Shown here: positions 1 to 64,000 of the stretch, piece after piece
Numbering within the stretch: the first letter of the stretch is position 1
Layout: each line of letters begins with the position of its first letter
Origin: a candidate division WOR_3 bacterium SM23_42
GTDB taxonomy: Bacteria; Hydrothermota; Tepidihabitantia; SM23-42
Reading direction: 5' to 3'
NCBI GenBank assembly: GCA_001303785.1
Contig: LJUJ01000010.1
Coordinates: forward strand, 6,765-70,764
DNA length: 64,000 bases
Made by a program: the position numbers and the translations under genes
Notes under the pieces: generated by a model
Seen by the model: the letters and a program-made list of their open reading frames with translations, nothing else
Database searches by the model: none
Told to the model about the DNA's origin: nothing

Positions 1-420
1 CGCGATTGAGGTCAAAAAGATGATGCTTATCACACAGATTACCACCGAAAATGCTTGTAGCATTGCCAACTCCTTTCGTTATGTAATGATTTATTGGGAA
101 CTACAGAAATTACCACTCGACGATTATATTTTACAATCAGTTACTTGTCAATATTGGCCTCGCTGTTATTCACTGTTATAATTCCTCTGAACCATGAGTC
201 AGTCACCTATCCGTACTCGTGGTACAGTATGTTGCAAGATTCAGGTCGTGTAATCAAATCTCAGAACCTTTTTGTGGAAGAGATGGAAGATGGTGCTTGA
301 CTTTTTGACACATACTAACTGAAAAAAACAAGTAGAAAACCATCAACCCCTTACGCCAGATTTGTGTTAATATTAGCATTACGGACTTACCATCCGCAGT
401 TTATAGTAATGTTTCGATGC

Positions 421-448
421 TTGACATATGGCACAATGAAACTATAAT
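421..448 (+). promoter_or_regulatory. sigma70-type promoter TTGACA-N16-TATAAT
   Basis: Perfect hexamers at 421-426 and 443-448, upstream of SD GGGAGG (495-500). Confidence 0.75.
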
Positions 449-510
449 AATCAAAGGAATTCAGTAAATTTCAGTACATTCATAAGAATGTACAGGGAGG
501 AGATTATGGT

Positions 511-1246
511 ATGAAAACAAAAGTATCTATTAATAACAGTCATTATTCTATTATGTTTCCCGCTGCTCGGATCTTCTCAATGGTTAGAGACCACTATCTA
601 TGTTCCGGATTCCCTTCATGGAGTTAGTGGGCCTGGAGCCTTCGCTTATAACCCGGCGAATAATAAAATCTATGTCGGTGGTTATGCAGGTCATTGCGTG
701 ATTGTGATTGATGGCGAGACGAACGAAAAGATTGCTAGAATTCCTGCGGGTTCAAGTATTAGGTCTTTTTGCTATAATGCAACCAACAACAAGGTCTATT
801 GCGCAAATGACAAGACCGATAACGTCGCCGTGATCGATGGAGTGACCGATAGCGTAATTACGACCATTACGGTCGGTGATGGTCCCAGTGGTTTTGCCTG
901 GAATCCTATTCAGAACCGTACTTATGTCGCAAATGGTGGTGCTTCAAGTATTTCGGTGCTTCGTGATTCGGTGACAGGCATCGAAGAGTCAACGCAGAAC
1001 GCTTCGCCTCTCATTTTGAACCTCCATCCCAACCCTGCAAAAACAGCGCTTACAATTGATGCGCCCACACCGCTGCTCGGCATTACGGTATACGATATCC
1101 TTGGCAGGTTAGTAAGAATAGAAGATATGATAAAATTTGAGAGTGGGATTACAATCACGGTAGAACATCTGAGTGCGGGCGTGTATTTTGTGAAAGTGAA
1201 TACCGAGAATAATGAGTTCATCAGAAAGGTGATAGTAACCAAATAG
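511..1246 (+). CDS. YVTN/YncE-type beta-propeller secreted protein with T9SS-type CTD; 5' end disrupted
   Basis: The frame of ORF 698-1246 is open back to 515 (KQKYLLITVIILLCFPLLGSSQWLETT..., a signal peptide plus AYNPANNKIYV repeat). ATG 511 is one base out of frame. C-terminus PNPAK...YDILGR...GVYFVK...KVIVTK. Confidence 0.7.
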
Positions 1247-1281
1247 ACCATTGATGCGCGAGTAACAAAGAAGGAGGAAGA

Positions 1282-2817
1282 GTGGTCTATTCTGTTCAGT
1301 GCTTATTTGTGGGCTTAGTGCTGATCCTGCCGATGTTCGGTCCTGCTCAAGAATGGGTGGTACGGTACAATGGGCCGTGTAATGGATATGATTGGGCAAA
1401 CGCAATTGCGGTTGATGACGCCGGCAACATTTATGTTACAGGACAGAGTTATGGTGCTGACACTAATTTCGACTATACGACAGTGAAGTACGACGCATCG
1501 GGTGTGGAGCAGTGGGTAGTAAGATATGACGGGCCGATTAATGACGAAGATGCAGCACTGGCGATCGCGCTTGACAACGTTGGCAATGTCTATGTCACAG
1601 GAGCGAGTTGTGGTCCGGGTACCTCTTATGACATTACCACACTGAAATATAATGCCTCGGGTGTAGAACAGTGGGTGGCAAGATATGATGGGCCTGGTCA
1701 TTGGACCGATTGGGCAAGTGCGATCGCGGTTGACAATGAAGGTAACATCTACGTCACCGGAGGGAGTTGGGGTAGTGGTACGTACGACGACTATACGACG
1801 ATAATGTATAATACCTCAGGTGTTGAACAATGGGTGGCACGATATGATGGTCTGGCCAAAGATACCGACTGTGCGTATGCAATCGCGCTTGATAATGCAG
1901 GCAACATCTATGTCACAGGACACAGCTATGGTGGTGGCACCTTTCGTGACTACGCGACGGTGAAGTATGATGCGTTGGGCGTTGAGCAGTGGGTGGTAAG
2001 ATATAATGGTATCGGTAATGAGAATGATTGTGCGTATGCAATCGCTTTAGACAGCGTCGGAGATGTCTATGTTACGGGTAAGAGTTGGGGTTCGGGCACC
2101 TATGAAGACTATGCAACGGTCAAGTATAATGCCTCGGGTGTCGAGCAGTGGGTTGCACGGTATGATGGTTCAGGTAATGGATATGATCGGGCGTATGCAA
2201 TCGCAGTGGGCAATGCGGATAATATCTACGTTACGGGCTGGAGCTGGGGCTCTGGTTCATCGAGTGACTATGCGACGGTCAAGTATGATGCCTCGGGTGT
2301 TGAGCAATGGGTGGTAAGATATAACGGGCCCAGTAATGAGGCTGATGGTGCAAATGCAGTCGCGCTTGATAATGCAGGCAATATCTATGTCACAGGAGGC
2401 AGTGGTTTAGGTGGCCAAGGAGATTTTGCAACGGTAAAATATGATTCTTGGGGCACAGAACAGTGGGTGGCAAGATATAACGGGCCAGGTAATGGGGATG
2501 ATGGGGCGAAAGCAATCGCGTTTGATGACGCAGGTAACATCTACGTAACGGGACCGAGTTACGGATCAGGCACCTCCGAAGACTATGCAACTATCAAATA
2601 TTTACCTACAGGTGTCGCAGAGAATACATCCACATTGGTCGACCAATATAAAATTACGACAACCATCTTTAGCGAACCTCTGCAACTCCCCGAAGGCAAG
2701 AAATGCACAATCTTTGACATCACGGGTAGGGTTGTGGAGCCTGCTGAGATTACCAGGGGGATTTACTTTGTCGAAATAGACGGAAAGGTGGTCCAGAAAG
2801 TAATTAAAATAAGGTGA
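1282..2817 (+). CDS. SBBP-repeat beta-propeller protein with short T9SS-type CTD
   Basis: SD AAGGAGG plus GTG; signal peptide; about 8 repeats of AIAVDxxGNIYVTGxS...DYATVKYDASGVEQWVARY; CTD FDITGR...GIYF...KVIKIR. Confidence 0.9.
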   Translation: MVYSVQCLFVGLVLILPMFGPAQEWVVRYNGPCNGYDWANAIAVDDAGNIYVTGQSYGADTNFDYTTVKYDASGVEQWVVRYDGPINDEDAALAIALDNVGNVYVTGASCGPGTSYDITTLKYNASGVEQWVARYDGPGHWTDWASAIAVDNEGNIYVTGGSWGSGTYDDYTTIMYNTSGVEQWVARYDGLAKDTDCAYAIALDNAGNIYVTGHSYGGGTFRDYATVKYDALGVEQWVVRYNGIGNENDCAYAIALDSVGDVYVTGKSWGSGTYEDYATVKYNASGVEQWVARYDGSGNGYDRAYAIAVGNADNIYVTGWSWGSGSSSDYATVKYDASGVEQWVVRYNGPSNEADGANAVALDNAGNIYVTGGSGLGGQGDFATVKYDSWGTEQWVARYNGPGNGDDGAKAIAFDDAGNIYVTGPSYGSGTSEDYATIKYLPTGVAENTSTLVDQYKITTTIFSEPLQLPEGKKCTIFDITGRVVEPAEITRGIYFVEIDGKVVQKVIKIR

Positions 2818-2821
2818 TAGT

Positions 2822-2854
2822 ATCGCTGTAATCTATTTCTTCATCACTGTAATC
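2822..2854 (+). repeat. Paired ATCRCTGTAATC direct-repeat motif
   Basis: Copies at 2822-2833 and 2843-2854; similar pairs at 4289-4320 and (reverse) 54071-54102. Confidence 0.65.
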
Positions 2855-2871
2855 GATTGCGAAGCAAGAGC

Positions 2872-2928
2872 ATCTACTTCATTGAAATTGACGGCGTGGT
2901 GACGCAAAAGGTGGTTAAGGTTAGATAG
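2872..2928 (+). pseudogene. Orphan CTD 3' fragment (IYFIEIDGVVTQKVVKVR*)
   Basis: Translates to a near copy of the last 18 aa of both flanking genes; has a stop but no start. Confidence 0.75.
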
Positions 2929-2967
2929 GGCGTAGTGTTATTAACGTGTGATGGCGAGGGGGTTGGT

Positions 2968-4266
2968 ATGAAGAGTATTGGTCGCTTAGGTATTGCAGTC
3001 GCAATACTGATCACATATGGTACTGCACATGCGGCTATCTGGTATGTACACCCCGACTCTACACTTAATTCAATTCAAATTGCACTTAATAGTTGTTCTA
3101 CGAATGACACAGTGCTTGTGGCCACTGGAATCTATTACGAGAATTTAATTTGGCCTACGTTAGCGGGAATTAAATTATTGAGTGAATCAGGGCCTGATTC
3201 CACTACAATAGACGGGGATTCAACCACAAGGATCATTACAATGCCGGGAAGTTTTATAGTAGACTCAAACACAATCGTTGAAGGGTTTACACTTCGGAAT
3301 GGAGTTTCGAATTCCGGTGGTGCTATCTACTGTTTTCATGCATCACCAAAGATTATGAACAATCGTATTATAAACAACTGTGCATCAGGTGGAGGTGGGG
3401 CTATTTGTTCACACAATGCAAATCTAATTATTGTTGGCAATACAATTTCAGACAATAATGCTCAATTCGGCGGCGGCATATATCTAACAACAGAAGACAA
3501 AGGCACAGAATCATTGACGGTAAATTATAGAATACTTAGCTTAATATTCAATAATACAATCACAAACAATCAAGCATATCTTGGTGGTGGCATTTTCTGG
3601 TACAATGAATGGTTTAGGAATGTTGAAGCTAATATTATAACTAACAATCATGCAGCTCATGGCGGAGGCATGTTCTGTATATATGCTGAAGGCTGTACAT
3701 TGTCTAATAACACAATTACTGATAATTCAGCAGATTCAATTGGTGGTGGTCTTTATCTGGTAGACTATAATGATAATATAACATGTAATACAATTGCAGG
3801 AAACGATGCTGGCGTACTAGCGGGTGGTATCTATAAAGAATTCTACGGCTATCCCTTGACCATTAGTTACAACAATATTTACAATAACGGATATGCTCTT
3901 TTTAATGCCAATTCTTCACAAATACCGATTGATGCGGAAAATAATTGGTGGGGTGACTCGACTGGTCCGTATCATCCTACAATCAATCCAGGAGGCTTAG
4001 GTGATTCGGTGAGTGATTATGTGGATTTCATTCCCTGGCTATATTGGCCAATTGGTGTTGAGGGGCAGCCAATCGTAAAATCTGTAGAGAAACATTGCAA
4101 TATGGGCGCAACGGTCTTCAGCGGACCTCTGCAGCTGCCAAAGGGTCATAAATGCAAAGTCTTTGATATCACGGGAAGACTTGTAGAGCCCAATAGGATA
4201 CGAGCCGGAATTTATTTCATTGAGATAGATGGGCAAATACAGAAGAAAGTTGTAAAAATAAGATAG
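2968..4266 (+). CDS. Right-handed parallel beta-helix (pectin-lyase-like) secreted protein with short CTD
   Basis: Probable ATG 2968 (MKSIGRLG..AHA signal); GGAI/GGGI...NNTITNN repeats; AENNWWG motif; CTD. Confidence 0.85.
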   Translation: MKSIGRLGIAVAILITYGTAHAAIWYVHPDSTLNSIQIALNSCSTNDTVLVATGIYYENLIWPTLAGIKLLSESGPDSTTIDGDSTTRIITMPGSFIVDSNTIVEGFTLRNGVSNSGGAIYCFHASPKIMNNRIINNCASGGGGAICSHNANLIIVGNTISDNNAQFGGGIYLTTEDKGTESLTVNYRILSLIFNNTITNNQAYLGGGIFWYNEWFRNVEANIITNNHAAHGGGMFCIYAEGCTLSNNTITDNSADSIGGGLYLVDYNDNITCNTIAGNDAGVLAGGIYKEFYGYPLTISYNNIYNNGYALFNANSSQIPIDAENNWWGDSTGPYHPTINPGGLGDSVSDYVDFIPWLYWPIGVEGQPIVKSVEKHCNMGATVFSGPLQLPKGHKCKVFDITGRLVEPNRIRAGIYFIEIDGQIQKKVVKIR

Positions 4267-4435
4267 ATATCGCGGCACTCGTGTCATTATCGCTGTAATC
4301 TTTCTGTTGTCACCGTAATCGAAGAAGGCGGATCCTTCGTGAGCGGATTTGTGAGAAAATGTTGAGGGTTTTGCATAATATTGCTTGACTGTCAGTACGG
4401 TAGCATTGACATAAACAGAAAAAACAGGAGGAACG

Positions 4436-5862
4436 ATGTTCAGTGAAGCAAATGTCAAATACCTAAAGAGAATCACGCTGATAGCGTTTGCGTTGCTACT
4501 GGTCATTCCCAGTGTGCTTTCTGCCCAATGGGAATCTGATTATAGGCTAACAACCAACAGTGATTCTTCTTTCACCTCATACAACAATGCCTGGTGTGTT
4601 GCAGCACACGCAGATACGGTCCACGTTGCTTGGTACGACAATCGTGATGGAAATTACGAAATATACTATAAATGCTCTTCTGATGGCGGCACAACCTGGG
4701 GGTCTGACACTAGAATAACTAACGAACCGAGCCCCTCGTATAATCCGTCAATTGCGTTTACCGGACCAAGTGTACATGTCGTGTGGGAAGATGAACGCAA
4801 TCAAGATATCGACGTATACCATAAGTGTTCGACAGATGGGGGTATTACCTGGGGGCCAGATATATTGGTTACTGATGTATCCGGGCCGCAGGGCATGCCA
4901 TCGGTTGCAGTTGTCACGGGCTGTGTGCATGTGGCTTGGGCAGATTTCACTTTGATTGGTAATACCGAGATTTACTATGGCCGTTCAACCGATGGCGGCA
5001 CGACCTGGCAGGCGCCGGTTCAGATGTCATATGCGCCTATGTTTTCGGTTTACCCTTCGATTGCAGCACATGAGTCAAACGTGCACGTTGCCTGGCAGGA
5101 TTCACGGCTTGGATGGTGGAACAATGAGATTTTTTACCGACGTTCCACAGATGGTGGCGTAAACTGGGGCGGCGAGCAGCAGCTCACCAGCGATACGACT
5201 TTCTCAAACACACCGAGCATTGCGGTATCAGGGAATAAGATAACGGTGAGACATGGAGTTCCGATTTTAGGTTGACCAATGATGCTGGCGACTCGCATTA
5301 TCCCTCAGCGGCTGCGTCAGGTTCAAACCTGCATATTACATGGCAGGACAATCGTGATGGTAACGAAGAGATCTATTATAAGGTCTCAAACGATTACGGC
5401 ATGAGCTGGGATCCTGATGTCAGGCTTACTGATGACCAGAGTGTCTCTCAGAATGCGTCCATTGCAGTCTCGGGAGAAAAAGTACATGTGGTATGGACTG
5501 ACGACAGAGACGGGAACTGGGAGGTATATTACAAGCGTAATCCAACTGGTAATCCAGGCATAGCTGAATCTCATTATAGTCACCAAACCGCCTTTAGTTT
5601 GGTTGCATCACCAAATCCGTTCTCAGAACTAACGACACTTAGCTTTGGCATGGGGCATAACGCAGCGCGCGTGACATTGAAAATCTACGACGCCACAGGT
5701 CGTGCAGTCAGACAGTGGGACTATCCGACGATAGGACTATCAGACCACGTCAGTTGGGATGGCACCGACCAGGATAATCATAAGCTAGGAAGTGGTGTTT
5801 ATTTTATGAAATGCACCAATGGTGATTGTATTGCTACTGAAAAATTACTTTTAATTAGATAA
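4436..5862 (+). pseudogene. BNR/Asp-box (sialidase-like) repeat protein with FlgD-Ig-type CTD, frameshifted near 5240
   Basis: Repeats HVxWxDxRDGNxEIYYKxSxDGGxTW continue across ORFs 4436-5275 and 5272-5862; about 20 codons of one repeat are missing at the junction. Confidence 0.75.
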
Positions 5863-5873
5863 CCGTTAAATCA

Positions 5874-6010
5874 GGGAACAGGCATAGCCTATTGGACAAC
5901 AGAATCGATATGTCGCAGACCTGCCGAAGGCAAGGGTTATACGTCGTTAGCTTTTGAGGTAGCCGAAAGCCACCTCCTCACCAGGGGTAGAATAGTTTAT
6001 GCCTGCCTCC
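5874..6010. mobile_element. Degenerate MITE-like element with imperfect 20-bp terminal inverted repeats
   Basis: GGGAACAGGCATAGCCTATT ... AATAGTTTATGCCTGCCTCC; ends resemble the 10888-11080 element. Confidence 0.5.
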
Positions 6011-6044
6011 GCGCGTGGTTGATTTTGGCGGGTTAGTCAAGTAA

Positions 6045-6076
6045 TGACGTTATGACTCAATGACATATTGACATGT
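6045..6076 (+). repeat. TGACnnnn octamer tandem repeat
   Basis: TGACGTTA TGACTCAA TGACATAT TGACATGT. Confidence 0.75.
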
Positions 6077-6088
6077 TATGCATGTCCC

Positions 6089-6116
6089 TTGACAAGGGCT
6101 GATGGATAATTATAGT
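6089..6116 (+). promoter_or_regulatory. sigma70-type promoter TTGACA-N16-TATAGT
   Basis: Near-consensus hexamers upstream of ATG 6196. Confidence 0.65.
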
Positions 6117-6195
6117 TTTATGTTGTTGAGTAAACGTATTCAGTAAGTTTTATATAAAACGATGCAACTGCGTCATGCGGAAAGGAGGTGTGAAA

Positions 6196-7254
6196 ATGTG
6201 TAAAAAACCGTTATCGGTTTGCATTATCGCGCTTGCTGCGATATTCTTTTTGGCAGAGATGGGTAGCGCGGCGGCAGTGACAACACAAGTGAGCACCGAA
6301 TATGTCCCAACCAGCAGTGCACACAGAGACACGGGTGATGTGGTTTTTCAGTTCAATTTCAGCGTAGCTGGACTAATAGATGGAATGGCTTGGGATGGTA
6401 CTAACTTGTGGATTAGTAGTGACGGTGCGGATAGGATATACAAATGTGACACTCTAGGTAATCGGCTTGATTCCTTTCCGGCGCCTGACTTTACGGCTAC
6501 AGGGTTGACCTGGGATGGACAATATCTATGGTGTGCGGATGGTGGCACCTTCTTTATCTATAAGATGGATCCAGTTACTGGTGCTATACTCGATAGTATT
6601 CCGGGTCCTGGTACCGGAGTTTCCTGCGAGGGCTTGGCTTGGATGAATGACACCATGTGGAATACTAACTGGAATGACAACTGGATATGGCAGCTCGATC
6701 CAACCACCGGTACTATCTGGGGTCAATTTCCTACTATAGGTACCGGCTCCACGGGGCTTGCGTGGGACTGGATTGACAATTGTCTATGGAATTCAGATCA
6801 GACCACGGATTTCATCTATAAACTTGATCCTACTGATTGTACGCTAATTACGGCTTTCGCTTGTCCAGATGCAGCGGTCCAAGATCTTGCTTTTGATGGC
6901 ACCTACCTGTGGACTTGCGGGTGGTATACGGGGAATGTATATAAGCTTGATATCGGATACACCGGCGTTGAAGAACATGAGGTAGTAAAGCCATTCACCG
7001 TTAGCCTGCAGGTTAGCCCGAATCCGTTCAAGCACAATACCGACATCATATGCCAGTTGAGTGATTGCCGTAGTGATGTTCAGCTAAGGATATACGACAT
7101 TACAGGGCATGAAATAAGGGAATTCACAGGTCAGTCATCCGTAACATGGGATGGCACTGACCATGCGAACCGTCGGCTGCCAAGCGGTGTCTACTTCGTG
7201 AAATTGAAGGTAGATGGTCAAACTGAGACACAGAAACTACTGCTGATAAGATAA
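6196..7254 (+). CDS. Beta-propeller protein (glutaminyl-cyclase/Vgb-like GLxWDG repeats) with FlgD-Ig-type CTD
   Basis: SD AAAGGAGG, ATG 6196; repeats GMAWDGTNLW, GLTWDGQYLW, DLAFDGTYLW; SPNPF...WDGTD...LPSGVYF. Confidence 0.85.
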   Translation: MCKKPLSVCIIALAAIFFLAEMGSAAAVTTQVSTEYVPTSSAHRDTGDVVFQFNFSVAGLIDGMAWDGTNLWISSDGADRIYKCDTLGNRLDSFPAPDFTATGLTWDGQYLWCADGGTFFIYKMDPVTGAILDSIPGPGTGVSCEGLAWMNDTMWNTNWNDNWIWQLDPTTGTIWGQFPTIGTGSTGLAWDWIDNCLWNSDQTTDFIYKLDPTDCTLITAFACPDAAVQDLAFDGTYLWTCGWYTGNVYKLDIGYTGVEEHEVVKPFTVSLQVSPNPFKHNTDIICQLSDCRSDVQLRIYDITGHEIREFTGQSSVTWDGTDHANRRLPSGVYFVKLKVDGQTETQKLLLIR

Positions 7255-7278
7255 AAGCATATCCAAATTAGTATAGAG

Positions 7279-7309
7279 GGAGGCGACTTTCAGTCGCCTC
7301 CTTTTTTTT
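7279..7309 (+). terminator. Rho-independent terminator
   Basis: GGAGGCGAC-TTTCA-GTCGCCTCC followed by T8. Confidence 0.9.
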
Positions 7310-7329
7310 GTTATCTCTAATGCCAAAAA

Positions 7330-7353
7330 GTTAAAAATGTTATGCCTGTCCCC
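7330..7353 (+). repeat. Solo copy of the 24-bp MITE end GTTAAAAATGTTATGCCTGTCCCC
   Basis: Identical to 11057-11080 and to the reverse complement of 10888-10911. Confidence 0.85.
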
Positions 7354-7527
7354 ATGTTTGCCCAAAGAGCTTGATGTTGTTAACATTTTGCTTATACTTC
7401 GTGTCAAATGCTTAGTGTGATTATGCGTCGAAAATGCAAGTTTATCAGCATAATCAGTGTCTAATTAGGCAATGGGGAATGTAATACAGAATAGGTAGCA
7501 GAGGAACCTTGTTGAAAGGAGCATAGG

Positions 7528-9972
7528 GTGATAAGAATGGGCAGATATTCTGGACTATTTTTCATTTTGATGCTTACAATAACCAACCAGGGTTATTCGC
7601 AAGAACGTCAGGAACGGAGGATTCCGCCAGGAACGATCATAGGTCGGGTGGTTGATGCCGAGCTCGGTACTCCGTTGGAGTATGCAAATGCAATTCTATA
7701 CGAAAAGTCTAGCAAGACTCAGATTACCGGTGGGATGACCGATAGCAATGGTGTTTTTCGCTTATTCGCGGTTAAGCCGGGTACCTACACTCTCGAAGTT
7801 TCATTCATGGGATACTATCCGAAGGAAATAAAAGATGTTGTGATTAGTAATGATCAGGATTTCGCCAGGACAGGCATTATACAATTGGATCGAGCGGTTC
7901 TTATGATGGAAGATGTTGATGTGACGAGTGAGAAGCCGGTAGTGGAGTTTAAGATTGATAAAAAAGTCATTAATGTAAGCAAAGACTTCACAACAATATC
8001 CGGTAACGCGGTCGATGTCCTACAGAATGCGCCATCCGTTACCGTTGACGTTGAAGGCAATGTCAGCCTGCGCGGTAGCACGAATTTCACGCTCTTGATC
8101 GATGGCCGGCCAACCGTGCTCGAGCCAAATGACGCATTACAGCAGATACCCGCGAGCAATATCGATCAGATCGAGCTTATAACCAATCCTTCGGCTAAAT
8201 ATGATCCGAGCGGCATCGCCGGCATAATTAACATCATTATGAAGAAACAGAAAGCACAGGGCACAAACGGCATTGCGAATCTCAATATCGGACTCGACGA
8301 CAAGTACGGAGCAGATTTCTTGGTGAATCACCGAACTGAGAAATTAAGTGTCTTTTTCGGAGCAAACTACAACGATCGTGCGCATCCAGGGACCTTTGTG
8401 TTGGAGAATCAGACAACCAGAGGCGATACCACTTCGTTCATCTCCTCGAGCGGTGATTCCCGATGGGGACGGAAATTCTACGGACTGAGGGGAGGTCTAG
8501 ATTGGTATCTCAGTGCCAATGATATCTGGAGTTTGGCGTTCCGATACGGGGTAAGGGATATGGAGATGTCTTCAGAGCGTGATTTCGATGAATGGACTAC
8601 ACCTGGGAATACGCACAACCTCTACATTAGCGAGACCAGTGTTGAGCGCGGTGGCAATTTCTATTCGCTTAATATGGATTATGGCCATAACTTCGGTGAA
8701 AAAGAACACAAGCTTTCTGGCCATGCTATGTTGAGCAGGAGGATGGGTGATGAAGAATCCAGCACTGAGCTGCTCGATACGGATAGTGTTGTAACAAGCG
8801 GGCAGCGTGCAATAGAAAGAGGTCCCTCAACCCGTATGCAATTCAACCTTGATTATGCGCTTCCCATCTGGGGTGTGAACAAGTTTGAGACGGGATACCA
8901 GGCCAGTTTAAGGCAAAGTACAGACACCAATGAAGTGTACGAATACAATCCCCTGACCGATGAATACGAATTCAGGCCAGAATTCAGCAACGTCGTTGAG
9001 TATGAAGACAAAATACATTCGCTCTACGCTTTGTATAAAGGAGAATGGGGTGATTTCGGATACCAGGGTGGCCTACGCAGCGAGTACCAGTACCGTCGCA
9101 TCGAACTCATAGGAGAAAATGAGGATTTCACCATTGACCAGTGGGATTTTTTCCCGAGCGCGCATGTATCATACAAATTCCCCGGTGAGCATGAGATGAT
9201 GGCTAGCTATACTCGAAGGATTGAGCGACCTAGAGGCTGGGAGCTCGAGCCATTTGAAACATGGACGGATGCCTACAATGTCCGCACCGGCAACCCGGCA
9301 CTCAAGCCCGAATATATCGATTCGTATGAGTTAGGCTACCAGGAAAACTTAGACCGAAATTCATTTTCGCTTGAGGGTTACTATAGGGTGACTCATAACA
9401 AGATCGAGCGCGTGCGTTCGGTATATGACGTAAATATCATACTGCACTCGGTGGAAAACGTGGGTACTGACTACTCATACGGTGCGGAGGCGATGATTGA
9501 GTGGGATCTATTCAGGTGGTTGAATTTGAATCTAACAGGCGATATTTATCAATACCGCGTTGAGGGAGAATTGTATGGTGATGCTTTTTCTCGAGAGAGT
9601 TTTAACTGGAACACACGTGTTAATAGTACTTTCAAAATCGCGAATTCCACGCGCCTTCAGATAAACGGAATGTACCACAGCCCCTCAGTTTCATCTCAGG
9701 GCCGGCGCGAGGGTTTCTACACAACGAATGGTGCTGTCAGACAGGATTTGTGGAATAAGAAATTAGCGCTTACACTTCAGTTACGTGATATCCTGGGGAC
9801 GGCTAAACATGAATTCACGAGTGAAGGCAGTGATTTCCGTTCATACACTGAGTTTTCTCGAAAATCACCCGTTGTGATGCTTACGCTTACGTACAATTTT
9901 AATAGGTACAGGCGGGAGCGTCAACCACAAGAAGAAGGGGAAGAGGAATTTGACGAAGAAGATGTTTTCTAA
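7528..9972 (+). CDS. TonB-dependent receptor / outer-membrane beta-barrel with N-terminal carboxypeptidase-regulatory-like domain
   Basis: IIGRVVDA..PLEYANA N-domain; plug motif IDQIELITNPSAKYDPSGIAGIINI; GNPALKPE; C-terminal LTLTYNF plus acidic tail. Confidence 0.9.
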   Translation: MIRMGRYSGLFFILMLTITNQGYSQERQERRIPPGTIIGRVVDAELGTPLEYANAILYEKSSKTQITGGMTDSNGVFRLFAVKPGTYTLEVSFMGYYPKEIKDVVISNDQDFARTGIIQLDRAVLMMEDVDVTSEKPVVEFKIDKKVINVSKDFTTISGNAVDVLQNAPSVTVDVEGNVSLRGSTNFTLLIDGRPTVLEPNDALQQIPASNIDQIELITNPSAKYDPSGIAGIINIIMKKQKAQGTNGIANLNIGLDDKYGADFLVNHRTEKLSVFFGANYNDRAHPGTFVLENQTTRGDTTSFISSSGDSRWGRKFYGLRGGLDWYLSANDIWSLAFRYGVRDMEMSSERDFDEWTTPGNTHNLYISETSVERGGNFYSLNMDYGHNFGEKEHKLSGHAMLSRRMGDEESSTELLDTDSVVTSGQRAIERGPSTRMQFNLDYALPIWGVNKFETGYQASLRQSTDTNEVYEYNPLTDEYEFRPEFSNVVEYEDKIHSLYALYKGEWGDFGYQGGLRSEYQYRRIELIGENEDFTIDQWDFFPSAHVSYKFPGEHEMMASYTRRIERPRGWELEPFETWTDAYNVRTGNPALKPEYIDSYELGYQENLDRNSFSLEGYYRVTHNKIERVRSVYDVNIILHSVENVGTDYSYGAEAMIEWDLFRWLNLNLTGDIYQYRVEGELYGDAFSRESFNWNTRVNSTFKIANSTRLQINGMYHSPSVSSQGRREGFYTTNGAVRQDLWNKKLALTLQLRDILGTAKHEFTSEGSDFRSYTEFSRKSPVVMLTLTYNFNRYRRERQPQEEGEEEFDEEDVF

Positions 9973-10016
9973 TGCCTGCTGTAAGTGCTTGAACGATTTT
10001 TCTTCTTATATTGGCA

Positions 10017-10853
10017 CTACTGCTCTACCAGCTCGACACGTCGATTCTTTGCGCGACCTTCCTCGGTTTTGTTTGGCGCAGCCGGGCTCAATGGCCCGAC
10101 ACCGTGAGATTTGAGGCGTTTCTTATCGACACCGTATTTTGTGGTGAGAACCTGAAATACCGCTTCGGCGCGACGCTGCGATAAGTCCATGTTAGCATTA
10201 AAAGAACCAACATTATCTGTATGCCCTACGATGTACAAATTTAGTTTGGGGTTCTGTTCGAGCAGATTGGCGATTTCTTTCAAGGTGGGCTCAGACTCAG
10301 GTTTGACATCCGCCTTATTGAAATCAAAGTATATTCCATAAATAGCAACTTTCCCCATTGTCTTGATGTCTTGAGCCATCGATTTAGCATCTGCGACGAT
10401 ATCCTGCGCCATGCGCTTTACCTCAACGATATTAAGGTCGTAGCCTGCGCCATCGTTCCATGTGTGGACGTGAATCCAGGTTGTCATGTCTCCCTTTTCC
10501 ACTCTTAGATAGACATCACTTCGTTCTTCATATATTTTTGCACCACCGATTTTCTGAATCGCATTTGTGAAGTTACGTAGGATTTGTATTTCACTCGGCG
10601 GCTGCGCATCTGAGTTTATGTAGTGGCTTATATAATACCTCTTGCCCTCGACGGTTGTCTCCTCACCTTGTTTGTTGAGGAAATCCATTTGATCGAAATC
10701 TCTCATCTCGCAATCCTGAATATAGAATTCAGGCATCCTTGTTAGAAGGGGATGATCTACGCACCCCTCCGCATCCTCGTCAGCAAAGACAATGTTTACT
10801 AGTAAGATGGATGCGAGACACACACATATTGCCATCCTGTTTCTATATATCAT
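10017..10853 (-). CDS. OmpA-family peptidoglycan-binding protein (DUF4892-like N-terminus)
   Basis: SD AAGGAGG, ATG 10853; GIYFDFNKA, VGHTDNVG..N..LSQRRA, GRAKNRRVE. Confidence 0.9.
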   Translation of the reverse strand: MIYRNRMAICVCLASILLVNIVFADEDAEGCVDHPLLTRMPEFYIQDCEMRDFDQMDFLNKQGEETTVEGKRYYISHYINSDAQPPSEIQILRNFTNAIQKIGGAKIYEERSDVYLRVEKGDMTTWIHVHTWNDGAGYDLNIVEVKRMAQDIVADAKSMAQDIKTMGKVAIYGIYFDFNKADVKPESEPTLKEIANLLEQNPKLNLYIVGHTDNVGSFNANMDLSQRRAEAVFQVLTTKYGVDKKRLKSHGVGPLSPAAPNKTEEGRAKNRRVELVEQ

Positions 10854-10887
10854 AGAATATCCTCCTTTTCGATAAACACTTCGTATG

Positions 10888-11080
10888 GGGGACAGGCATA
10901 ACATTTTTAACCTTTTGGCAGAAGATATCTCTCGTGCGCTTTTTTCTATTGATTAGGAGATGATAAACTGTGTTTCTTTGAAAAATAGAAAAGTCTTTGC
11001 TTGTCCCCATGTCCCACGTCCAAAGGTCGGGATACTCAGTCTAAGGAGCAGAAAACGTTAAAAATGTTATGCCTGTCCCC
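10888..11080. mobile_element. MITE-like element, 193 bp, with perfect 24-bp terminal inverted repeats
   Basis: GGGGACAGGCATAACATTTTTAAC (10888-10911) ... GTTAAAAATGTTATGCCTGTCCCC (11057-11080); no ORF inside. Confidence 0.7.
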
Positions 11081-11088
11081 AAGTTTGT

Positions 11089-11361
11089 TTAGATGATATC
11101 CTTTAATATCGGGCCGAGTTTGTCTTTCACCGCATCAGAAAATTCGTCGGTCCGCACCAAGGTAATGCAACAAATTTTGTTTTCTTTTTTCCAGGGGATG
11201 ACGAATAGCTTGTCACCCGGGCAGATGCCGGCCGCGTCGCGTATTTCTTTTGGCAAGACCATCTGCCCTCGCTCGTCAACGGTGACGAGAGATTCGACCT
11301 TACAGCAGGTTGATTCTTTTTCAGAACTTCCCTTATGCGGTTTAGATTCACTTTTTTTCAT
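11089..11361 (-). CDS. AbrB/MazE/SpoVT-family protein resembling HgcAB-associated protein HgcC
   Basis: SD GGAGGT, ATG 11361; CCKVESLVTVDERGQMVLPKEIR...GDKL...ICCITLV. Confidence 0.85.
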   Translation of the reverse strand: MKKSESKPHKGSSEKESTCCKVESLVTVDERGQMVLPKEIRDAAGICPGDKLFVIPWKKENKICCITLVRTDEFSDAVKDKLGPILKDII

Positions 11362-11439
11362 GCAAATAACCTCCTTTATGTCCTTCACACGATTCAGATA
11401 AATCAGTGTTCTCTGAATAATATATCATATCGTTGAGTC

Positions 11440-11504
11440 TGTCAACCCCCTCCCCATGTGCTCGGATTGGGGAGGGTTGACAAGGAGATATGTGCATTTA
11501 TACT
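11440..11504. promoter_or_regulatory. Back-to-back divergent promoters built on a palindrome
   Basis: TGTCAACCC(CC)TCCCCA...TGGGGAGGGTTGACA (11440-11482); plus strand TTGACA-N16-TATACT (11477-11504) lies 5 nt before ATG 11510. Confidence 0.7.
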
Positions 11505-11509
11505 AATCT

Positions 11510-12913
11510 ATGGTAGTAGCGTTTGCATTTGCACTGATAAGTAGCGATTTCCCGATTAGCACGGCACCTAACTACACCGGGTATCCTTCGGTGTGCTATG
11601 CCAATGACCAATTCTACGTTTTTTGGATTGACCAACGTTACCTTCCGCTGCGTTCCCTTTTCGGAGCTCGTGTTACTACCGACGGTACAGTGCTCGACCC
11701 TGATGGTCGAGAGCTCTACACGGACAGCGCTGGCTATAGTTGTGATGCAGCCTTTGACGGGACGAATTTGCTGGCGGTCACGCGTAATCATTGTTGAACC
11801 CTGGGCGAGATAATAGGAGTGCGGGTCACTCCGGATATGGATACAATAAACTCGTTCGAAATTTGCCCCAAATTTGAAATTCAAACATATCCGTCAGTTG
11901 TCTTTGATGGACAAAACTACATCGTGGTGTGGAGCGACAATAATTTCGGCGGCAATTACTACTACGTTGCGGCTGCGCGGGTCACGCCGGGCGGTGTAGT
12001 ATTGGACACGGGATCCTGCATTACCAGTGGTGTTGGGTCAAGTGAGTATCGGGCAAAAATCGCTTATGACGGAAACCGTTGCCTGGTAGTTTGGCCAAAG
12101 TCAAGCGGGCCGATTTACGGCAGGTTCATTAACAGTAATTGTCAGCCCGAGGGCGATGTCTTCATCATCGGATATGCTCCGGCTGGCGGGCCGAATATTA
12201 CCTTTGATGGGTCCAATTATCTTGTCGTCTGGTATACGGGAACGTATCCCGGGCTTGAATTATATGGTCATCTGGTTTCCCCTCAAGGCGCGCTTGTAGG
12301 CAGCCCGATTAGCATTGCGCATGGAAGCGGCTGTCATAGATGGGCTGATATCGCGTTTGATGGTACGAATTACCTGGTGGTTTGGCAGACTGGTGAGAAC
12401 AATGTTGGCCAGAAGATCTATGGGCAGTTTGTCGGTACGGATGGTTCACTCATAGGCGGTGACTTCATGATATGCGATGATAATTACAGCGAACGCTGGT
12501 GGCCTGCCGTCGCGGTTTCGGATACTAACTTCCTGACGGTCTGGGGTCAAGGATATGCATCTGCATGCAATATCTGGGGGAACGCAGACACACCCGTTAC
12601 TGCCGTAACAGAGGATCCAGGATACACGATACATGATACAGGATTGAACTTAACTGTCCACCCGAACCCATTCTCAACACTGACGACAGTCAGCTTTGGC
12701 ATAGGGCATGGCACAGAGCGTGTAACATTGAAAATCTACGATGCCACGGGTCGTTTAGTCAGACAATGGGACTATCCGACGATAAGACTATCAGACTACG
12801 TCAGTTGGGATGGGACAGACCAAGATAATCGGCAACTGGGTAGTGGTGTTTACTTCCTGAAACTTCAGGTCGGCGATTATGGTGCCACTGAAAAGGTACC
12901 TTTAATACGATAA
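11510..12913 (+). CDS. Secreted repeat (FDGxNYLVVW) protein with FlgD-Ig-type CTD; in-frame TGA at codon 96, candidate selenocysteine
   Basis: ORFs 11510 and 11819 share a frame with a single TGA at 11795-11797; translation reads AFDGTNLLAVTRNHC*TLGEIIGVRVTPD and continues the repeat. Confidence 0.7.
11816..11832 (+). promoter_or_regulatory. Putative bacterial SECIS hairpin
   Basis: GGAGTG-CGGGT-CACTCC stem-loop; stem starts 19 nt and loop 25 nt after the TGA. Confidence 0.55.
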
Positions 12914-13069
12914 TACAGATAGTTACATAATATAATAATTCAGAAGTAGTAAGTAACATCTGAAACTCAATAAGAATGTAGATGGGAAGTTGGCAGTTGC
13001 CGAAATATATCTCAGGGCGAGTATAACCTTTAGACTTTCGATCGTTGAGTCGCTTTTAGCCACCGCAAG

Positions 13070-13122
13070 AGTTAACAAAGTATTGCCCTCCCAAGAGGAT
13101 CTACGACAGGTTGGGTCTGTTA
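13070..13122 (+). repeat. Dispersed 53-bp intergenic repeat, copy 1
   Basis: AGTTAACAAAGTATTGCCCTCCCAAGAGGATCTACGACAGGTTGGGTCTGTTA; near-identical to 38638-38690. Confidence 0.8.
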
Positions 13123-13344
13123 GAAGGCTTTGTGTTCTTCGATAACACCGATGACAAACTGATTACACTGATGCTTTTTGGCTGCTTTTTCTGTCTTCTG
13201 ATATTCTGCCTAGTGGTCTTCCGATGTCCTGATATGTGGTCTTTTAATGACACAACGACATAGTGACATAATGGATGCAAACTGACATGTATCGTGGATA
13301 ATTAGATGGAGAGTAAGGATCTTTCTGTAATTAGATAGCTGTGC

Positions 13345-13974
13345 CTACTCGCGCCGCCAGGTTACACGGAAGTCTCGTGATGCGTCCTCGACTAGGGCGT
13401 TTACGAGTTTGCCATAGGCTCGTTCTGGATCCTCTGCATCAAAACCAAAGCCTCCGCCTTCCCAGATAGTAACATTACCGATCTCGCGCGTTTTGCTCAC
13501 CGATGTGCTCCAAAGGGACGCCCCGGATTCGGTTTCAACCATTTGTGCTTCAAGCGTCGCGTCGACTTCAGCTGAGACCGACATGCCGGCAACAAACAGC
13601 AGCGCAATCGAGATATCCGGCCTCACGTCGGAAATAAACAAATCACCGGTGAAGACAGTTGCCACATCGTATTCTTCGCCAATTGCCTGAAAAGCGGCTT
13701 TGCTCAACTTATCGTGTCCAATTTCCCTAAGTACCTCAGCCACCGTACCCAGGCTAATGATTCTTATCATCTCTTGGTCCCGACGAATTGCCTCAGTGAA
13801 TTTCCTTGTTGTAAAGGGAGCAAGGTCACCTTTTTTATCGCATTCAAAGTCGATGATGCCTACTACTTCATGCTGCTTCAGGTCGATCCTGGGCGGTACC
13901 ATCACCTTACGGCCACAACTGACAAATGTAGCTATCACAACTATAGTGGTCACTACCGAAATTGCTCTTCTCAC
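13345..13974 (-). CDS. Putative lipoprotein (CsgG/TolB-N-like fold possible)
   Basis: SD AGGGAGG, GTG start, lipobox-like FVS-C; conserved-looking VETESGASLWS. Confidence 0.75.
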   Translation of the reverse strand: MRRAISVVTTIVVIATFVSCGRKVMVPPRIDLKQHEVVGIIDFECDKKGDLAPFTTRKFTEAIRRDQEMIRIISLGTVAEVLREIGHDKLSKAAFQAIGEEYDVATVFTGDLFISDVRPDISIALLFVAGMSVSAEVDATLEAQMVETESGASLWSTSVSKTREIGNVTIWEGGGFGFDAEDPERAYGKLVNALVEDASRDFRVTWRRE

Positions 13975-14234
13975 ATTCGCCTCCCTTGTTTGTCTATACT
14001 ATATAGTGGAAGATTGGAGAAGTCAAGACCTGTGCCTGATACACGATTCGTGATGCCAGAAAGGATATCAGGGTATCAGAATAGCAGAATACCAGGGAAG
14101 AAGCGTGCAGCGTAGTGCGTTTGGCGGTTTGCAAAAGCGATTCGTTGTGGACATTCGGTTTCGTAGCTCTACGCTGCGTTTGTCGAAAACGTAAAACGAA
14201 ACCTTATCGTTTTTCGAAACCGATCAACGGGAAT

Positions 14235-14588
14235 TTAGGTGTTGAGGGTTTTTCTTATGTTTTCAAGGCGTTCTTTTGCTTCGGCGGAGCTGATTATACC
14301 CCAGAGTTTCTCGAGTTTGGCACAGGCAAATTCGTCACAATGAGCGCAGTTTTCTACTTTTTTCTCTAAGCCGCAGGCGCGCACCTCGCACTCGTTACAG
14401 AAATTTAGCAGCCGTTTGCCGACGGTGAGACAACCGTCGCAATTAATGTCCTCTATTTTTAACGGGTATTGTTCGGATGACCATTTCTCTACAACTTTTT
14501 GCCTTTCCGCATCATCATCTTTCTGGGTAGCGATGAATGCTGGACAACCGGTACAAACCAATCCACAGTAAGCAATCATTTCCTGCAT
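14235..14588 (-). CDS. DUF3795-domain cysteine-rich protein
   Basis: IAYCGLVCTGCPAFIAT...CDGC...C..C..R.C......NCAHCDEFAC; SD GGAGG before ATG 14588. Confidence 0.85.
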   Translation of the reverse strand: MQEMIAYCGLVCTGCPAFIATQKDDDAERQKVVEKWSSEQYPLKIEDINCDGCLTVGKRLLNFCNECEVRACGLEKKVENCAHCDEFACAKLEKLWGIISSAEAKERLENIRKTLNT

Positions 14589-14619
14589 TTCAATCCTCCC
14601 TTCTCTGTTCCACTGTCTG

Positions 14620-15654
14620 CTACTCAATTATACCAACTTGGCGGATGTGGTCAATAGCCCCGTCGATTTTCTCGTCTAGATCTTCTGGATACCAATGGCC
14701 GATATTGGGTGTAACGATGAACTGGTGCGGTAGCCCTTCAGCCTTGAAGGTCTCAACCATCTTCTCGTGTAAAGGCAAACGTTCATCCATTTCAGTGGTT
14801 ATAAGGGTACCCCGTATGCCGCGATTCTTCGTGTCCCTGATTCTTTCAGCAGTAAAACTCTCTGGCCAATCAGGGCATAAAACGACGAAACCGCGTGCTG
14901 GTATTGTGTTAGATAGGAGAACATCTAGAGCCGCTACTCCACCCGAAGAAAAGCCACCGATTATGACATTTTCTGTATCCACCGGGTATTCATTGACTAC
15001 TTTCTGATACGCACTGGCGATCTCCCTCTTGGCAAGTTCAATGTCTCCATGCCACCAAAATCCATTCATTGAAATGACCTGAGAAGATTGGGGATATGCG
15101 ACAATGAATTCTTTCCGCATTTGTTGCGAATTCCAGCGGTCTTTAAATAGCTCGATATTTTCACCGCCGCCGTGAAGCGTAATGAAGAGCGGATAGGTTT
15201 TTTTTGGTTCAAAGTCTTCCGGCGTCACAACGAGGAGATCGGGTTTAGCTTTTTTCTGTGCTTCCTGCTTTAGAGCTTCACACTGGTCCCGGATATCCTG
15301 AAAACCTTTTTTCTCTCTGAGGGGCGCCCAAGGTTCAGGTTCGAAAGCCAACAGAGAGAACCACAAGCCGCGATCCAGGGCGTACTGTAAAGCATCAATA
15401 CCTTTGTCGTATTGACCCAAACGCACATACAGCAAAGCCAGATTATATGAGTTATTAAACAGGTAATCGGGAAATTTCTCGCGTGCCCACAGCAACAGGT
15501 CGACGGCTTCCTCATATTTTTCCTTCTCGTAGAGTTCACCAAGATGTTTTCGCATATCCTGATAAGTAGTGAAAGACTTGTCATATTCTTGCGTGGAATA
15601 TGCGATACCCACAAGGCACGCGATACATAGGAAAAGCGATGTGTTCATGCTCAT
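14620..15654 (-). CDS. TPR plus alpha/beta-hydrolase (esterase/dienelactone-hydrolase-like) exported protein
   Basis: YNLA TPR-like N-half; LHGGG, GFSSGG nucleophile elbow, GH. Confidence 0.8.
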   Translation of the reverse strand: MSMNTSLFLCIACLVGIAYSTQEYDKSFTTYQDMRKHLGELYEKEKYEEAVDLLLWAREKFPDYLFNNSYNLALLYVRLGQYDKGIDALQYALDRGLWFSLLAFEPEPWAPLREKKGFQDIRDQCEALKQEAQKKAKPDLLVVTPEDFEPKKTYPLFITLHGGGENIELFKDRWNSQQMRKEFIVAYPQSSQVISMNGFWWHGDIELAKREIASAYQKVVNEYPVDTENVIIGGFSSGGVAALDVLLSNTIPARGFVVLCPDWPESFTAERIRDTKNRGIRGTLITTEMDERLPLHEKMVETFKAEGLPHQFIVTPNIGHWYPEDLDEKIDGAIDHIRQVGIIE

Positions 15655-17531
15655 TTCTCTCCTAGGTTATACGCCATTACTCTGTTATCGAAAAAAGTTG
15701 GAATGATGAGAAGGTCTCTGTCTGTGATATATTCGAAATCTGCACAATAGATACCAGGAACTGATAGATCGAGAATCTTCGTAACGTCGCCAGAGGGTGT
15801 GATTCTAAATACTCTTCCCTGCCAATGTGAGACTAGATAATTGCCGTCTTTATTGATTTTAATGCCATCGATGAAGCCTGGCCCCAGATTGGCAATCTTG
15901 CGGACTTCTTTTGTGGCCAAGTCGACGGATTTAAGGCAGTAATCACCGCTGTTACCGAAGATGAGCATATTGCCTTGAATGAGTATGGCGTTTGGATCAT
16001 TCACATCTTCGCCGACAAACCATTCCTCAGACTGATCATCAAATACTCTATAGATAACATTCTTACGTGAGTCAGAGACGTAAATGCCGCCTTCACGATC
16101 AACGGCGATGTCGTTAAGCAGCCCGGATTGGGGAATAGGGTGTCGATTTGTTATTGTACCAACTTCTAAGTCGATTTCTACAACTCCTCCTCGTTCGACT
16201 ACGAGAAGCTTGTCTTCGTGAATTATCATGCCAAGCGGATTCTTCAACCCGGCAACCCAGTCTGCATTTCTTATCTTACCATCCATGGAGACCCGTGAGA
16301 TCGACTGCTGTCCTTCGTGTCTGTCGAAATTGTAGATATCGTAGTTTGATACGTAGAGCATGTCTCTGACCGAATCATACACAACAGATTCAGGTATCTT
16401 GAAGTCCACGGTTGATTCCCAGGCTTTTTCCACGCCTTCGTATTCAAAAACTGCGTCACCGTCCTGAACCATGAAACCCCAACCGCCGAAGGCTTCGGCA
16501 ACTAGCAAGAGTATTTCGTTCTCGCCTTTTTCTAGCGGCAAGTACAAATTATCAAAGAAGCCAACGATACCCGCAAAGGATGGATCGCGTGATTGATAAG
16601 CGCTGTTACCGATGAAATAAGGCTCGCCATTGAGGAAAATGCTCACCGCATCGCTGTATCCGAACCTGAAATCCAGTATTCTTTCTTTGCCTGTGATAAC
16701 AGTCGTTCTTGCCAGGATACAATCTGGTTGTCGACCAAGCCTTCCTGTGTAGCGGGCTACATCAACGAGACCGGATGGGTCACTACTGACATCCTGCCAT
16801 TCGATTTGCGAAAGGAGTTCTTTGTCTGGATATTGCTCCAAATCGATGTCGTTGAGTTTGAATGGCTGTGATATTTGCCATTCGGTCATTATACCTGGTA
16901 CGGTATCGACCAAAGGGGGCGGATCGAAATCCAGGTCATCGGTGATTTCATATTTGAAATTCGAAAAATAGGCAGTGCCATCAGCCATGAGTCCGATTGT
17001 ACCTTTGCGCTGTCCGTGCCTGAGTTCGTGGATGACTAATGTGGGCTGTTCTGTATTGTCCACATACACACGGGCTTGTTGCCCAAGAATCTCCATCTTG
17101 ATGTGTACCCATTGGTTCGGTGGGAAATCTACTGCAGCGGTGAAGCCCTCACCGTTGTACAACTGCCAACTTGTAATACCGTTACTGACTGGCGTATATT
17201 GAAGAGCGTCCGGATATAGACTCGCTCGGTGTGAACGTATGTAGAATCTTTCAAAGTTTTCCTCAGACTGCATCCGGAACACGATGCCTGGATAGGAGCG
17301 CACTTTGTGACCGGTCACTGCAATATCGATTTCGATTATGCCATTCTCAAACTCTATGTCTTTGAGATAAGCATATCCGACAAAACTCTTTCTGCCGAGG
17401 TGCTCGGTTACTTGGCCATTTTGAATAACCCATTGGTCAGATTCGAAATCGAAGATGTCATCTTGAGCAGATGCGTTCGTTGTGAGAATCAATGAACCCA
17501 GAAAGATTACTGTGATTGTTTTCTCTCTCAT
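15651..17531 (-). CDS. Exported multidomain protein: DUF1080/ConA-like, beta-sandwich and SMP-30/gluconolactonase beta-propeller
   Basis: Signal peptide; NGIIEIDI..GIVFR; PESVVYD, LNDIAVD..G.IYVSDS, DGI. Confidence 0.75.
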   Translation of the reverse strand: MREKTITVIFLGSLILTTNASAQDDIFDFESDQWVIQNGQVTEHLGRKSFVGYAYLKDIEFENGIIEIDIAVTGHKVRSYPGIVFRMQSEENFERFYIRSHRASLYPDALQYTPVSNGITSWQLYNGEGFTAAVDFPPNQWVHIKMEILGQQARVYVDNTEQPTLVIHELRHGQRKGTIGLMADGTAYFSNFKYEITDDLDFDPPPLVDTVPGIMTEWQISQPFKLNDIDLEQYPDKELLSQIEWQDVSSDPSGLVDVARYTGRLGRQPDCILARTTVITGKERILDFRFGYSDAVSIFLNGEPYFIGNSAYQSRDPSFAGIVGFFDNLYLPLEKGENEILLLVAEAFGGWGFMVQDGDAVFEYEGVEKAWESTVDFKIPESVVYDSVRDMLYVSNYDIYNFDRHEGQQSISRVSMDGKIRNADWVAGLKNPLGMIIHEDKLLVVERGGVVEIDLEVGTITNRHPIPQSGLLNDIAVDREGGIYVSDSRKNVIYRVFDDQSEEWFVGEDVNDPNAILIQGNMLIFGNSGDYCLKSVDLATKEVRKIANLGPGFIDGIKINKDGNYLVSHWQGRVFRITPSGDVTKILDLSVPGIYCADFEYITDRDLLIIPTFFDNRVMAYNLGEK

Positions 17532-17561
17532 GAAAGCGTCTCCTATGATGAAGGGACTGGC

Positions 17562-19520
17562 TTATTCGATTGTAGTTATCTTACTATCTGCAAAAAGAAA
17601 TCTGTCGCCTTTACTCGTAGCATAGGTGATCTGCGTTGTGTAACCCTTCGTGGCGGCTTCTTCGGCAAATTCCCTGTACCGGTACGTTGCATCTCGGGCA
17701 TGCATGGGTAGGACAATGGTTGGATTTAGTTTTTCGATCGCATAGTGCACACCCAGTTGTACTGATTCGGGCGTGCCTAGTCGGCATCCGACGATCGGAA
17801 AGAAGGCGAGGTCGATTTTCATGTTTTTGTCGGCCAGTGCATCGATTTCTGGCGTATAGGTGCCGGACATGTCCATAAACCCATTAGCGTGATCGCCTGC
17901 GTGGAATATTACCAATCCATCAACTTCAACCAAAAATCCTACACCAGTGTCGTTTGACCTAATTGTTGTAACTTTCATATCATCGAGCGCCCGTTCGGTA
18001 TGTGGCCCGATTAAAGTATACTCATTATCAATCTGACTTGGTTGAAAGCCGAGAACGTATTCGATTTTGGGTAAGTCATTCTGCCATTCAAATATTGTTG
18101 GATCGTAATGATCGGTGTGATGATGTGTGACGAAGACTGTTACATTCTCGTCCTTGATGGCGTCGGGAACGATGTAGCCACTGGCTAGTGAAGCATCAGT
18201 TGGTAATGGACCGTTTCGATCGGTGAAATAATCGAAAATCAACAGGTGATGCTGTGTTTTTATCGCCCATCCGCTGTGCCCCAGGTGCCAGATTATTGCT
18301 TCTTTGTCATTGAGTTCTTTCTTAAGATGTGTTGAGGTTGATTTGGAAATGTCCCTGCTTTTCTTGGTTGCGCCATGCGCAATTAGGAAAGATGTAATAG
18401 AATCGAATCCATGATGCAGCGTGTGATCAAGCGAAGTCTTACCTTCAATATCCTGTGCGTTTACGTCAGCGCCCTTGTTGACCAGGAGTTCTACGATGTC
18501 ATCGTACCCATTGATCGCGGCGGTGTGCAGTTCGGTCCGTCCCCAATGATTCTCCTTAATGTTCAGTTGGGCATTTTGCGATAGCAGATATTCGGTTATT
18601 GCGGAATTGCCGTCACTGACCGCAATATGCAGAGGCGTCATTTCATCATTATCAGTAATATTGATCACGGCGCCATTTTCTACTAGTAACCTCACTATAT
18701 TCAGGCTATCGCGTCTGACTGCACAATGCAGCGGTGTCTGGTATTCGGCGTGGCACGTGCAGGCTTCTTTCTGTTCGATTCTATGAGGATTAACTTTGGC
18801 TCCCCGGGATATCAAGAATTGTGTAATTTCGGCATTGCGGAACGCGGCATTGGATAGCGGTGTCCAGCCAAAATCGTTCATGGCATTTATGTCTAAACCA
18901 TGGGCAAGAAGCAGCTCGGCAGTCTCGACAGAGCCAGCCCCAGCGATCATGTGAAGCGGCGTGCTATTGTTGTCGTTCCTAATATCGACCCGAGCACCGT
19001 TTTCGATAAGAAGTTCTGCGATTTCTGGCGTGCTGGCCAAGAAAAGGGGTGTCATACCGACAGCATTGCGGGAATTGACGTCTGCGTCGTTTTCCAGTAA
19101 ATATCTCACCATATCAAGACGTCTTCGTGCGGTCGCGAAACTCAGCGGCGTGGCTCCGTTGTCGTCCTTGTCATTGATACTTGCGCCCTTTTTGCGTAAC
19201 AATTGAACAATCTCTATGCTACCGTTGATTGCCGCACAATGGATGGGTTGACTCCCGTCGATATCGCCGATACTGAGATCCGCACCTCTTTCCAACAATT
19301 CGTTAACGATTTCTGTATTTCCATTGAACACCGCGATGTTCAGCGGTGTCATCCATTGATCGTCTTGGGCATTCAGTGATGACGGATTTTCTTTGAGTAA
19401 CTCCTTCACCCTTTTAATGTCGTTATCATTCACAGCGTCATGGATTTCTGCCGCATCTGGTAATGTACTACCGAGCAACAGAAATACTACGATGACCAAT
19501 AATTTCCTGGTATCGTGCAC
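17562..19520 (-). CDS. Ankyrin-repeat plus MBL-fold metallo-hydrolase fusion, exported
   Basis: About 10 TPLH..A repeats; LGHSGW, THHHTDH, HAGDH, PMH motifs. Confidence 0.9.
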   Translation of the reverse strand: MHDTRKLLVIVVFLLLGSTLPDAAEIHDAVNDNDIKRVKELLKENPSSLNAQDDQWMTPLNIAVFNGNTEIVNELLERGADLSIGDIDGSQPIHCAAINGSIEIVQLLRKKGASINDKDDNGATPLSFATARRRLDMVRYLLENDADVNSRNAVGMTPLFLASTPEIAELLIENGARVDIRNDNNSTPLHMIAGAGSVETAELLLAHGLDINAMNDFGWTPLSNAAFRNAEITQFLISRGAKVNPHRIEQKEACTCHAEYQTPLHCAVRRDSLNIVRLLVENGAVINITDNDEMTPLHIAVSDGNSAITEYLLSQNAQLNIKENHWGRTELHTAAINGYDDIVELLVNKGADVNAQDIEGKTSLDHTLHHGFDSITSFLIAHGATKKSRDISKSTSTHLKKELNDKEAIIWHLGHSGWAIKTQHHLLIFDYFTDRNGPLPTDASLASGYIVPDAIKDENVTVFVTHHHTDHYDPTIFEWQNDLPKIEYVLGFQPSQIDNEYTLIGPHTERALDDMKVTTIRSNDTGVGFLVEVDGLVIFHAGDHANGFMDMSGTYTPEIDALADKNMKIDLAFFPIVGCRLGTPESVQLGVHYAIEKLNPTIVLPMHARDATYRYREFAEEAATKGYTTQITYATSKGDRFLFADSKITTIE

Positions 19521-19530
19521 AAATACCTCC

Positions 19531-20949
19531 TTATTGCACCTTTACTACTTTCCCAACAATTGCACCCTGGGTTTCAATAAAGTAAATCCCGGGTGTAAGA
19601 TGATTGCGGTTGACGATTCTACCCGTAATGTCGTAAATTCTGTACTGCTCTTTTCCTGGAAATCCCAATTGACCACTGATGATTTCAGTGTAGAACTCGG
19701 ATTTGTTAACATCACCATGGCTATTTTCTGTAACTCCGACATCGGGTTCAGTTTTGATTAGCCAGAAATCGTTAGCCCCGCTGCCGAATGAAGTGGTATG
19801 ACCGCCAATGATGTACCCGCCGTCGGCATTCACGTAGAGCGCGAGTGCTGCATCGTGGTTTGCCCCGCCGTAGCGTTGTGTCCAAACCGTGTCACCGAAC
19901 GAGTTTGTACGCAATAGCCAAACGTCTTCGTAGCCTTGGCCGGCAATTATGTATCCATTATCTGGCGTCTGGTATACGTCGAACCCGAAATCCTGGTAGA
20001 CCCCACCATAGACTTTTGTCCAGAGTGTGTCACCTGCAGAATCTGTTTTGAGTAGCCATACATCACCGGCATTCCACGGAGGAGTACCGTTGATGTATCC
20101 GGCGACGACATATCCATTATCAGTTGTTACATCTACTCCGTACCCCACATCGTCTAGACTACCACCGTAGGTTTTGGTCCACACCGTGTCACCGTCGGCT
20201 TCGATTTTCACAAGCCAGATATCCTTACCGCCCATACCAAAAGAACTCGTAGTCCCAGTAATAATATAGCCGCCATCCGATGTTGGGTGAATCGATATGC
20301 CGTAATCTTCGCCGGTCGCGCCGTATTCCTTTGTCCAAATTGTATCAAGCGTTGCATCGGTTTTCAGGATCCACAGGTCGCCTTTGATCCAGCCAGAAGG
20401 GCCATCCTTGTAGCCGACAAAAATGTATCCGCTGTCAGATGCTTCACAGAAGGCATATGCAACATCTTGCATGGGCGTAGCATAAACGGCGGTGTGCTCG
20501 GCAATGCCGTCCGCATCAGTTTTTATGAGGTATACGTTTTTGCCACCGCCACCAAATGTCTCGGTGTACGCGGCGATTACGTAACCGCTATCCGACGTCT
20601 GGCGTACGAAATGGGCGCCGTCCATTGACGCGCCCCCAAACGTTCTGGTCCATACGGTATCACCATTCGCGTCGACCTTGATGAGATAGGCGTCTTGCAG
20701 ACCGGCCCCGTAAGAGAAAGTGTAGCCGGTGGCGACGTAACCGCCGTCGAACGTTTCGCATACTGAATATGCTACATCAACATCGACCCCGCCATAGGTG
20801 CGTGACCAGAGGGTGTCGGGAGGGTTTCCATGGAGCAGGAATTGAGAAGTGGGAAGTAAGAAGCAAAGCAACAAAAGGGGCACGAAGCGTAGTATGAGCT
20901 CCGTAGTACGAGCTCTGTAGTGCGTAGTAAGGTAAATCATGTAACGCAT
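19531..20949 (-). CDS. Beta-propeller protein (GDTLWT+TYGG repeats) with short CTD
   Basis: Repeats DGGYIIxG...DxWLxKTDxxGDTxWT; YDITGR...GIYF...KVVKVQ. Confidence 0.85.
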   Translation of the reverse strand: MRYMIYLTTHYRARTTELILRFVPLLLLCFLLPTSQFLLHGNPPDTLWSRTYGGVDVDVAYSVCETFDGGYVATGYTFSYGAGLQDAYLIKVDANGDTVWTRTFGGASMDGAHFVRQTSDSGYVIAAYTETFGGGGKNVYLIKTDADGIAEHTAVYATPMQDVAYAFCEASDSGYIFVGYKDGPSGWIKGDLWILKTDATLDTIWTKEYGATGEDYGISIHPTSDGGYIITGTTSSFGMGGKDIWLVKIEADGDTVWTKTYGGSLDDVGYGVDVTTDNGYVVAGYINGTPPWNAGDVWLLKTDSAGDTLWTKVYGGVYQDFGFDVYQTPDNGYIIAGQGYEDVWLLRTNSFGDTVWTQRYGGANHDAALALYVNADGGYIIGGHTTSFGSGANDFWLIKTEPDVGVTENSHGDVNKSEFYTEIISGQLGFPGKEQYRIYDITGRIVNRNHLTPGIYFIETQGAIVGKVVKVQ

Positions 20950-20962
20950 CGATGTCTCCTTA

Positions 20963-22294
20963 TCATTGTACTTTGACTATCTTCTGGATTATTTCATCAG
21001 TGGTTTTCAGAAAATAGACGCCGGGCGAGGGATTGATTGACTTAATTTCTCGACCCGCGATATCGTAAAGCTGAAAGCTCTGAGCACCGGGAAATCGTAA
21101 GGGGCCGTGTACTATTGTTGGGGTGATACTCTGAATCGGCATCGTGTTGTTATCATCTTCTTCAACCCCGACCAGGTCACTTTCGTACCAGTATATGGTA
21201 TTCGTGTTGGTTGCCGCTGCGACGACGTCAACGTCACCGTCGCCATCGATATCCTCTGCATATACCGGCCATGCACCATCGCAATTTCCATCGATTACGT
21301 GTTCGGTCCAGGATATTGGTATGCTGCCGTCGTTGCTCCACCATGCAACGTCGTCGAGTATGTCTGAGGTGCCCAGGACATCGATGTGACCATCATTATT
21401 GATATCCCTGCAAAAAACACCGAGCGCGCCGTAAAACGATCCGTCAATGGTTTGCTGTGTCCAATTAATCGGGCTGCCTCCGTCGTTGCGCCACCATGTT
21501 ATATCATTCGCATTATAAGCGGCGGCAGCGACATCGGTATCACCATCGGTGTCAATATCGCAGGCACAGACCATATGTGCTCCGACAAAGTTCTGGTTGA
21601 TCGGATACTCGGTCCATGTCGAGTCTCCATTGTTACGCCACCAAGTAACAGCATTGGCTAGCAAGGCAGCGCCCACTACGTCAATCAGGCTGTCACCGTC
21701 GAAGTCGGCTGCCCTGATCGAACGGGCACCGTCGAAGTTGTCGTCGATCGTGTGTCGTGTCCAGCCTATCGGGACCAGACCATCGTTTTCGAACCATGCG
21801 ATCTCATCAATGGCTGCGGCGGCACCCAATACGTCTATATCTTCGTCACCATCCATATCAGCGGCAGATATTTCGTGGGCATTGGAAAAACCGGTCGCTA
21901 TGGTGTATTTTGTCCATTGGATGGGGTCGCCGCCGCCGTTTTCCCACCAAGCCAATTCATTACCGTGCCAGGCACTCGACAGCACGTCGATATCGCCATC
22001 ACCATCGATGTCTTCGGCAGAGACAAAACATGCGCCGAGGAAACTCATCTGTACTAATTCATATGTCCAGGATATGGGGTCGCCGCCGTCATTTAACCAG
22101 GAACAAACACGACTAGCATCAAATCCCGTACCCAGGACATCGACATTATCGTCTCCATTAATGTCTTGGGCATGCACGGAACAGGCACCGCTCAGGTTGC
22201 CAGTGATGGTGTGCCGGGTCCAGCCTATTTGGGCGAGTAACATAGTTGGTACAAAAACCGTTATAAGCATGAAACCCACGAGTGTTCTTTTCAT
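20963..22294 (-). CDS. FG-GAP/VCBS-repeat protein with short CTD
   Basis: Probable start MKRTLVGF at 22294; DIDGDGDIDV..WWEN repeats. Confidence 0.85.
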   Translation of the reverse strand: MKRTLVGFMLITVFVPTMLLAQIGWTRHTITGNLSGACSVHAQDINGDDNVDVLGTGFDASRVCSWLNDGGDPISWTYELVQMSFLGACFVSAEDIDGDGDIDVLSSAWHGNELAWWENGGGDPIQWTKYTIATGFSNAHEISAADMDGDEDIDVLGAAAAIDEIAWFENDGLVPIGWTRHTIDDNFDGARSIRAADFDGDSLIDVVGAALLANAVTWWRNNGDSTWTEYPINQNFVGAHMVCACDIDTDGDTDVAAAAYNANDITWWRNDGGSPINWTQQTIDGSFYGALGVFCRDINNDGHIDVLGTSDILDDVAWWSNDGSIPISWTEHVIDGNCDGAWPVYAEDIDGDGDVDVVAAATNTNTIYWYESDLVGVEEDDNNTMPIQSITPTIVHGPLRFPGAQSFQLYDIAGREIKSINPSPGVYFLKTTDEIIQKIVKVQ

Positions 22295-22314
22295 GATTCT
22301 TCTCCCTGTTTTGT

Positions 22315-23586
22315 TTATCTGGCTTTCACCACTTTTCTTAAGTCTTCTTCGATTTTGACAAAATAGATACCAGGTTTGAGATTCACTGGAGAAACGGTCC
22401 GGCCTGCAATATCGTATACATAGCACTGTTTTCCTGAGGGGAGTCTGAGGTGTCCGTTGATGACGGTCGGACCAAAGTCAAAATGATTCACTGATGCATT
22501 ACCACCTTCGTCGACACCGACGAAGTCGCTCTCCCACCAGGCGATTTCATCAATCTGAAGCGCCGAACCTAATACATCCTTGTCACTATCACCATCAACG
22601 TCGATTGCAAAAACCGAATGGGCATAGTTGAATGTATTCGTTATTACACCGCTAGCACTACCCCAGTGGGCAATCGAGTTGGCATACCACGCAGCGCCCA
22701 GTATTTCCATACTACCATCATTGTCCAGGTCTGCGGCATGAACAGCACCGGCGCCTGCAAAGCTGTTGGTCACGGTGTGCTGTGTGAAGCTCTCGTTACC
22801 ATCATTCTCCCACCAAGCTATCGTATTTGCATTGTAAGCAGCGCCGATGACATCAGTATCGTTGTCATTATCGAGGTCAGCAGCGTATACTGCAGTGGCG
22901 CCATTGAAGTTGCCGTTGATGACGTGCAGGCCGAAATTTTCATTACCGTCATTTTCCCACCAGGCGATGTCGTCACCAATGCCGGCGGCGCCCAGGACAT
23001 CAACGTCGCCATCACTGTCCACATCGGTGGCAAACACCGAACTCGCATCTTGAAAGATATCAATAATGATGTGCTGTGTGAAGACCTGGTTCCCGTCGTT
23101 TTCCCACCAGGCGATGGTGTTTGCCGTCCGCGCCGCGCCGAGCACATCGACATCACCGTCTTGATCGAGGTCGGTGGCATAAACAGAGTAGGCACCGCCA
23201 AAAGTGCTGGAAATTATGTGCTGTGAGAATCCGCTCGCCGTGTTTTCCCACCATGCGATTGTATTCGCGTGGTATGCGGCACCGAGCACATCGCCATCAC
23301 CATCGTCGTCTAAATCAACGGCATACACACAAGCAGCGCCAGTAAAGGAATTCGATAATGTGTGCTCAGTGAAATTTTCATTGCCGTCGTTCTCCCACCA
23401 GGCTATCGCGTTGGCTTCCCATGCCGCGCCGACAACGTCGATGTCGGTGTCAGTATCAAAATCGGCGGCGTGTGCCCAGAGTGCGCCGTCGAAGTCATCG
23501 GTAATGGTGTGTTTGGTCCAGTTAATTTGCCCGAAGGCGGGTGTGACCAGGAAAAGGAATAATGGTATACATATGATTCGATTCAT
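22315..23586 (-). CDS. FG-GAP/VCBS-repeat protein with short CTD
   Basis: Signal peptide ending AFG-Q; DLDxDGDxDVLGAA...AWWENDG repeats. Confidence 0.88.
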   Translation of the reverse strand: MNRIICIPLFLFLVTPAFGQINWTKHTITDDFDGALWAHAADFDTDTDIDVVGAAWEANAIAWWENDGNENFTEHTLSNSFTGAACVYAVDLDDDGDGDVLGAAYHANTIAWWENTASGFSQHIISSTFGGAYSVYATDLDQDGDVDVLGAARTANTIAWWENDGNQVFTQHIIIDIFQDASSVFATDVDSDGDVDVLGAAGIGDDIAWWENDGNENFGLHVINGNFNGATAVYAADLDNDNDTDVIGAAYNANTIAWWENDGNESFTQHTVTNSFAGAGAVHAADLDNDGSMEILGAAWYANSIAHWGSASGVITNTFNYAHSVFAIDVDGDSDKDVLGSALQIDEIAWWESDFVGVDEGGNASVNHFDFGPTVINGHLRLPSGKQCYVYDIAGRTVSPVNLKPGIYFVKIEEDLRKVVKAR

Positions 23587-23600
23587 CCTATCTCCTCTCG

Positions 23601-25169
23601 CTATTTTATCTTAACGATTTTTCGTGATACTCGATTTCCTAACTTTATGAAATATATGCCAGGTTCGATATGCTCAGCTCGCACTTCCCGGCCAGATATG
23701 TCATAGATCTTGTACTCCGTGCTTCTTGGCAGAGATGATCCACCTGTGATGATCGTAGGCCCGCAATAGCTATCTTGCGGGAGGTGTGTTTCGTCCTCGG
23801 ATATTGCTGTGATGTGTTGATTATCGAAAAGCATTGCCCTGGAACCGGTCACCGCAAGGTCGAGATCTTGTGAATACGTGTAGTTCACTGTGAGCGTGTC
23901 ATCAGTAGCCGGTGCCGTAGCGAGTGATATCCAACCCTGTGAAAAATCGTGACAGTATTCTTGTAACGCCACGGGTGTTCCGTTGATGTATAGCGACGAT
24001 ATTTCGTGAACGGGTTTCCTTTCTAAATAGAAGATTCTTTTGTCGCCATCACCGAGAAATGCTTCAGACGTGACGACTAATCCGTCTTCGTCAAAATCAC
24101 CCCAGGCGATCTGCTGAAGCCAGCCGCCACCAGTGTATGACCAGACGTATGAATCACTGAGCACGCCACCGTTGTTTTCAAAAATGCCTACCGGCGCATA
24201 CCAGGCACCGCCTGCCAGGTCAAAATCGCCGTCGTCATCGACATCGGCCCACGCCACACACGAAGGCTGGGTATAGTTTGAACAGGACCAGAAAGGTACG
24301 GTATCGAGGTGACCGCCCAGATTTTCAAAAAGAAAGAAATCCTCTGCGATACCGGCGACGGCAAGGTCCAGATCACCATCACCGTCAACGTCGCCAAAAT
24401 CCATCTGGCGAGCGCCGATGATGGCATGGGTTTGCCAGGAGGGCGTGGTCTCGAGGATTCCCGCGTCATTGTAGAATATAGATACGTAGGCATTACGTCC
24501 ACCGAGTGCAAAGTCATGATCTCCATCGAAGTCAATATCGACAAAGAAAGCCTCGACACCGTAATAAGAGCTGTCACTTTGCCAGTAGGGTAAGGTGTCG
24601 ATTACACCGTCGTTGTTGCGATATATCACCGCCTTCTGCAAATGGCCGGTAAGGTAATCCCCCTGAGCAAACGCGATGTCATGATCGCCATCACCATCCG
24701 GGTCACCTACAGCACATGAAAATGAATTTCCTGGCTGCGAATACCACGTGGGCGATGGTGAAAGCCCGCCATCGTTTTGATAGATAACGTGCGGTAGTGG
24801 GGGGCACCCGGTTGGTGTGTAGCCGAGGTTGGCGACAACAAGGTCCAGATCGCCGTCGTGATCGAGATCGACTATTGCGATATTATCCGAAGGTTCCTGA
24901 TCGGCGCTTACCCATCCAGGGGATGTCGGGATCATGCTACCGTTATTGAAATACACGTGATTCGGCACGAATGCCGCGTCGCAACCGTTGGTTATCACCA
25001 GGTCATGCCATCCATTGCCATCTATATCGCCCCAGCCTACCCCGGTCGGTATATTGCCGTAATCTGCCTGCCACATGGGACTCGATGGCATGCTCACGTC
25101 GGCGACGACGAACGTGATGATTGATGACAGCACGACGATAATGCGCGCTCTATTGATACGCAGCTTCAT
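23601..25169 (-). CDS. FG-GAP-repeat protein with short CTD
   Basis: GDxDGDGDxDLAV repeats; YDISGR...GIYF...KIVKIK. Confidence 0.85.
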   Translation of the reverse strand: MKLRINRARIIVVLSSIITFVVADVSMPSSPMWQADYGNIPTGVGWGDIDGNGWHDLVITNGCDAAFVPNHVYFNNGSMIPTSPGWVSADQEPSDNIAIVDLDHDGDLDLVVANLGYTPTGCPPLPHVIYQNDGGLSPSPTWYSQPGNSFSCAVGDPDGDGDHDIAFAQGDYLTGHLQKAVIYRNNDGVIDTLPYWQSDSSYYGVEAFFVDIDFDGDHDFALGGRNAYVSIFYNDAGILETTPSWQTHAIIGARQMDFGDVDGDGDLDLAVAGIAEDFFLFENLGGHLDTVPFWSCSNYTQPSCVAWADVDDDGDFDLAGGAWYAPVGIFENNGGVLSDSYVWSYTGGGWLQQIAWGDFDEDGLVVTSEAFLGDGDKRIFYLERKPVHEISSLYINGTPVALQEYCHDFSQGWISLATAPATDDTLTVNYTYSQDLDLAVTGSRAMLFDNQHITAISEDETHLPQDSYCGPTIITGGSSLPRSTEYKIYDISGREVRAEHIEPGIYFIKLGNRVSRKIVKIK

Positions 25170-26999
25170 TTATTTTCCTCCGTTGTTGATAAAGATTATG
25201 CTCTTCCTTTCGACAGAATGGTCATCTTCCAATTGGCATAAATAGATGCCACTCTTGATATGTCTGCCCTGGTTATCACGACCATCCCAACTTATCGATG
25301 ATGCATGACTCAAGATGCATGATTCAAGATTAAAGGATTTTACCAGTCGACCGAGCACATCGAATATTCGGAGTTGGATTTCACCCGGAACCGGATGATG
25401 AAATGAAATTTCTGTTTTTTCACTGAAAGGATTGGGGCAGCTGTGCAATACCATTCCCCTGCTTGCCGGATGCTTTTCAGTCTCTGAGATACCAGTGGTA
25501 CCGATGAACACCGTGTCCCGTTTTGAGTGGTCGACATTGGCTTTGATTATAACTGTATCATGTTGGTACACGCCTACACAGTTGTGCAGATCATTACTCG
25601 TCGTATCGATATATGCAGTGCCGTGATACATGCCTGTTGCGGTGTCGGTTTCGATGAGTGCTACGCCAATACCGTACGTATCTTTGTTGCTACATATGAT
25701 CACCAGCGCTGGATCTACAAAAGCGTTGTTCCAGTTTGTTCCCTGTAATTCAATGAAAAGCGTATCGCCATAGGATAAGACGCCGGTCTGGGGTGTGGTA
25801 TACGTGCTGTCCGACATGACGGCCACCGAACTTACAGTCAAGGGTTCGCCGGGTGCATCGCTGTCAGGTGTGCTGAGGAAAGGAGTGAAATTGACCTGTC
25901 CGAATATCAATGAATCTATTGCTGAAGAGTCATTTGTCCACCAGAAGTTAGATGTCATGTCCAAGTTATAGGATGTATTATTTATGACTTCATATCCGCC
26001 TTGCTGATAAGAGTTGTAATAGATATTATTATGATTTGCGGTCATGGCGCCCGAAGTCTCAGTCAGATACAGCCCGTCCACATTATCAATAATGGCATTC
26101 ATGTAGAGCTCGGCGGCTGAATTGCCAAGCGTTCTGGTGCCTCCACCGTATTGGCCAGCGTTCCTTGCTATTGTATTATTGTATATAACCGGTATGCAGG
26201 AGTAGCAGCAGGCAATGCCGGCGCCGTTTTGCATGCAAGTATTATCGATGATGACATTTGCGACTATCGCAGGAGACGAGGTCATATAGCAATCTATGCC
26301 GCCGCCCGTTTCCAGAGCGTGATTTTTTCTTACCAGGTTACGCTTGATGAGCGGGGCTGAATGGTCGTTGAATATTCCACCCCCATATCTCGCGGTGTTG
26401 TGCGCAACTGTGTTGCCTTCAATAATAGAGCCTGAGTAGTAGCAGTAAATACCACCGCCCATATAAGACAGCGCCGTGTTTTCGGTGATAAGGTTATCTA
26501 TTATACTGCTGTTGTCGTAATCGCAATAGATGCCACCACCACAGCCGACATAGCCGGTAGCGGCGTTGCCTTTGATTATGTTGTCGCTTATCTTCATGAA
26601 TGAATTGTTGCAGTAGATACCGCCCGCGTCGAAGGCGCTGCCGCCGGTAATCGTAAACCCGTGGATGACGGTAGTGCTATCGAGTGCCTGACAATCAAAC
26701 ACTCGGTCGCTTGCGTTTGCGTCGATCGTGGTTGCCGATGGTCCCGATTGACTGATCAGGACAACACCATTCTGCATATTTATTGGAAATACTTCGCCGG
26801 ATGCGGTATTGTAAGTTCCGGCCGCAACCATCACCGTGTCACCATAACCTGCCGAGTCTTCCACTGCCGTCTTTAGCGTGGGAATATCAGCAGGGACATG
26901 CCAGGTTATAGCCTGTAACACTGGGTTGATTCCCAGCGCGGAAAAAATACACATGGAGATAACAAGGCGTCGTTGGTTACCACGTTGCATGTCGTTCAT
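25170..26999 (-). CDS. DUF1565/right-handed beta-helix protein with FlgD-Ig-type CTD
   Basis: GTY....GEVFPI motif; GGGIYC repeats; PNPF...WDGRD...SGIY. Confidence 0.85.
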   Translation of the reverse strand: MNDMQRGNQRRLVISMCIFSALGINPVLQAITWHVPADIPTLKTAVEDSAGYGDTVMVAAGTYNTASGEVFPINMQNGVVLISQSGPSATTIDANASDRVFDCQALDSTTVIHGFTITGGSAFDAGGIYCNNSFMKISDNIIKGNAATGYVGCGGGIYCDYDNSSIIDNLITENTALSYMGGGIYCYYSGSIIEGNTVAHNTARYGGGIFNDHSAPLIKRNLVRKNHALETGGGIDCYMTSSPAIVANVIIDNTCMQNGAGIACCYSCIPVIYNNTIARNAGQYGGGTRTLGNSAAELYMNAIIDNVDGLYLTETSGAMTANHNNIYYNSYQQGGYEVINNTSYNLDMTSNFWWTNDSSAIDSLIFGQVNFTPFLSTPDSDAPGEPLTVSSVAVMSDSTYTTPQTGVLSYGDTLFIELQGTNWNNAFVDPALVIICSNKDTYGIGVALIETDTATGMYHGTAYIDTTSNDLHNCVGVYQHDTVIIKANVDHSKRDTVFIGTTGISETEKHPASRGMVLHSCPNPFSEKTEISFHHPVPGEIQLRIFDVLGRLVKSFNLESCILSHASSISWDGRDNQGRHIKSGIYLCQLEDDHSVERKSIIFINNGGK

Positions 27000-27013
27000 A
27001 ATACCTCCACAGA

Positions 27014-28312
27014 CTATCTTATCTTCACAAACTTTCTCACGATCCGTGTATCGTACTCAATGAAATAGATTCCGGGCGTCAGGTGTTCTGATTCAACCTT
27101 CTTGCCTGTGATGTCATAAATGTTATATAATTTCTGCTTGGGTAGACTGAACGGACCGCTTATTATTGTCGGTAGGTACTGAATTTCTTTCACGATATTG
27201 GTATCATTTTCTTCCACCCCAATCAGCTGATTCTCCCACCAGGTAACCTTGTCGGCGCCCATTGCTGCTCCAACAACATCGCAGTCGCCGTCATCGTCTA
27301 GATCCTCTACGCAAACGTGATTTGCGCCCAGGAAACCATCGACTATGGAGTACTGCGTGAAGGTCTGGTTTCCATCATTCTGGTACCACCTTATTGCATG
27401 ACTCATTTTTGCCGCACCGACTATATCAACATAGCCGTCGGCATTGAGGTCTATTGCGCGAACGCTACGCGCCTGGTAGAAGTTGGGATCGATTATGTGT
27501 CTTGTGAAACTCTGATCTCCTGCATTCTCGAACCAAGCGATCTGCCCGGCACATGAAGCCGCCGCAATGTCGGTGTCGCCGTCGTTGTCAATGTCTTCGG
27601 CAGCCAGAAAATTAGGATATCCCCAACCAGCGCTGACAATGTGTTCGGTGAAAGATTGGCTGCCATTGTTTTCGAACCACAGTATCATAGTGGAACCGGG
27701 GCCAGCTCCAATAACGTCAATATCGGTGTCTCCATCTATATCTACTGGGATAAGGCATGCAGCACCCTGCAGGTACGGTTTGATGGTGCGTTCGGTGAAT
27801 GATTGATTCCCGTCATTCTCAAACCAAACCATCTTGCCTGCTTGGCAGGACGTGACGAGCAGATCCATGTCATTATCAAGGTCTAAATCAGTAGGAAACA
27901 CATAATTCGGCGGCCCCCAGTTGGCAACAATGGTGTGATGGCTAGAGAAATTCTGATTCCCATCATTCTCCCACCATGCTAAGGTGTCGCAGAGGAAGCC
28001 AGCACATACTACATCTATGTCGGTATCGCCATCAAGATCGACCCCGCAGATGCCCTTCGGTCCCAAGAAATTGTCACAAATTGTGTGTGCAGTGAAATTC
28101 TGACTGCCATCATTTTCCCACCAGGATACGCAATGGCCATCATAAGCGGAACCGAGTATATCGAAATCATCATCACCATCCAGGTCGATTGGTAATGCAT
28201 ACCATGCACCATTGAAGCTATCCGACACCATATGCTCTACCCAGTTCAGTTGAGCGGGCAGAGACACCGGTAAAAGTAAGCTTTGGATAAGCAGCCAAGG
28301 CAGGCTTTTTAT
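27014..28312 (-). CDS. FG-GAP/VCBS-repeat protein with short CTD; start codon uncertain (ATA?)
   Basis: SD AGGAGG-AATC-ATA precedes signal-like KSLPWLLIQSLLLPVSLPA-Q; DLDGDxDxD repeats. Confidence 0.8.
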   Translation of the reverse strand: MKSLPWLLIQSLLLPVSLPAQLNWVEHMVSDSFNGAWYALPIDLDGDDDFDILGSAYDGHCVSWWENDGSQNFTAHTICDNFLGPKGICGVDLDGDTDIDVVCAGFLCDTLAWWENDGNQNFSSHHTIVANWGPPNYVFPTDLDLDNDMDLLVTSCQAGKMVWFENDGNQSFTERTIKPYLQGAACLIPVDIDGDTDIDVIGAGPGSTMILWFENNGSQSFTEHIVSAGWGYPNFLAAEDIDNDGDTDIAAASCAGQIAWFENAGDQSFTRHIIDPNFYQARSVRAIDLNADGYVDIVGAAKMSHAIRWYQNDGNQTFTQYSIVDGFLGANHVCVEDLDDDGDCDVVGAAMGADKVTWWENQLIGVEENDTNIVKEIQYLPTIISGPFSLPKQKLYNIYDITGKKVESEHLTPGIYFIEYDTRIVRKFVKIR

Positions 28313-28320
28313 GATTCCTC

Positions 28321-29721
28321 CTAACGTATAACAAAGAATTTCTGCGTTTGCTTGCGGTCTCCGGCAGTCAAGTGCAAAAAATATACTCCAGATGGTAACT
28401 GTGAAGCGTCGACCGAAAGCATGTAGGTGCCAGCTTGACACCATTGGTCAGCGAGTTGTCGCGTTCGCTGTCCGCTTCCATTGAAGATCGACAAACAAAC
28501 ATCAGTATCAAAAGGGATTTCGTATGTAACGGAGAATGAGTGTAGGCGGTTGTGATTGACCGATAGGTGAAACGATGTGGGTGTTTCATCTTTGAGTTCA
28601 CTCGCTCCGGGAATGAGATCATTCTCCCACCAGGATATGCGGCTGCCAAACTGGGCTGCTCCCAGTACGTCGATGTCTCCGTCAGATTCCATGTCGATGG
28701 TCTGTATACCGGTGGCGCCGACAAAGTTGTTGTGTATGGTATGTTTTACCCATTGAATTGGAGTACCGCCAGTATTCTCCCACCAGGCAATCTCGTTACT
28801 GTTTATTGCGGCAGCCAGGACATCAACATCTGCATCATCGTCAAAATCTGCAGTACGAACCGCGTGCGGTCTGAAGAAATTCGAGCCAATTAGATGTTGT
28901 GTGAAGTTCTCGTCACCGTCATTTTCAAACCACAGGACTTGGTTTATGTAACATACGGTCGCGAGCACATCCATATCACCATCAGAGTCTACATCGTCGA
29001 CGTATGCAGAACTGGGACGTGCTGATGTACTTAGAATCACATGTTTGGTGAAGTTTTGATTGCCGTCGTTCTCAAACCAGGCGACCTCTCCGGCGTAACT
29101 GGCAGTGCCAATCAAGTCAATGTCTCCATCAGAGTCGAGATCGGCGCCGCAAACGCTGTTTGCGTGATCCCAGGTGTCGGTCACTATATGGTCGGTAAAA
29201 ACAAGACCACCTTGATTTTCAACCCAGCCTATTCGGTTCATGCCACCTTCGCAACAGGCGACTAGCACGTCGGTATCCTCGTCTGTATCGACATCAGCGA
29301 CAGATATATAGCTGGCGTACGGCCAGGCAGCGATGATGTGCCGGACAAATGTCTGATCTCCCTGATTTTGCCAAAGCTCGACGCCGTTCGTCTGTGAGGC
29401 GCACAGGATGTCGACGTGGCTATCTTCATCGATGTCAAGCGCATGAACCACCATGGCGTAATATGAGATGCTGGAGATGTCGTGTTGCTGATACGTGAAA
29501 TTGCCCGTATTTTCCCACCATGTGACGGTGTGTCCTAGGCGGCCCGAACCGATGACATCGATGTCGGTATCGCCGTCAACATCGATTCCGAACGCGCTCC
29601 ATGGATTGTAGTAATTCTGTGCGACGAGATGCTCTGTGAAAGTGATGTCGGCGATACCCAAGCTAACGAGGTAAATCACGCCACATATGAATTTGCAAAT
29701 ACTATTAATTGATAGCTGTAC
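28321..29721 (-). CDS. FG-GAP/VCBS-repeat protein with CTD; start codon uncertain (GTA or downstream GTG)
   Basis: SD AAGGAGG-CGGTC-GTA; DVDxDxDxDV repeats; LPSGVYF...QKFFVIR. Confidence 0.8.
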   Translation of the reverse strand, partial: VQLSINSICKFICGVIYLVSLGIADITFTEHLVAQNYYNPWSAFGIDVDGDTDIDVIGSGRLGHTVTWWENTGNFTYQQHDISSISYYAMVVHALDIDEDSHVDILCASQTNGVELWQNQGDQTFVRHIIAAWPYASYISVADVDTDEDTDVLVACCEGGMNRIGWVENQGGLVFTDHIVTDTWDHANSVCGADLDSDGDIDLIGTASYAGEVAWFENDGNQNFTKHVILSTSARPSSAYVDDVDSDGDMDVLATVCYINQVLWFENDGDENFTQHLIGSNFFRPHAVRTADFDDDADVDVLAAAINSNEIAWWENTGGTPIQWVKHTIHNNFVGATGIQTIDMESDGDIDVLGAAQFGSRISWWENDLIPGASELKDETPTSFHLSVNHNRLHSFSVTYEIPFDTDVCLSIFNGSGQRTRQLADQWCQAGTYMLSVDASQLPSGVYFLHLTAGDRKQTQKFFVIR

Positions 29722-29734
29722 GACCGCCTCCTTG

Positions 29735-31870
29735 TTAGAAGTAGATAAGATACTTGACTTTGATTGCTGCAATCGTGTATACAGGTTCTAACTTGTCTCC
29801 AAAACGTTCTCGGAAATCATTGAGTGCTACATAAAGCCAACTCTTGGGTCGAAAGTTCCAGGAAAAGAGAAAACCGAATCGATTATTGATGAACTCTGTC
29901 TCACCGATACGGGTTTCTGGTGTCTGCAGAAGAATGTCATTGAAAATTGCCAGGCTCTTGTCGGCGCTGAAGCGGATATCGAGTCTTGGTCTGATCCGAG
30001 GGTGCATCGCGATGATGGTGTTAGTGGTGTCCCATTCGACCCACAGATTGCCGGATAACACGATGCTCATGGGCGGTATTATTGAATAGCCGAAGAAGAA
30101 CCAATGGGATCCCTGGTAAGCCAAGAAGTTCCGCAGGTAATTCCAGCTGTAGTTGTAATTGCAGCCAAAATTGATGTTATTGCCCTTGATTAGACCCCAC
30201 ATCGAGAAATCAAGGCTGCGGTAGGTGTAATTCGTGTCGGCTTCATAGTACTTGCCGGCGTATAGGTCCAGGGAAAGACCCCAACGGTTGCGAAAAGCAG
30301 GGTTGATCTGCAAGCCGGCGATCTTCGACCAATTTGTGTCACCGGGTTCCTGAAGGATGTGAATACCCGGAGCAATATAAAACCACCGCAGGAATCCTTC
30401 CTGGAAAACTTTCGAAGGCCCGGTGAAAAAGTACAATCGTTTCCTGCCTGCCCAGGGTACAAATCCGATATCACTGACGTCAAACGAATCCCGCACAATT
30501 TCGACGGCGGCTTTGGTGAAGAAGTTGCCTATGAAACCACGGTAACCGGATGAGACTGCCCAATCCTGCTTACCGCTGTGGTCGCTGAAGGCACCCTGAA
30601 CGATGACTTGATCGGGTCCGCTTCTGTAGACTCCCTCCAGTCCGAGTGCGTAGTTGTAATTGTCTCGGTCGACGGTTGTTCCGCTGAAGTGCAGTCCGAT
30701 GTCCGAGTTATCCATGAACCGGCGCTGGGCGCGGAAGACACCGAACCATCGATTCGGTTCATAGAGCGTATCTTGCTCTGTCGTATCTGCAAATTCATCG
30801 GTGTAGGCACCCAGTAAGCCAATATTCCATTTTTGTGCATTGTTCGTCACCTTCAATCCGCCAAGAATAGGAACCACCTCGCCATCGAGTGATTTACCCA
30901 ACTTGCGTGAATAGAAGATCTCCAATGGGTAGAAAAAGACGGGGCCATCTTGACCCAAGTCTGACATCCGGAAGATGTCCCTGCCTTCCAGAAAGAAAGG
31001 TCTTCGTTCGTCCAGATATGTCGGGTAACGCGACAAATTCACCGTGAACGGATCAGACTCAATTTGCGCAAAGTCCGGCAAGATAGTGGCGTTTATGGTT
31101 GTTTGGGGTGTGACGTCCCACTTGAGGTTGAGGCTGAGATTCGGTTTGAATTCTTCAGAAACCGAATCCCTGGCCACGTAGTATCGTTTGTCAAATCGTA
31201 CATATCCTTCAGGATATAGCTCGAAATAGTAGCCGGTGGCCTGAGGATCTATGTTTTTAAGGATTCCCCAGCGCGACACCATGTCACCCTCGCCTTGCAA
31301 CACCTCGGTCCAGTAATCGTCTTCCCGGTTATATGCGATGTGACGCATAAACTGAATACGCCATTCGTTCAAACCTTTTTTGTAGCGAATAGATTTGAAG
31401 GGGATCTTGATTTCTATGTCCAGGCGATCGTCGTAGACCTTCACGCCGCGAAACCAAACGCCTTCCCAGGTGTCGTCGAATATGCGGCCGTCATCGAAAA
31501 TCCAACCGTCCCAGAAAAGCTGACTGGCGAAAACAAGAAAGTAGTACCCCGTTGTTTTGCTGCCAAACGGATCAATGCTCACCCGAACATAGTCTTCATC
31601 GGTCGTGAAGCAAGCAATGGGCTTGTGGTTTTCAGCGTAGCAACGGAATGCGACATAGAGGTTATTTTTGTCCTGAAGGACGTATACCACGGTGCTCTCC
31701 GTGGGTTCGGTCCTTTCGTAAGGTATGTGCTGCACGAAGTTGTACGCAGAATCAGACTGCTGCCATACTTCTTCGATCACGCCGTCAATGTGCGGCGCGG
31801 TCTCAGTGAATCTCACCTCGACGGTTTTTTCATTTGCCATTAGCACAACAAGTAATAATGCAACGTGCAT
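29735..31870 (-). CDS. Carbohydrate-binding family 9-like / DUF5916 outer-membrane protein
   Basis: PHIDGVIEE.W; EIKIPFKSIRY; PDFAQIESD; ERRPFFLEG; C-terminal Phe. Confidence 0.85.
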   Translation of the reverse strand: MHVALLLVVLMANEKTVEVRFTETAPHIDGVIEEVWQQSDSAYNFVQHIPYERTEPTESTVVYVLQDKNNLYVAFRCYAENHKPIACFTTDEDYVRVSIDPFGSKTTGYYFLVFASQLFWDGWIFDDGRIFDDTWEGVWFRGVKVYDDRLDIEIKIPFKSIRYKKGLNEWRIQFMRHIAYNREDDYWTEVLQGEGDMVSRWGILKNIDPQATGYYFELYPEGYVRFDKRYYVARDSVSEEFKPNLSLNLKWDVTPQTTINATILPDFAQIESDPFTVNLSRYPTYLDERRPFFLEGRDIFRMSDLGQDGPVFFYPLEIFYSRKLGKSLDGEVVPILGGLKVTNNAQKWNIGLLGAYTDEFADTTEQDTLYEPNRWFGVFRAQRRFMDNSDIGLHFSGTTVDRDNYNYALGLEGVYRSGPDQVIVQGAFSDHSGKQDWAVSSGYRGFIGNFFTKAAVEIVRDSFDVSDIGFVPWAGRKRLYFFTGPSKVFQEGFLRWFYIAPGIHILQEPGDTNWSKIAGLQINPAFRNRWGLSLDLYAGKYYEADTNYTYRSLDFSMWGLIKGNNINFGCNYNYSWNYLRNFLAYQGSHWFFFGYSIIPPMSIVLSGNLWVEWDTTNTIIAMHPRIRPRLDIRFSADKSLAIFNDILLQTPETRIGETEFINNRFGFLFSWNFRPKSWLYVALNDFRERFGDKLEPVYTIAAIKVKYLIYF

Positions 31871-31919
31871 TCAACCTCCCTGGTTTATTACTTAAATAGA
31901 AGAAAATTTTTCATTATTA

Positions 31920-32486
31920 CTATAACGAATCAACTAGATGTTTGCCGGCATCGAAGGCTTGTTTCAAATACTCTGGTTTACTCGTAATGGCATCTTGATC
32001 CATTAATTCGGCGAAGAATAGCATATCTAAGATGTCGATACCGAGCGAACGCATGCACCGCTTATAGAACTCGACGAGCACTTGTGCTTCATAATCAGTA
32101 TCCTTCTCGCCTAATGTAGTGATGATTACAGCCTTCTTACCGGCAATCAGATGATTGTTTTCCTTGTGATGAAAGAAATAAAGTCGGTCAATAAATGTCT
32201 TCAAGAGACCGGTTATCTCACACCAATAAATGGGGGAAGCAAAAACGAGGATGTCCGATTTCGTGATTGCATCACGCAAATCGGACATATCGTCCTGAAA
32301 GTGACAGGTTTTTTCTCTCAGGCACTGACAACAGCCAATACAATTGTGTATTACCAGATTCCGCAGCATGGCATTGCGTACCGCCAAACCTGAAGCAGAA
32401 ACGCCCCGTATGAATGAACTCAAAATGGCATCCGTGTTACCGTTTTCGCGTGTCGATCCATTGATAATGAGAACACGTCTAGCCAG
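31920..32486 (-). CDS. Flavodoxin-family iron-sulfur flavoprotein (NADPH-dependent FMN reductase fold); start uncertain
   Basis: INGSTRENGNT; CIGCCQC....C; ASPIYW; KTFIDR. Confidence 0.85.
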   Translation of the reverse strand: MARRVLIINGSTRENGNTDAILSSFIRGVSASGLAVRNAMLRNLVIHNCIGCCQCLREKTCHFQDDMSDLRDAITKSDILVFASPIYWCEITGLLKTFIDRLYFFHHKENNHLIAGKKAVIITTLGEKDTDYEAQVLVEFYKRCMRSLGIDILDMLFFAELMDQDAITSKPEYLKQAFDAGKHLVDSL

Positions 32487-32609
32487 ACTTCCCCCTTTGT
32501 TCTTCATTAGACATTGAAAGGACAATGCTGGCGAGCTGAAGAGAGCCTTGCGTGGCTTCCTTGTACATATGTCTAAATTCTTTAGTTCGTTTTGGAAACG
32601 ACATATAAT

Positions 32610-32637
32610 ATTGTAACCAATCGGCGCTGGATGTCAA
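32610..32637 (-). promoter_or_regulatory. sigma70-type promoter TTGACA-N16-TACAAT
   Basis: Near-consensus hexamers; ATG 32604 lies 5 nt downstream. Confidence 0.65.
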
Positions 32638-32912
32638 GGCCCCAACTCTCTTGACAGCCTTCGAGCTGGGTGCTTCGCCTGGTCTTATTCTTAACATATC
32701 AGAGATACAGTTTGGTGAGAAGCGGGGCGCCGACCGTGCCCCGGCAATCAGGATTGGTATCACTAGTCAGGTCGTACGCATATGTCGCTCGGGTTATCAT
32801 CATAAATTCTTGGCTGGGTGGTGCTTGGGCATGTAGAGAAGAGCCTGCCATTGTGAGTTTTGAACTGTGGATGGTAGGCGAGCGATAATCCATGACAGGC
32901 TCCTCTTTACTG

Positions 32913-35624
32913 TTACTGGCCTTGGGTGTTAGCATTGATTTTCCCTTTGGTCGCTAGCCCGATAATGGATGGGAGGAAGAGAATGGTAGTCATAAAGCAT
33001 GCACCAACTCCAGTAACAAGCAGGGCGCCGAAGCCCACCCAGCCACGATACGAGGCGGTCATCAAGGAGCCAAAGCCCGCCATTGTCGTCAGGGAGGTGA
33101 GTAAGACAGCCTTGCCCGTGCTCTTTAAAACAATAGGTGTTTTGCGCAAGCCTTCAAACATGTAGCGATGAAGAATGTGTACACCATCGTCGATGCCGAT
33201 ACCCACGATCATGGGAATCGCCATTACATTGACTACATTGAGCATAAGCCCACATGTCTTCATGAGTCCCAGCATCCAGATACCACCAGTGATCAATGGT
33301 ATCACACCCAGTATCGCAAATCGGAAACTACGAAAATCCAGCCAGAGCAGCAGGATGACGATGATGACTGTGAGTATGGTCGCATTCAGTCCATCTCGAC
33401 CAATCAGCCTGATGAGGTGTAGAAATATGGGTGGGGTTCCGGTTATCTTCGGGCTGACGGTTTCGAGCTGTTTGTCGAAACGGGTGAGTGCTTCGTAATT
33501 CCAGATCGTTTCCTTAGGGTAGATAGTGACGAGGTACTTGTCGCCTGCTTCGTTGATATACTGGTTCTTAATGTGCTCTGGAACTTGTTCAAGGGTGATC
33601 AATTCGGGGTTGGCCATATCATTGATCTTCTGCCGAAGATTTGGGAAGTAGTAATTCTGGAAATTGTTCAGTTGTTCAACCGCGAACTGGGGGTTGTGTC
33701 GAATCTTCTCGACAAGATTGAGTATGAAGCTCTCGGGATCTTCCTGTTCCGGGTCGCCGATAATACTCTTACATTTCTCATCGACTTTGTCTTGGCCGCC
33801 GATGAATGCGAGCTGGGAGAGTTCGTATATATTCATGTCGAGTCTTTCTAATTCGGTGATGAGTTCTTCTATTTTGTGCGTTGTCAAGTGGTTTACCGTT
33901 TTGTTTTGCTGTAATACCCGCCGGATATCCTCTACATATGGACGCCTCTCGAGTTGCTTTTCTTCGGGTGGCACATAATCGGCAATATTCTCGACCATGC
34001 TTATCAATGGCATTTCTTTAAGTCTCTCCGCCATTGCGTATGATTCTTCAACCGAACCGGTTGTCACCATGGCAAAATCTGGGCTCAGGTCAAAAGCCTC
34101 GATGATCGTATCCTGCAATTCAACGGTGGCTAATCCTTTGGGCTCGATGTTGAGCATGTTGTAGTCGAATCTAATATTCAAAGCCTGATATAAAAGGAAT
34201 CCGGTAATCGCTGCCGCGACTAAAAGGTAGACAAGGGGTCGGGTTACGATACTGCGCCCGAGACTGCCGAGTACCTTGAATTCCACGTGCGGCTGTTTAA
34301 AGGGTCTCTTGCTTACCCTTTTGAGAAAACGTTCACGGGCGACGAGTATCGAAGGAAGACTTGTCAGCGTCGTCAACATGGCGCAGACGATGCCAATACC
34401 GAGCACGATACCCATTTCCTTGATGCCCTGTGTCACCGAGATGGCGAGTGCAAAGAAGGCGGCGGCCGTGGTCAAGGCACCAGTGATAATTCCGGGGCCT
34501 GATCTTATTAGCGTTTCTTGCATTGCGCTCACGGAATCTTTGTCGATGTTTCTTCTCTCGCCGTAGACCGATATGATGTGAATGGAATAGTCGACGCCCA
34601 GACCGATCAATATTACGGCAAACATCGAAGTCATCATGTTTAGTCTACCCAACAGGAGGCCGACGATACCGGCCGCGATTATGATCGAGAGAATTAAGTT
34701 CAATCCAGCAAGGATCGGTGCGCTCCACATCCGGAAGGTCAAAATAAAAAGAAGTAGCACCAAGACTAGAGCGAGTATAGCGCTGAGTTGCATATCCTTA
34801 GTGGTGTGCTCCATTTCATCCTTCTGAAGCGGGATCATGCCGGAGATACCTGCCTTCACATTTGGAAAATCTGGCAAGGTCCGATCGATAATTGCCTGCA
34901 CGCTATCCGTGGAGGAAATATCCTTATCGATGTCCATAGCCGTGAAATTTGGCTTAAGATTCATAAGTAGGACACGCTTGTCTTGAGATATGAAATAAGG
35001 ATCGCCGTATAGAAAACGCTCGACCGCTGAATCAGCAAGATCCGGAGTTGCTGATTGTGGATCAGAGATAAACGCATTCATTGCTTTCAACCAATAATGA
35101 AAGCCATCAAGCGTACGCACCGCGTCAGTTTCTTTTTCCTTGGTACTCAGTGCTTCCTCATCACCAATATATTCTTCTTCGAAGTTATCATTTATATTGT
35201 TTAATAGAGGAACAAGATTCAGGTCTTCGAACATATCGGCGCCTGTTTCCAGATCTTTTGCCTCGGCGAGCATGAATCCATGTTTGGAAAAAAAGTCCTT
35301 GTCAATTTTGTAGTCAATTCGATCGAAAAATTGTGTGAGTTCTTTTATCTGGGGGGTTATCGCATCGGCGAATTGCTTTATCTGCTGTTCTTCTCCGCGT
35401 ACGACGACGAGGAAAGTCGATGCGCTCTTGTAATCGGTTATTATTTTGTCGAACTCGCGCGCCTTGGGGTCGTTCATGGGGAGCATGTCTGACCAGCGCA
35501 TGTCCATTCTGATGCGCGATGCCGATATCGCGGCGAACACAGTTACTATCAACAGGCCAATTATTACACGCCACGGATGCGTTGCTGCGAAGCGTGCCCA
35601 ATTTCTAAGCAATCTTTCTCTCAT
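32913..35624 (-). CDS. MMPL/RND-family transporter
   Basis: Two TM bundles with GLGVDYSIH and GIGIDDGVH motifs; TSLTTMAGFGSL. Confidence 0.92.
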   Translation of the reverse strand: MRERLLRNWARFAATHPWRVIIGLLIVTVFAAISASRIRMDMRWSDMLPMNDPKAREFDKIITDYKSASTFLVVVRGEEQQIKQFADAITPQIKELTQFFDRIDYKIDKDFFSKHGFMLAEAKDLETGADMFEDLNLVPLLNNINDNFEEEYIGDEEALSTKEKETDAVRTLDGFHYWLKAMNAFISDPQSATPDLADSAVERFLYGDPYFISQDKRVLLMNLKPNFTAMDIDKDISSTDSVQAIIDRTLPDFPNVKAGISGMIPLQKDEMEHTTKDMQLSAILALVLVLLLFILTFRMWSAPILAGLNLILSIIIAAGIVGLLLGRLNMMTSMFAVILIGLGVDYSIHIISVYGERRNIDKDSVSAMQETLIRSGPGIITGALTTAAAFFALAISVTQGIKEMGIVLGIGIVCAMLTTLTSLPSILVARERFLKRVSKRPFKQPHVEFKVLGSLGRSIVTRPLVYLLVAAAITGFLLYQALNIRFDYNMLNIEPKGLATVELQDTIIEAFDLSPDFAMVTTGSVEESYAMAERLKEMPLISMVENIADYVPPEEKQLERRPYVEDIRRVLQQNKTVNHLTTHKIEELITELERLDMNIYELSQLAFIGGQDKVDEKCKSIIGDPEQEDPESFILNLVEKIRHNPQFAVEQLNNFQNYYFPNLRQKINDMANPELITLEQVPEHIKNQYINEAGDKYLVTIYPKETIWNYEALTRFDKQLETVSPKITGTPPIFLHLIRLIGRDGLNATILTVIIVILLLWLDFRSFRFAILGVIPLITGGIWMLGLMKTCGLMLNVVNVMAIPMIVGIGIDDGVHILHRYMFEGLRKTPIVLKSTGKAVLLTSLTTMAGFGSLMTASYRGWVGFGALLVTGVGACFMTTILFLPSIIGLATKGKINANTQGQ

Positions 35625-35641
35625 GTCTCATTCCTCCGGTT

Positions 35642-36811
35642 TTAGTAATACACGCTTGCACGTAATAGAAAACCGTTACCCAAAGTTCTGCTGTATGCCG
35701 TTCCTTCTTCGCCGGTATAGATATTGCCCATCAAGAGTAGTTCGATGTTTTCGAACAGACTGTACTGTATCATGGGAACGATCGCGGTGCTGTAATCGGA
35801 GAGGCTGAAGACTAGAGAACCACCTAATAAAAGCAGATCGGTCAGGGGATATGTTATGAGTCCGTAGATCTGGTCGCGGGAAACGGTCTTGGTTTCGCCG
35901 GTGAAGAAACGCATCCAGTCGTTGAGGTCGAAATTCTCATGATCTGATTTGGCCTGTGAATTATGGTGGTACTCGAGCATCGTATAGAGACCCGATTCGA
36001 ATGTATAGTCAGTACCGGCCAGGAATTCGTAAAAATCGTCATTGTCTTCTTCAAGGAATGTGTAAAGACCTTCGGCCCATACTCCTAAGCCGATTAGTTC
36101 GCCAACAACGTCACCACCAAAAGAACGACGTGTCTGTTCGGATAATTCGAAGGTGTAGAAATCGGTTAGTTTGTAGGGCATTTCGATTCCCATTACACTG
36201 AAGTCAAAGTGTCCTAATCCTATCTTGGCGCGCAGCAACTTACCCGAGGTCTTCCAATCCATTTCGATCGGTGAAAAGAGAGTCATCAGGCTTAGCCTTG
36301 AGCCGAGGAGAAAATCCATGCGCAAGCCATGGTGACCGGGCTGTTCATATGTCGGGTCCAGGGCATCCTTGATATTGAAGACATCAGTCGGATTGGCAAA
36401 GTAGCCGGCTCCCAATGATATTTGCTGCTTGCCTGCGGTGATTGCGAAGCGGTTCAAGCCGAAACGTACGTATACGTTGTCGAGATAGAATGTGTCTTGA
36501 TAGGTGAATTGATACAGCGGTCGCATCTCGGGCGGAACCGTGGATGCGATGTCCTGGGGAAGAAAATCGATGACATTCCAGTCGGGTTTACCGTAGTAGA
36601 GCAGGAATATGGCATTTGCACCGAACTCGGTATTCTTGACGACCGTGCTCTTGATGTCAACGCGTAGCTTGTTGTAGAGGAGCTGACAGTAATTATCTCT
36701 ATGATAGATACCCGCATACTCCGGTTCGAAATAGCCGAAAACATCGGCTTGAGCATGGACCAACGTAACGGGCAGGGCAAATAGTGTAATTGCGTATGCG
36801 AAAGTTCTCAT
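35642..36811 (-). CDS. Putative outer-membrane beta-barrel (DUF1302-like porin)
   Basis: Signal peptide; GKQQISLG..NPTD motif; aromatic C-terminus; operon position. Confidence 0.75.
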   Translation of the reverse strand: MRTFAYAITLFALPVTLVHAQADVFGYFEPEYAGIYHRDNYCQLLYNKLRVDIKSTVVKNTEFGANAIFLLYYGKPDWNVIDFLPQDIASTVPPEMRPLYQFTYQDTFYLDNVYVRFGLNRFAITAGKQQISLGAGYFANPTDVFNIKDALDPTYEQPGHHGLRMDFLLGSRLSLMTLFSPIEMDWKTSGKLLRAKIGLGHFDFSVMGIEMPYKLTDFYTFELSEQTRRSFGGDVVGELIGLGVWAEGLYTFLEEDNDDFYEFLAGTDYTFESGLYTMLEYHHNSQAKSDHENFDLNDWMRFFTGETKTVSRDQIYGLITYPLTDLLLLGGSLVFSLSDYSTAIVPMIQYSLFENIELLLMGNIYTGEEGTAYSRTLGNGFLLRASVYY

Positions 36812-37599
36812 CGTTGCATCCCCATTTCAGTGAACAGATCATCCGCTAGATCGACATCATATTCGACCTCGATTAATTCCATACTGGTCTGTGTGTTGTC
36901 GAGCTTGTTGTACATGACGCACTTAATTGGCGTATAAATTCCGTCGATGAGTTGGACGTCGCTACAGATTAGTTGTTTTTCGCAGAGCTCAGGGTCGTCG
37001 TCATGATAGTAGTCAATCACAAGCGGCACGAATTGTTCGATGTCCACCCATATTATGAGACGCGAGTAGCCCGCTGTGCTCTCCGGTTTGCGGGTCAGTT
37101 CCAGTTTGTAGCACTGTCGCCCTTCTTTCTTTTCGTCTTTCAAGCGCAGGGCCTTGTACTCTTCGATGAATGTGTTCGATGCGCCCATGTCCTCATAGGA
37201 GAAATCGCTGCCTTCGACCTTTTGCCTTTTGGCATGCGTGGCCAGCTTACGAATGCGCTTGGTCCGCGGGAAATAGGTCCAGATGTCGTTGGCGTCGTTG
37301 AGCATGAGTATGGTCTGGTCCTTCACACGCTGCGGTTTCAGATATTTCATCAGGCTTTTCTCACCCTTATTCTTGGAAAATGTCTCGTATTCAAAAGTAC
37401 GTTCTTGCCCGGAGCTCGTCACGATGGTCATGGAGATTATCCCTTGTGATTGCTCAGGATTCATGGTTTCAGTCAAAGTTTCAAGAATCATGTCCGCAGT
37501 CAAACCCTCTTGAGCGTACAGCTGCGCAGCGGGATGACTTAGTGCAAGGAACACGCACAGTAGTGTTAACACACTGGGCGTTTTTGCATTCCTTATCAT
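36808..37599 (-). CDS. Outer-membrane lipoprotein-sorting protein (LolA-like)
   Basis: WTYFPRTKRIRKL; GSDFSYEDM. Confidence 0.88.
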   Translation of the reverse strand: MIRNAKTPSVLTLLCVFLALSHPAAQLYAQEGLTADMILETLTETMNPEQSQGIISMTIVTSSGQERTFEYETFSKNKGEKSLMKYLKPQRVKDQTILMLNDANDIWTYFPRTKRIRKLATHAKRQKVEGSDFSYEDMGASNTFIEEYKALRLKDEKKEGRQCYKLELTRKPESTAGYSRLIIWVDIEQFVPLVIDYYHDDDPELCEKQLICSDVQLIDGIYTPIKCVMYNKLDNTQTSMELIEVEYDVDLADDLFTEMGMQR

Positions 37600-38243
37600 T
37601 CTTCCTCCTTGTTTTCTTTTTTCTTTCTACCCATATAGCCATAGAGGAACAGATCAGCTAATGCATCTGCATACCTTTCGTAGAATGCATCATTCAGTTG
37701 CGCAACATACTCCTTGAACTGCGGATATTGTTCGGCTGCATACTTGCCCTGGAAATGATTAAGAATTACCGCAACGAAGACATTGGGACCTAAACTCTCC
37801 TGAAGTACGTCACGAGAGTCTACTCCCAATTTCTTGCGAAAATTTTCCATGCCTTCGCGAATGCCAGTAACCCATTTTACCTTTAGTCCCATCACTTCCG
37901 GAATGTCAAGCGGTATGACATCAAAGGCGACAATGGCTAGCTCGGTGTTTTTCCGGAAAAAGTTGACACCGGTCCGGATCATCTTTCGGATATGTTCATC
38001 AACCGGGAGATCCTCGTCGCCGACTGGTTTGATTGTTTTGAAGTATCGGTCGTAGCATTCATTGATGATTGCTTTGAGAATACCTGCCTTCTCGCCGAAA
38101 TAGTAGTTGATCATAGAAATGTTGACGTGTGCCTTCTTGGCGATTTCCCGAACGCCAACAGCAGCATAACCCTTACGGGCGAAAAGGGCGAGCGCGGCTT
38201 CGAATATCCTCTGCTTAGCGCGTTTATTTTGTGCGGTCCTCAT
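37596..38243 (-). CDS. TetR/AcrR-family transcriptional regulator
   Basis: IFEAALALFARKGYAAVGVREIAKKAHVNISMINYYFGEK HTH. Confidence 0.93.
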   Translation of the reverse strand: MRTAQNKRAKQRIFEAALALFARKGYAAVGVREIAKKAHVNISMINYYFGEKAGILKAIINECYDRYFKTIKPVGDEDLPVDEHIRKMIRTGVNFFRKNTELAIVAFDVIPLDIPEVMGLKVKWVTGIREGMENFRKKLGVDSRDVLQESLGPNVFVAVILNHFQGKYAAEQYPQFKEYVAQLNDAFYERYADALADLFLYGYMGRKKKENKEEE

Positions 38244-38259
38244 GCTTGCCTCCTTAAGG

Positions 38260-38430
38260 ATTGAACGACCGTTTCAAACAATCATTTGTATGCCATATGC
38301 TAATCACCTCAGTCAAATACCGCTCACAGGATTGCTCACAACAGCCAAGGTACGCTGCGTCTTCGATTGATAGGTTCATATTTCCCCCATTTATCTGTCA
38401 AACGTTTGTTTTAATCAATCGTTCGTTTAC
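38260..38430 (-). promoter_or_regulatory. Probable TetR operator sites
   Basis: Palindrome CAAACGTTTG (38399-38408), related AATCAATCGTTCGTTT next to the -10 box, and TTGAACGACCGTTTCAA / CAAACAATCATTTG next to the SD. Confidence 0.5.
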
Positions 38431-38458
38431 ATTATAATGAAAAACCTTTCTTTGTCAA
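38431..38458 (-). promoter_or_regulatory. sigma70-type promoter TTGACA-N16-TATAAT of the TetR-MMPL operon
   Basis: Perfect hexamers. Confidence 0.8.
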
Positions 38459-38637
38459 GAGGGCTTCGCCCTCTTCGATGTCGCTGAGAACTGACTGATT
38501 ACAGCGATATCTGTTGCCATTTGCGGGGACAGGCACATACCTTTGCACTTTTTGTTATGACGCGACAGCAGATAATTGCAGAATTCAAGTGAATATGTTT
38601 TTGGCTGGGTTTGCGACAGGTTGGCTTTGTTGGCAAA

Positions 38638-38690
38638 AGTCAACAAAGTATAGCCCTTCCAGGAGGATCTACGACAGGTTGGATCTGTTA
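38638..38690 (+). repeat. Dispersed 53-bp intergenic repeat, copy 2
   Basis: AGTCAACAAAGTATAGCCCTTCCAGGAGGATCTACGACAGGTTGGATCTGTTA. Confidence 0.8.
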
Positions 38691-38743
38691 ATAAATGACT
38701 CAGTGACGCAATGACATAATGACCATAGTCTCTAGTGTTGTGG

Positions 38744-38771
38744 TTGACAAGGCGTGGCGGTTTATTATAAT
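38744..38771 (+). promoter_or_regulatory. sigma70-type promoter TTGACA-N16-TATAAT
   Basis: Perfect hexamers; preceded by TGAC octamer array 38696-38727. Confidence 0.78.
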
Positions 38772-38795
38772 GCCTAAACACACAACGGTTGATTA

Positions 38796-39530
38796 GTGAT
38801 TCAAAGATTCGAAGAAATATCAATGAACGCATGGCCGGCGTTGCAGACATCGCTCTACGACGGGTGGGTTCTTAGATTTGCCAACGGTTATACCCGAAGA
38901 GCGAATTCAATCAATCCGATTTATTCTTCAACTATTGATGTGAAGGAAAAGATCAAATACTGCCGTAGACTATATGATTCCAGGAAGTTGCCGACGATGT
39001 TCAAGCTAACTAAAGCAGTCTATCCTACAGATTTGGACCATATTCTTGAGGCGAATGGGTTTTCCTTCGCAGCCGAAACATCAGTGCAGATAATTGACTT
39101 GGGTCGGGTCGATGCCAGAAAAGATAGCTTGATTGAGACGAGTCACGCTGTTGACGACAGGTGGCTTGATAGCTTCTTCCGTATGAGCAAAGCGGAGATA
39201 AGACACAAGGATACATTGAGGTCAATGCTCGAGAATATCATCCAACCGCGGTGCCTTGCTAGTATCGAGAATGGGGATTCAATGGTTGCTTGCGGTTTAG
39301 GGGTCATACAAGAAAAAACAGTAGGTCTTTTTGACATAATCGTTGATGAAGACTTCCGAGGTAAAGGGTTGGGTAGAAGAATTCTTGATGGTCTATTGTC
39401 CTGGGCAAAAATTAATGGTGCAGAATCGGCATACTTACAAGTGATGGTCGATAACAAGGATGCATTTGCGCTATATCAAAAATTGGGTTTCACCGAGCTT
39501 TACCGGTACTGGTACCGCGTGAAGGAATAA
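38796..39530 (+). CDS. GNAT-family N-acetyltransferase
   Basis: NAWPAL..YDGWVLRFANGYTRRANS; FRGKGLG; AYLQV..N..A..LY.KLGF. Confidence 0.9.
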   Translation: MIQRFEEISMNAWPALQTSLYDGWVLRFANGYTRRANSINPIYSSTIDVKEKIKYCRRLYDSRKLPTMFKLTKAVYPTDLDHILEANGFSFAAETSVQIIDLGRVDARKDSLIETSHAVDDRWLDSFFRMSKAEIRHKDTLRSMLENIIQPRCLASIENGDSMVACGLGVIQEKTVGLFDIIVDEDFRGKGLGRRILDGLLSWAKINGAESAYLQVMVDNKDAFALYQKLGFTELYRYWYRVKE

Positions 39531-39534
39531 TATT

Positions 39535-40659
39535 TTACCCGCGGAGTAGTTTTTCGTACTGAGCACAAGTACCTGTCCAGATAATTTCCCTTATCACGCG
39601 CTCCGTTGTTTTACCTACACCCTTGATATCCCGGATGTTTTTCACGGTGGAGATAGACGACTTGAGTTTGCTGATCGAATAGGCCGCGTAGCCGTAAGGA
39701 GACTTGGCACCTTTTAGCCGGAGAAGGTAATCCAGCTGTTCTAGAATAACAATTACCAGATCGTTTTCGTCCAAGATATCATGGAACAGAGATACCGGAA
39801 TGCGTTTTGGTATTCTATACTGAGTAGCAACTTCGTCGAATATCCGGGATATTGATTTGTAATAATCAGAAACGGCCTGGCCCCATTTGTCCGCCTGATA
39901 GATCATTGCGTATTCGGGAGGCAATTGCGGATAGTGTTTTTTAAGGACTTTTAGGAAATAATCTTGTTGACGCCCTTGCTTTAATGTCATACCTCCGAAA
40001 ATTACGAAATCAACACCAAGCTCCCTTGCTTTTTTAACAACATCCTCGATTAGAGTATGAGTGTCGGTCACAAAGGGAATAACCGGGAGCAGAAATATTC
40101 CGCAAGCAATGCCTTTTTCTTTGAAAAAAGCGAGGGTGTTCAAGCGGCTGCTCGGCGGCGGTACGCGGGGTTCAAAAATGCCGCTTATTTCGTCGTCGAT
40201 CGAGGATATGCTGAAACTGACAATCGCCCGTCTTCTATCATTGACCCGCTGTATTAAATCGATATCTCTCTCTACTAATACTGATTTCGTGAGGATGTGT
40301 ACGGGAAACCCATGATTGTGTATTACCATGAGTGCCTGCCGAGTCAATCCGTATTTCTTTTCGACGGGCTGATAGCTGTCACCCACGCCACCACCGAGCA
40401 TGATAAAACCCTGCTTTGGGTTTTTGCGTTTTCCTTTCGGATCTAGCTCGCGACGCAGGAGGTCAATTGCATTGATTTTCACGACAATGTCTCTACCAAA
40501 CTCGCCATCAACATAGTATCCTTCGGCGCGGCCGTCGCAATAGACGCAGTTATGAGTGCAACCCCGGTACAGGTTCATGCCGTATTGCGACACGAACCAG
40601 GAATCGACTTTCCTATGCTTACGGAGCAGGGTTTTGGCTTCGATCTCTCTGACAGACAT
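39535..40659 (-). CDS. Radical SAM protein (SplB/Rv2578c-like) with C-terminal helix-hairpin-helix
   Basis: NLYRGCTHNCVYCD CxxxCxxC; DSYQPVE; ILTKS; C-terminal IKGVGKT. Confidence 0.88.
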   Translation of the reverse strand: MSVREIEAKTLLRKHRKVDSWFVSQYGMNLYRGCTHNCVYCDGRAEGYYVDGEFGRDIVVKINAIDLLRRELDPKGKRKNPKQGFIMLGGGVGDSYQPVEKKYGLTRQALMVIHNHGFPVHILTKSVLVERDIDLIQRVNDRRRAIVSFSISSIDDEISGIFEPRVPPPSSRLNTLAFFKEKGIACGIFLLPVIPFVTDTHTLIEDVVKKARELGVDFVIFGGMTLKQGRQQDYFLKVLKKHYPQLPPEYAMIYQADKWGQAVSDYYKSISRIFDEVATQYRIPKRIPVSLFHDILDENDLVIVILEQLDYLLRLKGAKSPYGYAAYSISKLKSSISTVKNIRDIKGVGKTTERVIREIIWTGTCAQYEKLLRG

Positions 40660-40671
40660 TCCTGTTGTGGC

Positions 40672-41226
40672 TTATTGGTTCAGTGTTACATTCTCTACGG
40701 AGTTGCCCTGACGCTTGTCCCGTGCTTTCGTATCCTCATAATAGATCTTCTGCATCAGATGCACGTCTAACAAACGACCGAATTTGCGCCCCACTTCTCG
40801 CATCACACCAATATGCTGGAAGCCTAATGATTTGTGAAGATGGACGCTGATCTCATTACCCTCGGCGATGCGTGCGACTATTGTGTGGAGACCGACTTCC
40901 TTGCCCTTTTCAACAAGATACTCAAGAAGTCTTCTGCCAATGCCTCGTCCTTGATGTTCTTCCTTTACGTACAAAGAGACCTCTGCAGCATCCGCGTAGG
41001 CGCAACGTTCAGACCATTCACTGAGTGCCGCCCACCCCACTATGACGTCTTTCTCTTCAGCAACTATTATGGGATTCTTTGCCCCGTGTCGCATGAACCA
41101 TGTTTCTTGCTCCGCCAGTGTCTTAGGTTCGGTATCGAATGTTGCCAGGGTTTTCAAAATTGCTTCATTATATATATCGGTGATTCCTGGCAAATCATCG
41201 AGAGTAGCTTCTCCAATTTTTATCAT
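40672..41226 (-). CDS. GNAT-family N-acetyltransferase (phosphinothricin/MnaT-like)
   Basis: IYNEAI...ATFDTEP; QGRGIG; N..S..LH..LGF..G...EVGRKFGRLLDV. Confidence 0.92.
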   Translation of the reverse strand: MIKIGEATLDDLPGITDIYNEAILKTLATFDTEPKTLAEQETWFMRHGAKNPIIVAEEKDVIVGWAALSEWSERCAYADAAEVSLYVKEEHQGRGIGRRLLEYLVEKGKEVGLHTIVARIAEGNEISVHLHKSLGFQHIGVMREVGRKFGRLLDVHLMQKIYYEDTKARDKRQGNSVENVTLNQ

Positions 41227-41392
41227 TTCTCAATGCACCAGCAACCATAATGAATCATGATCGGTCCTGTTTTGTTCACGGGTAAAATATATGCCACAGA
41301 GGTTTTTTGTCAATAGTAGTACCTACTGCGACGTTTTTCGTGTGGCGGTTTCGAAGCACATTACGATTTCGTATACTGTGTCGATGAAATCA

Positions 41393-41420
41393 TTGACACG
41401 TGGCTAATTAATCCTATAAT
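41393..41420 (+). promoter_or_regulatory. sigma70-type promoter TTGACA-N16-TATAAT
   Basis: Perfect hexamers; divergent TTGACA-N16-TATATT at 41286-41313 (-). Confidence 0.78.
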
Positions 41421-41468
41421 GAGCAAACGATAAATTTCGATTTTCAATGATCCACCAGGAGGTGAAAG

Positions 41469-42971
41469 GTGCGGAGAATTATATGTTGTATCGCTGTAGT
41501 AGTGATTTCTCTACTTAGTGCCCAGACCACCATCTGGTCTTATCACGCGACGGGCAGCACCTATAGCCATATCAGATCAATAAAGACCCTTCCCGACGTT
41601 GATGATGATTTGCATGAGGACGTAATTGCGGTCTCCGAGAATGATACGCTTTATTGCTTGTCGGGTACCTCGGGCATACCGATATGGCGCTTCGCGGCGG
41701 ACCCTTGTTTTGCAGAACGCGGTCTTATCTCTGTGCCTGACCTGAATGGCGACTCGCTTGCCGACGTGATACTTGGAACCATATGGGGTACCCGTTCGGT
41801 TTTTGCCATCTCCGGCGCTGACGGCAGCGTACTCTGGCAGTATGACACACATGAGTACGGAGATGGAGGTTGGATATACGAAGTGGCGGAAATGCCCGAC
41901 GTGAATGGTGATTCGGTAGTCGACATACTGGCATCGTCCGGCGGCCCCGACGCACTGCGTGCCTATCTCTTCGATGGTGTAACCGGTAGCAAAATATGGG
42001 AATACAATACAGGATACGCTTGTTTTGCGGTGCGTGCGATTGGAGATATTTCCGGGGATACGATACAGGATGTTGCGGTGTCAACTGGTGATAGCGATCC
42101 AAGTACCAACCGGGTATTCTTCATTGATGGCGCGACTGGTTTCTTGATACGTGATATATTGTTACCTTCAACCGGTGTGAGCGTTGTGCCAATCGGCGAT
42201 ATTTCAGGTGATGCGATACCGGACATCGCCTGTGGGACGGCAAATTATGTAATCCTCGGTCTATCCGGATCAGGTGATTCAGTGTTGTGGACGTGCAACG
42301 TGGGCGGCACGGTTGTTGACTTGAACGTTTTGCCTGATGTCGATGCTAACGGGTATATGGAATTACTACCTTCAGGTACCAACATGTATAATTTCTATTG
42401 TATTGATGCTCTTGGTGGCAACACTAACTGGGCCACTCCAGCCGTCGATCAGATCTTCGTGAACGTTGCAATTCCAGACATCAGCGGCGACAGTATCTGG
42501 GATGTCGTTGGCGGTACCGGCTTTGGTAATGGAGTATTGTATACACTGGATGGTAGTTCCGGAACAATATTCTGGCAGCTTGCAATGGCCAGCCCCGTGG
42601 AATCTGCATTTTGGATTGAGGATGTCAGTGGTAATGATATCCCTGATATCCTCGTGGGTTTGCGGAACGGCTGGATATATGCTATCAGTGATGGCGATGT
42701 CGGTCTTCACGAAGGCAACGTTACAACCGTGGGTTTCAAGTCGCTGATGAGTCGTTTCGGGCGCTTGGAGCTGATACATAACCTGTCGAGCGGCTCAAAA
42801 ATGCGGGTTGAAATTTATTCGACTCTCGGCCAGAAAGTAATGGACGTTTCCCTCGTGGCAGATAGAAACCTAATTTCCGTTGATGCACGGAGTTTACCTT
42901 CCGGGGTCTATTTCGGCAGAATTTCTAGTGAGGAATCCGGGGAAAATGTTAAGTTTGTAATACTCAACTGA
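41469..42971 (+). CDS. PQQ-like/FG-GAP beta-propeller protein with CTD
   Basis: SD AGGAGG, GTG start; PDxxGDxxxDV and DGxxGxxxW repeats; LPSGVYF...KFVILN. Confidence 0.85.
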   Translation: MRRIICCIAVVVISLLSAQTTIWSYHATGSTYSHIRSIKTLPDVDDDLHEDVIAVSENDTLYCLSGTSGIPIWRFAADPCFAERGLISVPDLNGDSLADVILGTIWGTRSVFAISGADGSVLWQYDTHEYGDGGWIYEVAEMPDVNGDSVVDILASSGGPDALRAYLFDGVTGSKIWEYNTGYACFAVRAIGDISGDTIQDVAVSTGDSDPSTNRVFFIDGATGFLIRDILLPSTGVSVVPIGDISGDAIPDIACGTANYVILGLSGSGDSVLWTCNVGGTVVDLNVLPDVDANGYMELLPSGTNMYNFYCIDALGGNTNWATPAVDQIFVNVAIPDISGDSIWDVVGGTGFGNGVLYTLDGSSGTIFWQLAMASPVESAFWIEDVSGNDIPDILVGLRNGWIYAISDGDVGLHEGNVTTVGFKSLMSRFGRLELIHNLSSGSKMRVEIYSTLGQKVMDVSLVADRNLISVDARSLPSGVYFGRISSEESGENVKFVILN

Positions 42972-43024
42972 TCTGGAGTTTTTGTTTGGTCGATCAGCAG
43001 TATTCCTGAGTAATTGGAGGATTC

Positions 43025-44251
43025 ATGCGAAGGTCGATTTTCATTGTCATTATTCTGACCGCGTCATTTATCTGGGCAGATGTTTTTACCGAATTGAATA
43101 CCGCCCGCATCGCCTATTTCAACGAGCAGGATTACGAACGCGCACGCGCGGCATGTTTGCGGGGAATTGAATTGGCGGCGGGCCATTTTGAGTTGCATGT
43201 GATACTCGGTGGTTCAGAGATGGGCCTGGCGAATTGGCAGGCCGCAGCCTCAGCTTTCGAAAAGGCTTTTGAAATCGACACCTCTAAGACGATAGAATGG
43301 ATTGTCAATCAAAAAGAAGGGGGTATGTATTATTTCCAGGCCTTCTACTTCTCTGCACGCGAGCTGTTTGAACAGGCTGAATATGCTGAAGCCCTGAACT
43401 ATCTGAATTACGACCAGTTGTTTGACATTGAAGACATCAACATTCATGTTCTGAAGGGAGCAATTTTGTGTAGGTTGGAAAGATTCGAAGAGTCGAACAA
43501 TGAATATATGAAGGTTCTCAAGCTTGCTCCGGATGACCCTGACGTCAATTTTCTGATCGGAAAGGCACGTTTTGATGGAGGAGACTTTGAGGGCTGTCAA
43601 GCCTTTTTTTCAACGGCGATAAAATACTACAAGATTAAGTATGACCGATTGGGTAGAATCATTTTTCAGAACATGTTTGAGGTTGATAGTCTATTGGCAC
43701 AGCAGGTTGTGGTTTTGTGGGTGCGCGGAGAAATGGAAGAGTTGGATCGATTGTTCAAGGGAACGCTGGGTTTCCACGAAGGCCTGGCCGTACAGAAGGC
43801 AAACGTTGAGAAATTTACAGCGGCGGCAGATGATTTAGGACGCGCTTACTACTATTCCGCCGTTACGCAATATAACTCTGGGAACGACACACTTGCCCTA
43901 GAAGATATGATTCTTAGCGTGAGGTACAAACCAGATGATCTCGATGCCTTATATTACGCCGGTGAGATTAGTGTGAAACTCAAGCAATATGATGCTGCAG
44001 TAACTTATTTAGAAAGATTAACCGAACAGAGCCCAGCCGATAAGTACGCATTGTTTCACCTCGGGGTTTGCTACACCGAAACAGGGCGGTACAGTAAAGC
44101 AATAGAAGTCTATGAGAATAGAATACTCAAGATCGATCCGGATAATGTTGATGTGATGAACAATCTAGCATATGTTTACCGAGAGATTGGCGATAGTGAC
44201 AAGGCGCTATTCTGGCTAATGCGTGTCGAAGAGGTGCAGAAGAAAAATTGA
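43025..44251 (+). CDS. Tetratricopeptide-repeat protein with signal peptide
   Basis: SD GGAGG; TPR motifs e.g. ALFHLGVCY..GRYSKAIEVYE, DPDNVDVMNNLAYVY. Confidence 0.87.
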   Translation: MRRSIFIVIILTASFIWADVFTELNTARIAYFNEQDYERARAACLRGIELAAGHFELHVILGGSEMGLANWQAAASAFEKAFEIDTSKTIEWIVNQKEGGMYYFQAFYFSARELFEQAEYAEALNYLNYDQLFDIEDINIHVLKGAILCRLERFEESNNEYMKVLKLAPDDPDVNFLIGKARFDGGDFEGCQAFFSTAIKYYKIKYDRLGRIIFQNMFEVDSLLAQQVVVLWVRGEMEELDRLFKGTLGFHEGLAVQKANVEKFTAAADDLGRAYYYSAVTQYNSGNDTLALEDMILSVRYKPDDLDALYYAGEISVKLKQYDAAVTYLERLTEQSPADKYALFHLGVCYTETGRYSKAIEVYENRILKIDPDNVDVMNNLAYVYREIGDSDKALFWLMRVEEVQKKN

Positions 44252-44256
44252 CCCGA

Positions 44257-45918
44257 CTATTGATTTTCGAATCGGAAATTCTTATCTCTGAATAACTTCA
44301 GACAAACATCGACGACGTCGGCGTCATAAATGACGCCTTTGTTTTTGGAAATTTCCTCCAGCGTATATTCAAGACTGTAGGCAGGTCGATAAGGGCGATG
44401 GGAAGAGATTGCTTCAACAACATCGGCCACGGCCAGTAGTCTTGCGGCCAGTAAGATATTCTTTTCGCTTAAGCCTTGAGGGTAGCCCGAGCCGTCAATC
44501 CGCTCGTGATGCTGGAGTACGATTTCCGCAATCGGCCAGGGGAACTCAATGGTTTTCAGGATATCGCTCGCAACGCGCGGGTGGGTTTTGATGATCGTAA
44601 ATTCGGCATCACTGAGGCGAGTCGGTTTGCTGAGGATTTCTGATGGCACGGCCAGTTTTCCTATGTCGTGGAGCATGCCGGCTAACCTTATGCCGTTGAT
44701 CTGTTCCTCAGTCAGTCCCATTTCCTTGGCGATTGTGCAGGCGAGCATTGTGACGCGGCGTTGATGATCGGTCGTATACGGGTCTCGCTTGCCAACCGCC
44801 GAGGCGAGGGCATTGACTGTTTGCTCAAATATCTTGCGTAGCTTCTTGTAGCTACGCTGTACTTCTTCCGCAGCCTTTTTCCCCTGGGCACGCGTGTGTA
44901 ACGAAATAATACCGTATGCCAGGTCATCAGCGAGTTCCTTGAGCAGCTTGACTTCTTCCGCATCGAAAACATCAGGTTCGTCTGAATAGATGTTCAAGGA
45001 ACCGAATACGCGGCTATCTTCACTGAGCGGTAGTGCAATCAGAGCGGCATAGCCGCGCTTGATAGCTTCTCCCTGCCACGGTCCCGTGGCCGATGCATTG
45101 GAGAGATTCTTGATTATCGATGGTTTACCCGATAGTATGGCTTGGCTTACTGGTTCACGTTCTTTTTTCGACAGATTTATCTTTATGACATCAAGGTATC
45201 CTCGCTCATAGCCCGCGTAGGCAGCCGGGCGTATGTTCTTATCCTTGTCTTGAGGTACGAGTCCTACCCAGGCAAATTTATAGCCGCCAAGATTCACGAT
45301 TATCTGACATATATCTAACAGAAGCTTCGTTTCCTCAGTGGCCCGCACGAGTATCTGGTCACACTCTCTGACCACTTTAAGGGCACGATTCAGCTTGTTC
45401 AAGAGCTCTTCGGCTTTCTTACGCTCGGTGATATCCCTGATGATGCCCAAGGTGCCCAGAAATCTCTTGTCTGCTTCATCAATTTCCTTATCGTAATGGC
45501 CTGTTGAACTAACATCACCAAAGGCAATAACGGTACCGATTCTTTCATCCATGTCCTTCTTTTTTCTCTTGAGTAACAGTCTTATTTCGAGGTCCTTGGT
45601 TTTCCGAATGCCCGTTCTTCTTTCATCGAAGAGCTTGGGTGCATTGTCATCACCGGTAATCTTTCCCCTGTACCTGGGTAGAATGAAGTTGCGGGCAAAG
45701 AGCTTGACATCATCCGGGTGTACGATTTTGCTGAAATGTTTCCCGATGAGTTCCTCTGGTTCGTAACCTAGACTGCGTACCGAATCGTTGACGAACGTAA
45801 AAACCCCATCCGGGTCAATGCGGTACACAATATCGGGCAATGCCTTGATTATTGCGACGTAGCGCTCGGTCTCTTCTCTTGTTGTGTTCTTGTGATTAGG
45901 TTTGTTTTTTTCATTCAT
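44257..45918 (-). CDS. PAS-GAF-HD-GYP cyclic di-GMP phosphodiesterase
   Basis: RDPYT..HQRRV; LHDIGK; HHERIDGSGYP; HRPYR. Confidence 0.92.
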   Translation of the reverse strand: MNEKNKPNHKNTTREETERYVAIIKALPDIVYRIDPDGVFTFVNDSVRSLGYEPEELIGKHFSKIVHPDDVKLFARNFILPRYRGKITGDDNAPKLFDERRTGIRKTKDLEIRLLLKRKKKDMDERIGTVIAFGDVSSTGHYDKEIDEADKRFLGTLGIIRDITERKKAEELLNKLNRALKVVRECDQILVRATEETKLLLDICQIIVNLGGYKFAWVGLVPQDKDKNIRPAAYAGYERGYLDVIKINLSKKEREPVSQAILSGKPSIIKNLSNASATGPWQGEAIKRGYAALIALPLSEDSRVFGSLNIYSDEPDVFDAEEVKLLKELADDLAYGIISLHTRAQGKKAAEEVQRSYKKLRKIFEQTVNALASAVGKRDPYTTDHQRRVTMLACTIAKEMGLTEEQINGIRLAGMLHDIGKLAVPSEILSKPTRLSDAEFTIIKTHPRVASDILKTIEFPWPIAEIVLQHHERIDGSGYPQGLSEKNILLAARLLAVADVVEAISSHRPYRPAYSLEYTLEEISKNKGVIYDADVVDVCLKLFRDKNFRFENQ

Positions 45919-46134
45919 TTCTCGACCTTACTCATTCATAATGCTTTTTTGTGAATTCAGCCTGTCAAAGGCCGCCAGTGTCGACAGAGGATTCGCATTT
46001 GAATTGTGATTTGAATGCGGCTGCAGATTCTTCTTAATCCTCAGCATGTTTAGGAAAAGTATACACACTTAACAAATGTTGTCAAGAACACGCTTGACGC
46101 CCTACGCTCAACGCTACATGCCCCACGTGTTTTT

Positions 46135-46355
46135 CCTGGTATTCTGATACTCTAATATTCTACTGACTGTTTTTTTGGCATCCTGATCAACTGCCCTCAA
46201 GGGCAGCATATCAGTAAATCAGGATACCAGCATGCAGGATATCAGCACACCAGCGTATCAGGGCATGCTCTACGCATGAAGTCTTACGCTTTTTGTCTGA
46301 TAGTCTGATGTCCTGATGCTCTGCCCGCTGATCTTCTGATATTCCGATCCGCTGT
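46135..46355. repeat. CTGATnnn/ATCAG octamer low-complexity repeats in alternating orientation
   Basis: CTGGTATT CTGATACT CTAATATT (+); ATCAG series 46210-46262; CTGATAGT CTGATGTC CTGATGCT (+); hairpin CTGCCC-TCAA-GGGCAG 46191-46206. Confidence 0.7.
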
Positions 46356-46380
46356 ATCGTATCAGTAGGTACTGGCTTTC

Positions 46381-46408
46381 TTGACATGCAGTATAAATAA
46401 TCTATAAT
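46381..46408 (+). promoter_or_regulatory. sigma70-type promoter TTGACA-N16-TATAAT
   Basis: Perfect hexamers followed by AGGAGG and ATG. Confidence 0.8.
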
Positions 46409-46422
46409 TATGTATAGGAGGC

Positions 46423-46722
46423 ATGATGGCGACATATATCTTGGTCACGAAGCTTTCTCCAGAGTTGACTAAGGATCTTAAGAGACGAGCCGAGATTGGC
46501 CGCAAGTGGATGGAGCGTGTAAAAAAGGATTGTCCCAAGGTAAAATTCCTGGGTCACTATGCGCTCCTGGGTCCCTACGACTTCCTAGATATCTATGAAG
46601 CTCCCGATGAAGAGACGGCAGCCAGGGTTTCGATGATCAGCCTGTCCGGCGGTGCAACATCCGCTGAGTCTTGGACTGCGATTCCATACAAGAAATTTCT
46701 AGAATTGATTAAGGACCTGTAG
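46423..46722 (+). CDS. GYD-domain protein
   Basis: MATYILVTKL...YALLGPYDFLDIYEAPDEETA. Confidence 0.88.
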   Translation: MMATYILVTKLSPELTKDLKRRAEIGRKWMERVKKDCPKVKFLGHYALLGPYDFLDIYEAPDEETAARVSMISLSGGATSAESWTAIPYKKFLELIKDL

Positions 46723-46766
46723 CATCTGTATTTGCGTACAGACGTCTGTATCTGGAGTTATGGGGG

Positions 46767-47408
46767 CTATGGTTTTTTGAATAGCTTGGAGAACCAACCG
46801 TCCTCTTTTGGTCCTACTCCTCTGTCGGGTTTTGGCGCTTCTTTTTTTGCTTCTGTTTTCTCTGCTACTCGGGATACAACTTTGACAAGTCCCGAGGAGA
46901 TCATACCGTAGAAAACCTTCGCGGTCTCAAATTCAGGAATATTAGATTTTTGAGCAATCTGTTTGATAGTTGAAGTGCCGTCGACAAAAGATAGCACTTT
47001 CCATTCGCGGGGATTCAATTGTATCTTCTCGACCCCGGTTTGGGGAACTTCCATTATTTCAACGATGACATCAAAGGAAGGAATCAGCTTCTGAATTCTT
47101 TTGAGCTCATCTATGCGGCGCGCGGCTTCTAATATTACCTGTTGAATCGGCAAATCGACGGTACGCTGATCCGTTTCCTCACCGGGATTGAATGTGAACT
47201 TACCCTTCTTCCAGCCGAGTATGGTATCGATGGCAGGTTCGCCTTGAATCGTGTTCGTTTGAGCGTGGGCCACCATGCCATTCTTGAAATATACGATCCC
47301 GACATCATCTGCAGTCTGCAGTCTCAATATGCCGTCTTTCTGCCCCAGCTGTATTAACTGGAAAACGTCGGTTATTTCAAAATCTTGGAGATCGCCGGCG
47401 AGCGACAT
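46767..47408 (-). CDS. DUF4388-domain protein
   Basis: LAGDLQDFEITDVFQLI..KDGIL...GIVYFKNGMVAHA...W.KGKFTF. Confidence 0.88.
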   Translation of the reverse strand: MSLAGDLQDFEITDVFQLIQLGQKDGILRLQTADDVGIVYFKNGMVAHAQTNTIQGEPAIDTILGWKKGKFTFNPGEETDQRTVDLPIQQVILEAARRIDELKRIQKLIPSFDVIVEIMEVPQTGVEKIQLNPREWKVLSFVDGTSTIKQIAQKSNIPEFETAKVFYGMISSGLVKVVSRVAEKTEAKKEAPKPDRGVGPKEDGWFSKLFKKP

Positions 47409-48349
47409 TAGCTCTTATAGACCCCCATGGCTCTGAATTTCTGAATGCGTGCGTCGATTAGTTCAGAAATCGGCACGGCCACGAGTTCGTCCATATTCTT
47501 CATAATTGCAGATTTGATATTCCGGGCGGTCGTTTCATAGTCCATGTGTGCACCACCGACTGGCTCGGGGATAATTCCATCAACGATTTGCATTTGCTGC
47601 ATGTCCTGAGCCGTTATCCTTAGTGCTTCGGCTGCCTCCTTGTTTCTCGTCGCATCGCGCCAGAGAATCGACGCACAGCCCTCAGGCGTGATTACTGAAT
47701 ATGTCGCATTTTCCATTATCAGAATACGGTCGCCTATGGCTATGGCCAGAGCCCCACCTGAACCACCTTCACCGAGGATTATAACGAGAATCGGCGTGGG
47801 CAGCGTGGAACATTCAAATAGATTGGTGGCGATCGCCTCGGCCTGTCCTCTTTCCTCGGCACCTACCCCAGGATATGCACCGGGCGTATCGACCATGGTC
47901 ACGACCGGCAGGCCAAACTTTGCAGCTAGTTTCATGACTCTCAGAGCCTTACGGTAACCCTCAGGATGGGGCATGCCAAAATTCCGCTTGATTTTTTCTT
48001 TAGTATCCCGACCTTTCTGATGGCCAACGATTGCTAAACGGTGTTGTTCAATTTTGCAGATGCCCGAGACGATTGCGTAGTCATCTGCGAAGCGTCGGTC
48101 GCCGTGTAGTTCAACAAAATCCTCGGTGATGAGTTCTATGATGTCCAGAGGGTAAGGTCTTCTCGGATGGCGCGCGAGTTGGACGCGTTGCCATCGCGTC
48201 AGGTTTGAGTAAATACTCTTTTTCAGCTTTTCTGCTTGGGCCTTGAGGCGTTTGATCTCTTCGTCGACACCCTTCAAGCCTTTTAGTTCACCGATTTTCT
48301 TTTCGAGTTCGACAATCGGTCTTTCGAAATCAAGCCAGATTCCGTTCAC
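47408..48349 (-). CDS. accA: Acetyl-CoA carboxylase carboxyltransferase alpha subunit
   Basis: LDFERPI; RHPRRP; FGMPHPEGYRKALR; DTPGAYPGVGAEERGQ; GEGGSGGALA. Confidence 0.97.
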   Translation of the reverse strand: MNGIWLDFERPIVELEKKIGELKGLKGVDEEIKRLKAQAEKLKKSIYSNLTRWQRVQLARHPRRPYPLDIIELITEDFVELHGDRRFADDYAIVSGICKIEQHRLAIVGHQKGRDTKEKIKRNFGMPHPEGYRKALRVMKLAAKFGLPVVTMVDTPGAYPGVGAEERGQAEAIATNLFECSTLPTPILVIILGEGGSGGALAIAIGDRILIMENATYSVITPEGCASILWRDATRNKEAAEALRITAQDMQQMQIVDGIIPEPVGGAHMDYETTARNIKSAIMKNMDELVAVPISELIDARIQKFRAMGVYKS

Positions 48350-49182
48350 TAAAGTCCTATGCCTACGCTGATATTGTTAACCATACCGAGGTTCTTGGGG
48401 AAGAATGAACCGCCATATTTCACTTCTAACGCACCAGCATCGATCGTTAGACCAAAACCAGGATATAATTCGTCTCGATAGTTGACCGCAGCGCTCAGTG
48501 ATATACGCTGGTGAATAGGTAACGTTGCCCCAACGGCGAACTCGAAAGCCGAATCATTAACCAAATAATGCAAGTCGCCGCTTATTGTTAGTTTTCTGAT
48601 TAGATGAAGACCGCCGATGCTCAAACGGGAGGGCAGATTCACCCGGTCGTTATTAATGGTCATACTGGTTCCGAAATTGCTGGCTCCGAGGGTTACGCCG
48701 CTTGTTCCATTTCTATAGACAACCGCAATGTCAACGGCAAGTGCATAGTCTGAGTAGACGTAGATGTTTTCGGTCACGTACTTAAGGTTGATTCCTATCC
48801 TACCTTGTGAAGTAACGTTCACTGCGGCACCTAGGATGAGAGAAAAATCGTATGCGCTGTAATTGATTAAGGGATCTTCGGTTGGATAATCCGGGCGCCA
48901 TTCTATTTCGCCGTAATCGAAATTGACGATACCGATGCCAAAGTCGACCCCTTTCATTTTTTTGCCAAGGGACAGTGACACACTCTGCATACCAAGATAA
49001 AAACGATTATATGAACATTGGAAGGTGAGGTTATCACGCGCACTGAAATTTGACGGATTGTAGAATATCGCCTCTTCGTTGCTTGCGGTTGCAAAGCTTG
49101 TTATAACGCCAACCGGGGATGGAGGCATCAGCAGCGATTTCACTCCCGCAGCGGCCATCATGATAATTAATAATGTACTCAT
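48349..49182 (-). CDS. PorV/PorQ-like outer-membrane beta-barrel protein
   Basis: AIFYNPS N-terminal motif; DYGEIE; FSAYD-like; GINLKY; AVDIA; NFG..LPS.L.IG. Confidence 0.65.
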   Translation of the reverse strand: MSTLLIIMMAAAGVKSLLMPPSPVGVITSFATASNEEAIFYNPSNFSARDNLTFQCSYNRFYLGMQSVSLSLGKKMKGVDFGIGIVNFDYGEIEWRPDYPTEDPLINYSAYDFSLILGAAVNVTSQGRIGINLKYVTENIYVYSDYALAVDIAVVYRNGTSGVTLGASNFGTSMTINNDRVNLPSRLSIGGLHLIRKLTISGDLHYLVNDSAFEFAVGATLPIHQRISLSAAVNYRDELYPGFGLTIDAGALEVKYGGSFFPKNLGMVNNISVGIGL

Positions 49183-50310
49183 TTATTCCTCGATTATTTC
49201 AACGTTAGCCCTAGGTAGGGTAACTTTCCTCTTATCTTCGAGTTCCACATCCAAAACGCGAACCTTCGCCTCGGTTTCCACCTTAGCTAATTCAACCGGG
49301 AGGCCAATGACTTTACCGATGAGGCCGAAGTATGGTTCCCTGATGATTCTAACCTTCATGCCGGTCTCGAGCCCGGTGCCCGCAGATAAATCCGCTGTCT
49401 TCTTGGTCGATGCTTTCTTTTCCGCTGGCACGATCAATTCCGGTCTCATAACACCAGCCCTTATCTGAGTAGCCCCGTTCATTGATGTCTTTTTACCACT
49501 CAATGACTTGAGTAATTCGAAGGTTCTGTGAGCCATCCTTAATTTACCGAATCCTTCGGTCGCGATCAAGGTGATACCAACCTTTTCGGAACCGGTTATC
49601 GCAACGCCGATATCGTAGCCCATAAACCGCTTGAGATCCTGGTCTTCAATGCCACCCACGACGACGCCTTTGGCACCAACATCCCGGGCCTTTTCCAATG
49701 CAGCATATTCAGCCATGGACCCGCCGATGATGACCTTATCCTCGAACGATTTGTCAATACTGCTAGGAGTGAGTACTTCGGCGGGGTCGTCGGTGGCCAT
49801 TGCAATATGGCCGATCGTTTCGCCCCCGATGCCGAAAATCCCTTGTATGAAACTACCTACTGTTCTGATCTCGACCCCTTCATTCTTTATTATGTCGATG
49901 ACCTCGCCGTCTATATAGGCAATGACCTCGACCGGGATGGGTGGCTCGCGCAGGATGACTTGCCCCGTGATTTTGGAGATGCTTTCTATTTCACCTTCGA
50001 TGGGGCTTTTCACCTGTGATTTAAAAAGTCCGAAGAATCCTTTACTCTCAGCGCAGACTTCATCCTTGCAACATTTATTGCCACATTTTTTCATCATAAC
50101 ATCATCAATTTCCGCTGGTAATATGCCCAAGAGTCCAGCAACATTCAAGGTCTGAACATTACCGGGCAGATTTGTACGCGCGACGACCTGTTCCGCCGAT
50201 ATCTCGTCACCTTTCTTGACGACAATTTCGCCGGGCAGCGGAAGACGACGTTGCTTTGTCAAAACTGTATATTCGAGAACTTTAAGCCCCGGAGTATATG
50301 CATGTGCCAA
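49183..50310 (-). CDS. Conserved uncharacterised protein (barrel-sandwich-hybrid-like N-region, KOW-like C-terminus)
   Basis: SD AAGGAGG, TTG; MAHAYTPGL; IQGIFGIGGE; TEGFG; TQIRAGVMRPE; GMKVRIIREPYFG. Confidence 0.8.
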   Translation of the reverse strand: MAHAYTPGLKVLEYTVLTKQRRLPLPGEIVVKKGDEISAEQVVARTNLPGNVQTLNVAGLLGILPAEIDDVMMKKCGNKCCKDEVCAESKGFFGLFKSQVKSPIEGEIESISKITGQVILREPPIPVEVIAYIDGEVIDIIKNEGVEIRTVGSFIQGIFGIGGETIGHIAMATDDPAEVLTPSSIDKSFEDKVIIGGSMAEYAALEKARDVGAKGVVVGGIEDQDLKRFMGYDIGVAITGSEKVGITLIATEGFGKLRMAHRTFELLKSLSGKKTSMNGATQIRAGVMRPELIVPAEKKASTKKTADLSAGTGLETGMKVRIIREPYFGLIGKVIGLPVELAKVETEAKVRVLDVELEDKRKVTLPRANVEIIEE

Positions 50311-50362
50311 TGTGTGCCTCCTTCATAATCGTATATTTATGATAACCATATTTTCATATAGG

Positions 50363-51211
50363 TCAAGGGGACAGAGAAGTCTGCGCGAGCAGCTGTCTGA
50401 CCTTCATCATATTTATCAAGTCCTCCTTTAAGTTGGTTCTCGGTGTTTCCATGATGAATGGCAGATGCTGTAATTGTGTGCAGTGCAGGATGTGGAACAT
50501 ACCTTGGCCGATTTGGCCTTGACCAATATGCCAGTGCCGGTCACTATGTGAGCCGTATGCTGTTTTTGAATCGTTGAGATGGACAAGATGCAGTCTTTCG
50601 AGGCCGATCGTCCGGTCAAATTCGGCAAGGGATTCTAGCACCGCAGTCTCGGTTCGTAGATCGTATCCTGCTTGGAAGGCATGTGCCGTATCGAGTACCA
50701 CACCCATTCTCTCCTTATCCTCAACGTGATCGATGATGTCACGCAGTTGCTTGAATGTGTGACCGAGTTCCGCGCCGCTGCCGGCAGTGTTTTCGAGGAG
50801 AAGGTGGACATTATTTTGAATTCGTGATAACGCCTGGTTGATGCCCTCGCTGATTTTCTGTAATCCATTGGTTTTATCCGACGCGGAGCCGACATGCATT
50901 ATGAGAAAGTGAGCTCCGATGATTGCACTTCTCTTCAAGTCTTCGATCAGGGAATCGAGCGAGCGGTGCCATAGCTCGTCGCTAGTTGAGGCCAGGTTCG
51001 CAAGGTAGGGCATATGGACAAAAACCGGCCAGATGCCTTTTTCTCTTATCTGCTTCTTGAAAATTGAGATATCTTCGATATCCAGGGATCGGTATTTCCA
51101 GCCCCTCGGGTTACGGGAAAAGAGTTGGATTGTCTCGGATTGTCTTTCCTGGGCACGGGGCACAACCTTCTTGAAGCCTCCCGCGATCGAAACATGAAAG
51201 CCGAGTCTCAT
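50363..51211 (-). CDS. nfo: Endonuclease IV (AP endonuclease family 2)
   Basis: GFHVSIAGG; HMPYLANLAS; LLENTAG; DTAH; HLNDSK; DRHWHIG; METP. Confidence 0.95.
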   Translation of the reverse strand: MRLGFHVSIAGGFKKVVPRAQERQSETIQLFSRNPRGWKYRSLDIEDISIFKKQIREKGIWPVFVHMPYLANLASTSDELWHRSLDSLIEDLKRSAIIGAHFLIMHVGSASDKTNGLQKISEGINQALSRIQNNVHLLLENTAGSGAELGHTFKQLRDIIDHVEDKERMGVVLDTAHAFQAGYDLRTETAVLESLAEFDRTIGLERLHLVHLNDSKTAYGSHSDRHWHIGQGQIGQGMFHILHCTQLQHLPFIMETPRTNLKEDLINMMKVRQLLAQTSLSP

Positions 51212-51229
51212 CCTGAAAGAGGTAATTTG

Positions 51230-51293
51230 GTCATTATGTCACTGGGTCATTGAGTCGTTCGGTCATTATGTCATTACGTCATCAGATCATTGG
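51230..51293 (-). repeat. TGAC octamer tandem array, 8 units
   Basis: Plus strand GTCATTAT GTCACTGG GTCATTGA GTCGTTCG GTCATTAT GTCATTAC GTCATCAG ATCATTGG. Confidence 0.85.
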
Positions 51294-51327
51294 GCCGAGA
51301 AGAAATATAGACACTGGTTGGGGTTTC

Positions 51328-51876
51328 TTAGTTTTTCTTAAATATTGACAGAGAATCGGGATCTGTGGTCAGGTAGCGGTCCGTTCCGAAATACAAGATC
51401 GGGTTTACCTTGTTTACATCCACGAGTTCTCTTTCATGCAGAACGTGTTGGTCGAAATGGATCAGCAGAACGCGGCCTACCAAGAGAAAATGATCACCAT
51501 ACTCGTGCAGATGGCATTTTTCGCATTCATACGCAGCATAGCTTGTGGATAGTATTGGAGCAGTCACCTTTTCGGCGGGATACGTGGCTATTTTGAAGTG
51601 GGTCAGCTTGTCGATATCGCGTCCCGAAGTACTTCCAAGCTTCGCAACAAGAGGTGCGTTTTCGTGCATCACGAAGTTCACCGCGAATCCCTTCTCTTTC
51701 CTTAAGAGTTCGTATGTATAACGTTTAGGCGATATGAGGGCGCCATAGAGAGGTGGTTTTGCAGAAATCGGTGTATGCCACGCGGCGGGCATTAGATTTC
51801 GAGCGACGCTAATCAACACTACGGACTGAGGAAATAAATAATAGAACTTCTCGAAATCTGCAGTCGTATGCATCAT
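51328..51876 (-). CDS. Flavin reductase-like family protein
   Basis: NLMPAAWHTPIS..PPL; GSTSGRDIDK; YEC; GDH.L.VG.V. Confidence 0.88.
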   Translation of the reverse strand: MMHTTADFEKFYYLFPQSVVLISVARNLMPAAWHTPISAKPPLYGALISPKRYTYELLRKEKGFAVNFVMHENAPLVAKLGSTSGRDIDKLTHFKIATYPAEKVTAPILSTSYAAYECEKCHLHEYGDHFLLVGRVLLIHFDQHVLHERELVDVNKVNPILYFGTDRYLTTDPDSLSIFKKN

Positions 51877-54026
51877 TTTTTGCTTTTCGATTTATGACAG
51901 TCCGGGCAATGATTCTTGCCCCGTTTTACAACCATACGCTTGCCACAAGTTGGACACTTCTCTTCGACTGGCGGGTAGAAGCTTGAAGATTCACATTTTT
52001 TACATTTGTATATTTTGCCACGCCGCGTCGAGATAATGATTACCTCACCTTCGCATATTCGACATGGTACTTCGTGGACCAGGTTCTCGGTGTGTCGGCA
52101 TTCAGGATAACCTGAGCAAGCAATGAACTTGCCAAATTTACCGTGACGGATGATAAGATCACGGCCGCATTCGGGACACTTCTTATTGCTTTTTTCAACG
52201 ATGATGTTTTCCGAATACTTACATTCAGGAAATCCGGAACAGGCTAGGAACTTTCCGTACTTTCCCCATCTAACTACCAGAGGACGCTGACACTTAGGGC
52301 ACTCCTTTTCAACTTTTTCTACAATTTCTTCCTTGATCTTACCCGCATCCTTCTTCATGTTGTTTAGGTCAACGACAAACGGGTCATAGAATTCGCGGAC
52401 CACGCGTTGCCATGATTTCTTACCATTCTCAACCTGATCAAATTCCTTTTCCATCTTTGCCGTGAAGGAAACCGCGAAGACATCAGGGAAACGGGGAATG
52501 ATTATCTTGTAAACCTGCCTGCCCAGTTCGGTGGGCGTGATGCGGCCGGCATTCTTTAACACATATCGACGCTCGAAAAGCGTTTGAATGATGTGAGCGT
52601 AGGTTGAAGGACGACCGATACCATTCTCCTCGAGTTTTTTTATAAGCCCGGCTTCGGTATAGCGCGGCGTAGGTTCGGTCTTCTTCTCTTCGAATTTGAT
52701 GTCGATGAGAGTGGCTTTGTTACCGACTTTAATTTTTGGTATCATCCCGCGCTCGATGACATCACCACTTATGAGTTGGTATCCTGGGAATACAGGTTTC
52801 ATTTCTTCGGCTCGAAAGTCGACTTCCATGTAGTTCAATATCACCTCTCTCATACGGTAGCGTGCTGGCGCCATTTGCGAGGCAAGGTAGCGATTGTATA
52901 TCAGTTTGTAAAGCTTGTACTGCTCAGGAGTCAGGTGTTCTTTTATGTGATCGGGTTCGAGTTCAATCTTGGTTGGTCTTATTGCTTCGTGTCCAGACTG
53001 CGCTCCCTTGCGGTCCTTGAATTTTCTAATCTCCTTGTGCAGATATTCTTCTCCATATTTAGCCGCGATGTATTCACGGAGAGTACCTAACGCCGCAGCA
53101 TTGACCCTAATCGAATCGGTTCTCATGTAAGTGATGAGCCCTATGCTGCCTTGGGGTAGCCTAATACCTTCATAAAGAGACTGGGCGACGCGTATTGTTT
53201 TGCGCGCGGACATTCCAAAACGTTTAGAAGATTCCTGCTCGAGGGTTGAGGTTATGAACGGGGGAGGCGGGAGTCGTGTGGGATTAGTTGCCCGGTAGGA
53301 CGTCACGGTGAATTCTGAATTTTTCTTGAGTAAGTCTTGTAGACGATTCAGTTCACCCTTATTGGATATCTTACGACGTTCACCATCGATACGCCAGAGT
53401 GTGGCATTGAAATTCTGCTTTTTCTCAGTTTCGAATGTGGCATCCGCGGTCCAATAAGGGGTTGATACGAATGCCTCGATTTCTTCTTCCCTTTCGCAGA
53501 TCAAGCGCAGGGCAACACTCTGTACCCTGCCTGCCGAGAGTCCTCTCTTGATGATTGTCCATAATATGGGACTCGTGTAATAACCTACAATGCGGTCGAG
53601 CACGCGACGCGCCTTATGGGCATCGACCAGATTGGAATTGATGGCGGTGGGGTTCTCCAAGGCTTGTTTGACGTGTTCGGGAGTTATTTCATAGAATAGA
53701 GCGCGCTTGACATCAGCGGCATTGGAATTCAACTCTTCGGCCAGATGCTGCGCTATGGCCTCACCTTCGCGATCCGGATCAGGCGCCAGGAAAATTACAG
53801 AGGAATTTTTGCAGGCTTTCTTGATCTCATTGATGATCTTCGCCTTGCCTCTGATCTTAATATATTGGGGTGCAAAATTATTTTCCACATCCACACCCAA
53901 CTTGGATTTGGGCAAATCCTTGATATGACCCTTCGAAGATAGTAAAACATATTGGGAACCAAGAAAACTCTTGATCGTCTTCGACTTGGTCGGTGACTCG
54001 ACAATGATGACTTTCTTTTTTGCCAC
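51873..54026 (-). CDS. topA: DNA topoisomerase I with C-terminal zinc ribbons
   Basis: IVESPTK; DPDREGEAI; SAGRVQS; LITYMRTDS; HEAIRPT; GIGRPSTY; C4 zinc fingers. Confidence 0.97.
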   Translation of the reverse strand: MAKKKVIIVESPTKSKTIKSFLGSQYVLLSSKGHIKDLPKSKLGVDVENNFAPQYIKIRGKAKIINEIKKACKNSSVIFLAPDPDREGEAIAQHLAEELNSNAADVKRALFYEITPEHVKQALENPTAINSNLVDAHKARRVLDRIVGYYTSPILWTIIKRGLSAGRVQSVALRLICEREEEIEAFVSTPYWTADATFETEKKQNFNATLWRIDGERRKISNKGELNRLQDLLKKNSEFTVTSYRATNPTRLPPPPFITSTLEQESSKRFGMSARKTIRVAQSLYEGIRLPQGSIGLITYMRTDSIRVNAAALGTLREYIAAKYGEEYLHKEIRKFKDRKGAQSGHEAIRPTKIELEPDHIKEHLTPEQYKLYKLIYNRYLASQMAPARYRMREVILNYMEVDFRAEEMKPVFPGYQLISGDVIERGMIPKIKVGNKATLIDIKFEEKKTEPTPRYTEAGLIKKLEENGIGRPSTYAHIIQTLFERRYVLKNAGRITPTELGRQVYKIIIPRFPDVFAVSFTAKMEKEFDQVENGKKSWQRVVREFYDPFVVDLNNMKKDAGKIKEEIVEKVEKECPKCQRPLVVRWGKYGKFLACSGFPECKYSENIIVEKSNKKCPECGRDLIIRHGKFGKFIACSGYPECRHTENLVHEVPCRICEGEVIIISTRRGKIYKCKKCESSSFYPPVEEKCPTCGKRMVVKRGKNHCPDCHKSKSKK

Positions 54027-54031
54027 GATTA

Positions 54032-54059
54032 ATTATATAGCATTTGCAGGTCTCGTCAA
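54032..54059 (-). promoter_or_regulatory. topA promoter TTGACG-N16-TATAAT, likely leaderless
   Basis: -10 box ends 5 nt before GTG 54026; no SD. Confidence 0.7.
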
Positions 54060-54194
54060 GAACCAGGCATGATTACAGAGATATACAATAGATTACAGTG
54101 ATGTTGACAGTTGTGGGGTGCACGTTAGCTGCACCCGTAGTACTGTTTAAGAAGTAAATATTCGATATACAAGAAGAAGATTCTTACCTTTGTC

Positions 54195-54222
54195 TTGACA
54201 TCGAAATGTCGGTAGTTATAAT
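54195..54222 (+). promoter_or_regulatory. sigma70-type promoter TTGACA-N16-TATAAT
   Basis: Perfect hexamers. Confidence 0.78.
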
Positions 54223-54359
54223 TGTGTAAAATAATGGACTGAGGCAAAGCGGTGGGTGCTAAAGGAGAGGCGCAATGCATCTTACAACAACCATAAGCTA
54301 CTACACAGACGTGAAGAGCGTTCGCTAATGATGCAAATGGTGTTGATGGCCATTTCTCT

Positions 54360-54956
54360 GTGATTACCAGAGCCGAATTTCAAGACATCATCAAGCTCGA
54401 AGGCCAGGCTCGAGGATCAACGCTGAACACGGATGCCGCCTACGTCGAGAGCCAGGAAGGAAAAGAAGGGTTACATAAGGTGGAGGCCGCGTTTCGCCAA
54501 CTGGGCTATCCGGTGGAGTACAAACATATAAAAGATATGGGTTGGTATCCTATTTGTCTGCGTGTACTGTCGCTGCGGGTGATACAGGACGTGTTCGGTC
54601 TTAAACCCATGGATCTTAGAACAATGGGTGATACGGCTCCTAAGTTCTCATTTCTAGTTAAGGTTTTCATGAAATTCACAGGCGTGTCTGAGCTTGCGGC
54701 GCGCCGGGTTCCTGGATATTGGCGGATGCATTACAGCGTGGGGGATATGTGTGCCAGTGAAGTGAATGGCCAAGCCGGATATGTGATTGTCCAGCTGACC
54801 GATTTCAAGACGCATCAGATTCTGTGTAGATATTTCGAAGGCTATTTTCGCAGGCTGCTACAATTCAGCTTCGTTGATCAGGATGTAGAGATTAGGGAAA
54901 CAAAATGTATGTTCAAGGGTGACCCCCATCATGAATACCGCATCACCTGGAAATAA
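54360..54956 (+). CDS. DUF2378/V4R-like sensory-domain protein
   Basis: WYP motif; C.YFEGYF; ETKCMFKGDPHHEYRITW C-terminus; overlaps the HD-GYP gene. Confidence 0.7.
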   Translation: MITRAEFQDIIKLEGQARGSTLNTDAAYVESQEGKEGLHKVEAAFRQLGYPVEYKHIKDMGWYPICLRVLSLRVIQDVFGLKPMDLRTMGDTAPKFSFLVKVFMKFTGVSELAARRVPGYWRMHYSVGDMCASEVNGQAGYVIVQLTDFKTHQILCRYFEGYFRRLLQFSFVDQDVEIRETKCMFKGDPHHEYRITWK

Positions 54957-56829
54957 CAAGACTGCAAAAGAGACACAGCGTCTCATGCACTTGGAGCATG
55001 ATCTTTTTGCCTTAGAGCGGTACATCAATGATATTTGGCGGTTTCTGCCGGTTCCTGTGGCATACTTGAATCCCCTGGGGATTATTTTGGATGTCAGTCA
55101 TTCATTTGAGGGTCTGCTAGGCCACAAGAAAGAAGAGCTGGTGGGTGGTACGTTACTCGGCTTGTTTGCTGAAAAGGAAAGAATTAAGCAGATACAGGAC
55201 ATTACTCTGAAGAAGAGCCGCGTCTGTGATCACGAGTGTGTCGTTCGGAATAAAGCCGGCGAGACGATTCCGGTCAACGTGTCAACCCTGATCAGAAAAG
55301 ACGAAAGGAATGATACAATTGGCTATTTCGTCGCACTGGTTGATATTTCACAGCGGGTATCTGCCGAGCAAGCGCTCGATGTTTCAGAATCGCAGTACCG
55401 GGCTACTCTCGATTCGATTGGTGATGGTATTCACGTTGTCGATAAGAATCTACACATCGTCATGGTCAATGAAGCATTGCGCAGGCGTCTAAGGGATTTG
55501 GGTGTCGACATCGAGCCGGTGGGTAAATCAATCAGAGACGTCTTTCGGCTGTCGTCCCCAGAGGCGACCTCGGATTATCAAAGTGTTTTCGAGAACGGCG
55601 AGTTGTTGGTAAGTGAAGAGAGTGTGAAGGTTGGTAATCGGGAATTCATTTGCGAGGTACGTAAGATCCCGATATTTGATGGCCCCGATGTGCGGCAGGT
55701 GGTTACGGTTATTCATGATATTACAGCCCGGAAGAGAGAGGAGCAGATAAAGACCGTGCTCTACAAAATCTCAAGCGAAGTGAATACCGTTAAGGATTTG
55801 CATGAGCTGTTCGAGTTAATTAGAAAACATCTGGGAGCAATCATCGACACAACGAATTTCTTCATTGCCCTGCGTAATAAAGCGGACCGAGCAGTATCAC
55901 TCGCTTATTCTGTTGATGAGAGAGGCGATTCGGAATCACTGCCTCAGGGAAGAACACTCACCTCTTACGTAATCGAGAATAACCGCTCGCTCCTGGTCAC
56001 CGAAAACGATATTAGACAAATGAAGCGCTCGGGAGAAATAGAAAGCATTGATGTGCCTTTTAAGGTGTGGTTAGGAGTACCCCTGCGCGCAAAAGATGAG
56101 GTAATCGGGGCGTTGGTCGTTAGCAACAATCATGACCCTACTGTATACACGAGAAAGGATATGGAAATTCTCGAGTTCGTTTCTGAACAGGTTGCCGCGG
56201 CTGTTGAGCGAAAAAGGGCGGATGATGAAGTGCAGCAGACATTACGAAGATTGAAGAATACCTCAACGAGCATTATCTTCACCATGGCCAAAATCTTAGA
56301 ACTGCGCGACCCATATACTGCAGGTCATCAGCAACGTGTGGCACGGTTGGCGTGCGCGATTGCACGTGAGCTGGGACTCACCGAGGAGCAGGTGGATGGC
56401 ATATTCATGGCGGCCTTGATTCATGACATTGGCAAGATTTACGTCCCTGCAGAGATTCTTAATCGCCCCGCGCGGCTGAACGAGACAGAAATGGATTTGG
56501 TAAAAACACATCCCAGTATTGGCTATGACATCGTGAAGGAGATTGATTTCGCGCAACCAGTGGACCGTATCGTTGTGCAGCACCACGAGCGTATCGATGG
56601 TTCAGGTTATCCGAATGGTATTGATGGCAGCAGCATAATACTCGAGGCGAGAATCTTAGCGGTGGCAGATGTGGTTGAGGCGATGGCTTCACATCGACCA
56701 TATCGGCCTGCCTTGAGCATTGACGAGGCTTTGAGCGAAATAGAAAAGTATCGGAATACGTTGTATGATACGCGTGTCGTGGATGCTTGCCTGAAGATTT
56801 TCAGGGACAATAATTTCAAGTTAGATTGA
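54931..56829 (+). CDS. PAS-PAS-GAF-HD-GYP cyclic di-GMP phosphodiesterase
   Basis: Two PAS domains ending DIS/DIT; GAF WLGVPL; RDPYTAGH; HDIGK; HHERIDGSGYP. Confidence 0.92.
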   Translation: MNTASPGNNKTAKETQRLMHLEHDLFALERYINDIWRFLPVPVAYLNPLGIILDVSHSFEGLLGHKKEELVGGTLLGLFAEKERIKQIQDITLKKSRVCDHECVVRNKAGETIPVNVSTLIRKDERNDTIGYFVALVDISQRVSAEQALDVSESQYRATLDSIGDGIHVVDKNLHIVMVNEALRRRLRDLGVDIEPVGKSIRDVFRLSSPEATSDYQSVFENGELLVSEESVKVGNREFICEVRKIPIFDGPDVRQVVTVIHDITARKREEQIKTVLYKISSEVNTVKDLHELFELIRKHLGAIIDTTNFFIALRNKADRAVSLAYSVDERGDSESLPQGRTLTSYVIENNRSLLVTENDIRQMKRSGEIESIDVPFKVWLGVPLRAKDEVIGALVVSNNHDPTVYTRKDMEILEFVSEQVAAAVERKRADDEVQQTLRRLKNTSTSIIFTMAKILELRDPYTAGHQQRVARLACAIARELGLTEEQVDGIFMAALIHDIGKIYVPAEILNRPARLNETEMDLVKTHPSIGYDIVKEIDFAQPVDRIVVQHHERIDGSGYPNGIDGSSIILEARILAVADVVEAMASHRPYRPALSIDEALSEIEKYRNTLYDTRVVDACLKIFRDNNFKLD

Positions 56830-57000
56830 TTCGATCCCCGGATTAGAACCTCTACGGTTTCAGACAGCATTGGTGAGATAAGATCGTGTGGTGATGCTCG
56901 ACTGCTTTAGTATACCATCGTATGAGGAAAGGCAAGAGTGATTCGCATGTGCGGGCGTTGATTTTGCTGGGGAAATATATATAATTTCTGGGAGACGTCG

Positions 57001-57789
57001 GTGAGCCTATTACCCCTGCAGAAGGGAATACTATACGGTCCCATTGATTCCCGGCGTTTGGGCAAATCGCTCGGAATTAATCTCATGCCAGCCGAGTACA
57101 AATTGTGTAGCTTCAATTGTGTGTATTGTCATTACGGCTGGACAAAGGTACACGCATTCGATGTCCTTCCGCACCAAAAAGATATTCCACGCTTGGATGA
57201 TGTTGTTCGAGCAATAAAGGGGGCATTGATGTCCGGTCAAGCATTTGATTACTTGACGTTTTCGGGCAACGGCGAGCCAACCTTATACCCACGATTCTTG
57301 GAACTAGTTACTAGGGTCGCCGAGTTACGCGACAAGTACCGCCCACGGCTCAAGGTCGCTTTGCTTTCTAATTCTTCTGGATTGAATAATGCTGACGTCG
57401 TGAAGAGCATCGATCACATTGACATGCCCGTATTCAAACTTGATGCTGGGAAAAGGGAGATTTTCTATGCAATCAATCGGCCAGCTCGAGGTGTGATTTT
57501 CAAGCAAATAGTCGAGCGTCTACAGTCCCTCAAACGCATTCTTATTCAAACGGTGTTGGTTCATGGTTCTCCCTGCAACGCTCGAGTGCAAGATCTCAAG
57601 GCCTATTTCGAGTTGATCAAGAAGATTCGACCTAAAGCAGTACATATATACTCGATTGATCGCCCGGTGCCGAATGTTAGAATCAAGCGCGTACTTCCCG
57701 AAGAACTCAAGCAAATCGCGCGTCGTGGAGAAGATGATACGAAGGTAAAGATAGAAGCGTTCTACTTGGATCATAAAGGTGAGGGTTAA
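57001..57789 (+). CDS. Radical SAM protein (COG0731/TYW1-like)
   Basis: YGPIDSRRLGKSLGINL; CSFNCVYC; TFSGNGEPTL; KLDA. Confidence 0.9.
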   Translation: MSLLPLQKGILYGPIDSRRLGKSLGINLMPAEYKLCSFNCVYCHYGWTKVHAFDVLPHQKDIPRLDDVVRAIKGALMSGQAFDYLTFSGNGEPTLYPRFLELVTRVAELRDKYRPRLKVALLSNSSGLNNADVVKSIDHIDMPVFKLDAGKREIFYAINRPARGVIFKQIVERLQSLKRILIQTVLVHGSPCNARVQDLKAYFELIKKIRPKAVHIYSIDRPVPNVRIKRVLPEELKQIARRGEDDTKVKIEAFYLDHKGEG

Positions 57790-57796
57790 CGAGTGC

Positions 57797-58426
57797 ATGA
57801 ATAAAGAGAAGAATCGGATGCTGCTGGTTATCGATGTTCAGAATGATTTTTGCCCAGGAGGCAGCCTTGCCGTGCATGATGGGGATAGCGTGGTGCCGGT
57901 TGTCAATCGCCTTACTTCGCATTTCGATCTCGTTGTCGCCACGCAGGACTGGCATCCGGAAAATCACGTGTCGTTCGTAAAGAATCATCCGGGGAGAAAT
58001 GTGCATGATCGAATCTACGTGGACGGCATCAGTCAGGTGCTTTGGCCCACGCACTGCGTGGCCGGCACCCACGGCGCCGACTTTCATCCAGCACTTAACG
58101 CCGAGAACTTCCAGCTCATACTGCGCAAAGGAACGCACCCCTCGGTCGATTCCTATTCAGCTTTTATGGAAAATGATAAAAAAACAGTTACCGGGCTTGA
58201 AGGGTACCTCAAAGGATTAAGAATCGAAAACGTTTACGTGTGTGGGCTGGCTACCGATTATTGTGTTTTTCGTTCGGTGATGGATTCGGTTCAGGCAGGC
58301 TTCAAGACCCATGTTGTTATTGATGGATGTCGGGGAGTTAATGTGCCCCAAGGAAGTGTTGACAAAGCGATAGAAACAATGAAAGAAAATGGTGTATTGA
58401 TTTTACATTCGAGTGGTTTGCTATGA
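57797..58426 (+). CDS. pncA: Nicotinamidase/pyrazinamidase
   Basis: IDVQNDFCPGGSL; TQDWH; WPTHCV; KG..DSYSAF; GLATDYCV. Confidence 0.95.
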   Translation: MNKEKNRMLLVIDVQNDFCPGGSLAVHDGDSVVPVVNRLTSHFDLVVATQDWHPENHVSFVKNHPGRNVHDRIYVDGISQVLWPTHCVAGTHGADFHPALNAENFQLILRKGTHPSVDSYSAFMENDKKTVTGLEGYLKGLRIENVYVCGLATDYCVFRSVMDSVQAGFKTHVVIDGCRGVNVPQGSVDKAIETMKENGVLILHSSGLL

Positions 58427-59871
58427 AGAATCTCGCGCTCCTTACGGATTTCTATGAACTCACGATGCTTCAGGGATATTATTTCACGCTGCGGGAGGAG
58501 GATGCGGTGTTCGATATGTTTTTTAGGCGCCAGCCCTTTGGTGGGGGATTCACAATATGCGCTGGACTCGATCCACTTATCGATGCCATAATCGACTTGC
58601 GCTTCACCACTGAGGATATCGAATACCTTGACTCCCAGCGTATTTTCAAAAAAGAATTTCTAGACTATCTGGCTGAGTTCCGCTTTCTTGGAGATGTCTG
58701 TGCGGTTGAAGAAGGAAGTGTCATTTTTCCAAATGCACCGGTGGTCAGGGTGCATGGTAGGTTGATACAAGCACAACTCCTTGAGAGTGTGATTCTGAAT
58801 TTTATCAATTTTCAATCACTGATCGCAACGAAGACGGCGCGGATCGTTATTGCTTCGAATGGGGGTCCCGTACTCGAGTTCGGTTTGAGACGTGCGCACG
58901 GAGTCGACGGTGCGATTTCGGCAACCCGCGCCGCATATATTGGTGGGGCGGCTGCTACGTCCAATGTGCTTGCTGGTAAGAAATACAACATTCCGCTAAG
59001 TGGTACGATGGCACACAGCTGGGTCATGAGTTTTGATTCGGAGCTCAAGGCTTTCGAGAAATACGCCGAGACATATCCAGACAACTGCATACTTCTAGTT
59101 GATACCTTTGATACAATCAAGTCGGGCGTTCCAAACGCGATTCGGGTGTTCAGGAAATTGAAAAAGAGTGGGCAGAGAAAATTCGGTATCCGGCTCGATA
59201 GTGGAGATCTTGAATATTTAAGCAAAGAAGCGAGAAGGATGTTCGACGAAGCAGGACTGCCGGAAGCTAAAATATACGCTTCGAATGAGCTGGACGAGTG
59301 GATCATTAACCAGATCATGAAGAATGGTGCGTGTATCGATGCCTGGGGGGTCGGGACAAAGCTCGTGACCGGAGATCGAGATCCTTCACTCTCCGGTGTC
59401 TACAAAATTGTTGCGAAGGGCGTCGCTGGGAACTTCAAGCCCAGTATCAAAATTTCCAACAATCCGGAAAAAATAACCAACCCCGGAGTGAAAAACGTCT
59501 TTCGATTCTACGACAACGACAATATGATGCTTGCCGATCTCATATATCTGGAGGATGAGGAGGAGGTGTTGATAAAGGCCATTGAAAAACGTGAACCCCT
59601 GAGATTCAATCACCCCAGCTTCGATTACATGCATTTGATCTGTGCAGAATATGGTCCGGCAAAAAAATTGCTAAAGCCGGTCATCATTAAAGGTAAGCGG
59701 GTTTGTGAGCCTCGCGGCCTGCAGGATATCCGTGATTCAGCAAGGTCAGAGATCGACTCTCTTCATTCAACTTTCAAAAGGCTGATTAATCCGCACGTGT
59801 ATAAGGTGAGCATATCCGATCGCCTCAAGACGTTGAAGAAGAGGTTAATCGAAGATTCTTGCGCGGACTGA
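58423..59871 (+). CDS. pncB: Nicotinate phosphoribosyltransferase
   Basis: LLTDFYELTM; EFGLRRAHG; GTMAHS; LVDTFD; IRLDSGDL; GVGT. Confidence 0.95.
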   Translation: MKNLALLTDFYELTMLQGYYFTLREEDAVFDMFFRRQPFGGGFTICAGLDPLIDAIIDLRFTTEDIEYLDSQRIFKKEFLDYLAEFRFLGDVCAVEEGSVIFPNAPVVRVHGRLIQAQLLESVILNFINFQSLIATKTARIVIASNGGPVLEFGLRRAHGVDGAISATRAAYIGGAAATSNVLAGKKYNIPLSGTMAHSWVMSFDSELKAFEKYAETYPDNCILLVDTFDTIKSGVPNAIRVFRKLKKSGQRKFGIRLDSGDLEYLSKEARRMFDEAGLPEAKIYASNELDEWIINQIMKNGACIDAWGVGTKLVTGDRDPSLSGVYKIVAKGVAGNFKPSIKISNNPEKITNPGVKNVFRFYDNDNMMLADLIYLEDEEEVLIKAIEKREPLRFNHPSFDYMHLICAEYGPAKKLLKPVIIKGKRVCEPRGLQDIRDSARSEIDSLHSTFKRLINPHVYKVSISDRLKTLKKRLIEDSCAD

Positions 59872-59882
59872 TCCTTTAAGGT

Positions 59883-59911
59883 TTGACATAACTGAAGAAT
59901 TATGATATACT
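59883..59911 (+). promoter_or_regulatory. Promoter TTGACA-N17-TATACT, likely leaderless
   Basis: 6 nt before ATG 59918; no SD. Confidence 0.65.
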
Positions 59912-59917
59912 TATGCT

Positions 59918-62900
59918 ATGAAAGATGAAGAGCTTATTGTAAAGACAAAGCTCGATACCCCGCAGGTGAAAGGTAAAATATTACGTCGGCAGCGTCTGCT
60001 GGGTACCCTCAAGGAGAATCTAGAAAAGAAATTGATACTTATTTGTGCCGATGCTGGTTATGGCAAGACTACTCTTTTGGCGCAGTTCTGTCAGGAGATA
60101 AGGCGACCCTTTGTCTTTTATGATTTGGATGCCGAAGACAATGATGTCGCTACTTTCTTTAATTACCTGATTACCGGGATGCGGAGACATGTGCCCGTTT
60201 TTGGTGAAAGGGTGCGTACTGTTGTTGAGGAGAAACGGGGGAACGACATTATTACAGGTACCTTCATCAACGAATTCGTTGAGCGGGTGAATCATGACTT
60301 CTACATTATCTTGGACGATTATCATAGGCTGCACAAGAACCGTAAGATGGCCAGTATCATAGACTATTTTCTGCGACACCTGCCTAGACATCTACACTTC
60401 ATCATATCGTCTCGTACAACACCGCCAATCTACTTGTCTTATTACTTGGCTAAACAGGAATTATTGCATCTCGGTAAGGAACATCTTCAGTTTGACATAG
60501 AGGAGACCCAGGATCTCTTACGCAATGTATACCGATTGGATATTCATGAGGATGACGTGACGCGCATTGCAGAACTCTCCGAGGGATGGGTGACGGTAAT
60601 ACAACTCATACTGCAAAAGATCAGTGCAACGCCGGGAGCACAAGTCAGGGAGACACTCAACAGATATATAGCTTCGGGTGAAGACGTTTTTGATTACTTT
60701 GCGCAGGAGGTGTTCAAGAATCAGTCCACTCCAGTGCGTGATTTTCTGATGAAGACTTCGGTATTGGAATACTTGCGTCCCAGAATATGTGACCATGTAT
60801 TAGGTATTCGGACATCAGAGCAAATAATCGGCAAATTAGAAACCGAGCATGTGTTTGTCCTGCGCGCCGGCGATAACCTGCTGTACCATCCCCTTTTTCA
60901 GGAATTCTTGTATAAGATATTCGTGAACTCTTATCCCGCTCAATACGTAAGAAGGTTGCATACTACGGCGGGCGACTATTTCTACAAGGAGAAGGAGTAT
61001 TCTTCGGCCGTGCGTCATTTCATTCAGGCACGGCGCTATGCCCGTGCGACAAAGATACTTGATAAAAATTTCGAGCATTGGCTGTCATCGGGCGAATTTG
61101 CAGCCTTCGTGAAACTCGCTGGGATGATCCCGGAAACGTTTCTTGATACGCACCCGTATCTACTGCTGAAAGTGGCGAGGATGTATTTTGAACTCCTGAA
61201 AGCACAGCAGGGGCTCAAGGTTGCGGACAAAGCCCTGAAGAGATTGCGGAGAAGGCATGATCCAAGGGGAATGGCTAGAGCCTACAAGATGAAGTGGTTC
61301 GGTTATCACATTCTCATGCAATCCCGTAGGGCTCTCTATTCAATAACGAAGGCGTACCGACTGGTGAGTAGCAGAAGATCCCAGGAGAAGACTGAGATAA
61401 TGATGAACATGGGCACGGCCTACCGGATACTGGGTAAGTTCGGTAAGGCTGAGAAGGTGCTTCAGGAAACGCTTAGGGCAGCGCGTGTCTTGAAGAAAGC
61501 CGACTTGGAATGCGATGTGCTACACAAATTAGGCATGTTGTATTACAACATGTCCGATTTGAAACAAGCGGAGAAAGCATTTACCCAGATCGCCACGAAA
61601 TTTCGCGATCGGGTGTGCCCCCTTGAACTAGCCTACACCTACCGGACGCTTGGTTCGATTGCCATTGATAATGGTGATCTAGCAAAGGCGCTGGACCAAA
61701 TCGAGCGCGCCGAGGGTATTGTTCAGCAATACAGTGATCGCTATTTGAGTAGCTACTTGGTGTTGTTACGAGGAAGAGTTAATGTCTATCAGGGTAATTA
61801 TGCGAAGGCGATCGAATTGTTCCGACGGGTCATTGAACTCAATCGAGAAATAGACGTACGAATATCAGATCTGTACGCGCTGCTTGATCTTGTCGGTGTG
61901 TACTTGCGGATGAATGATATCCGCAACGGGCGTGAGGCGTTGAACCAGGCCGAGTCCGTGTTGGCTCAGAGCCAGGACATCCCGCAGCACGTGGTCCTTT
62001 TTCAAATAATGAAAGGCAGACTCGAGACAGCTGAGCGTAGGTTCGCTCAGGCACGATCATCACTTAGGAGCGCGCTGCAAATCAGTGAGAAAGTGTACGA
62101 TCCATATCAGGTAATGATGATACACTACGCACTGGGAGATTATTATCTCGCGCGCCGGCAAATATCGAAAGCATTTGACAACTTTAAGAAATGTCTCGCA
62201 ATTGCGCAAAAGCATGAATTTATTGCCTATCTGGTTTTAGAAGGAAGAACTGACCTTACACTTTTCGAATTGGCACTGGAAGAAAAACATATGGTAGATT
62301 TTTTACTGAGCGTATTGGGACACATAGAAACTGATAAAGCACAGGACATTGTGAATCGACTCAGCGTTGATGAGAAGGGTCATGACCTGGAGTGCAACTT
62401 TCTAGGTCAGCTGGAAATAAAAGATACCCACGGCCGTTCGATCACGGCGAACTGGAGAACCAATCGAGCAAAAGCGCTTTTCATTATGCTCAGCATGAAT
62501 CATCCCAAGGGTTGCACCAAGGACCAGCTTGTTGATGCATGCTGGCCTCAAAGACCTCTGAGTCGGGCAGTGCACAGTTTGCAAGTTGAGATGTCCGCCT
62601 TGAGAAAGATGATACGCGAGCTGGTTGATTCAAAACTCGATTCGAATAATGTCATAATCTTCCGGGGTCAAAACTACTCATTGAATCCCCGCATGCGTAT
62701 CAAGAAGGATGTTCAGGAATTCATGGCTTTGATAAATGATGCGGCCGCCCAGGAGTCCACCGACCGTGCACGGAGTATTCAATTATATGACCGGGCACTA
62801 GCATTGTATCGCGGTGATTTTTGCGATGACTTGCGTGTGGACTGGTGTGCTGATATGCGATCGTATTATAAGGGAATGGCTTTGCGGGTCATGAAGAAAC

Positions 62901-63142
62901 TAGCACAGTTTAATTATGACGCGCGGGACGTGAATAAGGGATTGGCGTTGTTTCGTGAGGCGGAGAGCCGTGACCCGTATGACGAAGAGATACATATCGG
63001 AATAATGAGATGTCTGACAGCACTCAAAGATAGCGACGGTGTGCAGAGGCAATACCAGAAGCTAATAGAAACTCTGAGCGAGCTGCACATTTCTTCACCG
63101 TCGCGTGAGGCTACACAGATCTACCAGGATAGTCTGGCTTAG
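59918..63142 (+). CDS. MalT-like STAND NTPase-TPR regulator with C-terminal wHTH/BTAD (SARP-like) domain
   Basis: TKL..P; ADAGYGKTT P-loop; ILDDYH; YHPLF; TPRs; LYRGDF; DPYDEE. Confidence 0.88.
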   Translation: MKDEELIVKTKLDTPQVKGKILRRQRLLGTLKENLEKKLILICADAGYGKTTLLAQFCQEIRRPFVFYDLDAEDNDVATFFNYLITGMRRHVPVFGERVRTVVEEKRGNDIITGTFINEFVERVNHDFYIILDDYHRLHKNRKMASIIDYFLRHLPRHLHFIISSRTTPPIYLSYYLAKQELLHLGKEHLQFDIEETQDLLRNVYRLDIHEDDVTRIAELSEGWVTVIQLILQKISATPGAQVRETLNRYIASGEDVFDYFAQEVFKNQSTPVRDFLMKTSVLEYLRPRICDHVLGIRTSEQIIGKLETEHVFVLRAGDNLLYHPLFQEFLYKIFVNSYPAQYVRRLHTTAGDYFYKEKEYSSAVRHFIQARRYARATKILDKNFEHWLSSGEFAAFVKLAGMIPETFLDTHPYLLLKVARMYFELLKAQQGLKVADKALKRLRRRHDPRGMARAYKMKWFGYHILMQSRRALYSITKAYRLVSSRRSQEKTEIMMNMGTAYRILGKFGKAEKVLQETLRAARVLKKADLECDVLHKLGMLYYNMSDLKQAEKAFTQIATKFRDRVCPLELAYTYRTLGSIAIDNGDLAKALDQIERAEGIVQQYSDRYLSSYLVLLRGRVNVYQGNYAKAIELFRRVIELNREIDVRISDLYALLDLVGVYLRMNDIRNGREALNQAESVLAQSQDIPQHVVLFQIMKGRLETAERRFAQARSSLRSALQISEKVYDPYQVMMIHYALGDYYLARRQISKAFDNFKKCLAIAQKHEFIAYLVLEGRTDLTLFELALEEKHMVDFLLSVLGHIETDKAQDIVNRLSVDEKGHDLECNFLGQLEIKDTHGRSITANWRTNRAKALFIMLSMNHPKGCTKDQLVDACWPQRPLSRAVHSLQVEMSALRKMIRELVDSKLDSNNVIIFRGQNYSLNPRMRIKKDVQEFMALINDAAAQESTDRARSIQLYDRALALYRGDFCDDLRVDWCADMRSYYKGMALRVMKKLAQFNYDARDVNKGLALFREAESRDPYDEEIHIGIMRCLTALKDSDGVQRQYQKLIETLSELHISSPSREATQIYQDSLA

Positions 63143-63189
63143 GCTAGCGTGTTTGTCGGCAGTCGAGAGTTGAATCCTATCGGTGTGGC

Positions 63190-64000
63190 ATGAAGAAGAC
63201 GAACCTGATACTTCAAACGAAACTTGAACCCCCGGGCGTAAAAGGAACATTCCTGCGTCGTGAGCGCTTGCTGAACTTATTCAGAGAAAACCTGGACAAG
63301 AAGCTAATACTGCTTTGTGCCGACGCTGGTTACGGTAAGACGACGCTGCTGGCCCAGTTGTGTGAGGATATCTCGGTGCCATTTGTCTACTACGATCTCG
63401 ATGATACCGACAGCAATATGGCAACATTCTTTAGTTATCTGGTTGCGGGCGTGCGTAAACATGAGACGCGTTTTGGTAAGGCCGTCGAGGATCTGATTCC
63501 CCAGACCGGCAATGTTGACATAGTAGTCGGTACGTTCATTAACCAATTCATAAAGGTTGTAAAGGGCGAATTCTACATCATCCTTGATGATTTTCACTAT
63601 CTACAGAACAACCGCAGAATCTGTAGTGCGATAGACTATTTTCTCCGTCATCTACCCAAGAACCTACATTTCATCATTTCTTCACGGGCAGTTCCTAATA
63701 TCAATCTCGCTTATTACCTGGCTAAACAGGAATTATTTAAAATGGAGAAAGAACAGCTGCGATTCAATGATGAAGAAATTCAATCATTGCTTGCTACTGT
63801 CTACCGTCTGAAGGTGTCACCGGACGAGATTAGGCGTATCGCTGAATTCTCGAAGGGCTGGATCACTGTGCTACAGCTTATTTTGCAGCGAATCCGCACC
63901 GCCGGTGAGGACACAACGCAAGATACTCTCGATAACTACGCTGCGTCTGATGAGAATATCTTCAATTATTTCGCGCGAGAAGTTTTTGAACAAACGCCAG
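63190..64000 (+). CDS. Second MalT-like STAND regulator paralog, truncated by window end
   Basis: ATG 63190 MKKTNLILQTKLEPP...LLCADAGYGKTTLLAQ...ILDDFH; absent from the ORF track because it has no stop in the window. Confidence 0.88.
   Translation, partial: MKKTNLILQTKLEPPGVKGTFLRRERLLNLFRENLDKKLILLCADAGYGKTTLLAQLCEDISVPFVYYDLDDTDSNMATFFSYLVAGVRKHETRFGKAVEDLIPQTGNVDIVVGTFINQFIKVVKGEFYIILDDFHYLQNNRRICSAIDYFLRHLPKNLHFIISSRAVPNINLAYYLAKQELFKMEKEQLRFNDEEIQSLLATVYRLKVSPDEIRRIAEFSKGWITVLQLILQRIRTAGEDTTQDTLDNYAASDENIFNYFAREVFEQTP

What the first reader, a model, noticed from the sequence alone, without database searches (positions are those of the whole stretch)
11510..12913. Candidate secreted selenoprotein: Cys-TGA with SECIS-like hairpin in a T9SS-CTD protein
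Seen: the two ORFs share one frame broken only by TGA 11795-11797. Readthrough gives ...DAAFDGTNLLAVTRNHC-*-TLGEIIGVRVTPD..., which completes the protein's own repeat (compare VVFDGQNYIVVWSDNNFGGNYYYVAAARVTPG), with the C-* pair in the variable loop. The 5' ORF has the promoter and hydrophobic leader but no CTD. The 3' ORF has the CTD but no leader or usable SD. A GGAGTG-CGGGT-CACTCC hairpin has its loop 25 nt after the TGA. Known: bacterial SECIS elements are hairpins just 3' of the UGA with an apical G/GU (E. coli fdhF), and vicinal Cys-Sec occurs in mammalian thioredoxin reductase and some HgcA N-termini. Inference: a 467-aa exported repeat protein carrying a CU redox or soft-metal-binding site, which standard annotation would split in two. 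I know of no described T9SS-cargo selenoprotein family.
Basis: partly seen in the sequence, partly recalled or inferred. Interest (0 to 1): 0.9.

Follow-up and report, generated by a model that had tools for sequence, protein, structure and literature searches.

The report
Exported Cys-Sec beta-propeller selenoprotein family
The two ORFs are one gene for a secreted seven-bladed propeller protein whose in-frame TGA encodes selenocysteine next to a cysteine, the founding copy of a previously unlisted, multi-copy selenoprotein family of WOR-3 bacteria that standard annotation cuts in two.

Summary
ORFs 11510-11797 and 11819-12913 share one frame, broken only by TGA 11795-11797, and a GGAGTG-CGGGT-CACTCC hairpin lies at 11816-11832.

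- In 83 of 83 homologous loci fetched from 41 related genomes, the TGA sits at the same position and is always preceded by Cys.
- Both halves are under purifying selection.
- The hairpin is kept in 97.1% of pair cells across 81 distinct sequences. It shows compensatory changes at third codon positions, and no shuffle out of 500 matched it.
- Its geometry resembles the SECIS-like hairpin of the genome's own Sec-containing selD.
- The genome has selA, selB, selD and tRNA-Sec, and it uses TGA as an ordinary stop.
- It also has the T9SS parts PorU and SprA.

Public databases hold only the 3' fragments. The product is a leader peptide, a 7-bladed beta-propeller with the Cys-Sec pair in a loop of blade 2, a linker and a T9SS C-terminal domain. 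The motif occurs in 53 of 272 genomes of the phylum, all in one class.

No paper or family model I could search lists this family. Its function is unknown. I favour a surface redox or soft-metal/sulfur-binding Se-S site.

At least four further T9SS-tailed selenoprotein families sit in the same genome.

The parts
11477..11504 (+). promoter-like site TTGACA-16 nt-TATACT just upstream of the start codon
   Evidence: 11 of 12 consensus matches. This is a consensus match only, not shown to function.
11510..12913 (+). single selenoprotein gene (467 codons plus TAA), read with TGA 11795-11797 as Sec
   Evidence: for the frame; full-length homologues at 37-73% identity span query residues 1-467 across the TGA; dN/dS is below 0.4 on both sides of the TGA.
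11510..11548 (+). short hydrophobic leader (MVVAFAFALISS) ending at the conserved DFP(I/V) motif; presumed Sec-translocon signal peptide
   Evidence: every full-length member starts with a hydrophobic stretch followed by (A/S)DFP(I/V)(C/S)T. No signal-peptide predictor was available, so export is inferred.
11549..12595 (+). seven-bladed beta-propeller (residues about 14-362), repeat ..FDGxNYLVVW..(I/V)YGxxV..
   Evidence: AlphaFold2 mean pLDDT 85, pTM 0.75, all-beta with about 28 strands. Foldseek finds only generic propellers (CylK 7roo E 5e-9, PorZ 5m11, prolyl oligopeptidases, WD40) at 7-15% identity.
11792..11797 (+). TGT-TGA = Cys95-Sec96 dipeptide, in the loop between the 2nd and 3rd strand of blade 2
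   Evidence: Cys-TGA in 83 of 83 loci. C95 and U96 are invariant columns; loop between strands 87-93 and 100-106.
11816..11832 (+). SECIS-type hairpin: 6-bp stem GGAGUG/CACUCC, 5-nt loop CGGGU, 18 nt after the UGA
   Evidence: 97.1% of 486 pair cells form standard pairs, against 45-63% when partners are slid. 0 of 500 shuffles reach this. 3 of 6 pairs show changes on both sides. RNAalifold predicts the same helix; the genome's selD has a 6-bp stem and 5-nt loop 16 nt after its UGA.
12602..12682 (+). low-confidence linker (residues 365-391)
   Evidence: pLDDT below 50 for residues 365-391.
12656..12910 (+). T9SS type A C-terminal sorting domain (residues 383-467)
   Evidence: FlgD_ig 32.3 bits (cut-off 27), Por_Secre_tail 26.3 (27). 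TIGR04183 29.9 bits (cut-off 23). PorU and SprA are present in the genome.

Best explanation
Positions 11510-12913 are one gene. The ribosome reads UGA 11795-11797 as selenocysteine. tRNA-Sec is delivered by SelB, which is recruited by the 6-bp, 5-nt-loop hairpin 18 nt downstream. That hairpin lies inside the coding sequence and also encodes the conserved peptide G-V-R-V-T-P.

The product has four parts: a short hydrophobic leader, a seven-bladed beta-propeller, a flexible linker and a type A T9SS C-terminal domain. It is therefore exported across the inner membrane and then passed by the type IX system to the cell surface or the medium.

In blade 2, the Arg and its following residue of the ancestral repeat (...VVWxDxRxGxxDIYGARV...) are replaced by an invariant Cys-Sec pair. 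In propellers, loops between the 2nd and 3rd strand normally form the ligand-binding face; that the pair lies on this face is an inference.

The gene, the Sec-type recoding signature, the domain anatomy and the family are shown. Two things are inferred. First, export: I put it at about 0.8. Second, the chemistry: I favour a vicinal selenenylsulfide/selenol-thiol site on the cell surface that reacts with extracellular disulfides, sulfur species or oxidants (about 0.4). Binding of a soft metal or metal sulfide is the main alternative (about 0.3). The confidence of 0.9 given here is for the claim that this is one Sec-decoded gene of a real family, not for the chemistry.
For: Recoding:
- Cys-TGA lies at the same position in 83 of 83 fetched homologous loci from 41 genomes, 17 genera and 3 families. 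I chose 60 of these 83 from rows already flagged '1 TGA', so the count tests position and context, not frequency.
- dN/dS in 8 close pairs is 0.07-0.18 for the 5' part and 0.10-0.35 for the 3' part.
- The hairpin holds in 97.1% of pair cells over 81 distinct sequences. No shuffle out of 500 reaches this, and slid controls give 45-63%. The pair in columns 27/39, both third codon positions, reads AU 50, CG 9, GU 9, GC 6, UA 2, other 5. RNAalifold finds the same helix.
- Third positions inside the stem are nearly invariant (GTG 79 of 81, GTC 79 of 81), while other third positions carry about 0-0.3 bits.
- selD (itself with an in-frame TGA), selB, selA and tRNA-Sec(tca) lie clustered on contig C5.
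- TGA ends 377 of 1115 long frames, so it is a normal stop in this genome.
- The motif TGY-TGA-N18-hairpin is in 53 of 272 phylum genomes, and the reversed control pattern in none. Of the 53, 48 have selA and 2 more have selB.
- Five Sec-less genomes of the same class have no homologue at E<=1e-20.
- The TGA is present in contigs of two other studies.

Anatomy: the fold model and Foldseek results, the C-terminal domain, and PorU and SprA in the genome.

Context for a surface redox role: the same genome carries exported UxxC selenoproteins and other CTD-bearing selenoproteins whose TGA is conserved in relatives.
Against: - There is no protein-level or RNA evidence. No RNA run was listed.
- No orthologous Cys form was found, although a Sec/Cys pair is the usual criterion for a new selenoprotein. 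In long non-Sec relatives the aligned blade mostly has R-N, R-S or R-G at these columns. CC occurs in 4 of 435 aligned blades, and 20 have Cys at the first of the two positions.
- The hairpin is short. On the single sequence it is no better than chance, and it is not extended by conserved pairs.
- It overlaps a conserved peptide, so part of its conservation is protein-level.
- Rfam has no match.
- Three motif-bearing genomes showed neither selA nor selB. All three are fragmented, at 87-96% completeness.
- Two copies have CGT-TGA instead of TGY-TGA.
- Only 7 of 30 aligned members reach E<=0.01 for Por_Secre_tail. The others have a shorter tail that shares only the conserved G, G-x-Y and K positions.
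- Function is inferred from motif chemistry alone.
Confidence: 0.9

Rival explanations
1. UGA is read through by some means other than Sec, such as a near-cognate or suppressor tRNA inserting Trp, Cys, Gly or Arg, with the hairpin acting only as a readthrough stimulator.
For: The hairpin is small, and I saw no direct evidence of selenium. One search shows it is unremarkable on one sequence.
Against: The only tRNA with anticodon UCA that ARAGORN finds is tRNA-Sec. TGA is a frequent normal stop. The motif is found in genomes with selA or selB in 50 of 53 cases, and in only 5 of 150 selA-negative genomes, two of which have selB. The hairpin's position and size are close to those of the selD hairpin in the same genome. 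The invariant neighbouring Cys fits a Sec redox pair.
Confidence: 0.04
2. These are two separate genes or a pseudogene: a 95-aa secreted peptide and an independently started 364-aa T9SS protein, or a gene killed by a nonsense mutation or a sequencing error.
For: This is how gene callers read it. Databases list only the 3' ORFs of 320-379 aa.
Against: The same 'break' sits at the same column in 83 of 83 loci down to 31-37% identity. Both parts are under purifying selection. One propeller blade spans the TGA. The 3' ORF's first start codon is the GTG inside the hairpin, with GGAG directly abutting it, and it has no leader. Independent assemblies carry the TGA.
Confidence: 0.02
3. It is a genuine Sec protein, but the Cys-Sec pair is a soft-metal or metal-sulfide ligand (Hg, Cu, Ni, Fe-S mineral, or an organometal) rather than a redox couple. 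The propeller would then be a surface metal-capture or mineral-attachment module.
For: Other bacterial selenoproteins with a CU dipeptide are tied to metal chemistry: the MerB-like SaoL, HgcA, and a CopZ-family 2Fe-2S protein. These appear in the table of review PMC13188914 (passages seen) and in the abstract of Haft and Gwadz 2022. The runs holding this sequence are labelled marine sediment, estuary and seawater metagenomes.
Against: There is no homology to those families; NCBIfam gave only C-terminal-domain models. No other invariant Cys or His is available to complete a metal site: the invariant columns are F14 D41 R43 R54 G59 D63 C95 U96 G103 R105 G162 G260 G414 G446 Y448 K462. No conserved metal-handling neighbour was seen in the window.
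Confidence: 0.3

Closest known systems
CU-dipeptide bacterial selenoproteins (MerB-like SaoL NF040728, HgcA NF040863, KCU-star NF033934, Csac_0668 2Fe-2S protein)
   Same: They have a vicinal Cys-Sec pair and are typically truncated at the CU site in databases. Sources: Haft and Gwadz 2022 abstract and passages, and the table in review PMC13188914.
   Different: There is no sequence relation. Those proteins are cytoplasmic or membrane enzymes, or small proteins. This one is a seven-bladed propeller with a T9SS tail, present in 1-7 motif copies per genome.
Omp28-related selenoprotein (NCBIfam NF045500, 'hypothetical protein GOS_C', UxxC)
   Same: It is an exported, envelope-associated bacterial selenoprotein. 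Distant relatives with a T9SS tail lie in this same genome (L109 and L111 at 26-42 bits, cut-off 200).
   Different: It has a different fold and motif (UxxC in a thioredoxin-like context). The finding's protein does not match this model.
Mammalian thioredoxin reductase C-terminal Gly-Cys-Sec-Gly centre (recalled, not from a call)
   Same: Adjacent Cys and Sec can form an eight-membered selenenylsulfide ring that acts as a redox centre.
   Different: There the pair is the penultimate dipeptide of a flavoenzyme reduced by its own FAD/dithiol. Here it lies at residues 95-96 in a propeller loop of an exported protein, with no flavin domain and no known reductant.
PorZ and other T9SS beta-propeller cargo (PDB 5m11)
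   Same: The architecture is beta-propeller plus T9SS C-terminal domain. It is the second-best Foldseek hit (E 7e-9).
   Different: Identity is 13% and TM-score 0.29. PorZ has two propellers and no Sec. The likeness is in architecture only.
Long WOR-3 repeat proteins (618-2303 aa) with blades DGTNYLVVWxDxRxGxxDIYGARVTPxG
   Same: They share the same blade repeat. The N-terminal profile finds 16173 proteins at E<=0.001, and the top 150 have 8-19 repeat matches each.
   Different: They lack the TGA. They mostly have R-N, R-S or R-G where the family has C-U, and they are two to five times longer.
E. coli fdhF-type bacterial SECIS (recalled)
   Same: It is a hairpin in the coding sequence just 3' of the UGA, with G/U in the apical loop, bound by SelB.
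   Different: The conserved part here is only 6 bp plus a 5-nt loop CGKGU, with no conserved bulge. Rfam has no model that matches.

Membership tests
Bacterial selenoprotein gene (SelB/SECIS-decoded UGA) | In-frame UGA conserved at the same alignment column in homologues | tested here: met
   Cys-TGA in 83 of 83 fetched loci. C95 and U96 are invariant in A2 and A3.
Bacterial selenoprotein gene (SelB/SECIS-decoded UGA) | Coding-type conservation on both sides of the UGA in one frame | tested here: met
   dN/dS is 0.07-0.18 for the 5' part and 0.10-0.35 for the 3' part in 8 pairs. Full-length matches span residues 1-467.
Bacterial selenoprotein gene (SelB/SECIS-decoded UGA) | Hairpin shortly 3' of the UGA with G in the apical loop, kept by compensatory change | tested here: met
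   97.1% of cells paired, 3 of 6 pairs changed on both sides, 0 of 500 shuffles reach this. RNAalifold predicts the same helix. The loop is CGKGU. The selD hairpin in the same genome has like geometry.
Bacterial selenoprotein gene (SelB/SECIS-decoded UGA) | selA, selB, selD and tRNA-Sec in the genome | tested here: met
   all are over the curated cut-offs. tRNA-SeC(tca) is at C5:124887-124980.
Bacterial selenoprotein gene (SelB/SECIS-decoded UGA) | Homologues with Cys in place of Sec | tested here: inconclusive
   No orthologous Cys form was found. Among 435 aligned blades of long relatives, 4 have CC and 20 have Cys at the first of the two positions.
Bacterial selenoprotein gene (SelB/SECIS-decoded UGA) | Selenium shown in the protein (75Se labelling or mass spectrometry) | not testable with these tools
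   No proteomic data were available. No RNA run was listed.
T9SS type A cargo | C-terminal Por_Secre_tail / TIGR04183 domain | tested here: met
   For the window protein, TIGR04183 scores 29.9 bits (cut-off 23) and FlgD_ig 32.3 (27); Pfam Por_Secre_tail at 26.3 is just under 27. Across the family, only 7 of 30 members reach E<=0.01.
T9SS type A cargo | N-terminal signal peptide for Sec-dependent export | tested here: inconclusive
   A hydrophobic leader is present in all full-length members. No predictor was run, and the window copy lacks a charged n-region.
T9SS type A cargo | T9SS machinery encoded in the genome | tested here: met
   PorU sortase scores 449 bits (cut-off 420) and SprA 377.6 bits summed (cut-off 200). 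Roughly 80-90 further matches to the protein's C-terminal sorting-domain region occur across the genome.
Known CU-dipeptide selenoprotein families (SaoL, HgcA, KCU-star, Csac_0668) | Sequence match to the family model | tested here: not met
   The NCBIfam scan returned only T9SS-tail and FlgD-type models.
Thioredoxin-reductase-type GCUG centre | CU as the penultimate C-terminal dipeptide of a pyridine-nucleotide disulfide oxidoreductase | tested here: not met
   CU is at residues 95-96 of 467, and no flavoprotein domain is found.

The most novel reading that the evidence does not exclude
This class of WOR-3 bacteria exports a whole selenoproteome through the type IX system. It comprises at least five unrelated families with signal peptides and T9SS tails: the Cys-Sec propeller family, an FG-GAP 'GUCQG' family, a 'QCxDDUGD / GCUSGHC' family, Omp28-like UxxC proteins and an 'RCUGD' family. 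Together they would form a selenol-based chemistry on the cell surface of a sediment bacterium. In that scheme the multi-copy Cys-Sec propellers are diversified binding scaffolds that share one Se-S 'warhead'. The warhead captures or reduces extracellular sulfur, disulfide or metal species, and the exported UxxC selenoproteins are its redox partners.
Probability: 0.3. Interest if true: 0.9.

Novelty: new variant of a known kind. Interest (0 to 1): 0.78.

Why it matters
By general recall, not from a call, bacterial selenoproteins are mostly cytoplasmic redox enzymes with a single copy per genome. This family is different: a non-enzyme-like surface propeller, present in 1-7 motif copies per genome and delivered by the T9SS. 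It is also one of several T9SS-tailed selenoprotein families in the same genome. That points to a use of selenium outside the cell.

It has practical consequences too. Every copy seen in public protein sets is listed only as a truncated 3' fragment. The counts of selenoproteins and of T9SS cargo in WOR-3 genomes are therefore too low.

The very regular SECIS (UGA, 18 nt, then a 6-bp stem with loop CGKGU) gives a simple search key, and it is a compact element for testing SelB recognition in an uncultured phylum.

Tried and rejected
- Single-sequence folding of the hairpin region gave no signal (z = -0.10). I did not use it as support.
- Rfam had no match at E<=10 in 11600-12000.
- Search for a Cys form. 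The search for homologous proteins returned only 3' fragments and long repeat proteins. Five Sec-less genomes of the same class had no homologue at E<=1e-20. The profile search of 1.84 billion representatives was swamped by long multi-repeat proteins. No orthologous Cys form was identified.
- Code reassignment is rejected. TGA ends 377 of 1115 long frames.
- Expression. No RNA holder was listed. This says nothing about expression either way.
- Fold search gave only generic propellers and no functional lead.
- Gene neighbourhood in the window gave no conserved functional partner. It holds a MazE/AbrB-like gene, OmpA, a TonB-type barrel and other T9SS-tailed genes. I did not analyse neighbourhoods of the paralogues systematically.
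- Literature. Seven searches (and finds) gave no paper joining selenoproteins with T9SS, WOR-3 or a propeller. For review PMC13188914, BSepDB PMC13326102 and deep-Sep PMC12013277 I saw only passages found by term. Supplements are closed, so their tables and the BSepDB database itself may list this family without my seeing it.
Full report
**Observation.** The window holds ORF 11510-11797 (95 aa) and ORF 11819-12913 (364 aa) in one frame. They are separated only by TGA 11795-11797, which follows a TGT Cys codon. The hairpin GGAGTG-CGGGT-CACTCC lies at 11816-11832, 18 nt after the TGA. On this sequence alone it is not better than chance (z = -0.10; 84 of 200 shuffles fold as well). A promoter-like TTGACA-16-TATACT site (11 of 12) lies at 11477-11504. 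The C-terminus matches the T9SS sorting domain: TIGR04183 29.9 bits against 23, FlgD_ig 32.3 against 27, and Pfam Por_Secre_tail 26.3 against 27.

**Selenocysteine machinery and code.** The window's genome is 2.53 Mb in 59 contigs and 97% complete. It encodes selD, selB, selA and tRNA-Sec(tca), clustered on contig C5. selD carries its own in-frame TGA in the motif KCAG-U-ASK. TGA ends 377 of 1115 frames of 300 codons or more, so it is a normal stop.

**Homologues.**
- A six-frame search of 41 related genomes (3 families, 17 genera, one order, G000 included) found matches in all 41. The listed matches that span the N-terminal third carry exactly one TGA; one carries a TAG as well. Matches without stops fall in much longer frames or cover only C-terminal parts.
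- The own genome has four TGA-bearing copies.
- I examined 83 loci: 23 handed out, and 60 that I picked from rows already flagged '1 TGA'. The count therefore tests position and context, not frequency.
- All 83 have Cys-TGA at about residue 95-100, followed by x-x-(G/A)-(D/N/E)-(I/V)-x-G-V-R-V-T-P.
- Full-length products are mostly 408-483 aa.
- In 8 close pairs, dN/dS is 0.07-0.18 upstream and 0.10-0.35 downstream of the TGA.
- Names attached to database hits place the lineage in 'candidate division WOR-3'. Those databases hold only the 3' fragments of 320-379 aa.

**SECIS.**
- Over 81 distinct sequences, the stem's third codon positions are nearly invariant (GTG 79 of 81, GTC 79 of 81, CGK only G or T). 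Other third positions carry about 0-0.3 bits.
- The pair formed by the third positions of the Gly and Thr codons reads AU 50, CG 9, GU 9, GC 6, UA 2, other 5.
- Overall, 97.1% of 486 cells pair, against 45-63% when partners are slid. Three of 6 pairs change on both sides, and 0 of 500 shuffles reach the observed values.
- RNAalifold predicts the same helix on its own.
- selD in the same genome has a 6-bp stem and 5-nt loop 16 nt after its UGA.
- My crude scan of the genome found stems of 6-7 bp at +12 to +23 in HdrA and other candidates.
- Rfam has nothing here.

**Distribution.**
- The motif TGY-TGA-N18-GGNGTGCGKGTCAC (up to 1 mismatch) occurs in 53 of 272 genomes of the phylum. By my tally of the table that is about 130 sites, 1-7 per genome. 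The reversed control pattern gives 0 in every genome.
- All positive genomes are in one class. In the own order the counts without G000 are f1 26 of 30, f2 13 of 16 and f3 2 of 2. Elsewhere in the class they are f7 1 of 1, f12 1 of 2 and f14 9 of 44.
- selA is present in 122 of 272 genomes. Of the 53 motif genomes, 48 have selA. Of the other five, two have selB over the cut-off, and three fragmented genomes showed neither.
- Four genomes of the order without a family member do have selB.
- Five Sec-less genomes of the class have no homologue at E<=1e-20.
- Two sites read CGT-TGA.

**Independent DNA.** Contigs from runs of two other studies bridge the TGA with no listed difference at 11795-11797. 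Runs holding at least half of the sampled words are labelled marine sediment, estuary or seawater metagenomes. No RNA run was listed.

**Protein.**
- AlphaFold2 on a 30-sequence alignment gives mean pLDDT 85 and pTM 0.75. The model shows an all-beta propeller (residues about 14-362), a disordered linker (365-391) and the C-terminal domain. I count seven blades, from seven FDGxN-type repeats.
- Cys95-Sec96 lie in the loop between strands 87-93 and 100-106.
- Foldseek finds only generic propellers: CylK, PorZ, prolyl oligopeptidases, WD40 and neuraminidases, at 7-15% identity.
- A profile of the N-terminal two blades finds 16173 proteins. The top 150 are 618-2303 aa with 8-19 repeat matches each.
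- Their blades read DGTNYLVVWxDxRxGxxDIYGARV. They have R-N (56), R-S (48) and R-G (33) where the family has C-U. CC occurs in 4 of 435 aligned blades.
- The Cys-Sec pair therefore replaces the Arg of an ancestral loop motif in blade 2 of a compact derivative of a very large repeat family.
- PorU and SprA are encoded in the genome.
- Only 7 of 30 aligned members reach E<=0.01 for Por_Secre_tail. The others carry a shorter tail that keeps the invariant G414, G446, Y448 and K462.

**What is known.**
- NCBIfam gives no selenoprotein model for this protein.
- The table of prokaryotic selenoprotein families in review PMC13188914 (passages seen) lists four CU families: SaoL, HgcA, KCU-star and a CopZ-family 2Fe-2S protein. 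It has no entry with 'repeat', 'propeller', 'T9SS', 'FG-GAP' or 'sorting domain'.
- BSepDB and deep-Sep main texts have no hit for T9SS, WOR-3 or secretion.
- Haft and Gwadz 2022 describe CU sites truncated in databases and signal-peptide-bearing partners. They do not describe this family.
- Supplements and the BSepDB database were not visible.

**Wider context (partly followed).** The same genome has other signal-peptide or T9SS-tailed genes with an in-frame TGA and a hairpin.
- An FG-GAP family with motif GUCQG: 19 of 20 listed matches have one TGA, across 9 of 21 genomes including G000.
- A run of five adjacent genes at C5:74672-82884.
- The 634-aa type from that run: matches covering the N-terminal part carry one TGA in 21 of 21 genomes.
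- An Omp28-like UxxC type: 48 of 49 listed matches have one TGA. It is distantly related to the known NF045500 'Omp28-related selenoprotein'.
- An RCUGD type: 8 of 11 listed matches have one TGA, and the others cover only the C-terminal part or are weak.

**Verdict.** The finding is a genuine new selenoprotein family, decoded in the standard bacterial way (confidence about 0.9). Export by the T9SS is likely (about 0.8). The role of the Cys-Sec site is open. I favour a surface selenenylsulfide redox or sulfur-reactive site over a soft-metal ligand.

Noticed in passing
L114:1-1233 (G000:C38:1614-2846), G000:C38:3116-4345, L115:1-1242 (G000:C43:72615-73856): A second T9SS-tailed selenoprotein family. 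It has a signal peptide, an FG-GAP propeller and a C-terminal sorting domain, with an in-frame TGA in the motif G-U-C-Q-G-(S/A)-T-V-A-V-C-D-W-N-E-D and a 7-bp hairpin at +16. In relatives, 19 of 20 listed matches carry exactly one TGA. No NCBIfam selenoprotein model matched.
   Followed up: partly
L109-L113 (G000:C5:74672-82884, minus strand): Five adjacent genes each have a signal peptide, one in-frame TGA and a hairpin. Two are Omp28-like UxxC proteins (DDGUGFC, EGUSGCW), distantly matching NF045500 'Omp28-related selenoprotein'. Three are 634-703-aa proteins (QCxDDUGD / GCUSGHC). The four longer genes (L110-L113) have T9SS tails; L109 had no Pfam hit. The TGA is conserved in relatives.
   Followed up: partly
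L116:1-963 (G000:C46:4837-5799, minus strand): Another T9SS-tailed candidate selenoprotein with motif W-F-R-C-U-G-D-H-S, a second Cys-Sec dipeptide family. Of 11 listed matches, 8 carry one TGA, and the other three cover only the C-terminal part or are weak.
   Followed up: partly
G000:C5:124887-138522 and G000:C17: tRNA-Sec, selB, selA and a Sec-containing selD (KCAG-U-ASK) are clustered on contig C5. Two HdrA-like genes on C17 carry MDCxxU-ILGPK with 7-bp hairpins at +23.
   Followed up: partly
G000:C5 complement 195547-195635: ARAGORN calls a tRNA-Pyl(cta). I did not search for pylS or pylBCD, so it may be a false call.
   Followed up: no
window 4436-5275 and 5272-5862 (+): A BNR_2-like ORF of 279 aa is followed, with a 4-nt overlap in another frame, by a 196-aa ORF. 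The second ORF carries the last blades and a T9SS tail 44% identical to the C-terminal part of the finding's protein. It may be a frameshifted long paralogue or two real genes.
   Followed up: no
window 11490-11516 (+): A short upstream ORF (ATG preceded by AAGGAG, 8 codons, TAG) overlaps the ATG at 11510 in another frame. It lies inside the promoter-like site, so its relevance is unclear.
   Followed up: no
G151:C104:5562-5599 and G032:C10:29688-29725: Two family copies read CGT-TGA (Arg-Sec) instead of TGY-TGA, with the hairpin otherwise intact. They could be variants or decaying copies.
   Followed up: no
window 11089-11388 (-): The divergent neighbour is a 99-aa MazE/AbrB-type (SpoVT-like) protein with a Cys-rich N-terminal stretch. 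No link to the selenoprotein is shown.
   Followed up: no
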